Positions 1 through 64,000 of a stretch of 64,000 nucleotides of DNA are shown one piece after another (within the stretch, counting starts at the first letter, position 1; each line of letters opens with the position of its first letter). Under the pieces are notes generated by a model. The model saw nothing but the letters and a program-made list of their open reading frames with translations. It ran no database searches and was not told the origin of the DNA. The position numbers were made by a program, and so were the translations under genes. The stretch comes from Cycas panzhihuaensis (taxonomy: Eukaryota > Plantae > Cycadophyta): contig CM041465.1 in NCBI GenBank assembly GCA_023213395.1, positions 207,025,741-207,089,740 on the forward strand, written 5' to 3'.

Positions 1-2745
1 ATATGTGAGAATAAGTACATATTCCAATACAAATATTAATACATATTTTCCCTCCTTCTAACCACTTCTTCCCTAGATTATGGCTTTCATCATGTTATCA
101 AACTCAAATCACCATAAAACCCTAATAGCCTTCAGTTTTATAAAAAATTATATTTTTAGAAAAAAAAATGAGAAGATAATATATGAATTAATAGATATAA
201 ACATCATTCAACAAAGTAAAAGCTTGTATTCCATACTAATTATCTTAGTAAGAAAAAAAGATGGATCCTTTTAGCATTGCATCAACTATTGGGAAAATTT
301 CCCATACCCTAAATTAATGACATACTAGATAAAACATATAGGATAACCTTTTCTAAAATAGGTCTTCAATCTAGGTATTATCAAATTCCTATTGCCCCTG
401 AGAGTCATCACAAAATTGTCTTTAGAATATATCACAAGCACTTTGAATTTTAAGTTAGAATTTTTGGCATTTATAATACCCTTATAATAATCCAAGCTCT
501 ATTGAATAAAATCTTTGCACTTTATCTTTATAAATTCATCATCATTTTCTTTGACATCTTTGTTTATGGTCAAATTTTGGATGATCATCTTTAACATCTA
601 GAAATAATTATCTGAATCCTTACCCAACATCAATTGTATACTAAACTACCTAAATATAAATTTAGTAAATTTAAATTATAATATCTTGGGTATATTATTT
701 CAAAAAAAAGAGTCCAAGTTGATCTAGACAAAATTTCTATCATTACCATATGGCCTATGCCCAAAACCCTTACTTAATTGGGAACTTTCTTAGGACTTAG
801 AGGTTTTTATTAATGGTTTGTTCATAATTATACCTCATTAGTAGCCCCATTAATAAATTTACTATGAAAAGAGGCATTTTAATAGTTATAAGAGGCAAAG
901 CAAGCCTTTAATAAACTTAAAGTTATTATGACATCCACTATTATTCTAGCCACCCTTGACTTCTCTTAATTCTTCTAATTAGAATGTGATGCTTTAGAAT
1001 TTAGTATAGATGTTATCCTAATATAAAATTTCCATCGAATAGCATTTAAAAGTCATAAACTTAAAGACTTTGAATGCCATTTGTTAATATATCAAAGAAA
1101 ATGAGAGATATTTTATATGTTACTATTAAACGATATCAATATCTTATAATATGTATGTTAACTATCTTAATAAACCTCCATATCCTTCATTACCTTCTAC
1201 ATCAACCATTCTTATTAGAAGAGCAAGCTAAATAGATTAATTATTTATAAGTTTTTGATTTCTCCATTAAGTATAAAAAATACAAGGAAAATATGGTTGT
1301 TAGTACCCTTTCCTACATCTCCATGGAGTCCCTCATGAATGAACCCCTTATAATATCCCCCACTAATGAACCTAGTATGCATGTAATTTTTAAATCCTAA
1401 CTATTATAGTTAATATAAATAACATCTGAAAATCTATCCCTCCAAGAGTTTGAAAAGTGGATATTTAAAGTTCATACCCCCAAATATTGGTCTTTATATA
1501 ATTCCAAACTATTATGCTAAAATCAAATTTTTATCCACCTTACCTTATCATTCATTCCATGGATTTTATCTGAATACCATTCCACTCTCATTGGTGGTCA
1601 CTTAAGATTTGATAAAACATACAGATGAATTTTATCTTCCTCTAAGCTTTCTATACACATCAAGGTAAATGGTAGGATATTATTATGGATTTCACCATAG
1701 GGTTACTATTGTTTGCTGAGTTTAGTTTAATATTATTATTCATTGATAGAATTACTAAGTATTTATATCTTTTTACCTATTCACACTTCTTATAAAGCTT
1801 TTCACCTAGTTGATCTTTATATCCATTCAATCTTTTATTTCCATGGGTTTTTATCATTAATAATCTATAATCAAAATCTAAAATTCTTAAGTATATTTTG
1901 GTAAGAACTCTTTCAGGCCTTTAGGACCTCATTTAACATGAGCCCAACTTACCATCAATAAAACAATGGTTAATCTAAAGTTTTGAATAAGACCTTAGAA
2001 ATATATTTATGATTCTTTACATTAAAACATTAACATAAATGGACTTCTTAGCTAGCTCTTACAGAATATTGTTATAACTCTTCATGCCACTTAGTGATTG
2101 GCATGTCCCCTTTTATGGACATGGATATTTACCCTTATCTCACCACACTCTTGCCATTAATCTTTGTACTATTATAGTCTAATAAAAACACTAAGACATG
2201 GATAAGATTATGCATACACTTAAACAAAACCTTATAATAACCTAAAATTACATAAAATAAGTAGCCATCTATCATCGTTCTAATTGATTATTTGATGTGG
2301 CTTATTTTGTGTTCTCTCAACTTTAATCATATAATTAAAAGTTTCTTAAATATCATAAAATCCAAAAGTTAAGTCCCTATTACTATTACCCATACAAGAT
2401 TTTTCAATGAATTGGTCAAGTTGCATATGCACTTGAGCTCCCTTGCCATGCCCATCCCCCGACCTTTTCCCCCTAACAACCCACCAAAACACATAAATCC
2501 ATAACATATTCCATGTCTCATGCCGTGAAAAAAACCTTAGAAATAACATAATATCTTAATCTACCTTACCAGTTTCAAATGAAGAGAAACATCTCACTAT
2601 TTTACCTAACCATCTTCTTACTAATCAATAATGATTCCTTTAGAATAGGATCATTTCTAAGTACTTGTTATAGTGGGCCAACCATTAGCTAAATGAAGTA
2701 ATATGAGAGTCCACCAAATTTGTTAAGCAACATCCTCATCTTCTA
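1..2745 (+). pseudogene. pol: Gypsy pol remnant (RT, RNase H, integrase, chromodomain) with many stops and frameshifts
   Basis: ORF 80-274 ends ..IIQQSKSLYSILIILVRKKDGSF. Also GLQSRYYQI (~361), FIIIFFDIFVYG (~535), LECDALE (~980), MDFTIGL (~1686) and chromodomain-like SKYLL*WANH..EVI*E (~2655-2710). Confidence 0.9.
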
Positions 2746-3221
2746 ATTAATTTTAAGGACTTAACATCTTAGGGGAGGGGACTTATTAAATGACCTCTCT
2801 TCATTAAGAAAAAATGGTTAAGCTAACACTTATGATAAGGAGACTTTAATGGTTAGTGTTAGTTGCTAACTTTTGTGTATGGGTCACTTAGGTCTACTAA
2901 TGGAAATTAAGGTCATTTTTTCCACCAATGGTGTCTTATGAAAAGGGGCCTCTCTTGCATATTTAATGCTAACTTATTATAAAGGTAAGGTTATTGAATC
3001 TTGTCATTTTCTAGAGGTTATACTTCGATACCCTATTTTTAGTGTTCTCTTGGTTATTTATATTGAACTTTTGATATTTTCTTTGTAATCCATCTTACAA
3101 ATTATAATAAATTGATGCAATATTACCTAAGATTCTTGTGTGTATATATATATATATATATAGACACACACACACACACACACACAAGTTTGAAGAATTC
3201 TTAGTGTAAATTCATTCTACA
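1..3221 (+). mobile_element. Ty3/Gypsy chromovirus LTR retrotransposon, 3' half (degenerate; 5' part outside window)
   Basis: Domain order RT-RH-INT-chromodomain, then PPT AGGGGAGGGG (2771-2780) and an LTR at ~2784-3221. The LTR shares the motif TATGGGTCACTT..CTAATGGAAA with the LTRs of elements G and H. LTR end is approximate. Confidence 0.88.
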
Positions 3222-3571
3222 TTTTCGCATTCTTATATATCTATGCCCTTCCTTCCATATTTAACCAAAGTTGCATGTTGCTTCTTATAGATGTGTCAAT
3301 ATTTTTTTTTTTACATTTCATCTTTTTTAGGGTGATTATCTCTTTAAATCCAAATTCAGATGAAATTGTTCCCATAATCATCTCCATGTGTCTTTCCCTA
3401 TGTACTTCCTCTTTTAGAGCTTTTGCTCTCTTCCTCTAATCTGTGTTGTTAATAATGATTGGATTTATTTTATCCTTTGCTTTTTTTTTTTCTTTCATCT
3501 TTTTTTTCTCTTTATAAATATATTATAACTTATTCATCAAAAAACACATGAAATCCTTTCCCATTTTTTAC

Positions 3572-3713
<142 letters not shown>

Positions 3714-3751
3714 TATTTAAACTCTTTTCTATAGACACTATATAGATTTAC

Positions 3752-6700
3752 TATAAAAAATCATAAATAACAAAAATAATATTTACAAAAATAAAAAATA
3801 AGGCACTAGGATTAGAACAGTACCCTTAAGGTACCCCAAATTAAATTAATACCATAATGACATATTTACATCAAATATTACATATGATAGATTAGATGTG
3901 TGTTTATAATACATGATATGATAATATGTGGGACCTATTATAAAGTAACAACATCATAATAATATAATGCATACAAATGTATATTACTAATATGCCTTGA
4001 GAACCATGAACTAAGCTATTCCAACACTCCCCCCTTAATGCACATTTGGGTCATTTGAATTTGCAACACCTTATCCTTGGAAATGTCTTGAAGATGATGT
4101 CTTCAACTTGATCATTGCCTTTAATCCTATATAGATGTATTTATTGTAGGATGATGTCTTTAACTTGACTTTTATCTTCAATCTTGTAATGATATCTTTG
4201 TTATAGTATCTTTAACAAGCATAAATCTTGATTCTTCATCATGGATGGTCTAGTTTGATTTTGATATAGATCTTGTAAGTGACTATCTTTATAAACTCCT
4301 TCAAATTTTACTTTAAGCATATCTTCAAACACAACCTATTTTTCATCAACATCATCTTTAATAGGAGCATTAGAAACATCAATTTCTTGACCATGATCAT
4401 TGGTAGATTATTTATTTCTAATAATAGTAATTGGTTCTTCACTCCTAACATCTTTAATAGTAGTAGTAGTCTCATTAGTATATTCAACCATAGTCTCACT
4501 AATATATTTAACCATAGATTCTTCATATACCTTTTTATCAATATAAATAGTGCTTTCTTCATTCCCTTTACCATAATCATCAATAGTCTTATTTGTCTTT
4601 TTAATCATTTCTTATATCTCCTTAGGAGTTTATTCAAATACATCTCTTAAAATATCCAATATTTCTTAGTAGTACTAGTATGAAGAATATTAGGAAAGAT
4701 AAAATAATATGTTGAAGGAAGATTAACCTTATCTAATGCAATAAGAATTATAATAAATGCTTGTTTATCTTTCTTCTCAAGAATTTCCTTTTCCTCTTTA
4801 TCCTTACAAATATCATATCCATCAGTAACAAATTTCCACACACTTATAGCTATAAATAGGTACCTCATTTTAATTGTCCAAAAGAAATAGTTTTCTCCAT
4901 TACACTTAGGTATTAGAAGATGTAAATCCCTTAAGTAATATTCATTTACCTCATGAACGTATAAGACCATTTCATTCTCCTCCACGATTGTAAGTATACC
5001 TCCTAGTAACACCTCCATTTTATCAATCAATAAACACACCTAATATTGGTAACTTACCCATTAATCATGCTTAAAAAAATCTCTCATATCTCATGTCACT
5101 CATGTCATTGACTTTATCATATCATTTCCTTATACATTTCTCACATTGACAAATAGTCACATACAAAGAGTATCTAAAACACTTACCTCACCATCAAATT
5201 AATGCCTCATACATACCATATATATCACAAAGATCACACTTTACTTAATTGCCTTAATGCTTCAATAACATGACTCATGCCATAAACATCACCCTACAAT
5301 AGACTCATGCATACATTGTTGCAAAACAAGACCCTTTTTATAATGAAAATTCATCATAAATCAATCCACATGTCTTGTCTTTTCAAATTTGGAACCTCCT
5401 TTATAATTATTAAATGAGAAACTAAGAACCTAAAAATTCATCTCAAATGTATCTTATATTAGCCATATAATCACACAACTTTTCCAACTAAATAATATCA
5501 ACTATATCTTTGATTTTAGGACCTTATTCTACCTCCAAGTCCTTTTTAGGACCTAAATATATAATTTACAATAAATTTCCTTAAAATGGTTTATAACAGC
5601 CTTCTAGGGTTTAAATAATAGTTGGTCTAGGATCAAGGAATAGGCAAAAGAATGATGTAAAAGATACGTAAGAAAATTCTATTGAGTTACCATGCAGGGA
5701 TCTAACACAAAGACTCAACTTTGGACTAACGTTTCTCTGTGAAAATAGTATTAAAATAAGTTAAATTATATATCAAAATGATGGGCTCTAAGTCAAGATT
5801 CCAACAGTTTAAACGATTCAAAAAACTGACTCCTAGAACTCAATATATTGAGAAAAATACACAAATATCCCTTTATGATAAAATAAGAATTAAAAAAAAA
5901 GGTTTTAATACCCTTCGCTACTTAGTTGTTGGTGATATGTACCCCTCACATGACAAAGGACCAAAATGCATAATGCTCTTGGGCTTCAACTAAAATTTTA
6001 ATTTAATTAAAATTTTCTAAAACATTGTAAAAAATAAAAATTTGGTGTAATGTGAAAAATTTTGTTGTTGCACATGAATTTTCATCACATAGGTGATTGA
6101 GCACTCAAATCAATTCATAAATTAGAATTAAATCATACAAATTGAAATCTCCCCATCAATGTCAATTAAATATATTAATGATATTATTAATCCCACATTC
6201 AATATCCTCATGTGGTGACTTAATATGAACATGAAATGGTAACTTGCAAACTATCACTCAAGGTAACTTATTAAAATCAATGGGAAATTAAATAAATCAA
6301 AGGTGTCATAGATCAAAATTATATTATAAAATTAGGTGATTGAATTATTCAAATGGCATCTTCAAAAATATTATCAAAATGTGCCAAATATCACGATTAT
6401 ATAAAATCAACACAATTTTTTTGACAAATGAAAAAAATGACCAAAGTTAAATCATATAGCTTTTAGCCAATGAAATATAAAGAAATACCTTGGATTTTAG
6501 CTGTAAATATATACGGTTATGTAGTTATTCCATGATGATTGAAATCTACATACATGCAATTTATTAAACCATATATATCTCACAATGTTAGAATAATTTT
6601 TTAATGTCTCAGCTTAGCTACACACTCTATATATTTCTCTGTATATCTGGCTTTATTCCTCTTCTATGGTGGCTTTGTAATCATCTACAACCTCTCCATT

Positions 6701-7301
6701 ATCTCAATCTTTGCATTGATACCTTGTAACTCTTACCAATATCTTTCTTATACTATAGTTTTATGACGAATGGAATCACGAACCAACTGGCAAATTGTAC
6801 TAGTAAATAATTCTTCAAAGCACCTCCTCATACATCAATGGGTCTAGGGTTTTTCTTCACACTGGAAAAAATAATAATTCTATTCTACAACTAGGGTTTC
6901 AGTTTAACCACCCATAACTATATAGGTCCACAACGATGGCTTGATTAACTTCTCCCAATAAACAAACTTGTAATAATCACTTGGAGTCTTAAGAAAAACT
7001 TACATAACCTAGCTACTCTGATACCATGTTGAAAATCATAAACAACAAAAATAATATTTGTAGAAAATAAAAATAAAGCACCAGGATCAGAATGGTATCC
7101 TTAAGGTACCCGAAATTAAATTAACACCATAATGACATATTTACATGAGATATTACATATGATAGATTAGATGTGTATTTATAATACATGATATGATAAT
7201 ATGTTGGACCTATTATAAAATACCAATATCATAATAATATAATAAACACAAATGTGCATTACTAATATGCCTTGGGAATTGAGATTCAAGCTATTCCAAC
7301 A
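3752..7301 (-). mobile_element. Non-autonomous Ty1/Copia derivative 'A' (3.55 kb, complete ends)
   Basis: 275-bp LTRs at 3752-4026 and 7027-7301 (about 86% identical by hand count). TSD TTTAC at 3747-3751 and 7302-7306. PBS TGGTATCAGAG (rc of 7016-7026) and PPT AAGGGGGGAG (rc of 4027-4036). Confidence 0.93.
4060..4935 (-). pseudogene. gag: Copia gag N-terminal remnant joined to an RNase H C-terminal remnant (element A)
   Basis: ORF 4647-5039 contains PKCNGENYFFWTIKMRYLFIAISVWKFVTDGY (Copia Gag N-terminus). The rc of ~4070-4140 reads RIKGNDQVEDIIFKTF, resembling the RNase H-terminal DQVADIFTK motif. Confidence 0.75.
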
Positions 7302-7306
7302 TTTAC

Positions 7307-8444
7307 AGCACTCATTACTGTATGAGATCTTTACATTTCAAGAAGATAAATAAATCTTTACAGAAAAAAGAATTGTTACAAAATGCATGTTCCTTTTTTA
7401 ATCAAACCCTTGGGGATTTCTATAAGTAACAATTATCAAAAGGAGATAATTTAAAATTCTTCCATTAAAAAGACTTCATTCTTTTACTTCTTATTATTGG
7501 TTGTTATACTCTTCACCTACAAACTAATATTTTTCTCCTTCCGTAAATAAGGAGTCATTTTTAACCTCTTGATAGTAAAAAAACATCTCCTTCAAATGCT
7601 ATATATAGATCCTTTGTAATCTATCCATTGGTTTGTAAAGAGTTTTCTATATATTAACTGAAATTTACTCCCTTCTAATAAAAAATAATAACACACATTC
7701 ATAAATATAAACTTTAACAAGGCAACTTGCATGCAATTTTTTTGGTTGTCACATGCATCAAATAGTCTACCTATTTTAACTTTTAAATGCTTATGCAAAT
7801 CTTTTAAAATGCCCCAAAATTTCTTTTTTAAAGATTTAATAAATCATCCCTAAAGGATACATTTTCAATACATTAAAATAGCTACAAATAACTTTTGAAA
7901 CCTCTCCCAAAATGGATATATTACAAGTCATAGAATAGCCATTAAAAGGTTCTAAGAAACATATAAAACTTATAAAAAATGGCTCCTAAAGGATTCAACC
8001 TTAGGCTTTAGTATCATGTTGGAAATTTTGATATCTAACTCTAATGTTGAGATGGAAATTTGATATACAACTTTGATACCATGAAGTTAGGTGAATACAT
8101 GCAAAAGCTATGACAATGTAAATAGACCTAACCAAGATATGGAATTAGACAAGGAGGTGTGTGAGAGAGCATAATAATACTTAATAAAATGAAATATGTA
8201 CAAATAAACAATGAACAAGGATATTGAAGAATGACCAAACATCATCTTATTTAAAGAATCAAGTATATATTTATAATATATTTTACCTCAATTCATGAAC
8301 CCTCAAAGTCAACCTTTATGTGTTATAAACATTCTAAGTGGCAAATAGAACTAGGTGACTATAATATAAAATTCACAAATAATTAAGAGAGTGTGAAAGG
8401 GATTTGGGATCACAACTAATATAATTAAATATTACTATCCAACA
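7307..8444 (-). mobile_element. LTR family 'F' copy 1: leader fragment, triple PBS array and LTR (8082-8444)
   Basis: LTR TGAAGTTAGG...CCAACA is homologous to 42519-42883 and to 43949 onward. Leader ~7860-8004 aligns with ~43700-43832. PBS-like 12-mers at 8005, 8038 and 8070. Confidence 0.75.
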
Positions 8445-8931
8445 CTATTATCTTCATGTAATGAAATAGAAAACATGCAATATATGGCCATGTTATCACT
8501 TTCTAATCATTATTCAAAAGTCTAATAGAATAGAAAATGATATAAACCATTTAATATATTTTATATCTATATAACATTTTATTCATTAATACTATATTTA
8601 GTGGCCACTAACTTTACTAAGCACTCAAGTATCTACTATAGTATATTATATGTATCTTAATCCATTTTATTTACCAAACATCATAAAATTCATATAAAAG
8701 AATTCTATTTAGGTCTAAACATCAATTCCCATATCTTTAAACATAAAGAGATGAAGTATAATCTTTTAACTTACTTTGATTAGCAATCCCTTTGGTGTAA
8801 GACCCTTATATTCTATAATCCATGCCAAATCCTTATTAGATTACTACCTAATATCAATCTTACTTTATCATTATAGCATCCTAACTTCTCTAACCTAGTA
8901 AGGTAAGATCATGAACACATTCTCTATTTAT

Positions 8932-10650
8932 TATTCTACTACACATAATATGTTTCTACATCTAGTAGTATGTTAAATACTATACAATATATAACTATGT
9001 AATTTGTATTAAAATCACCTCAATATCCCTTAATATCTACTACTAAATAGTATGCATATAATATTCCATATTCCATATTATATAACTATTACAAAAGTGT
9101 TCAAATCTAGATCCATATTATATAATACATATTATAGAGTTTATGTAAAAGTAACCAAATCTAATTCTACATTATATACTACATATTATGTTTCTAGAAT
9201 ACACTCACTTCCATAAATTTACTGTCTTCAATTTATCCATCATATATTGAGGCATCCACTCCCTTATTATTCCCTTTAATGTTGTAGAATGTACTATTCT
9301 ACTACACATAATATATTTATATATCTAGCATTGTGTTATATACTATACATATATAATTGTGTAGTATATAATCAAAGCACCTATGCATTCATTGGTATCT
9401 ATTACTAAATAATATATACATAGACTACTATATTATGTATAATACATTATATATATTTTATAAAATTGCTCAAATATAGAGCCATATTATATTATATATA
9501 TCACATAGTATATGTGAAAGTGGTTATACTTAATTCCACATTATATATTATATTGTATCATTATAAATTACGTTCACAATCATAGCCTTTCTATTCACTA
9601 ACTCAATAGTGTGGTAAAACCTCTTTATTCACATTTTCATAGATATTTTTGTGTGAAATTTCTCCATCACATAATATAGTAGTTTTTTTATTGGCTATTC
9701 CCATCTAATTCCCAATATTTGATTCCATATTCTATTATTTAGTCTATATACTATGTGGTATTCTACTATGCATAATATATTCATTCATCTAGTCTTGTAT
9801 TATTTACTATATAATACATAACTATATAGCATATAGTAAAAGAAATTATACATCCCATTGTATCTACTACTATATATATATATAATTCTATATTTGATAC
9901 TACATACTATATGTATTTTATAGAAGTACTAAAAACTGTAACCATCTTACATAATATGTATTACAACATTTATAGAAGAATAAATATATCTTCTTCTATA
10001 ATATATACTACATATCATATGGATATACATTGTCCTATATAATAAAAATTTCCTTGTCTATGATTTTATATTACTCTTTATATGATATATATATTCTATA
10101 CTGCATATGCTATACATTAATAATTATTTTGTTATTGTCTAATATCAATCTTGATTTATGACTATAACATCCAAATTTGTTGAACGTGGTAGAAATGATT
10201 CATAAATGTTTTCTTTCTATTAGTTAATTTAATAAGGTGTTAAAACTTCTTTATGCTCATTTTTATAAATTCCTTATCTATAATTTCTTGACCATATAGG
10301 AATCCATGCTTTCCTAGCTACTTCCATTTCATTCCCAATATTTGATTCCATATTTCACTATACATTACATAGACTATGCATTATTCTACTGCATAGAATA
10401 TATTTGTGTGATTAGTATTATATTATATACTACATATTATACAATTATACAGTATGTAGTAATAGCACTTATATAACCCATCATATATACTACCAAATAT
10501 TATATGCATATAATTATATATTCTATACTGCACACTATAGCACTTTTATAAATGTGCTCAAATCTAGATCCATATTGCACAATATGTATTATATAGTTTA
10601 TTTCAAGAATAATTGTCTTATTCCATCTTTTATACTACATATTATTTGTC
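8932..10650. repeat. Array of four degenerate ~260-bp AT-rich repeats separated by variable spacers
   Basis: Units start TATTCTACTACACATAATAT-like at ~8932, ~9295, ~9758 and ~10382. They share collinear internal motifs (ATCTAG, TATCTACTAC, TCAAATCTAGATCCATATT). Confidence 0.8.
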
Positions 10651-11609
10651 TATATTTTATTTCATATATACTATACTTTTCCATGTATATGATTTCATAT
10701 TATTCTTTATATGACTTATATATTGTCTATTACATATGGTATATACTAATATATATTCTATATTAGATGCCTAATTTTATAGTGTATGCTAAACTTATAT
10801 AGGCTTTACATACATTTATTTCCTATTGTATACTATACACTACATATACTATATATGATTATATACTATGCATATCTTATAGTGTCATACAATATGATAT
10901 GATAATATGATCTATATACTATATGGTGTTATACTCTATATATTATATACAACATTATATCCTATGTGTGCTATAGAGGGTTATATATACATATAATATA
11001 TATTATCATAAACTTTATAATATATAGTATAGAACTATATATTATATTACTCTATAGTTAATAATGTTATTCAAAACCTATCATACCTTATACCATTCAT
11101 AAGCCTAGTTGTGTAGGCTTCTAAATAGATCATTCTAATTTATGACCTCAATTAGGAAACAAATATTGATCATACTTACTGGTGTAGAAATATCACTACA
11201 ATTTTCTATTAGAAACAAACATGCAAAACATAATATATATCATTTATGTATACAATAAGCATGAAAGATACAAATATATAGTACAAAGATTTACATGGAA
11301 AACCTTTTAGCAAAAATTCATAGTAAAATAATTATGGTTACATTGATATAAAGATATATTATAATGGACTTCATATTACTTTAAATCGATTCTCAAGTGT
11401 ACATACATCGGCCTATGTTAGCCTTAATACAATATTATTTGTCATTAATTTAATCTTCATAATATTCGCACCACATTTAACATTAGTCAGTTAAGTTACC
11501 ACTTTAACATCCCCCCTTAATATAAATATAAGGTCTTGAAGTCATCATAAGGGTTGTATTATCCTTTATCTTTATCCTTGTAGATATACCCCCTCTCAAA
11601 GATAACTTC

Positions 11610-14340
11610 ACTAAGGCCTAAATTAGCACAAATCTTAATGAAGTGGTCTTTAATAAGAGCTTTGGTAAACATGTATATAAGTTATTCTTCACTTGGATAA
11701 AATTCTACCTATGACTTCCCTAATCTAATCTACTCATAGATGTAATAGTATTAGATCTATATATACTTCATACATGTATGAAATTTTAGATTCTTTGAAA
11801 GTCTAATAGCATTCTAATTATTAATAAGTATAATAAGTGTACTAGAAGATGTTCTAAGATTCTCCAAAAATTCTTATAACCATACTAATTACCTTACACC
11901 TATATTAAGTCCTTAGAATTTAGCCTCTGTAGAAGATAATACAATAGTGGTTTACTTATTGGATTGCCATGACATAAACCCATTACTAATATCAAAAATA
12001 TATCCAATCATTAATTTCCTATCTTCAGCATATCCATCCTAGTCTACACTAGTATACCCATGTAATTTCACCTCTCTAATTCAAAGGTATTCAAGGCCAA
12101 CATTAAGTGTTCCCTTAACATACTTTAAAATTCTCCTTATAGTAACCTAATGAGGTTCTTGTGGATTTTGCATATAATAAGATACCAATCCAACAACATA
12201 AGTAATATCAGGCCTAATATGAGTTAAGTAAATTAAACTTCCTACCAATTATTAATATAGAGTTATATCTATAGTAGGCATATCCATATCTTTCAAGAGT
12301 TTTATGCCCTTTACATATGGTATCTTCACTGGTTTATAATCCTTCATCATGAACCTCTCAAGCAAGTTCCTTGCATATTACGATTACAATATCATGATGT
12401 GATCATTCATCTACCTAAATTCAATGCCTAATAAATAATAAAGTGGCCCAAGTTCTATCATATCAAAAGTGTGTCCTAAATAGGACTTTGTAACTATAAT
12501 AGTCTTATTATCATTACCCATAATAATAAGGTCATCCACATACAACACAATAACAACTATTGTAGATCCATTTCTTTGTATATATAGGCTCAGCTCTAAT
12601 TCTATTGTCACAAAACCATCTTCTTTTAATTTAGTATCTATTTTGGTATTCTAAGAACATGGTGCTTATTTTAGGCCATAGAGATATTTCTTCAAGTGAC
12701 ACACTAAATGCTTATGTCCCTCCTTCATAAAACTAAGAGATTAAGACATATAGATCTCCTCTTTTAAGACTCTATTAAGGAATGTTAATTTTACGTCTAT
12801 TTGGTATAACTCCTAACTATATGTAGTTATTAATGTAAGGATCAATCAGACTATTTTCATCCTAGAGATTAGTATAAATGTCTCTTCATAATCAATTCAT
12901 TCTTTTTGTTTAAACCTTTGCATAACAAATCTAGCCTTATATTTGTCTACCTCTCCATTAGAGCAAAACTTTATCATATAGACCCACTTACAACTGACTA
13001 GGTTCTTAGAACGAGGTAAGAGAACTAAATCCCATATGTCATTTTTCATGATTGAACTATACTTCTCCTCTATTATGACTCTCCATCATAGATCTTCTTT
13101 TTCTTTATACAAAATAGAACTATTAGAATCATTGGTTTTCACCACTAAAGTTTGACTAACATGTTGACTTCTCATTTGTTATCTATATTCAAGATCTTCT
13201 ATTGTTATACTGGATTTTTTAATAATCCTTGAAGCCCATAATAGAACATATGATATCTTTTATGCTTCTTCTTATGATAGTTCCTCATTATTACTTCCAC
13301 TTGGTTCAACTTCTATTTCTATCATAGTGCTTAACTACTTATCCTTTACACCTATTAAAACATAACTTTAAAATGGAAGAAGTGGAGGATAAAATCCATC
13401 TTCAGATAACCACTCAATATGATCCATTATTAACTCATCAAACTTAACATCTTGACTAATCAAAAGCTTCCTTTCCTATGGATCCTAAAGTCTATAAGAT
13501 TTATTCCTTTCTGAGTACCCCATGAAGATACACTTTAAACTCTTATAATCCAACTTCTTTTAACATACATCTAAGATGTGTATATATATAACACACCCAA
13601 ATACTTTAAAATAATAAATGGAAGGTTTCTAACTGGTCCATCACTCCTTGAGGATAATTTGATGAATAGATTTTATAGGTACCCTCTTCAAAATATAAAT
13701 AGTTATCACAATAGCTTCTACCCAAAACATTGGTCATAGATTTTTTACATGCACTATACACCTTAATATCTCTATAATGACATGATTCTTTCTCTCTACA
13801 ATACCATTTTATTGTAGGGTAGATAGGATAGTTAGTTCCCATTTGATACCATGATCAAGGCAAAACTAATTAAAGGTGTTATTGCCATACTCTTTTCTAT
13901 TATCACTTCTCAGAATCTTTATTTTCTTATCACTCTCATTCTCAACTTGAACTTTCTATTTATAAAAGAAATCAAATTCTTTAGGCTTAATTTTCAAGAA
14001 GAAGACCTAGGCTTTCCTACTATAATCATCTATAAATATAAGAATAAAATGAGCATCTAATATAAAAGGATTTGATAATGGCCTCATTAAATTAATATGT
14101 ATGAGTTATAGCTTCTCCTTTGATCTTTAAGCATAATGCATAATAAAAGGATATTAATGGTGCTTCTTATATAGATATCCTTTATAAATGCCTTCAAAAT
14201 ATAGAACCGTAGTATACCTACCACCATCTTTAACCTATTTATAAGGCTAATATATTGAGAAGATAATGTCCCAATAACCTAAAACTACCACCAAGATCTA
14301 AACTATTTTGCAATTAGTTATAGGAATCGAAGCTGAAATT
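11610..14340 (-). pseudogene. pol: Copia B integrase-RT-RNase H remnant
   Basis: IVLYVDDLII (ORF 12411-12611), MKNDIWDLV (~13030), KLDYKSLKCIFMGY (~13530) and MFTKAL (~11665). Confidence 0.9.
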
Positions 14341-14345
14341 TAACA

Positions 14346-14893
14346 TGTAAGTTCTTAAACTAGAGATAATATAATAAAATAAAAAAGAAAGCCAAGCATC
14401 ACATATACACCTGATATAATATGGTAAAACCCTAGCAGTGTGCTAGGGAAACATCCATACAGGAAATGTATTGATCTTTATTATCAAAGAATGGAGAAAT
14501 ATACACAATCTATGGTAGAATGCTCACAACAACAATAACCATCTGCCCAAATCTTCACCGGACATCCAATACATTGAACATCATCAACATAATAAAAAAA
14601 CACCCTAAATCAGGTTATATGAGAGAGTCATACAAAGCACAAATCTCAACCATAGAATCTAAGGTATTTTTAGTGAACGACCCTGATTCTCTTTATAATT
14701 CAGTATATTTTTCAGTGCTAGTTTTTTGGGTTAGGGGTTATCGCCCCTAAACCCTCTCTTTGTGGGGGACATTCTAACACCCCTACATCTCCTTAGCCAA
14801 GGGAGGATTCCACCCACCTTGGAACCCCTGAGGAAGTTTTGGGGGAAACTGTGCTATCAACCTGTCAAAATTTTAACCTCCAAAATATTATCA
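14346..14893. mobile_element. Solo-LTR-like insertion (~550 bp) interrupting Copia B pol
   Basis: TG...CA ends; the Copia B sequence resumes on either side. Contains hairpins CCCTAGCA-GTG-TGCTAGGG and GGGTTAGGGG..CCCCTAAACCC. TSD is not clean (TAACA/TCATA). Confidence 0.6.
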
Positions 14894-15188
14894 TCATATT
14901 ATCTGATATAATACTCATATAGTTAAGATTTCTAAGATACTCATGCCACAACTTGCTCATAACATTATCACTAGTAACAAAGACATAAGATTTTTTTTAG
15001 GCTCTAAATTTCTCAAGCACCCAAAAGTCATCTTAAATTTTCCTAGTAGTAATGATAGAAAAGTTCTTTGTAGTATCCTTAACTTTATATTTATTATTAT
15101 AAAGCTTAATTTTTATACCTTGTTTATAGAATTTCTAGGCAGAAAGAAGATTAATTTTCATCTTAGGTATAAAACAAACCCCATTAAG

Positions 15189-18100
15189 TGTTGGAAAAAT
15201 AAATCAGAGTGCAGAGTGTAGTAGGTATGTAAATATCAATCTATCTTAAGAAACATAAGTATAAATATGATATTGATTAAGCCATTGTTCAAAGTATATA
15301 TCAAATCTCCAATAGTTGGTGGTTTCTAAAGACACTAGGGTTATTCACCCTAGAAAATATATAATTATGAGGGAGGAGGAAAACCTCCTCAACCTTTAAA
15401 ATTTAAACAATAATAAAATAATATAGAACTCAATTTAAAATTAAACTCACTTAACTTACCCTTAACATGTGTGTGCTCATATGTGTTTAAGGTGGGGGTG
15501 GGGTGATGAATATTAACTCCAATAAACTCCTCCTTAATGTTCATCATGATCATCCTTTATTTCTCCTTGAACTTTTGGTACCTATACTTGAAGAAAACTT
15601 TGAATACTTATGTCTTAGCTTGATTTTCAACTTGTTTGATGTAGTCAATAATAACTTGCTTTGTCATGCTTTTAACAAAATGTGTCTCTCTAATATTGTA
15701 TAGTTTGAATAGCTTCCAAGTAAATGTAGTAGAGATAGCTTGATTTGTATGAATGGAAATGACTTTGTCTTAATCTTTGTCCTTCATTTGAGTTGAGTCC
15801 ATGATATATATCATCTTATCAAATGTGACATTAAAATTAATATTTTTATTGAAAACTATACTAGTACAAGAAATGTTAGACTTTTCATTAGATGGTACCT
15901 GATCTAACATCTACCTCATAGGAAAAATATCATCAATGTAGTTAGTAATATTAAAATCTAGGGAATCTCCCCCATAAATCAAATCTAATATATTCCACAC
16001 TGATTTGGATGTAGTCATTTTAGAGACACTAGAAAATGCATTATCATCTATGCAACAAAATAAAAGAGCTAGGGATTCATTGTCTCCTTTCAAGTCTTCT
16101 TTATTATTTGGTTCATATCTATCATTGATATATTTCTAAAGGTCATTTGAGATTAAGTGTACTTTCATTATGGTCCTCCAAAGCTGAAAGTCATTACCAT
16201 CAAATACTAGAAAACTGATATTGCTTAAATTCATTGCCATTGTATAGAGGCTTTAGTACATAATCAACAAATATGGTTAACTACGAGAGGTAATCCTCAA
16301 AGGAAAGTTGAAGCAAAACTTAATAGAATCACAATAATTATAAGTAAAAGAATTAAGGATTCTCTTCTTCTTTAAATGAGCCAAGAACTATATGCTAGTA
16401 TGCAAACTAGTGCTTTCAAATTGATGTACTTTATAGGAAAGACAAGAATCTATATTCTCCTTTAAATGTAATGTAATAAGAAACCTTTAATACTTTAAAT
16501 ATAAATTAGCCTTTAGAATATTGAATTGAACTTTTGAGACAAAATAATCAATGAACCTTGAAACCTCAAGCTTTTCCAAATTTTAAGTTAAGAAAAAATG
16601 GCTAAAGCTTTTGATAAAAAAGGGGAATAACTTCTTGTCTAATATGCAAGACAAAGATATTAGATTTTATATGCCAAATAGTTCTTTTATAATAACAAGA
16701 ATAACTATATGAAACTTGTAAATTTTGAATAGAAACTATGCTCAAAGTGATTTAGAATACTAGGAAACTTTTTGCATTTATTTGATGATGTAAAAAATGA
16801 AATAGGCTCAATGTAGATAATACCCATATGTCATTTTATAACACTTAGGTTTCTTAAGGCTTAAGGATTTGAAATTGATATTAGTTGGCTATAAAATAGC
16901 TTAGAATATATACAAAATCCCAATAATAACTCCAAAAACTAATTAGTAATACGTAATGCTCACATATAATTATTTCAAATAAGGAAATACTCAAAAAATA
17001 TTATTAAATAAGCATGTCTAGGGTTGAATTGGAACCTTAACTTGATTAGTTTCAATGACATATAAAGATGTTAAAACATAATAAAATTAATTCCAACATA
17101 AAGTAATCTAAAATACCTTTTCGATGAATCTTACGGTTTGAAAGTTAGAGTTGAAATGACTAAGTTATTGTAAAAAAAGTGAGCAGGCCTCTTTATAGCT
17201 AATAGAATAACTACTAAAAAAGGTAGTCACTTTGATTGATTAAAACTCAGCTAAAATGGGCCCAAATTTGATAAGTGATAACACCAAACTAATGAGATCT
17301 AAAATATAGTTCTAATGAGACAAGTTTTGCTAATAACTAATGCTCCAAAGATAAGTTATGATATTAAATATAATAGGTACTCTTTGAGTAAAAATATAAA
17401 GAAAATTTTAATAAAATAAATTAGCACCTTTTGGAAAATAGGGAGCATGGTCACATGAAGTAATTTTGAACCAAAAAATAGATCTCTATGAGAGCTACAG
17501 ACCTCCAACACTTAGTAGATGCTCATCAGCACTTGAAGATAGATTTAAGACAAATATATCTTAAAAATTAAAAGAATACCTCTTAATAAATTAATATGAG
17601 TGAGGTCATATCTGATTGAGTCAAGGGCTAAGCAAAGCAGGCTAATACCCTTTAATCCACACAGAATTCAAATATTATTAATAAGAATTACATTTATTTA
17701 TAACTTTAACAACTTTATAATATAAACCAAATAAATTTTAATAAATCAATACATGAAAATGTCACGCAGTCATGAGACTTTGTTAGAGGATGCAAAGGTA
17801 ATTGTGGATCAAATAAGCACCAAAATTAGATCAAGAAGCTTTGATATTATAGATTGATGAGGTGTTCCAGTATCAGTAGCCTTAGATTGATCAATTGTTC
17901 ATAAAAAATATGAATTACTTAGAGTAAACAACATAAAAGAAAGAGACACAGAAATTTAAATGATCAGCTATACAAAGGAACATTGGCCAATTTCAATTTA
18001 AATAAACACTAAAAAGTGATCAAGAGTCTCCAGAGTTATATAAAGATGAGGGATGTTTAGATATTCAAACTAAAAATGTAAAAAAACTTTCAAAAATTAC

Positions 18101-19022
18101 TTAATACAAGTGATAAACAAAGGAAAAAATGATGAAATTTTGGGCATAGAGGTTCAGATAACTCAATCTTTTCATAGGGTCTATGGTTTCTCACAAGATT
18201 TTAAGCATATCTAGGTATTCTTGATAGTTGAATGCTACTGAAGTTTTGTAAAGAATGATCACTTGTAGATTTAGAATGAAGCTACAAATCAAAGCAAGCC
18301 AAAAAAATAGATATAGAGTGACTCTAGGCGATATTTCTCTTGGCATAGGCAACGAAAATGAGTGAGGTTCCTTCTAATAGCTAGAGGATCCAGTTGTGAA
18401 CAGAATGAGTAGTCATGTGCAATAGTTCTAAGTAATGTGGAAAGCATAATCACTAGTTCTAAAATAGTTATCATTGGTTCCAAAAATAAAGAAATGAAAA
18501 ATAAATGTAATAAAATGAAATATTAATAAATATAAATGATTTTTCTATAGTTCAAATACCTCTAATGAATAATAATAAGAATAAACTCATAGTAAAATAA
18601 TCGTAATAGAGTGTCATGAGTTTTTTTTGTCCACCAAATGCTTGTTCTTATACCAAATATACCAAGATTTATGCTCTAATATCAAATGTTAGAAAAATAA
18701 ATCAGAGTGCAGAGTGGAGTAGGTATGCAAATATCAATCTATCTTAAGAAACATAAGTGAAAATATCATATTAATCAAGCCATTATTGAAAGTATACATC
18801 AAATCTCTAATAGTTGGTGGTGTTTAAAGACACCAGGGTTATTCACTCTAGAAAATATATAGTTGTGAGGGAGGAGGGAAACCTCCTTGACTCCCAAATT
18901 TTAAACAATAATAAAATAATACATAACTCAATTTAAAACTAAACTCACTTAACTTACCCTTAATATGTATGCGCTCACATGTGTTTAAGGTGAGAGTGGG
19001 GTGATGAACATTAATCCCACCA
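15189..19022 (-). mobile_element. Non-autonomous Ty1/Copia derivative 'C' (3.83 kb) nested in B
   Basis: 336-bp LTRs at 15189-15524 and 18687-19022. TSD TTAAG/TTGAG. Degenerate Met-PBS at 18673-18684 and PPT at ~15527-15535. Confidence 0.92.
15580..16241 (-). pseudogene. gag: Element C gag N-terminal remnant plus RNase H C-terminal remnant
   Basis: The rc of ~16241-15950 reads MAMNLSNISFLVFDGNDFQLWRTIMKVHLISNDL..ESLALLFCCIDDNAFSSVSKMTTSKSVWNILDLIYGG. 15580-15760 resembles the TKHIE..QVDI end of RNase H. Confidence 0.75.
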
Positions 19023-19027
19023 TTGAG

Positions 19028-20047
19028 CTTATCTCCTATAAGTAAAATAAAGCCAACACCTTCCATGGGTAATACATGAGAATCTCCAAGTATGATATTA
19101 GAATCACTCAAACTAGCATCTAAGACATCAAAGTTTTACTTCTAATAAGTGATGTATTTATATGTTTGAGAGTCTAGGATCCAATAATCTTTCTAATTTG
19201 ACTCAACTAACAATATTGAAATCCTAACATAATGTGTTGCTATACTCTTCCTCTTTCATCTTGTCTAGCCTTGCACTTGTCCTACTTCTTAAACTAATTA
19301 TTCTTTTTCTTGTGGCCCTCTTTCTTATAGTAATTATACTTACCTATAAACTTCTTTTTCTTTTGAGATATCTCTCCTATTTTTTATGTGGACTTACCCT
19401 CTTAAACTAGATCTTTCCTTTATATCTTCATGACTAAGGCCTAATTTGATTATAAACCAGTAAGAATTCTATGATGCTTTAACTTGGTATCCTTAGCTAG
19501 GATTAGGTTCTTTAGTGACTTAAACAATTCACTCTCTATAACTTTATCTCTTGCATAGGTAGTCTAGAAGGTTCCAAATATGGCTGGTAATTTTGACATA
19601 ATAATCATAAAGAGTAGTGTATCATCTATTGAGTTTAGCTTCAATTCATCTAACATGTTTATTAAATTAGTAATCTTATTCAATTACATACTCAAGTTAC
19701 TCTTATCCTCTACTTTTGAGTTTAATAACTCTATCATAAGAGTGACACAATGATTAGTTATTTTCTTCTCACATGTCTCACATAGCTTTGTCTAGATCTC
19801 ATGAGATGATTCAAGATTATAGACTAAATCTCTATGGTTTGGAGCCAAAGATAACTTAAGTAAACCCATAACCATGAACTATCTCTCCTATGTATATATA
19901 TGCTCTTTCTCATCTAAAGGGATAAGTAACAATTTAGATTTAGTAATTCCCCAAAGTTAGATCACCATCAAAACCAATTCCATGTTTTCCTTCCATTCAT
20001 TGAAGTTATTCCCATTGAAAATGACTAGAGGAACCAACTTTTTCCAT
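19028..20047 (-). pseudogene. gag: Copia B gag-protease remnant
   Basis: The rc reads VPLVIFNGNNFNEWKENMELVL (~20035-19975) and protease-like WILDS (~19170-19184). ORF 18848-19111 begins with the protease-like SNIILGDSHVLPMEGVG. Confidence 0.8.
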
Positions 20048-20149
20048 GCTAAAAAAATAGGCAAATATAAGGACTTTATATTAGACTTATATTTCCAATA
20101 TACCATTGAACATAATGTTTAAATACTTTGTTCTATAACACAAAATATA

Positions 20150-22839
20150 AATGTTGTAATATATTCCAACATCCCCTCTTAATGTAAATATACGATATCA
20201 AGGTTTATCCTTAGTAGTAGAACCCCTCTCAAGGATAACCTCACCTAATGTATATGAATGTCAATATAGCGATCTTTAGTTAGAGCTTTGATTAGCATGT
20301 TAATCCTTATTCTTTAAGCATCTTGTAGGTCTTCAACCATCAATGGAACATAGGATTACAATCCATGTCTCTTCAAACAATGACTTCTTATCATCACTTC
20401 CACTAAGTTCTACTTCCATCTCAAACATAATATTAGGCAAACAAACCTCTATACCTACCGAATCATGGCTCAAAAAAGTGAAGCAATAAAAGATAAAACA
20501 TGTAATTATATGACACTCAATATGATACTCATAACTCTTCAAACTGACATCTAGACTAATCATAATGCATTCCCCTATAGATCATAAAGACACTCTAAAC
20601 TCTTGTAATCTTGTTGCTATAATCTTCTTCTAAGATGAGTGCATTACATATACTTCAATATATAAATGGAAGGCTTCTGACTTGGTCCAATATATAATAT
20701 AAGGTGAATATAAAATGAACAACTTTAACAAGGCACCTAATACTTGTCTACTATAGCTTTTTCCATAAATCTATGGGAGGTAAACCATTACATGAACCAA
20801 CCTCACTATTTACATGATGATACTCACCTATATTGAAACCTTATGAAGTTTACAAGACAACTATTCTATACTATGACAAAGGCATAATTGATTTTTAAGG
20901 CATCTTGTCATAGACCTTTCCATTCACACTTCAAATTTTTATCAAACACTCTATCTCAGCTCCACATCACACTTATTTAGATATGCACACATGTTAAACT
21001 AGCATCAAATACGCCATAAACCCTCATACTAACATCAATCTAACTAGAAAAGTATAATATCCCACCACCACTAATAACCACTTATACAAATAGCAAAGCC
21101 TAAACCTCTTATCACTTCATACACATTTAATGCAATAGAACTCGAATATGCATGAATAAAACACACAATTTTAATGAATAATCTATGCCATAGTAGTAAT
21201 AATAGTAATAGAGTTTACTTTATTTTGTAGCAAAGGTATCTCCATCAAACCTTCCGTTCTTTACCTTACTATCAATTAATAAACATCAACTAATATTAAT
21301 AACTCTCGCCTAAACACACACATTATTGCCCATTAATCATGCCCTATTTTTAATTAGTGAATTCCATTGCCTTGATAACTTGCCTAAATCTCTTATATAA
21401 ACACATACAAGAGCTTACCATTACCTAATATCTCAATTCACCATAAGATCATCACCTTATATATATATGTATGTATGTATGTATAGAGAGAGAGAGAGAG
21501 AGAGAGAGAGATAATCAATAATTTCTATGACACATTATATAGCCATCATAAATTAACAAAATGTGCCCACTTAAAAAGATTTCTTAAAGAATCCTCTTGA
21601 TGTCTCAATATAAAAGGAAAGTGCTTATATACATGTGTGTGTGTGTGTGTATAAGCAGGCAATGAAATAATATTCAACTATAACTTTATAAAATCAAATA
21701 TGACTACAAAATATTATCACATAGCTCTGAATACACTCATTATGCAGGCAATCCAAATAAATCATGTGGCTACAAAATAATATAAATGCAGGCAAATAAT
21801 ATATTTTTCATGATGAAAATATAAATGCAAGCCACAAAATAATAACATGTATAAGGGTCAAATAGTCATAATGACTAATATTTGCTAGCTAGTGGTCAAT
21901 AATCAATACGCGACTATAAAATATATCATCGCAAAGGATACCAGGGAGAAAATATATTTTAAAATGTATATTTTAAGTATACCTCATATTATATTACCAT
22001 ACATATCACTTATGGCTATTGCAAATGGCTTCACTAGGGATCTACACTCTCCCATTGCTTGTTTCACATTAACAGAGGGCTAGTAATTATCTATAACTAG
22101 GTGCATGGCATCTCTCCTCATATAGTCAACCTCAAACATCTCTAAACTGGTCAACAAACATCAAAATCACCTTCAGGGCTTTACAAGCTTAGTGGAATCT
22201 CAAGTAATAAATTTGGCACCATTAGTAGGCTCAAAATAAGCTCGTATGGCTAGTAACAGAGTAACCAAGGCTGCAAATCACCTTCTACTCATCCACCTTC
22301 TACTCATCCACACACCTCTATAGGGCTTAGAAATCCTACAAACATATATAAAGAGCACGAGGATCCTTAAATGATCATATGCACCTCTGTGGTAGTTATA
22401 CGGTGTCATTAAACATGTCAATCCTCATAAAGTAATCCAGCATGACCTAGCACTAATGATTAGATAATCTAGATAATGATTCTCTATTTATGCACCTCAT
22501 GTAGCTCTAATACCATGTTAGAAAACACCTATATGCAAGCAAGTCAAAAAAAGATTTCACACAAAGTAGATATAAACAAAACAAATGCACATGAGACACT
22601 AGATTTGAGGTGGGAAATCCTCTTAGGTGAAAACCCACCAAAATAATATTATTTCATATTTTTAACAAATCTATTATATTAAATAGATGGACTTTGGTCT
22701 TTATTTATAGATCTAAAGTTCCTTGATAATATTACATTATGTGATTACATCCATCAACTCATCCAATATTACATTAAAAATATTTTGCACATTAACTTAC
22801 CACACATTAACATTAGTTGTATGGTAATATATTCCAGCA
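20150..22839 (-). mobile_element. Non-autonomous Copia family 'D' copy 1 (minus strand; 3' LTR almost lost)
   Basis: 5' LTR at 22516-22839 is the rc of the LTRs at 24404 and 36419. PBS at 22503-22515. PPT at ~20172-20180 lies next to a ~20-bp LTR stub ending 20171. ORF 20333-20563 is paralogous to ORFs 23499-23717 and 27208-27405. Confidence 0.85.
21460..21511. repeat. Compound (TA)/(TATG)/(GA)n microsatellite inside D1
   Basis: Read directly. Confidence 0.9.
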
Positions 22840-24721
22840 CATTGCACAAAGTTTATATAAATATAGTTTATTCATTAAAATAGCATGTTTTATTCATGTA
22901 TATTCTAGTTCTATTATGTCAGATATATATGAGGTGACAAGAGGTTCAGAATTTACTATTTATATAAGTGGTTATTAGTGATGGTGGATCATTATACTAT
23001 GGTAGTTGGATTGATATTAACATGAGGGTTTGTGGCCTATTTAATGTTGGTTCAACATGTGTGCATATCTAAACAAGTCTAATATGGAACCAAGATAGAG
23101 TGTTTGATAAAAATTTGAAGTGTGAATAGAGAGGTCTATGACAAGATGCCTTAAAAATCAATTATGCCTTTTTCATGGTATAGAATAATTATCCAATGAA
23201 CTCTATAAGGTTGTATTATAAGTGAGTATTATGATGCAAATGATGAGGTTGGTGCATGTAATGGTTTACCTCCTATAGATTTATGGCAAAATCTATAGCA
23301 GATAGTTATTAGGTACCTTTTTAAAGTTGTTTGTGATACATTCCCTTTATGTTGTATATTAGACCAAGTTAGAATCCTTCCATTTATATCTTGAAGTACA
23401 TGTGGTGTGCTTATCTCAGACAAAGATAGTAGTAGCATGATTACAAGACTTTAGAGTATCTTTGTGCTTTATAGGAGAATGCATTATGATTAGTCTAGAT
23501 GTCATTTCAAAGAGATATGATGTATAATATTGCGTGTCATCTAATTATAGGTTTTATCCTTCATTGTTTCACTTTTCCAAGCCATGATTTAGTAGGTATG
23601 GAGGTTTGTTTGCCTAATATTATGTTTGAGATAGAAGTAGGATCTAGTCAAAGTAATGATGAGAAGTTATTATTTGAAGAGATATGGATTAGAACACCAT
23701 GTTTCATTGATGGTTGAAGAACTATAGGATGATTGAAGAATGAGGATTAGCATTCCAGTCAAAGTTCATGATAGATACCAATATTCTAGTAAGTGAATAT
23801 TTTCAATGGAGAGTTGTATTAATAGAGAGTGACATATGTGGGAATTGGGTCTCTTTTCTTCCCTCAAAAGCCTAGTCAATTTATAAGTTGGCAAATCTTA
23901 TTGCATAGGATTTCATATAGAAAGAAGGATTTAGGTATGAGGAGATATTATGTACTAATCTCTATGTTATTAGTCTATTGGTTCCTTTAGTAGATAATTA
24001 GGAGTCACATCACATCATATCAATATTCCTTAATAGAGACTTAAGGAGGAGATTCACATGGGTCAAGTGGCTTAACCTCTTCGTTTAGTCAAAGGAAAAT
24101 AGATGAGTAACATGGATAAAGTGTTAGGTGCAGAGAGAAGTTGTATGGTTGCAGAGACTATTGGACTATTTCTAAAGAATCAAGCACATATAAGGCATAA
24201 CACCATTACATATGAGAGAATATCCTATTAGGGAAGATGCAAGTTAAAGTTTATCCAAGTGGAGATAAACTTCAGGACATGTTCACCAAGCACTAATTAA
24301 AGATAACTACATTGATATTTGTGCATATTGGGTGAGGTTATCCTTGAGATGGGATCTATTTCCAAGGATAAAGCTTGATACACACATTTATATTAAGAGG
24401 GGATGTTAGAATATATTACCATATTGACTAATATTAACATGTGGTGAGTTAATATGTAAATTATTCTCAATGTAATATTGGATTAGTCTATGGATATAAT
24501 CACATAATGTAATATTATCATGGCACTTTAGATTTATAAATAAAGATCAAAGTCCATCTATGTGATACGCTAGATTTATTAAAAATATGAAATAATATTA
24601 TTTTGATGGATTTTCACCTAAGAGGGTTTCCCACAACATTCCCATGTGTATTTGTTTCTATTCAAATCTACTTTGTGTGAAATATTTTATCAACTTGCTT
24701 GCATATAAGTATTTCCTAACA
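22840..24721 (+). mobile_element. Family D copy 2 (3' half), ending in an LTR shared with copy 3
   Basis: 22840-24403 is collinear with 26488-27356 plus 35685-36418. Contains INT/RT/RH scraps (KEGFRYEE; RIKHI..QDMFTK). PPT AAGAGGGGA at 24395-24403, LTR at 24404-24721. Confidence 0.87.
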
Positions 24722-27700
24722 TTGTATTAGAACTATATGAGGTGCATAAGTAGAGAATTATTATTTAGATTATCTAATCATTGGTGTTAGATCATGTTAC
24801 CTTGCCTTGTGAGGATTTGTATATCTGATGACCATATAGAACTACCACAAAGGTGCAAATTATTATGTGAGGATATTGGTGCCCTTTATTTATGTTTTGT
24901 AGGAATTATAAGCCCTATAAAGGTGTGCATATGACTAGAAGGTTATCTGTAGCCCTAGTTACTCTGTTGATAGTTGTTGGAGCCTAATTTGATATTGATA
25001 AAGGTTCCTAATCTATTGTTTGAGGTGCCTCTAAATTTTCAAAGCCCTAGAGGTGATTTTGGAGTTTATTAATCATTTTTAGAGATATTTGAGACTACTC
25101 GTATGAGGAGAACTGCCACGCACCAAGTTGCAGACACGTGCCAACCCCTTGTTGATGTGAAATAACTAGTAGGAGAGTGCAGAGCCCTGATGAGCCATTG
25201 CAACACCTATAAGTAAATAATATAGTGATATAATAAAGGTATGCTCATAAAAATATATTCTTTGAAATATATATAAATTAGCTTTAATGTATGCAGTCGT
25301 GTCATACTTTATTTATCCACTTATATAGAATATTATTGCCATGCATAATAACAATCATTACATTGCAACTATGATCATATTATTTATGCTTGTTTGATAA
25401 TATAGTAGTCACTTATTGAAACAAATCATCCATTGTATTATTATGTCACCCCTATATTTGTTTGCATCTATGCTTTGTATGCATATTGCCTTGCCATATA
25501 TGCACCCATGATAGTATTCATCACTAGTGAATGTTTATGGTAGCTGTGTGATTATTCTTTATTACCATGTGTTATATTGAACCATAACTCATAAGTTTAT
25601 ACATTTTAATCACATGTTACTATGTTATTTCTTGTTGTGTGATTATTTATTGGATGTAGTCATGAATACTAAAGTCAATACCATTGAATATACAATTTTG
25701 CAATCGCATATATATTTGCTTGTGATATACAAAGTTGCTCTTTTAATCCAATATCAATTGACACTTTGATCATTATATTTAAGTCACTTTTTTAATATAT
25801 ATAATGTTGCCCATTTGATATCATTTAATTGCTCCTCTTATATATCTCATGGAGTCACCTTTCATAATAGTGCTCAGTCATTTTTTTATTATATCACTTG
25901 ATATTTATTTAACATTGTGATTTAATATTCGTCACTTATTCATTTCAATAAAGTCACTTTGATTCATTTCCAAGTTGTTTGCCTTATTAAGGGTCTTATT
26001 ATATCATGTTTCAATTCCATTTACCTTTGATACAATCACTTGTATTACCTTTGCCATTGAACATATCATATAGATATATGAATTTATGCCTTTAAAATTT
26101 CTTAAGGTGTGATATAGTGTTATGTGCAAATGGGTATATGTAATGGTGTATGGTGAGTTTTTTTAGACTCATAGAAGGGTGCATATAAGATATGTATAGC
26201 AAAGCTAGTGATATACTAGCAAAGTGAGTGCTTTGGGTGTATTCTATTGATAATTTAATGGTGATTAAGTTCTTTATTACATGCATTTTACATGAGAAAG
26301 TTAATGGGTAATGTAGGTGACATAAGACAACAGATTACCTATTTGCATGTGTTTATATAAGAGAGGGCTAATGGGTAAAATAGGGTAAGAAGAGTGAAAA
26401 GAAGGAAAGAAGGGTGAGTTTAATGAAGATACCTTCATTGCAAATGAAATTAAACTCTATTATTATTATTGTTTTTATGGCATGGATCATTGCACAATGT
26501 TATTATAAGTGTGGTTTAATCATTATAAATTGGTGTGTCTTATTCATGTTTATTCTAGTTCTGTTGTATCTGATGTATATGAGATGACAAGAGGTTCAAA
26601 ATTTATTATTTATATAAGTGGTTATCAGTGATAGTGAACCATTATACTTTACTAATTAGACTTATATTAGCATGAGGGTTTTTGGCCTATCTGATGTTGG
26701 TTCAACATGTGTGTATATTTGAACAAGTTTAATGTAGAACTGATAGAGTGTTTGATAAAAATTTGAAGTTTGAATGAAAAGGTCTATGGTAAGAAGCCTT
26801 AAAATTAGTTATACCTTTGTCATGGTATGGAATAGAAGTTGGTTGTCCTATGTACCCATCTTTGAATTGAGTTACAAGTACCATGATGTAGATGAGAGGT
26901 GTTTTATGCATTATTATGTTTACCTCCTATGGTTTTTTTGGTAGAAGCTATTGTAGATAACTATTTTATGTGTATTTTATTAAGGCTTTTATGGTATATC
27001 CCCCTTATTTTGTATGTTAGACTAGTTAAAAACCTTCCATTCAATTATTGATATGCCTTAGAGTGCACACATCTTAGATGAAGATTATAATAGTAGAATT
27101 ATAAGAGCTTGAAGTGAATGGTGCTTACAAATAGTGTGATATATAGGGGGAAAGCTTTGTGATTAGTCTAGATGTCATATTAAAGAGTTGTTGATGTATT
27201 ATACTAAGTGTCATATAATTACAGGTTTTATTCTTTATTTTTCTTACTAGTTCCAAGTCATTGTTCAATAGGTGAGGAGGTTTGTTTGCCTAACATTATG
27301 TTTGATATGGAAGCAAGATTTAATGGGAGTGATGATGAGGAGCTATTGTTTGAAGATGATGGAGCCGGAGGAGCAGAGCAGGACATCACGCGACTTTCAT
27401 CTTGAGTACAACGGCGATTTCCGAAAGAATGGCGGTGTTAATAAACACCAGGGAGGTATTCCCAACCCATAAATAGAGATTCGGGGAGGCGTCGGGCGCC
27501 ATCACCCTAGCTGCACAACAATTAAGGTTAATTTGAAAAATATAAAAATAAATAAGCGGTGTCGTACCTCACGTGAGTGGTCGGTCCGGCAAGCTGAGCG
27601 GTCCAAGGTGCCCTAGGGGCCCTCAAAGGTGGCTTTGAGGGGCCCTAAGCCTAGTGCACAAACATTGGGATTATTCCCAACATTCTCCCCATAAGCCCAA

Positions 27701-28571
27701 TGTGTATGACTCCTAAATCATCTCGAACTTTTCAAACTTGATTTTTCCCAAGGCCTTTGTAAAAATATCCATTGTTTGATCTTCTTGCTACAATAAGTCA
27801 ACTCTATCTGCTCGCTTGTACAAGTTCGAATAAAGTGGTAATGAGTTTCAATGTGCTTTGTTCTGCCGTGGAATCTTGGATTTTTGGTCATTTGAATAGC
27901 GCTCACGATTGTCACACCAAATTTTAGTGGGGCCTTCTTTGTTTAATTTGAAAATCCTGTAAGAGTCTTCTTAACCGATTGATTCACGGGCACCTAACAT
28001 CGCGACTTTATATTCTCGCTTGGTGTGGATAAGGAAGCGGTATTTTGTTTCTTTGAACTCCAAGCTCTGCTTCGATCCCATATTAAATGCATAACCGTAA
28101 GTAGATTTTCTATCATCAATATCACCACAATCAATCATGTAACTGTTAACTGAAACTCGGATGTAGGTTTGTAGTATAGTCCAAAGTCCAAGTCCCTTTA
28201 AGGTATCGAGGATTCTTTTAGCGACTTGCCAATGGGATGTCTTTGGATCCTGCATAAATCTAGATACAACACTTACTAATATGTTATATCGTCGAGTAGA
28301 AGTTAAATAAAGTAGGCTACCAATCAATTGTCTATAGTGAGTGGGATCAACCGAGGTTGAGTCATCATCTTAGAGAGTTTAATTCCAATTTCATTGGTAT
28401 TGATAATGGTTTACGCTTGTCATATTAAATCTTTGTAGAAGGTCTAGTATATATTTACGTTGAGATATAAATATTCCTTGTTTATCTTGCCACACTTCCA
28501 ATCCTAGGAAGTAGTGCATAAGACCTAAGTCTGTCATTTCAATTCCTTACACATAGCTTCTTTAAATTGAT

Positions 28572-29207
28572 TTAAAAGTTGGGAGTCATTTCCAGATAAA
28601 TTAAGTCGTCTACATAAAGTCCTACGATCAATATCGAATCTCCTTTAATTTTAGTGTATAGGTTTGGATCTGCTTGAGATCTTTCAAACCCTTGATCTTT
28701 AAGATATGTGTCTATACGGGAATACCAAGCCCTAGGTGCTTGTTTTAGACCATATAACGCTTTCTTTAACTTATACACTTTGTTTTCTTCCCCCCTGACT
28801 TCAAAACCGAGGGGTTGAGAAACATAGATATCTTCTTGTATATAACCATTTAAAAAGGCACTTTTTACGTCCATTTGATAAACAGGCCAACCCATTTGGG
28901 CGGCTAAACTTATTATCATGCGAACTGATTCCATTCTAGCAATTGGGGCAAATGTTTCGGTATAGTCTATTCCTTCTTTTTGGGCATATCCTTTGGCAAC
29001 TAAACGAGCTTTATATTTATCAATTGATCCATCAGAGTGGAACTTAGTCTTATAAACCCATTTGGTTCCAATGGCTTTCTTTCTTGGTGGTAAGTCTACA
29101 AGTTCCCAAGTATCATTTTTAACGATAGATTTATATTCCTCTTGCATGGCTCGCCAAAGACTCATGTTGTTTAGCCGCACCAACTGTTTGCGACTCATGA
29201 CCTTCAA
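28572..29207 (-). CDS. pol: Copia reverse transcriptase segment (211 aa open)
   Basis: RVT_2-type motifs up to YVDD. Confidence 0.9.
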
Positions 29208-31079
29208 GTAACTTACTCATTAGAGCAAAGTTAACTTTGTGTGAGCGATGTAGATCTTCGATTGTTATCTAATATATTTCCTAAGTCATGATTGCGGTGA
29301 ACCCATTTAGGTAGGGGTTGTAATGGTGGTTGAGGTGATGTTGTTTCCTAGTAGTTTCGGAGAGTTTCTCCACATAGGGGCACATATTTGGATGTATTTG
29401 GTGCATTAAACTTAATAGTAATGTCCTTTTGTTGTTCGTGATTATTTTGATAGTAGGTGTCCTCTTGAAATTTGACATCCCTACTCAGAATAACTTTTCG
29501 GGATTTGGGATCATAAACTTTGTAAGATCTTGATGATTCACTATATCCAATAAAGATACATTTTACACTATGATCATCTAATTTGGTTCTTCTTTGGTGG
29601 GGACATGGGCATAGGCTAAATGTACCAAATACCTTAAGGTGACGAATACTAGGTTTATAACCTGTCCATGCTTCTTCTGGTGTCTTCCTCTATGACTTTT
29701 GTGGAACATCGATTAAGTAAGTAGGCTGCGGTATGGATCGCTTGACCCAAAATTTATGGACTAAGTTTTTATCTTTAAGCATACAACGTGCCATTTCTAC
29801 TATAGTTCTTTGTTGCCGTTCAGCTATACCATTTTGTAATGGGGTGTAGGGGTAGGTATGTTGTCGCTAATCCCATGTTGGATCTGAATCTTTGAAGATA
29901 TTAGAGGTAAATTCTCCCCATTATCGATCTTAAGGAGAGGATATGGTATCCACTTTAATAAGCTCAACGTAGGTTTTGAAGTCAACAAAGTGGTCAAAAG
30001 CATCGATTTGTATTTGAGAAAAATACCCAAGTCTTTCTTGTAAAGTCATCAATAAATGTAAGGAAATATTTGGCACCGCCAGGAGGAGTGGCCATTGGGC
30101 CACAAATATCTGTATACGAGTTGAAGAGGCGGATGTCCGATGGCTAAAGTCTGGAAAGCTTTCTCTATGATGTTTTCCAAGAAGGCATCCCTCACACTCT
30201 TTGTTAACATCAATAGGGGTAAGCCATTAACCATATCTAATCTTTTTATAAGGGCTAAACTTGTATAATTAAGGTGGCCGGAACGTCGATGCCATAGGGC
30301 ACTATCCATAGTATTTGTGGTTCTAAGGGCATATGTTTCGAGGGGTGATAGTAAGTTTAAATAAACGATCTTTAGTCATGATACCCCTAGCAACAATAGC
30401 TTCATTTTGTCGTTTGTCTTTGATGACGCATTCGCCGTTGTCAAAAATTATTTTATAGTCTTGTCCCATCATCATCCTCTGGATAGTAAGTTTTTCCTTA
30501 AAGCGGGGACGTATAGAACATCATTTAAATATTTGTATTCACCACTATCAGTCAATAAGGCAATGTTACCTTTTCCAATCGATTCGTGAGAGGTGTTGTC
30601 TCCAAACATAATAGACCCTTTCTTATTTGTATCCAAAGTTTGAAATAATTGTTCTCTATGGGTCATGTGGGTGGAACAACCTAATCAATGTACCAACTAT
30701 CATCCTCTTCTTCTGGTTTGAAAAACTAGATAGAAATAACCTATTGTTGATTTTAGATGTGTTTGACACATGTCCTCAGAGGGTGGTCCATGTTTTGAAA
30801 AACACTTATCTTGATGACCATTTCTACGACAATAAGTGCAATATAGTTGATCTTTTTCCGTAACTAAGATTTTGATTCCTTGGTGAAGGGTGATCAAAGT
30901 TGAGAGGTCTCCCCCTTTCCTCATAGAATTGAGTATGAGTATTTCTTGGTTGGTCACGATAGTTTTGAGGTGTGGTAGAAGGTTGTGGGTTCCCATGACA
31001 ATGTGGACAACAAGAATGATTTTCAACTTGTCTTTGTTGGTTAGGGTTTCTTTGAGTGTTCGAGTGTCTTGGAGAGTTT

Positions 31080-31856
31080 TCATGTTGTGGGGTCGCCTTG
31101 TCTATTATGAGGAGCTTGGTATCGTAGAGGATTTTGTCTAGGTTCAAGTCTAGGGTTTTCATCTTTTCTCCTTAAAGGGAATTCATTTTGTTTTGAAGGG
31201 TCATCTTGAGGATTAGATTGAATGTTGGCCTTTGTAGCAAAGGCATGTTCTAAGGTTTCATTGGCAGCTTGTTGCTCTTCGATGGACATAAGCATAGCAG
31301 TAAGTTGTTCTATTTTGAGGGTACTTAGGTCTTTAGATACACTAATACTTGTAGCTACCATCTCAAAGCGTCTAACGGCTCCTACACATCGAAGGATTCG
31401 TTCAACAACTCTTTGTTCGGTTAAGGTATCCCCAAGGGACCTCATTTGGTTAACTATGTCTTGAATCTTGGTCATAAATTCAGTTATTGATTCATGAGGC
31501 ATCATACGTAAATTTTCAAACTTACTTCTTAAGTTTTGTAGTTTAGAGGACCTTTCTTCATAAATAAGCTGTAAAGTATCCCAAGCCTCTTTGGACTTAA
31601 GGGATTCACTAACGCGTGGGAAAACATGATCTTCCAAAGCGCAAAAGATAAGGGCTAAGGCTTCATTATCTTTTGATATTTTCTTTGTATGTAGCTTTTC
31701 GATGTCGATTGGGTTTGATCCTAAGTCATTGTAACCATTTCTTACGATATCCCACATTTCATTTGCTATGAGGATGGGCCTCATCCTCCTACTCCAGTTA
31801 AGAAAATTATTTCCATCAAACTTAGGAATAATCATATTCCCAAAACTAGATGCCAT
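31080..31856 (-). CDS. gag: Copia Gag (N-terminal 258 aa open)
   Basis: Uninterrupted ORF with Copia Gag motifs (FDGNNFLNW, SKEAWDTL, KLQNLRSKFENLRM, DLSTLKIEQL). Confidence 0.85.
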   Translation of the reverse strand: MASSFGNMIIPKFDGNNFLNWSRRMRPILIANEMWDIVRNGYNDLGSNPIDIEKLHTKKISKDNEALALIFCALEDHVFPRVSESLKSKEAWDTLQLIYEERSSKLQNLRSKFENLRMMPHESITEFMTKIQDIVNQMRSLGDTLTEQRVVERILRCVGAVRRFEMVATSISVSKDLSTLKIEQLTAMLMSIEEQQAANETLEHAFATKANIQSNPQDDPSKQNEFPLRRKDENPRLEPRQNPLRYQAPHNRQGDPTT

Positions 31857-34084
31857 TGTAAATTAAGGTTGTATAAAATATGATAAATGCAATAGCAAAG
31901 TATTTGAATGTAGAAAATCTGAAAGAACTTAAAGAGATTATTTCCAAATGTATATATATCCCAAGGTTTTCAAAAGTTTGAACAAATGAACTAGGACCTA
32001 GAAAGGCTACTAGGCTCTAAGTTTATGTTTTTCCTGGGGCAACCTTCTTCTGCTATTACACGGCGCCCACAGATGGCAAAACAGGGGACCCGTTATCTGA
32101 TCGAGCGCTAGGCTCTATATACCTCAGTACGTGGGCTGCTAAGAAGGCTTTGACACCCCCCTGAATTGTTGGTCCACCTGCGCCGGATTTATGCCTAACG
32201 ACAGATCTAGCGGTGAAGGTTCTCGAACCAAAGGCACTCACCCTCTCCAAGTCTAGCCTTGGTCTCCAAACACCATAAAAGGAAAAAGGTTCTGCACCTC
32301 ACCGCCAATATACACACGATGGTAATGGTCGTCCTCATCCAATATGAGTAGGCCGATTAGCGTGTGCAGAGTGGTAACTTCAGGGGTCCTAACTGCCCCT
32401 TGCAATTTGGAAAAAGTGTGGTTCAATTCGGGATTTATCTTATTTAATGTGAAAACTAATCTATTTAGCAATGTGGTCTTGCTTAGAAAAAGAAAAATTC
32501 TTTTGATAATAATAAAAAATGCTCTAAGCAAGATGAAATGAAAAACTTTTACAAAAAAAAACTCTTTTTGCTTTTTTAAAAAAAAATATATAATGTCCTT
32601 CAAACAAATGTAATATGCCTTTGAAAAGAAATGCAGTTTTTCTTTTTATAAGTGCAAGAGGGATGATATTTTCCAATAATGAAGAAGAACTTTGATACAC
32701 TTTTAATCAAAAAGGAAGTAATGATGCTCAAAAAACTTTTCACTTATGCAAGATTTAAAAATAAACTTTTGAGAATAGATAATAAATCTTCAATGTAAAA
32801 ACTTCTTTAAGAACAACTTTTATGTATTGCCTTATAAATAAATACTTGTTCAAAATAATGTAAAGTGCTTATAGAAAGATCAAGCAAAAACTTTGAGTAA
32901 ACTAGAATTTTCTTTACAATTTTTGAAAGGGAGACAAGCTTGTTAGGATGAATATATATACTCAACTCGATAAATTGAAAACTATATTAAATGAGGTCGA
33001 ATAGTTTAAAATTTTGTCAATATGTAGATTCTTTGAAATGTGAATCCAATAAAGCAGACGGTTTTGAAATTGGATACCAATAAGTCACGTTTGAATGATG
33101 CTAAGAAAAGGACCTCCTTATGGAGCCTAACAGGAGCAAGGTAGGCAAAAATTGTATAAAAGTATTAATTAATCCTTAGAAAAGCTGAACAAATGATCAA
33201 ATATGATTGATGAAGTAATTAATATTCTGCCAATTGAAAAAAATTTGAAAGAATATATTAAACAGGTGTAAAAAAACAGATTTAGGCCAATAAAATGACT
33301 CAACTTTAGCGGATTTGAAATATAAGCAAAATATGTCAAAATATATGAAAAAATATATCACAGTGAAGAGAAATGAGTCAGCTTCCCAACGAAGCTGACG
33401 GAAATGAAATCTGATAAAAATTGCAAAAGATATAGTGAAAAAGGTGACAAGTATCTTTATGGAGAATGTTCAAGAAACAGGTAAAATCAACTAATTTTCT
33501 TATTTTAACGATTAAAATATCAGTGAAAATGAAGTCAAAAAATAAAAATAAAAGATGGGTATTGGAGTCTATATGACGTAGATCACAATAGAAAAAATTC
33601 GGATACAAAACAGTTTACCAACAAGAAATAGCAGCCAGTTCTAAAACCGATTTTATCAAAAATGTAAAAACTGCTGAAATTTCGAAAGTCCAATGTTAAA
33701 AGGGGTGAAACGAAGTCAAATGGGCACCAAATCGGTCTTATGACCAGTCGAAATTTATCTACGGAAAATTTCTGATCTGATGGCGCAGGTTTCGTCTGAA
33801 ACCGATGAGCCAAAAAGAAGTTATGGCCTCGAAAGCGCCAATAACCCTATGGAAAAATAAAATTTTTAAAAAATAAAGTTTTAAAAATGAAAAACACTTA
33901 TTAAAAAGTGGTCTGAGGAAGTACTGGGCTGGGATTGAACCCAAGACCAGTCAGGAAACAGAAAACCTCCGATGCCAGGAGGGTGAACTCGCTCGTCGAG
34001 TTCAAAAACACAAAAAATAATCAAAACTTTTAAAACCAGATTTGAAAAAAACATATATTAGATTTAAACTTTAAAACTTTAACG

Positions 34085-35005
34085 CCAATTAAACTTTGAA
34101 CATCAACGCAACGAAGTGTAACGGAGATCAAATTAAACTTTAAACATCAACGCAATGAAGTGCAACGGAGATCAAACAAATATTACATCAACGCAATACA
34201 ACGCGCAATGCAATACGGAAGTGAACTATTAAGTATCAACAGAAAAAATAGCAACGGAGATCAAATATAGACGCAGCGATCTGAAGGGCGCGCCGATTGG
34301 AAACGTATTGACGGAGGACGATAAATGCAAGGACACGCAATGAATAGAAATGCAAATCCGCCGACTGGAAACGCAAATACATCCGCAATAAATATCGAAA
34401 TGGAATAGCGTCAATGTAGACGCAATAAATACAGACCGGATAGAGACGCGAAGCAGAAGTATAAATGCAGATCTCCAAACGGAGATATATGCAGAGACGC
34501 AGCGATAAATACAGATCTGGAAATCGGATCTGGAGATCAAATAGATGCAGATACAAATGCAATAAATACAAATGCAACGCCGATCAAACTATAGAGACGC
34601 AGCAAATCTCAGCGGCTCAGGAGATCAAATCTACGATATGGGCAATGACGGACAGCGATATACATACAGATGTCAACAATGACGGAACGCAGTATGAATC
34701 ATCAAAACTTCTGCAATAAAGAGGCGAGGACGGAGGGTAGACGCAGATGTAAATGCCGATTACAAATGTAAATGTAAATGCCGATTACAATATGGAGACG
34801 CAAATGTAAATGTAACGGATCAAATATAAATGTTTGAAAAGATCAAATGTAATATATGGAGACGCAAATGTAAATCGCCGATACGCAAAGCACAAAGCCA
34901 ATACAGACAGAGATATATAAATGCAGGCTTGAAGGAACAGAGATATATAAGCACCGGCTGAAGGTATATACGCAAGAATAGAGATATATAAATGCAGGTA
35001 CTGAG
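34085..35005. repeat. Minisatellite-like CpG-containing repeats in the leader of Copia E
   Basis: A ~44-bp tandem unit (AATTAAACTTT.AACATCAACGCAA.GAAGTG.AACGGAGATCA) at ~34087-34175. Recurrent motifs GACGCAAATGTAAAT, GCCGATTACA and AGAGATATATAAATGCAGG. Confidence 0.8.
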
Positions 35006-37979
35006 ATTAATATATTCCAATTGCAAAATGATTAACAGAGGGAACTGAGGAATGCTATGCTAACACAGAGGATCACTCAAGATCTATTGGGCATATATAT
35101 ATTGAACTAAATAGAAGGCATATATCAATAATATTTAAAAAAAATAAAAAATGAAACGAGGAACCTAGTTTCCGTGTGGAGAGCAAACTTCCGAGTGGGA
35201 GATCTTCCTCCACAGTGGATGGAATCCAGAACCGTCTTCTCCAGCAGATCGGTGAGCTCGCCAGAATCTCAACGAGCAGTCATATAGCTATGTTCCGTCG
35301 GACGTTTGAGCAACCAAAAACCGAAAATAGACAACCTTAGCTCTGATACCAAATGATGGAGCCGGAGGAGCAGAGCAGGACATCACGCGACTTTCATCTT
35401 GAGTACAACGGCGATTTCCGAAAGAGTGGCGGTGTTAATAAACACCAGGGAGGTATTCCCAACCCATAAATAGAGATTCGGGGAGGCGTCGGGCGCCATC
35501 ACCCTAGCTGCACAACAATTAAGGTTAGTTTGAAAAATATAAAAATAAATAGCGAATACGTACCTCACGTGAGTGGTCGGTCCGGGCGGCTACTGAACGG
35601 TCCAAGGTGCCCTAGGGGCCCTCAAAGGTGGCTTTGAGGGGCCCTAAGCGCTCTAGTGCACAAACATTGGGATTATTCCCAACAAGAGACATAGATTTCA
35701 ATCCTATGTTCCATTGATGGTTGAAGACGTACAGGATGATTGAAGAATGAGGATCAACATGCTAGTCAAACCTCATGATAGACACCAATATTCTAGTAAG
35801 TGAAGATTTGTAATGGAGAGTTGTATTAATGGAGAGTGATATATATGGGATTTGGGTTCCTTTCCTCCCTCAAGAACTTGGTCAATTTGCAAGTTGGAAG
35901 ACTTGATGCATAAGATTTTATATATAAAGAAGGATTCAAGTATGAGGTGATATTATACACCAATCTCTATACTATTGGTCTATTTGATTCTTACTTTAGT
36001 AACTTCAGATATTTGGGTGTCATATCACATCATATCAACATTCCTTAATAGAGAATTGAAGAGGATATTCATATGGCTTAAGTGGTTTAACCTCTTGGTT
36101 TAGTCAAAGGAAAATAATTGAGTTTTATGGACTAAGTGTCAATGTGAGAGAGAGTTGTATGGTTGTAGGGATTGTTAGAGTATTCCAAAAGAATCAAGCA
36201 CATATAAGGCACATCATAATTACATATGAGAGAAGGTCATATCAAGGAAGATGCAGGTTGAAGTTTGTTTAAATGGATATCAACTTGAGGACATGTTCAC
36301 TAAGCTTTAACTAAAGATTGCTACATTGATATTCATGCATATTGGGTGAGGCTATCCTTGGGAGGGGATCTATTACCAAGGATAAACCTTGGTAGCCCAC
36401 ATTTATATTAAGAGGGGATGTTAGAATATATTACCATACTGACTAATATTAATGTGTAGTGAGTTAATGCACATAATATTCTCGATGTAATATTGGATGA
36501 GCCAATAGATGTAATCACATAATGTAATATTATCAAGGCACTTTAGATCTATAAATAAAGATCAAAATCCATCTATGTAATATGTCAGATTTATCAAAAA
36601 TGTGAAATAATATCATTTTGGTGGATTTTCACTTGAGAGGCTTTCCCACCTCAAATTTAGTATCCCATGTGTATTTGTTTATGTTTGAATCTACTTTGTA
36701 TGAAAGGTTTTATTGATGTACTTGCATATAGGTGTTTCCTAACAATAAGGGTTTAATAAAATAGATAATCACTCACTCATTAGCTAGATCTTTACTTGTG
36801 AGAGATAACTATGGTTGCAATAGACTGACATCTGACTCTTTTACTTTGGTTGTGGCTTTATGCATTTGCATCCTTCAACCTTTTGACTACATCTATAATC
36901 TTAAGAGTGCATCGATGACTATTAATACATATGATCTTATTAAATTGTGACCATAACAATGACTATAATAATACAACCTATGTGAGGCAATTTCATCCAT
37001 GGACCTATGTTCTCTAATTTAGTGGCTATACTCGATAAGCAACTCAACCGATAGATAGTTGGCATTAATATCCTCTTTGTTTTCTTCCTCATCTATGGAT
37101 CTTCATCCATGCTATATCTCAATGATCTATGTTAACTTCATACATGTTATGTCCATGACTCCTCTATCTATATTCTCTCTATAGAAATAGTCTTTATAAC
37201 ATGTGTATACTAATAACTCAACTCTTTAAGGCTAGTGACCAAATGATATTATGATAAGTACATTATCCTCAACATATGATAGATAACTCTTCAAATAGAT
37301 ACAAGAAAGGTAGTCTTATGTCATCTTTTTGCTTACCTCTAAAGATCGATGCAATAGCATAAACATAAGGAAAACTCACTTGTAAAATAAATGAGACCAT
37401 AGAGGAGGCATCTAGGTTGCTTAAAAAAAGACCATTGTAGTATCATGACTACTCTTTCAATTGTCAAAGAAGATCAATCCTTAATGAAGGGTTATGCCAA
37501 TACTACCTTACAGCTTACAACCTCATCACATTGCCTAACATTCATTTTCTTTATGTGTGATCATCTACTTTGATACCATGTTAGAAACAAACATGCAAAA
37601 CATGATATAGATCACTTATAGCATGAAGGATGCAAGCACATAGCATATAGATTTACATGGGAAACCTTTCAGGTTAAACATACCACAAAATAATTATGAT
37701 TATATTTATACAAAGATATATTATAATGGACTTTGGATCTCTTTAAAAAGATCCTCAATTATACATCTGTCAACCCACATTGGCCTTAATATAATATTAT
37801 TTTTCATCACTTTAATATCCATAATATGCACACCATATTTAACATTAGTTGGTTAAGTCACCACTCCAACATTTTCCACTATCAATTTTCATAATATTAG
37901 GTGAAAAATGAGTCATCAATTAGGTTGACATTTTTATAAGTTAAAATTCTAACATATAAGGGGTTTTAATAGAATCAAT

Positions 37980-40900
37980 ATGTGATATAGTGTATGTAAA
38001 AATATAATATCATATCAAAGTAGTAATTAAAAGATGATTCCTAGCCAAAAATAACATTTATAAAATTCCACCTTCATGAAATGTGAATCCAATTTTTAGA
38101 AGCTTAATGTGTACTCACTATAGAGGAAATATTAGCATTTTAGCTATCATGCTAATATATTCCTATAATTAATAGATAATCAATCTCAAGAATAACTAGG
38201 CTACTTAACCATTATTCACACTAAGTAGTGTCAAGTAGTCTTCCTTATTACCTAGTGAAGGGTATATATAAAATTTCAAGTATGATGTTTAGCATAATCT
38301 TATTTGGTGATAATCTTTGTAATATGAAGAAAATCTAAATAGAGATTTTAAGAAATGAATGAAGTGCAATTTCATATGTTAAAATAGTTTCAAAATTATT
38401 TGATTCAAGCTCAAGATTTATAATGTAGCAGGTCTTAGTAGAAAACCACTAAAAAAGTTACAACTATGGATTTACAAAAAAATCTTAAGTTAGAAGCTTT
38501 CAACTAGATTTTGTCACATGTCATATCTTGCAGATGTGTGGTAAGAAAATGTGTTTTGATGATAGAAAGTGTAAGTATGAGATATTAGATTTTCTTACAT
38601 CTCACATCTCATAGATGTGAGGCAAAAAAAAGGAATTTTGATGAGATATACATGAGTGTGAGATTTTAGTATTTCTCACATCTTGTAAGAATTTGGAAGA
38701 AATGTTCATCAAGTGGTTGCAAGCCACAAGTCATAAGTCATAATGAAAAGGAAACTATATAATGAAATTACCAAATAATCTAATCCATTGAACAAGTAAT
38801 GGAAAAAATGTAGGAAAGAAAATTAATATCCATCATTATGGATAGTAGTCATTTGATTAAGATCAAATGATGAATTTAGATCATCTAATCCTTAACATTA
38901 ATAATATATAAAGGAAAACTCACATGTCATGTTTTGCAAACTTGAATGAAAATGGAGAATAAAAGGCTAGTAACTTATGAGTCATGAGATATAAAGAAGA
39001 GGAATAATAAGAGATCTAAGCTATTGAATTGTAATTTGAGATTAAATCTAGTCCATTTCCTTAGAAACAAAGAAATAAAGTTAGAGTTAAAGTGTTTATA
39101 ATGAGAAAGTACAAGATATATCATAGTCATCCAATGGAGATACTATATTTAATCATGGTTGTTAATCACTAAAGGGAGAAATTAAACAAAGACACAAAAT
39201 GAAATAATGAATAACAATCATTGTATGATGATCAAGCAACAAGTCTAAACCTTCCATTCAAGGATAATAAGTAAATACTAGCCATCATATAGAGATGTAG
39301 ATAATAGATCTAAGATGTTAATCTAATAATGGAGTGGCAAAGGGAAGAATAGAGAATAACTTATAAATAAAGTACAAGCTTATTAGATGTTGATACATAA
39401 CAAAAATAGGAAGTAATGCATAAGTAATTAGGATTGTTTTAGAAATCTTAGCACAACTATAAGCTCCAAGCTTTAGTAAAAAGTAAGAGCAAACAAAAGG
39501 TATCAGGAATCATCATCATATCTAAACTTTTTCAATTAGGGGAAATGTCCATTATTCACTTTTACTTTCTCTTCTTTCTTTTTCTCCTTTAAAATTATAA
39601 TCTAATAGCTCTTGAGAGGATTATCCATTAGCTTGTAAAGGAATTTTATAACATAACTCACTATATATTTGGTTGTATAGTTAACAAGCTATGTAAATTA
39701 TTGTTTTAAAGTTTTGAGATGCTGATATGATAATGTTGGTTATATCTACTCTTTTCTATTTGTATATTTCACACTTATCTATGGAATAAAGTCTCATTTA
39801 ACTAGTTATACATGTTATATGGATGAATGTTCATAGTCTAATGATGGCAATCTAATCTCTTTATTTTGTAGAGTTATTTGTAGTAGTCTTACGTTGTCTC
39901 AAATCTCTTTCTTATTTTATCATTTAGAACTCTTATTTCTATCACTATTATTTTCTTCATTTGTGATCAATTTAATATATGTAAATATGTATTTCATTTG
40001 GTAAGTATCTATATTTCTTTACATTCTAGAAAAGAATACTTCATGGACTAGTCCCTTTCATTTATCTAGAATACTCTTCTAAAGAAACATAAGAAATTTA
40101 GGTAAAATTTTTGGAAACCATACTAGGGAAGCCAATTCTCCATCATTATTTCCTTCACTCTTTTTTTATTTTCATTCCACTCTATACTTAAGTTATATAG
40201 CCTTTTCCCACCAATCTAGATTCTATTGAAAAACCATATACTAACTAGGGTAGGGCTTTAGGTATCAATTAAGAGTTATTACATTCTTTACTTGATAAAA
40301 AATTAAGGAGGATGCTTGGTGTCAAATAGGAGTTTGATGAGGGATAAGTTCTTGAATCCAATAGGGGAAGCCACTTTATTTTTAAGAGAGAAAGTTAGAT
40401 AAAGACTTTATTATTGAAATGGTTAACCAAAATAACAGAAAATATTGAGATCAACATAATGAAAACCCACTTCCTTGGCTCAAAAGTAGCCTATTAGATC
40501 TTAGAGATGACTAATATGATATGTTTAAAAAGTCTTGGGATGTGATATCTAGGTTTAGAGGGGATAAGTCACCATTTATAAGTGAATAACATATTAAGGA
40601 TTTCTCAAATAAGGCCCATATATTTAACATGTGACCCCTTTTTGTGGCCACCAAACTCTTTGTCCACATATTGGAAGGTAAGGCTTATCTCTACTATCAA
40701 TCATTAACTAATTCTTCAATCTATAATTAGGACAATTTGATGAATGCCTTTGAAGCTACATATTTTAGCAAAAATAATCTACTAACCCTAGTTAAAGAAT
40801 TTTTTGATATTAAGAAATGACCCTAAGGAATCTATCTAAGATTACATTAAGAGTTTTTGTAGAGATATTAAAAGGATCAACCCAAAGTTTCATCTAATAG

Positions 40901-42460
40901 CACCATGCTAAAAAGAATGGTTTATAAAAGAGCTAGATAATAATATCCAACTCATAGTCATCCATAATTTCCTAAAAATCTTAGAAGATCCCAAATAACC
41001 ATCCTTAGAGATTAAGTTAGATAACATACAATATGGACTAATATCACCTTCACATGAAGATAGTATCATCCTTGGTGTAAGGGGAGATAATGTTTCTCTT
41101 AATCCTAATCCCATTACACTTCTTTATATGGATCCTTAAACTTTTACAATGTATAAAAAGATTTAGAATAAAAATACATGCTTTAAAAATATATTAAAAG
41201 GAAAGGAAGCTCAACAACAAAATTGGCCTCTTATTATAGTGTTAAAAAGACTAAAGGATGAGATCTTAACCATAATTAATGTTGATGTACTTCATTATGA
41301 CTTATTTGATGAAAGTATGACTAAGTATAAGGACTTAATCTTTGGATCTCTTGAGTTTATTATTCAGACATCAACTTTATACTATCTACCTTCTTTCCTG
41401 GTTTGGATATGCCCAATTTTTCTAATTATGAAGACTTAGAATGCATATATGGAGGAGTAGTAGCTATCATATGAGCCTAAGCTACTAAAAATACCTAGGT
41501 ATCTAGTTAAGGAGGCTAAGGTGATGTCATTTCTAAGGCACTAATAAACACTCCTCCTTAGGATAGAAACTACAAGGGAAGTAGTACCAACAATTTTTAA
41601 AGGAGTCCTACCCAAAGGAACTTCTTAGCGAAATAAAGCCCTATTATTCTTTAAAGTGTTAATTTCTCCTCTAATAAGCCTTTTTAGGATCATGAAATAC
41701 TTAGCCCAATATCAAGCTAATATCACTCTCACTCAAATTTTTACCCTTTTAGACTAAAGCATGAAGATGCCAAATCTATTAAAGAATAAAGACTAGGTAT
41801 TCAAACCACTTATTGATAGAGTTCATGTCAAAATAACATCCATGGTTTAGAGTCTTCCCCCATAAACTTCATCTAATCTTGATATCTTCTATCTCTTATT
41901 TATGATTTTTAATAGATATGTCTTATACAACTACATAGTGAATTCTAGAGTAGTTTATAATCTATTACCCTATGTGATCATAAGATTATTAAATCTTAAA
42001 TGTGTGAAGTTAGTTTAAAATGTTCAAGGTTTTAATATAAATATTACCACTTCAATTAGAATAATTAAAGATATGGTTGTAAATATTATTACAAATTCTT
42101 GAGTGGTAGTTATTATTGATGTAATAATTTTCGATATGAAGCCTCTCTATAAAATGCCCTTGGGTAGGCAATGGATTGTTAAATCTATGGTAGTTCCTAA
42201 TATTTATATGTCCTACATCTTATTCCTAGTAGCTAAAGATTTAATTTAATTATTGATGGAAGATTGGGCAAGTAGACACATTGATCATCTTAGAGAAGAA
42301 GCATTATATTATCCATTTGAGAAAACTAAGTTAGGGACAAATATAGTCTTCTATGAGTGTCATGACTATGTTTTGACATTGGAAGAGGAAGCTTATTACT
42401 TACAAAGTAGTGATAATGATGATGTTCAGACATTGTACTTTGACAGAAAAAATATATAAA
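37980..42460 (+). mobile_element. Non-chromoviral Gypsy (Tat/Ogre/Athila-like) 5' fragment 'J': probable long LTR, PBS, gag, protease
   Basis: Degenerate PBS TGGAAACCATACTAGGGA (40112-40129) resembles TGGCGACTCTGCTGGGGA. An ~80-bp tandem duplication lies at ~38525-38690. Gag and protease remnants follow. LTR limits are uncertain. Confidence 0.6.
40560..42250 (+). pseudogene. gag: Gypsy gag and aspartic protease remnant (element J)
   Basis: VATKLFVHILEGKAYLYYQSLTNSSIYN*DNLMNAFEATYF (~40645-40770; Retrotrans_gag-like). FYLLFM..LYNYIVNSRVVYNLLP..YKMPLGRQWI (~41885-42180; protease-like). Confidence 0.78.
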
Positions 42461-42883
42461 ATATCACAATGTTATCTTTAATACCATGTTATAAATTTGA
42501 CTTACAACTCTAACACCATGATGTTAGGTGAATGAATGTAGAAGTAATAAATAAGCAAGATGCACTTAACTAAGATATGAAATAGATAAGGAGTTAAGTA
42601 AAAGATCAATCAATTGAGACATAATAGAGATGAAATGCATATAATCATAAAGCATAGCACATATGGAAGAATAGACAAACTTTATCTTATTCAAATAAAT
42701 AGGTACATATTTATAATACAACTCACCTCAAGTAGAGAACCCTTAAAGCTAACCTTTATGGGTTGTCACACATTCCAAATGACACATATAATTAGGTAAT
42801 TATAATATGAAATTGATAATAATATAAGAGTAAGAGTGGGATTTAGGATAATAATAGATATAATTATATATTATAATATAATA
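42461..42883 (-). mobile_element. LTR family F copy 2: PBS array and LTR (42519-42883)
   Basis: LTR is homologous to 8082-8444. PBS-like units end at 42466 (partial), 42486 and 42518. Confidence 0.78.
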
Positions 42884-43064
42884 TTAGAAATTAAGCTATT
42901 TTAGAGTTAGTGTCTTTGCCACATGTTGCCTTTATATTTTGTTGATCTACATTCTCTTTGGATACCTATTCCTTGTGTCCACTTATCATTTATATTCCTC
43001 TAGTATTTATCGTACCAACTTTGGATACATATGCACACACATGCATACACATACATATGTATAT

Positions 43065-43485
43065 ATGATGAGCCACAAATATAGGCTTGATCACCTTAGA
43101 AATGTAGTAAATTTTCTACTACTACTACTACTAATAATAATAATAAAAGTCTAAAATAAAGCCCCCTAAAAGATATCATTAAACTATCAAAATTTTAGAG
43201 ATACACACACATACATATATATTCTTTAAACCCATGTGGGAGTTTTGACAATATTTCAAAACATATTTATTCTTTAACATCTAACACAACAAAGAACTTT
43301 TCATTTTTATACTAATTGTAGTAAGAGATAGTCTCTCTAAATTTTTTATAGTTTAATGATATCTTTAGGGGGGCTTTATTTTGGGTTTTTTTTTATCATC
43401 ATCATCTTCATTATTATTATTATTATTATTATAGTAAATTTACTACATTTCTAAGGTGATTAAGCATATATTTATGGCTCATCAT
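43065..43485. repeat. Long inverted repeat / fold-back (MITE-like), arms ~140-150 bp
   Basis: 43065-43203 (ATGATGAGCCACAAATAT..CACCTTAGAAATGTAGTAAAT..AAATAAAGCCCCCTAAAAGATATCATTAAACTAT) is the reverse complement of ~43335-43485. Confidence 0.85.
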
Positions 43486-43489
43486 CATA

Positions 43490-44008
43490 ATCTTCTTCTT
43501 TTCAAATAGCAACTTTAATAAAATATTTTTATGACCTTAATAAGAACCTACATATATTATAATTTTGGATGCACATGCAACAAATACATAGGTCACTTAT
43601 AAAACATTTTTCTTTAACATGATCTCCTTATTTTTTCTCAAAAGTAGTCTTAAATGTCCCATAAAATGACTCAAAAAAATTACAATAAGATAGCCCTAAA
43701 AGCATGCATTTATAATACTTCGAAATAACTCACAAATAATTTCAATATAAGCCCTAAAAATATGCCATCAATTTGTCTAAATAAAAAGAAAAAAAGGCTT
43801 TAAAAATATCCTTCCAAAGGATTAAATCTTGGCCTTTGATATCATAATGTTGGCTTTCATACCATATTGGAAATTTGATATGCAACTCTAATACCACAAT
43901 ATTAGCTCTCATATCATGTTAGAAATTTGGCATGCAACTATGGAACCATGATGTTAAGTGAATGAATACAGGAGTAAAAGATAGGTAAGATGGACCCAAT
44001 TAGGACAT
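43490..44008 (-). mobile_element. LTR family F copy 3: leader, five-PBS array and LTR start (LTR continues at 56328-56403)
   Basis: LTR begins at 43949 (TGATGTTAAGTGAATG), is split by element G (TSD GACAT) and resumes as GGAATAGATAAGG at 56328, collinear with copy 2. Confidence 0.8.
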
Positions 44009-44359
44009 TGATATAGTTCCTTTTAGTATTTCTTTGCACCTAAATAGAAAATAGAACACAAAAAAAAGAGCACAAATGAATACTAAAATTAACACTAAAA
44101 GATCACACCAAAGGGTGACAACAATTTTACATTAAAGGCTAATCCTCTTTTATATCCATAGGGCCTTAAATTAGCAAATTGTTCATTTAGAAAATGGATC
44201 TCATTGGAGAGATATTTAGATTTCGTTTCCATTGGTGGCCCTAAGTAGTTCATGTATATATTTTAATAAACAACATTAACATCTACTTCTTACTAACAAG
44301 AAGTACATTCATAAGAGTTTCACCAACCACTAGCCTAAGACAATGAGTCCCCACAGTGT

Positions 44360-47300
44360 AAGAGATGTGGATGTTACTTGATGAATTCATCTAGCTCTTA
44401 TGTCACTTCCTTAGGTCCATTACTAGTCTGTTATACTAGATGTTCAAAAATGATCCTATTCTAGAGATAGAGGTGTCTAGTTTCCAAAACATAGTTTGGG
44501 GGAATAATTAAGAGTTTTTCTTTAGTGAGAATTGGAATAGTGGTATGTGGGATAATATACTTTCCAAGGAGATTTTTAAGGCATGACACATGGAGGACAT
44601 TATGTATCTTAGTATAAGAAGAAAGGATAAGGGCATAAGCAAATTCAACAATGTGTTGGTTGACCTTATAGGGACCATAATATTACTGATTAAGTTTATG
44701 GTTTTTGCTATGGTAGAGTGATTACTACTTATAGGGTTGGATTCAAACAAAGAACATACCATCAATAATAAAGTATTGATTAGAGTAGTGATGGTCAGAA
44801 AGTTGCTTCATATAATTATGAACCATTACTAGGTTTTATTTGAGACTATTTAGGATTTTATCCATGTCTTATAATTTTTGTTGTATTGAGGTTATTTGCA
44901 AGTTAGTGGCCAATGTATGATGGGAAGGTAGGGGATAACTATATAGGACCATAAAGGGGGCATGCCAATTATGGAGTGATGTGATGAGTTATACCAATAT
45001 TCTACTAGACCTAAGTAAGAGGTCCATCAATTTTAGTATTCAAAGGCGAAACAATAGAGATATATCTCTAAAGTTCTATTAAGGACCTCAAATTAAAAAT
45101 TGGTTTAGGGATGATAAGAGGAACTCATGTTGAATGAGGTGCCAACTACATGGAAGAGTTCTTGCAAAATAGAAGACATGAATTTAGGGTCTTGATCTAA
45201 AACTATCATGGATAGAAATTTATGGAGGTAAAACATAAATTGGATATATAGCTTAGCTAAGTAAGAGGCTTGGTAGGATGTGTAGACTAGTAAAAAGTGT
45301 ATATGTTTTGTTAATCAATCAATGACTGCCTAAATAGAGTCATTTCAAACAAATGATGGAAGGCCTATGATTGGAGCTTCAAAAGGTAATCCTAGTGAGG
45401 CTAGAGGTGGAGGAGTCTACAGAGATAAAGATGGCAAGATTATATGGGCTTTTGCTAAATATTATAGTATCTAGATAAACCACAAGGAAAAGCTTGAGAC
45501 GATGCATAGAGTGATGGGTCTTGTCTACAGAGAGGGTTACTTGAGAGTTATAATGGAAGGTGATTCTATGAATGTGGTTAGGTTGATCAGAAGGGAAGTA
45601 GAGCTAGAGTGGAAGCATTTTACTGTAGTTAATGACATGAAGATGTCACTTCAAAGTAAGGATGTTCAAGTGAGTCATATTTATAGGGAAGGGAATAAGG
45701 TCGCAGATAGGTTGGCTAAGTGGGGTGTTCACTCTAGAGCTTTAAAGGTTTGGAAGGAAGACTTTGCTGAAGAGATAGTGTGTTAGGCCAGAAAGGATAT
45801 GGAAGGTTTTATTGCAATGTGGGTTATCTTGGTTGTTTTATTAGCTAAGTCATGGGCTTGTCACAGCCAATTTAATATGCCTTATTGGCAGATGGATGTA
45901 TAAGGGTTGGGGTCCCCTTTTAACCCCCATTTATTTAAACAAAATAAAAAAAATATATGGAAGGCCTATGATGAAATCCATGGCAATATCTTGTTATTTA
46001 CCATGTAGAATTTGAAGGGGTTAAAGGATCCCATGCTGAGCCTTCATGATTGCTTTATTGCATTATCAAACATCAAATTCTATTATGAAGGCCAAAATGG
46101 ATGATTTCATTTGAGGCCAATAGAAGTTAGATCAAATGCATCCATAGATTTTATTAAAATTTGAGTGAGCTACTAAAAGGGTAATATGGTACTTAGTTAA
46201 AATATAAAGAATGAAAGGAGATGATAAATAGATAAAGATTCAATTTTTGTAGAGAATATGGGTGTTGTGTAAAGTCTGATTCTTTTGATATTGAACGTTT
46301 TAGGACCACTTAACAAAATTTGGTTAGGATTGATTATCTTCTAGTAATTCTTATAACCATATTGGTTAGAGGGTAGAGATGGCTTATAATATAGGCTTAG
46401 ATGGTTTTAAAGGTAGGTAGGAGAGGGAATTAACTATAACATTTTTTTTCTCCTTTTTATAAGATATGGTAAAGTTGAACACATGTAGGTAATCAACCCA
46501 CTTGACTTGTTCTTTAAAAAGTACTAGTTAATCGAGGAGGTGGCAAAGACTATGGCCATTAGTTAAGATAGTAAATTTGGATCTAAGTAAATACTGACTC
46601 CATTTATCAATTGCATGGATGATGGCCTTCATCTCTTTTTGGTGTGCTAAATGTTAACATTTATGATCTTTAGGTTTTTAACTTTCAAAGGTAATTATAT
46701 AGAAACTTTGCTTGAGGATAACTCCTAAGCCTACTCCCAAGGGATTGTATTTCAGTTGGAATGGTTATGAAAAGTTTAGGATGGTTAATACTAGAGTGGC
46801 GGACATAAGTAATTTTAGGTAGTTGAATGAATCCTTAGCATTAAAGGACCACTAAAAGGAGTTCTTGCAAGTAAATTAGTTAGGGGGGTATTAATGGAAG
46901 CATATTTTTTTATGAATTAATGATAAAAATCTAGGAGTCCAAGGAAGGCTCAGAATTATGTTGGGTTCTTTGGGGTGGGCCATGTGGTGATGACTAAAAT
47001 TTTATCAGGGTCTACTTAGACTCCTATGGTAGACTTTAGTAGACTTTGTATTGGGAGAGAATTAGAAGGGCAATTTCTAAATATTGTAAATGATCAAATA
47101 TACGAGAACTATAGATAAGGATATTAGTAAAGAAGACAATGATAAACTTGTGAAGGTAGCGCTCAAAGATCTTATTCATTAGACCTTGAAATATGGTTGG
47201 GGCATTGCATAGCTTAATGGCATAACCTAAAATTTAAAATGCCTATGGTGTATTTGGAAAGCAATTTTATGGTGATCATTTATGGTGATAGGGATTTGAT

Positions 47301-49400
47301 AATACCTTTATTATAGGCCTAATTTTAAAAAAATGGTTGCCTTATAAATTTCATATAATATATTATTGATTCAAGGAGTAGGGAATTTGCTTTTAATAAT
47401 TAGCTTATTAAGCTTCTGATAATTAGCACAGAGTTGAAATAAATAATCTTTTTATCTTAATAAGCATAATGAAGGCTACATAAGGGATTTTACTAAGTTA
47501 TATTATCCCTATATCCATGAGATCCATTGTGATCCATTCAATTTAATTTTCTTGAAAGTAGGACTTGTAATAGGCTTATAGGCTAATGGGGCTATGAGGA
47601 TTTGAATGTTTAATGATATGGTAGAAGCCTCAGTCAAGGAGGGGTTACTTTGAAGTGGGTTAAAAATAGAATGATACTTAGTGAGTATGGTTTAGATGTC
47701 AAGGTAAATATTTGCTTGAGGCTAAATATTATTGAGACAGACTATGTATCTGACATTATTATTCAGCTATTTGCTCATTTGCTTTGAGGATAAGAGTTTA
47801 TTAGGAGGCATTTGAAGCTTATGTAGTTTGTGTATTTGTCAAAAGTGGTCTTTATGTAGAATGAATGTGTTAGTAGGGGAATTATTAGTGTTATAAGTAC
47901 CAGGGATTTAGAGCCATTAAACTCCTAGGATGGCATCCAATCCTCCTATAGAAAGGGCATAAAAATTAGAATCCAATTAGTATATACCAATTTGGATATG
48001 GAGATTTTTAATGAGACCTACATAATAGAGTTTATAGTATCCCAGTAGGAAGTAAGTGAAACCAAAATTTGGCACTATATATAAGTTCAGTTGTCTAGCC
48101 AGGGAGATGTCGTTGAAGTTGAGCAATGTTCTAATATTAATTAGGATGGTGATAGGAGTCTTCTTTAAGGTGCCTTTGATTTGGAGAGGTTTGGGGTAGG
48201 AATTAGGGGAGATGGTAAAGGATATAATAGAAAGGAAAACTTTAAGTTCTAGCATGTGGTCAATGGGGGGTTCTTTGGTTAGGTCTTTCTCAGGTTCATT
48301 ATTTGTATCAAGATCTTCATCAGCTAATGTTGTAGGATTAATGGTGAAGACTATATATTTTGCTTTATAGACTCTACCATGTTTGATAGTCTATCATTTT
48401 GCACATTAGATGTAAAGGCTAGATTCTTATTATTATTGGCTTTGTTAAGGATTACTCGCTCATATCTTATGGCTTGTTCTATTATCGGTCTTTCTATTAT
48501 GGTGTGTTCTATTATAGGATAATCCTCCTATTAAGGTCATGGTTGTTGTGCATCTACTGGTCAAGAGCAATGGTACTATGGTGTATCCCAAAGAGAGATG
48601 AATATATATTTTGTTGTGAATTCTACTTCAACTACTTTGGCCATGGTTGTGGCCCATCTCAAAGTATTCAATAAGGATATTTTTAGATGCATATGGATGT
48701 ATTCTTTGAGTCTAACTACATATATTTCAACTAAGATTAATTGATCTACTTGCATATTAAACCTATTTTATAGAGATTAGAACTTATTTATGAAAGCTTC
48801 TACTATTGAGGACTATCTTAGTAGAGTGAGTTAGTTAATGAATGTTTGGTTCTATGTGTCCTCATATTGTTTAAAGAAGATTTTATAAAACTAATCTTAA
48901 TATTAGTTCGTAGGGTACTCCTTTTGCAACTACTAAAACCATTAATGAGCCTTTATATTTGGATGGATAGATGTGAAGGCAAGTTGGTCATTAATCAACA
49001 TAGGATGAAGTTGGAAATATAAGTCTAGTTTATTAATCTATTTCCTCACATTATCTTTATTTAGATCTAGATCAAAGATAGGAATATTGATCTTATGATA
49101 GAAGGGTTGTTATAATTGATGACTTTGGAATAGAGGAGGTAGTGCTATGTGCTATTAGTTGGATGGCCCTATTGGATTTGAGGTATTACCTTAGTTGATT
49201 ATTTACTAAAGTAGCTTTGAAAAGTTTTCAAGGTTAGTTTTGATGCTTACAAAATCACTTTTGATGGCTACAAATGCTTTTTGATGTTGGTCATTGATAT
49301 TGGTAATATCTTCTCATATGGTAGTGAACTCTTCCTTGATATATGTGATATTATTTTTTATCATCTAGATTTTATCTTCTTAGTTAAGTACCGTTGATAA
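44360..49400 (-). pseudogene. pol: Element G gag-PR-RT-RH-INT-chromodomain remnant
   Basis: Protease ORF 47977-48255 (PLQIKGTLKKTPITILIN). The rc gives RYYQIPI..KIAFQ (~47240-47300), FIIVFFTNILIYS (~47105-47147), QDIAMDFII|GLP (split by the L1), LFHVVGTSFNMSSSYHP (~45110-45160) and chromodomain EHLV*..PKEVT*E (~44390-44446). Confidence 0.88.
45372..45956 (+). mobile_element. 5'-truncated L1-type LINE (RNase H domain, 3' UTR, A-rich tail)
   Basis: GASKGNPSEARGGGVYRD..IMEGDSMNVV..SHIYREGNKVADRLAKWG. A-tail at ~45937-45953. 16-bp TSD ATGGAAGGCCTATGAT at 45356-45371 and 45957-45972. Confidence 0.93.
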
Positions 49401-49578
49401 CTATTGTTACAAGCTATCATAAGAGAATGAGATTATTCAAAGTGGGATGAGATAGGAGAAGAGGTTTTCACAAAGTAGGATTACAAAGAAAGAATGGAGC
49501 ATTGAAGTAGGGATATATAGAAAGAAAGGAATTTAAAGAGGTTTGAAGGTTAGTGAAGGAATGAGAAGGGATCAATGG

Positions 49579-54737
<5,159 letters not shown>

Positions 54738-56403
54738 GAGGGGGAGGGGAGTGTCTATAGCTTGTTGAGCTCAAAAGTATAATGGATTCACCTAATATAC
54801 CAAAACAAGTGCAAGAAGCTCATAAAGATGGGGTTAGTATGTTTTAACTAAAATTTTTAGGTGGTAGAGCCTATAGGGTGCCTATATATCATTGTACCAA
54901 AAAATCTTGAGTTAAAACTACCCTCGTAGAAAATGAATAGCATAATGCATTGATCAAAATAATACATATAAGTCACTAAGGGTAATTTTGAGCCATGGAT
55001 ATTTTTTTATTTTTCTTTAAAAATTTTAAACTCAAGTCTAACTACACCAATTATTTCTAAATTTGAGAAGTATTTTGATAATTAGAATTCCTTGTAGATT
55101 AGGAGATGACTTTTTTTTTAAATCTAATCATTTGTAGTTTTTTTTTTTTTGTGGGCTAGAAATATTATTAATAGGCAATTACTTATACAATTATGTTTAG
55201 CACATATGAAGATGTTAATTAAAGGTCTATTATCTTATGTCTTTAGATCTTAAGTGGAAAGTAGAACATTCTAAGTAGGATGTTAGTAGTAACAAGGTAT
55301 CTTACTAATCACTAGATAAGGTATACTTGGTCTTGTAGGTTTATCAATAAACATCTTATGTAGAAGTTTGAGATAGGTAGCTCAGTGGCACTAACTACTA
55401 ATCACTATACTATAGGGCTTCGACAACCTATAATTTTCCTATGCTAGTAAGAATTTGGGACATAGAGGGGTCCTCTTATATACCCAAAGGTATATGGAGG
55501 CTTAATTTCATAGCCAAGTATGAAGGGGGTGGAAAATCCATATTACACTTAGAATAGATCCCTATTATTTTTATAGACTCCTAGTATAAAGTCTCTACCT
55601 AGATACTTTAGGTAACCACCATGTAGAGTTATCTACCTGGGAATGAGGAGTAGAAGGGGAAAGGATAGCCACCAAGTAAATATATCTACCATTAGATTAA
55701 TGACACAAGTACTGTATTAAAATAAAATTGAACTAAATTGAATCAAATTCAAAGGAAAGGTGTTGAGCATTACCAAGGGGGGAAATTTTCCTTTTTTTAT
55801 GACTCCTAAATACCTCTAGTTCTATTTCTCAGTCTCCTTGTGGAGAGAGTACTGAGAGAAGGTCTTTCCTTGATCTCTACTTATGGAAAAGGGATACTTA
55901 ATCTAGTTGGGAAAAAAACTTCCCTGATTTTCACCTATTATGTAGCTCCCCTTAGTTATGTAGCCAAGCTTTGATACCACTTGATATGGTTACTCCTAGT
56001 ATTTTATCACATCTAAATAAAAAATTAAAAATAAGACACAAAAAATGAGAATAAATAAACACTAAATTGAACATCAAAAGATTACACTAAAGGGCAATAG
56101 CAATTTCACATTTAAAATTAATCTTATTTTATATCCATAGAGTTTTAAATAGGCAAGTTATTTGTTTAGTAAATAAATCTTATTGGAAAGACATTTAGTC
56201 TTTGTTTCCATTAGTGACCCTAAGTAGCCCACACATAGATTTTAATGGACAACATTAATATTTTCTTCTTACTAATGAGTACATTCATATGAGTTCTGCC
56301 AACCACTAGTGATTATATAACAGACATGGAATAGATAAGGGAGTGAGTGAAAGATTAATTAATTGAAATATAATATAGATGATATATATATACACATGAA
56401 GTA

Positions 56404-59400
56404 TGTTATATAGTTGCCTCTAATAGTAGGACTTGGCTACTAGTACATGAGACCAAGGGACTTGATTGTTAATGCTAGCTATTAATATTTATGTATGGGT
56501 CACTTGCTTCCATTATTAGAATGTATGCCACTAACACCTATTAATGGAAATTCATAAGGAAATCATTTGTTTTCTTTATAAGGCCTCATCAAATATAGAG
56601 GGATTATTTATTGTGTATTGAATATCTTATTTGTAGCATACTATAGTATTACTTTGGTATCCTTTTGATGCTCTTTAAGTATGTAATAAACTATTTTTTA
56701 TCAATAAAGATTGATTTTCTATATTATTATTCAAGTCATTATGCCCTTTAAGTTATTTTAGTCAATTACATATATGGAAACTAGGGTATACCTGCTCTAA
56801 GTGGCATCAGAGCTTAACTCAAAGGACCGTTCTATAGTAGCAAGGAAATAATAGAGCAAACATAAAGACAAAATCAAGGTAAAAGAAGTGGAAATTTAGG
56901 TAGTTTAGTAGGATTTTTTTCCACCTTTAGTAATATTTATAACTCTTTCCTTTTTACAAATTTCTTACTTCCTATCATAAGATATTTTTCTATATTTTGT
57001 ACGTAGTGGTCTAGGTAAACACCCTATTTTAGGGGTTTTAAAATATCCATAAGAGAGTTATTGTTATTAGCTAGTCATACTTTGGGATCAGCTAGCACAT
57101 GAAGTGAGGTAATCTATTTACTAATACTCAAGCTTTAAGCAGTGCCTATATATAAAATTGAGTCTCTTTATACCTTCAGGTATATAAGAAGACCCTTGTC
57201 TTTTTTCTTTTCTTTGAAGCCTAGAATATGTAAATAGTTATTCGTCTTCCACCTATAGTACATTAGTTAGTAGTTAGTTCTAAGAAGACACTCTTCACAA
57301 ATACCTTAGACATGGATAATACATCTATACGTATGTTAACCCTTTATAATTAGTACCTTGAGATATTGGCCTATTGTTCTTGACAATTAAGAAGTTTATA
57401 GGAGAGCCTATAGATTAGGCATTCCTTGAGTCAAACATTTATCTAGAAATTAGTTGTTCAAACTCTAGTTTAGGCCTGTAATAACTACTAAAATTGTTCT
57501 TCATTGACATACTATTATCAAAACCCTTACCAATAAATTTTACAATCAAAACCCCCATCAATAGAATATAAATTAAGAAAAAAAAAAAAAGAAAAAACTG
57601 GAGACTATAGGCTCATCTCTCTAAATAGTCACTTCTATAAATATCAATTTATTGTAAAGGAAAGCTTTACCAATGTAATGTATATAAAAGGAAAGAAATA
57701 AAAGTTCAAAAAGTTTAAATTTATCCTTATTTTTCATTTACATCATTTTAATAAGAGCATTATGCTATTTATTTTACATTAGGTTAGTTTTAATCACCAT
57801 ATTCAGGGAAAAATAACATATATATACCCCTTGGTCCCCATGACTAAATTTTAGTATATAATCTTACCTACCTCATCTTGATGAATATATAATTTTTGTC
57901 TTACTAAACTAAGTGAGACTATTACATAATTTTAGGGGAAAATAGTCTATAAACAACCTATATAGTTTTTGTAATTAAGGGGTTAATAGGATATAGATAT
58001 ACCCCCACTCCTCTTATCCTTCTACATTATTCCCTAACTCTTTAGGATTGTTCTTTCTATCTATTTCCTTTTTTCTTCAAAACCCCTTCTTCTTACCTTG
58101 TCCCTCCTCCTCGAATATGTTTCTATTAACTCATCTTAATAACTAATATCTACTTACTCCTACTCAAGTAGATCAAATTTCAACATTAGAAACCCAATAC
58201 AACTCCTTAACTAGTAATATCATAAAACTCTCAGATGGCATTGCAAAGATTTCCATGTAAATATCTAATATGTCCTCTTCCCTTAATTTAACTAGTAGCT
58301 CTCCACCACCTCCACCTCTCCCACACATGCACCTCCCATGTCAACAACCACTATACCACAAAATAAACAATCCTAACATTTAACTTAAACCTTAATAAGG
58401 ACACCACATAAAGTTGGATCAATAAGTTAAAGTCACACTTCTCTCTCATGCCCATGTCATTAGATGAAAAATCAACATTTGCTTTCATACACCTTGAAGG
58501 CAAAGTACACCACTAGTTTGGTTGGTCTAAACATGCAAATCCCACCAAACAAACATAGAACTTGTTTTGTAAATGTTTTTTCAAATAGTATGATGACATG
58601 TGAAATCAAGTTGTCTTTACTAAACTTACCTATCTTAAATAGATAACTTCAATTAAAGCATATATTAAAGAGTTTCATGCCCTATAGAACCAAGTCTCTT
58701 AAACCCTTGATCAATGTATAATCATTGATTTATATGTATCTAGCCTTAAGAACCACATCCAAATGTGCCTTAAGGTGGTTTGTCTAATGACTCTCAAAGA
58801 AGACATATCCATGGAAACATAAGTTAAAGTAGAGTTCTTGGAAAAACTACCAACTATTTTCTATTGAGATCCTACCTAGTATTAATGCCTTAATCTTATG
58901 AATCAAAATTATCAAAGTTAATACATAGATGATTTATAACACCTAAAAACAAAACATCCTTTAGAGTATACACCCATAGTAGAAGTAAACAACTATTGAG
59001 AGGCTAATATATACATCAAGTACATAGAGAAGTGGACATTTAATCATGGAAAGGCATGCAAAGCTAAGAGAATGGCCTTTACAATTGATCCTAACCTCCT
59101 TATACTAAAAGATTTAAACTATAGGCATGAGCCAAGTGATGACCCCCACTCTTAAGAATTCTTCCTTAACCCTAAACCAAATGTATCTTTGGTAACTTTT
59201 TCCTCTATGTCTTACCTTAAACCCCTTAGATTCAAAGGTACACTTTAAAAAATCCCCATTACTATCCTAATTAAATATCATGTATAACTCAACTTCATTG
59301 ATATATCATTAGCCAAATAAATTAACCTATATAATGTCACTAAAGCTAGATTCACCTACTCCTTACTAGGATACTATATACTTTAATATGTAAGAAATCT

Positions 59401-61006
59401 TAAAAATTTGTATATCTAGTTTGGCATTAATTGCTTAGTATCCTACTTTTATGCTTTATTTATAAAAGAAGCTAATATTATCCTAAGAGTCTATTGGATT
59501 CAAACTCTTAGCACATATAACATAAATAAATCTTCTACTAACCCCATTCAACCCCCTCCTAATAAACTTCTCTCTCCTAACTGAATGTATAAACAACTTA
59601 ATAGTAATGTTGATTATATAATCTATATTAATAATATTGAATCCAAACCCATGACTCACCATGACATCCAACACATCCTTAACCAATACCAATATGTCTT
59701 TCCCCCTCTTACTCCTAGTCCCCCCCATATCATGGCTTTCACCATGATATTAAGCTCAAGAACCTTTACAAACCTATCAAGCTTAGACTCTACTATAATT
59801 CATATTTTTAAAATAATAAAATTTTAAAAATTACTTTTGAGCTTATGGATATAGACTTTATTCAACAAAGAAAAAGTCCCTATGCCACCCCTATTATCCT
59901 AGTTTAGGAAAATGATGGGTCTTTTTAACTATGTATTGACTATTGAGAGCTCAATAAAAATATACTATTTTTTTTTTTTAACCCCTTGGTATGAGGATAT
60001 ATTAGATAAAATCCATGATGATATAATATTTTCTAAAGTTGACCTCTATTTTAAGTACTATTAAATTTTCATTATCGTTGAGATTACCACAAATTTTCCT
60101 TCTATATATACCATGGTCACTTTGAATTTGAACTCATTCCTTTTGGTCTCTATAATGCCCCTACTATATTTTAAGCCATAATAAATAAAATACTTGTACA
60201 ATATCTTCAAAAATTTGTCATCATCGTTTTTGATAGCATACTTACTTACAATTCTTATATAGCCTAATATCTCCAACATTTAGAAGTTATCCTTTAAGTC
60301 CTCACTCATTAATAACTCTATAATAAATTATCCAAATATAAATTTAGGAAATTTGACTTATAGTACCTAGGTCATATCATTTCCTTAGAGGGTGTCTAAG
60401 TTGATCCTAATAAAATCTCTATTATTATTACTTAGATAATCCCTAAAAACTCCCATTAATTATGAGTTCTCCTCATGCTCACTAGATTTTACCATTGTTT
60501 TATTAGAATTATGCTTCTCTTACTACACCCATTACTAACCTACCTAGAGAGGACATGTTTCAATGGTTTCCTGCTACTAACAAAGCCTTTAACTACATCA
60601 AAAAAATCATGAACTCCACCCTTATCTTTACCACTCTTGATTTCTCTCAAGACTTTCAACTTGAATATAACACCTTTAGTTTTGGATTGGATGTAGTACT
60701 TATATAAAATTTTCACTTTATCACATTTGAGAGTTGTAAACTTAAGGAATATGAGTGTTAACTCTTCACATATCAAACGAGGATGAATGTTATTTTGTAT
60801 GCAATGGATAAATAGTGTCAGTACCTCCTTGTATTTAAGTTCACCATTCTGATTGACCATCATAACCTCTATTATCTTCTCGACTAATTGACCTTATTTA
60901 AAGAATAGGTCAAGTGGATTTATTGACTCTAAGTATTTGATTTTACCATAACATATAAGAAAGGTAAGGATAGTACTTTTGTTGATGCTTTCTCTTATCT
61001 TTTCTT
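56404..61006 (+). mobile_element. Gypsy chromovirus-lineage element 'H': 5' LTR, PBS, gag-PR-RT-RH (interrupted by Copia I)
   Basis: LTR from 56404 to ~56799 and PBS TGGCATCAGAGC at 56802-56813. Motifs: PLRFKGTL (~59222), SPYATPIILV..DGSF*LCIDY (~59875-59943), KFVIIVFDSILTY (~60211), VDAFS (~60981). LTR motif shared with G and with the 1-3221 element. Confidence 0.88.
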
Positions 61007-64000
61007 TGCTAAAATACTTTAGGATCAATAAATCATATGCTTTGATTAATACATCTAACAAAATAATAGAACTATATAATAAAACTAACGAAATATACAA
61101 GAGGAACTGAGATGGATAAAGTATAGGTGAATTTATCACCATATAAGGCTCTATTTTGGTAGAGCTTCTATATAACCTCAAATGTATTATATAATACAAT
61201 GGTGTAGGGCTTAATTTATAAGTGACTCACTAATAGTTTGAGTGATATAATAGGCCAATTAAGCAGCAAATGAGGTAGACCTAACTTGATTATAAAATGT
61301 CATTAAATTACAATAAGGGTCACCTTAATATTACACTATGTATATAAAATTACATGACATATAAGAAATAGGATGTTATTACAAAGTTTTAACACCCTTC
61401 CTTAATAGCATCTTCATTTCTTTAGATGTTAAGGTCATGTTGAAACTATTTAAACTTTAATTTACTAAGTGATTTAGTCAAGATATCTACAACCTGGTCT
61501 TGAGTTGGTCGATGAACTTGGTTAATGAAGTTATTAGGAGGTTATAGCAATTGAGCTTCCTTTATGAGATTTTTATTTAAGAAGTCACTCTCTAATACCA
61601 AATGAGCTTTATAATACTTAACTGGGCCATTGGCATAAAATCTTGCCTTATTAAGTCTTTTTACAATCAACTAGATTTTCTTCAGGTGGCACATCTGTTA
61701 GCTCCTAAATGTTATTTTTGATTATAGAGTTCATTTCTTTACCTATAATTGCTTTCCATGTTTGGTCTTTGACTACCTTCTCAAATATGAAAGGCTCAAG
61801 TGTTTCAAGGACACATGCCATTAAAGTAAAATTTATAGAGTATCTCATTTTAAAAGGCCTTTTATTAGTTGTGGGAGGAGGAGGAGCATCCTTTAAAAGT
61901 TATTATACCCAGTTAGAAGGTGTTGAATACTAGTGGCTTCCACCTAAAGGTCATTAACTGAAATTGGAAGAAATGTTATGCTTGCTTGAGTTGTTGAAGT
62001 AGATGCTACTAGAATTACTGAAGGACCTAGAGTATAGGAGGAGGTTGGTACTAGTAGCTTTAGAATTTATCCAAGAATCACTTAAGATGCACCAACTTAA
62101 TCTATAATTATAAATTAAGGTTGAGGTGGAGTTAGGTCTTATGAGTCTTCTACAAATATTACATCCTGTGTTGTGTAATCTTGGTTTCCAATCATGTCAA
62201 ACACTTTGGAGGCTTTATAACCAACTACATAGTCAAGGAAGATGTATTTTAGGCTCTTATCATCAAGCTTCTTTCTATTGTTCTTTGGAATAAGTTTATA
62301 CACCATGAATTTAAAAATCTTCAAGTGTGATACTATTAGTTTCTAACCTTACCAAGCTTCTTTAGGAGTAATGCTCCTAACTTTAACTATAGGACTTATG
62401 TTAGTTAGGTATATAGTTGTGGTTATGGCATTAGCCTAAAATCTAGTGGTAAGATTTATAACACTAAGTATGGCTTTCCCTTTATTCACTAATGCTTGAT
62501 TCATCCTTTTGGATACACTATTTTATTGTGGTGTGCAAGGTGCTACAAATTGGCATTGGATACCATGTTCCTTGCAAAAGTTATTGAACTAGTTTAAGAT
62601 GTATTCACCACCATTATCAGATCTAAGGGTCTTAGTTATCATGCTACTCTCATTCTTAATAGTAGCTTTGAACTCTTTAGATTTGTTTAGGGCTCAATGC
62701 TTATTTATCAAGAAATAGATCCATACTTTTCTTGAGAAGTCATTAATGAATGTGATGAAATACATACTCCCATTGAGTGATTGAGTTGACATGGGCCCAT
62801 AAATTTTAGAGTGGACCAACTCTAATTGTTGTGAGGCTATCCATATATTTTTGGAAGGGAAATTTTCTCTTTGTTACTTTCTCTTGAGGTATGCCTCATA
62901 TATATTATTGTATCTCTTAAATGTTTGGTAAACCATATACCAATTGGAGCCTAGATATAAGGTTTAAGCTTTGCATGTTTAAATGACCAAAGTGTTGATG
63001 CCACAGATAGTCTTTGGTATTATTTGAGATGGTAATATCCTTTGAATATGAGCATTCACCTTATTCCTGATATAAGGCAATTCTTCAATAATTACATCTT
63101 TTCCCTTATCAAGTTTAGTTATGTTAATCATTGAGTAGGGTTCATTTTATGGAGTAGTGGTAAAGGGGACACCATACAACCTATATAAGCCACCATCTTC
63201 ATGTCCTGTAGCCACTAGTTTTCTTATTGTATAGTTTATGATTCTACAAATACCCTAGCTAAAGAGGACATCTACATTCTATTTGCCCATTTGGCTAATA
63301 GAGAGTAGGTTCATCTTCATTCTAGGTACAAGGAACACATTATTGATGTGGTGCCTAATGTTAGAGTCCTTTAATGCTATTAGAGCCCTACCAATTTTGG
63401 TTACATTATAAGTCAAATTATCACTAAATGAGATGGTTTAAGTATAATTAGATGGGTCTCTTCTAACATCTTCTCTAAACTAGTTATATGTCTCATTGCA
63501 CTAAAATCAATGAACTAAGTATTCTCATTAAGTTAAGAAGAAAGGGCTACAAAGAATAGATTATGGGAGGAAGTATCTTAATTATCTCCCATATCGCATC
63601 CTTATTATTAATTGTTCTATTAGTTCCTTTAATTCCTCTTGGGGAACTACTACCTATGTTGAGGTCTTTCGCCTTGAGTGGGTTTAGGATTCTAATTCTA
63701 TTGGTAGAATTGGCCTTGTGGTTGGAATGATGGCCCTCCTCATGGATAATAAGGGCCTCCTCACTATTGAATAGGGTCACCTTACTATGGATAAGGGGAT
63801 CCTTATAGAGAGCATGGTCCTTTTTATTAATATCCTTATCTCTATTGAGGATAGCTTGGACTTCCTTATTGATATGAGGGTGCTTTTTATTAGTAAATTA
63901 GGGCTAGTTGTTGATAATAAGAGGCAACTTATTAGAAGCTAGGCCTAAATAATTAGCTCCCTTGATTTTACAAGAGTTGAAAATTAGTTTGCCATCTCCT
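61007..64000 (-). mobile_element. Ty1/Copia 'I' with most of RT-RH deleted; runs off the window end
   Basis: 3' LTR at 61007-61394 (TGCTAAAA...TTTTAACA) and PPT at 61395-61403. Motifs: RH end QDQVVDILTKSL (~61470-61505), RT start (~61560-61790), INT KKLDDKSLKYIFLDY (ORF 62139-62324), TLRSDNGGEY (~62600-62632), protease-region VPRMKMNLLS (~63300-63335). Confidence 0.88.

What the first reader, a model, noticed from the sequence alone, without database searches (positions are those of the whole stretch)
43833..43948. Repeat-spacer micro-array of five tRNA-iMet primer-binding sites with LTR-terminus-like spacers (52-bp period)
Seen in sequence: next to the family-F LTR lie five 12-nt PBS-like copies (consensus ~GCTCTGATACCA, rc TGGTATCAGAGC) at 43833, 43853, 43885, 43905 and 43937. 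They alternate with an 8-nt spacer (TAATGTTG / CAATATTA, close to the LTR's own edge TGATGTTA) and a 20-nt spacer (T[A/G]TT[G/A]GAAATTTG..ATGCA, which looks like a TGTT LTR end). On the element strand each PBS therefore follows its own '...CA'-like mini LTR end. Established: LTR elements normally have one PBS directly after U5. Inference: repeated priming or strand-transfer slippage stacked U5-PBS junctions, possibly from two different LTR ends. The stack could give a non-autonomous element several priming and integrase sites, or act as a decoy for 3' tRNA fragments.
Basis: partly seen in the sequence, partly recalled or inferred. Interest (0 to 1): 0.8.

Follow-up and report, generated by a model that had tools for sequence, protein, structure and literature searches.

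The report
Stacked primer sites behind retrotransposon LTR
An old, broken jumping gene in a probably plant genome carries five decayed copies of the site where its copying starts instead of one; relatives carry two or three, and the stack likely grew because copying can start at a later copy, as the terminal repeats of an unrelated family indicate.

Summary
The array is real. Four PBS-like units have 2-3 mismatches and the LTR-proximal one has 4; no chain of four arose in 200 shuffles. It is a family trait: two other family-F LTR edges in the window and two bridging public contigs carry 2-3 PBS, and none seen carries five. Both spacers trace to one family spacer of about 22 nt ending in an att-like CA, so 'two different LTR ends' is unsupported. 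PBS stacks recur elsewhere: 108 metagenome loci in 55 groups. In one unrelated family, a full element (TSD CAAGT) and a solo LTR (TSD TGTCC) hold two PBS inside the LTR. That implies priming at a downstream PBS and integration at a spacer CA. For this locus the mechanism is inferred only. The neighbouring LTR carries an equally diverged copy of the 52-bp block, but lacks a PPT and runs 10 nt past the CA. A second window family with two PBS shows no extension. The tRF decoy idea is untested. This scan noted similar stacks in three other genomes; nine paper searches found no description in plants.

The parts
43937..43948 (-). PBS copy 1 (LTR-proximal, 4 mismatches), 3 nt after the LTR's terminal CA
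43917..43936 (-). 20-nt spacer ending flush in an att-like CTAACA
43905..43916 (-). PBS copy 2 (2 mismatches)
43897..43904 (-). 8-nt spacer (decayed att 5-mer plus 3 nt)
43885..43896 (-). PBS copy 3 (2 mismatches)
43865..43884 (-). 20-nt spacer, second copy (16 of 20 identical to the first)
43853..43864 (-). PBS copy 4 (2 mismatches)
43845..43852 (-). 8-nt spacer, second copy (att 5-mer plus 3 nt)
43833..43844 (-). PBS copy 5 (distal, 3 mismatches), followed by the family leader
43952..44008 (-). U5 end of family-F 5' LTR (copy F1), cut by nested element G
56328..56403 (-). continuation of the F1 LTR beyond element G; broken again at 56404 by element H
43505..43832 (-). family-F non-coding leader, homologous to 7687-8004 of copy F3
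   Evidence: score 126 against shuffle maximum 88, 0 of 300
42522..42883 (-). second family-F LTR (F2): either the extended 3' LTR of F1 or the 5' LTR of a truncated nested copy; no PPT on its U3 side
42460..42518 (-). F2 stack: PBS, 20 nt, PBS, 8 nt, first 7 nt of a third PBS, then unrelated pol-like DNA
8005..8444 (-). third family-F copy (F3): LTR 8085-8444 and stack 8005-8081 (two PBS plus a broken middle one, two longer spacers, no 8-nt spacer)
44009..56322 (-). nested element G with 5-bp TSD GACAT inside the F1 LTR; LTR pair 252 of 323 identical
43065..43485 (.). palindromic MITE-like insertion in the F1 internal region

Best explanation
The five units are decayed initiator-Met tRNA primer-binding sites stacked behind the 5' LTR of an old LTR retrotransposon whose relatives carry two or three, and the stack likely grew because every 'att-like CA + PBS' unit can serve as a primer and integration end. 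Step 1 (shown for family F): the family carries a repeated unit, PBS plus one spacer that ends in an LTR-like terminus, in variable number; the 8- and 20-nt spacers are shortened forms of it. Step 2 (read from TSD-bounded LTRs in an unrelated family; inferred for F): when the tRNA primes at a downstream copy, the strong-stop DNA takes the upstream PBS copies into both LTRs, and integrase uses the spacer's CA. Step 3 (inferred): suppose strong-stop DNA primed at PBS3 of a 3-PBS RNA finishes on a co-packaged RNA primed at PBS1. Plus-strand transfer would then give five PBS with a 52-bp period at the 5' end, and a 3' LTR ending PBS-20-PBS-att. That is close to what F1 and F2 show. The copy is now dead, and no present function is implied.
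For: All 3 F edges in the window are stacked. Two X1 contigs bridging leader to LTR carry 2 and 3 PBS with a 22-nt spacer (tables 5 and 5c). 163 contigs from three runs labelled organisms A, B and D were laid, 140 of them under 90% alike, so mostly paralogues. The two 52-mers of F1 and the one at F2 are about equidistant (39, 39 and 41 of 52), as diverged as the F1-F2 LTRs (104 of 136), so the duplication is about as old as the insertion. F1-F2 show 9 transversions against 17 and 20 to F3 (Fisher p 0.10 and 0.03). L068/L069 form one element: PPT before the 3' LTR, a 654-bp 3' LTR, LTRs 649 of 663 alike and both holding two PBS plus spacers, a third PBS behind the 5' LTR, TSD CAAGT. Its flanks are the TIR and NB-ARC halves of one gene. 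L074 is a solo LTR with two PBS inside and TSD TGTCC. Of 28 metagenome groups with a CA before the first PBS, 22 have a spacer CA and 17 share the att 6-mer; the background is 25%.
Against: F2 has no C-rich PPT tract on its U3 side, whereas 6 of 7 other LTR pairs printed show one (read by eye). F2 runs 10 nt past the CA into a third PBS (9 of 10 match, chance about 6e-5), so it is not a clean integrase end. No TSD can be checked because F1's far end is not in the window. The DNA between the MITE and F2 is not homologous to F3's internal region (292 of 300 shuffles score as high). Window family D has two PBS but no PBS extension at its 3' LTR (best 5 mismatches), so there the proximal site primed. 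The 52-mer identity has a wide interval (61-86%). Plain tandem duplication across a PBS would also copy the upstream CA, so 22 of 28 does not separate the models. The second, partial LTR copy with two PBS in L002 has no TSD.
Confidence: 0.58

Rival explanations
1. The stack is a neutral tandem repeat. An ancestral leader duplication spread with the family and changed in number by DNA-level slippage or unequal exchange, while only the proximal PBS primed. F2 is the 5' LTR of a second, nested copy later cut by a deletion.
For: F2 lacks a PPT and breaks inside PBS3. Family D shows no LTR extension. Several metagenome stacks are plain tandem repeats, and 27 of 55 groups have no CA before the first PBS.
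Against: The L068/L069 and L074 boundaries imply distal priming in one family. The 52-bp blocks are no younger than the LTR pair. The F2 stack ends within 10 nt of where the priming model predicts.
Confidence: 0.3
2. The array is a chimera of LTR ends from two different families, joined by template switching at the shared PBS.
Against: There is little similarity beyond the generic first 8-9 nt; the best is 13 of 20. Contig spacers link the 8- and 20-nt forms to one 22-nt spacer. F3's distal long spacer matches F's own U3 terminus over 7 nt.
Confidence: 0.07
3. The extra PBS copies were selected as decoys for 3' tRNA fragments, or to outcompete autonomous RNAs for primer tRNA.
For: Two or more copies persist across family members and three organism labels. 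That tRNA fragments target PBS is recalled knowledge; one search gave a search listing only.
Against: There are no data on small RNAs or expression. Extra sites on the same RNA would add targets rather than divert them (inference). All copies are decayed alike.
Confidence: 0.05

Closest known systems
Canonical Ty1/copia and chromovirus U5-PBS junction with tRNA-iMet (recalled; Met PBS association with these groups seen in passages of bioRxiv 10.64898/2026.03.01.708851)
   Same: LTR ends in CA, 0-3 nt gap, 12-nt match to the tRNA-iMet 3' end.
   Different: 2-5 junctions in tandem; in the L068 family the LTR end has moved to a downstream junction.
HIV-1 MAL-type 23-nt insertion (PMC3185550, passages read)
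   Same: Natural partial duplication of the PBS just downstream of it, inherited by a lineage (14% of isolates).
   Different: Partial and single; the passages read do not describe a preceding att mimic or its use as a primer site.
Engineered two-PBS HIV vectors with frequent dual initiation (Voronin and Pathak 2004; title only, seen in the reference list of PMC3902901; the paper is not held)
   Same: By its title, a second PBS can be primed.
   Different: Artificial constructs; what happens to the LTR end was not seen.
TRIMs and tandem-array TRIMs (bioRxiv 10.64898/2026.03.01.708851, passages)
   Same: Non-coding element, PBS-Met, an LTR followed by PBS about 1 kb from another LTR.
   Different: The repeat unit there is LTR plus internal region, not a 20-52 bp junction. 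'Second PBS' and 'multiple PBS' have 0 occurrences in its main text; its supplements were not seen.

Membership tests
LTR retrotransposon | LTR with TG...CA termini | tested here: met
   F3 LTR 8085-8444 starts TGTTGG and ends AACT (decayed); F1 and F2 end AACA
LTR retrotransposon | PBS 0-3 nt after the 5' LTR | tested here: met
   PBS 3 nt after the terminus in 3 of 3 copies
LTR retrotransposon | PPT before the 3' LTR | tested here: inconclusive
   none before F2, but F2 may not be a 3' LTR; no other candidate in the window
LTR retrotransposon | 5-bp TSD | not testable with these tools
   F1's U3 end is not in the window; no genome held
Ty1/copia versus Ty3/gypsy | gag-pol domain order | tested here: inconclusive
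   no ORF of 90 aa or more between F1 and F2; superfamily not assigned
TRIM / tandem-array TRIM | short non-coding internal region between paired LTRs, with PBS and PPT | tested here: inconclusive
   about 640 bp without the MITE and no ORF, but no PPT and pairing of F1 with F2 unproven
TRIM / tandem-array TRIM | repeated LTR-internal units | tested here: not met
   beyond F2's stack lies unrelated pol-like DNA, not a second leader
CRISPR-like acquired repeat-spacer array | unique spacers of foreign origin | tested here: not met
   spacers are copies of each other (16 of 20) and of one family spacer

The most novel reading that the evidence does not exclude
LTR retrotransposons have a recurrent, undescribed ratchet. 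Tandem 'att + PBS' modules let the primer site walk downstream, each step moving former leader DNA into both LTRs, and switching between co-packaged RNAs primed at different modules multiplies them. The five-site array with its 52-bp echo on the neighbouring LTR is a fossil of one such event.
Probability: 0.4. Interest if true: 0.65.

Novelty: new variant of a known kind. Interest (0 to 1): 0.45.

Why it matters
If it is general, the LTR boundary is not fixed. Tandem att+PBS modules would let LTRs gain sequence at U5 in discrete steps, which is a route to LTR length evolution. It would also mislead PBS-anchored annotation and strong-stop cDNA mapping, which assume one PBS. The claim is directly testable in assembled genomes from TSD-bounded LTR ends. 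The locus itself is an old dead copy with no likely present function.

Tried and rejected
No whole genome is held, so no family census could be made.

Anti-PBS hairpin: the long spacer begins with a 6-8 nt complement of the PBS and can fold on it. Against 300 spacer shuffles it was not significant in 4 of 4 F units (30-176 as stable; 20-200 with an undecayed PBS). Among 23 metagenome group representatives, 2 spacers against 3 control tails reached p of 0.05 or less. Rejected as general. The L020/L068 family spacer does pair strongly (0 of 200).

Spacer from another family's LTR end: rejected. No 3' LTR for F3 and no U3 half for F1 was found in the window (nhmmer). None of the 108 loci matches family F.

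The RAD-seq run X10 laid 0 reads, which is no test. No RNA holder was listed. The viral scan gave 3 loci with stacked PBS words, not pursued. The DNA between the two F LTRs was not examined with reads.

Paper searches (listings) found no description of stacked PBS or LTR extension in plant retrotransposons. Subscription journals are mostly absent from the library, and bioRxiv supplements were not seen. PMC1635307 (two PBS in Drosophila gypsy) was seen as a listing only.

Full report
Observation. Mismatches to the tRNA-iMet PBS (motif from the finding; a perfect copy lies at 35340) are 3, 2, 2, 2 and 4; the LTR-proximal copy is the most decayed. TRF reports period 52, score 132. One chain of four PBS-like words occurs in the window, against 0 of 200 shuffles. 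The window is AT-rich DNA of nested LTR elements, with a Copia gag/RT at about 28-32 kb. A plant host is inferred; no genome is held.

Anatomy. The element runs on the minus strand. Its LTR (F1) starts at 43952 and is cut after 57 bp by element G (44009-56322, TSD GACAT, LTR pair 252 of 323). It resumes at 56328 and is cut again at 56404 by element H; the rest is not in the window. Behind the stack lie about 330 bp of leader shared with another copy (F3), a MITE-like palindrome, 180 bp without homology to F3, and a second family LTR (F2, 42522-42883). F2 is followed by PBS, 20 nt, PBS, 8 nt and seven bases of a third PBS, then by pol-like DNA. That DNA reads like a Tat-type protease region and G like a chromovirus; both labels come from recalled motifs read by eye in translations. 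F3 (8005-8444) has two PBS, a broken middle one and two long spacers. So 3 of 3 family-F edges in the window are stacked.

Family level. I laid 4 of the 24 listed runs on 43801-44035. Three contig sets, about half read, gave 44, 63 and 56 contigs, 140 of 163 under 90% alike. The fourth run, RAD reads, gave none. Depth peaks on leader plus distal PBS and on long spacer plus PBS. Of three X1 contigs with listed replacement letters, two bridge leader to LTR edge, with 2 and 3 PBS; the third shows a further arrangement. In the two bridging contigs the long spacer is 22 nt, starts with the same letters as the window's 8-nt spacer and resembles the 20-nt spacer. None of the 24 of 168 pieces shown spans the stretch; contigs break at repeats, so this is no census. 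I read 2-3 as the family norm, five as an expansion, and both spacers as shortened forms of one family spacer. Against 8 other-family LTR edges the 20-nt spacers score 2-13 of 20, the better ones mainly in a generic first 8-9 nt. A second donor family is therefore unsupported.

Elsewhere. One exact-pattern scan of metagenome contigs stopped at 35 of 64 parts and gave 108 loci with two or more PBS words. They fall into 55 groups, with one representative scored per group. In 28 groups a CA lies 0-3 nt before the first PBS (background 25%); 22 of these have a spacer CA and 17 share the att 6-mer. The other 27 include non-LTR repeats. Of 8 ORFs scanned, three downstream of a stack are Copia gag (L006, L007, L016), and a fourth (L027) lies antisense upstream. 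A simple duplication would also copy the CA, so these counts show recurrence, not mechanism.

Mechanism evidence. L068 and L069 are the two ends of one element with stop-rich internal DNA where seen. The LTRs are 649 of 663 alike and each includes two PBS and two spacers, ending at the spacer's CA. A third PBS follows the 5' LTR, a PPT precedes the 3' LTR, the TSD is CAAGT, and the flanks are the TIR and NB-ARC halves of one gene. L074 is a solo LTR of the same family with two internal PBS and TSD TGTCC. Five other 5' ends printed for that family have two PBS, so the number varies. Since the primer position defines the U5 end (established retroviral biology, recalled), these copies were primed at the third PBS and integrated at a spacer att. 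The pattern only finds two or more PBS, so LTRs with one internal PBS were invisible.

Applying this to the locus (inference). Take strong-stop DNA primed at PBS3 of a three-site RNA and completed on a partner RNA primed at PBS1. It would yield five sites with a 52-bp period and a 3' LTR ending PBS-20-PBS-att. In favour, the three 52-mers are about equidistant (39, 39, 41 of 52) and match F1-F2 LTR divergence (104 of 136); F1 and F2 share the 20/8 pattern and have fewer transversions than either has with F3. Against, F2 has no PPT (6 of 7 other pairs do, by eye) and runs 10 nt past the CA (chance about 6e-5), and no TSD can be tested. The identity interval is wide (61-86%), and family D in the same window has two PBS without 3' extension. 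F2 may instead be a truncated nested 5' LTR. An anti-PBS hairpin was tested and not supported.

Known work. The nearest cases are the partial PBS duplication of HIV-1 MAL (PMC3185550, passages), engineered two-PBS vectors (Voronin and Pathak 2004, title only) and tandem TRIMs (bioRxiv 10.64898/2026.03.01.708851, passages). Nine searches found no description of stacked PBS with LTR extension in plants. This scan noted similar stacks in three other genomes (unchecked AI notes, seen after my own result). Look-ups by place, by sequence and a second word set gave nothing.

Verdict. The stack is real, inherited and recurrent: a new variant of the LTR-PBS junction. Distal priming is indicated by two insertions of one unrelated family and inferred, not shown, for this locus. 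The copy itself is dead. Interest 0.45.

Noticed in passing
window 18644-18684: A second, unrelated family (D) has two PBS with a 17-nt spacer behind its 5' LTR; its 3' LTR at about 15189 carries no PBS extension.
   Followed up: yes
L068:928 to L069:1581: Element with PBS-containing LTRs inserted into a TIR-NB-ARC gene (TSD CAAGT); its spacer pairs strongly with the preceding PBS (0 of 200 shuffles, tested on L020).
   Followed up: yes
L094:116-275: Seven PBS-like copies with 9-nt att spacers followed directly by a PPT-like tract and an LTR-like start: a possible minimal element whose inside is only a PBS stack.
   Followed up: no
L006, L004, L044, L100 spacers: Copia-type spacers holding an inverted plus a direct copy of the LTR end (fold-back layout), suggesting snap-back template switching.
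   Followed up: partly
L098, L054, L011, L048 spacers: Spacers resemble the family-F 20-nt spacer over about 11 nt; L038, of the L098 group, continues into a gag start that reads Tork-like by a recalled motif. Homology or convergence unresolved.
   Followed up: no
L001/L002:1124-1288: Partial LTR copy with two PBS and no TSD, possibly a captured strong-stop cDNA primed distally.
   Followed up: partly
window 43065-43485: MITE-like palindrome, arms 139 of 167 complementary, single copy in the window.
   Followed up: partly
window 45475-45783: RVT_3 (RNase H-like) ORF on the plus strand inside minus-strand element G: a nested insertion of another type.
   Followed up: partly
window 52245-53636 and 3400-3830: Long TA-rich microsatellite tracts, the larger about 1.4 kb.
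   Followed up: no
window 8924-10757: Degenerate tandem repeats with spacings of 369-628 bp, 62-74% alike.
   Followed up: no
L109, L111: Viral-collection contigs with 2 and 4 adjacent PBS words; L109 begins exactly at the PBS.
   Followed up: no
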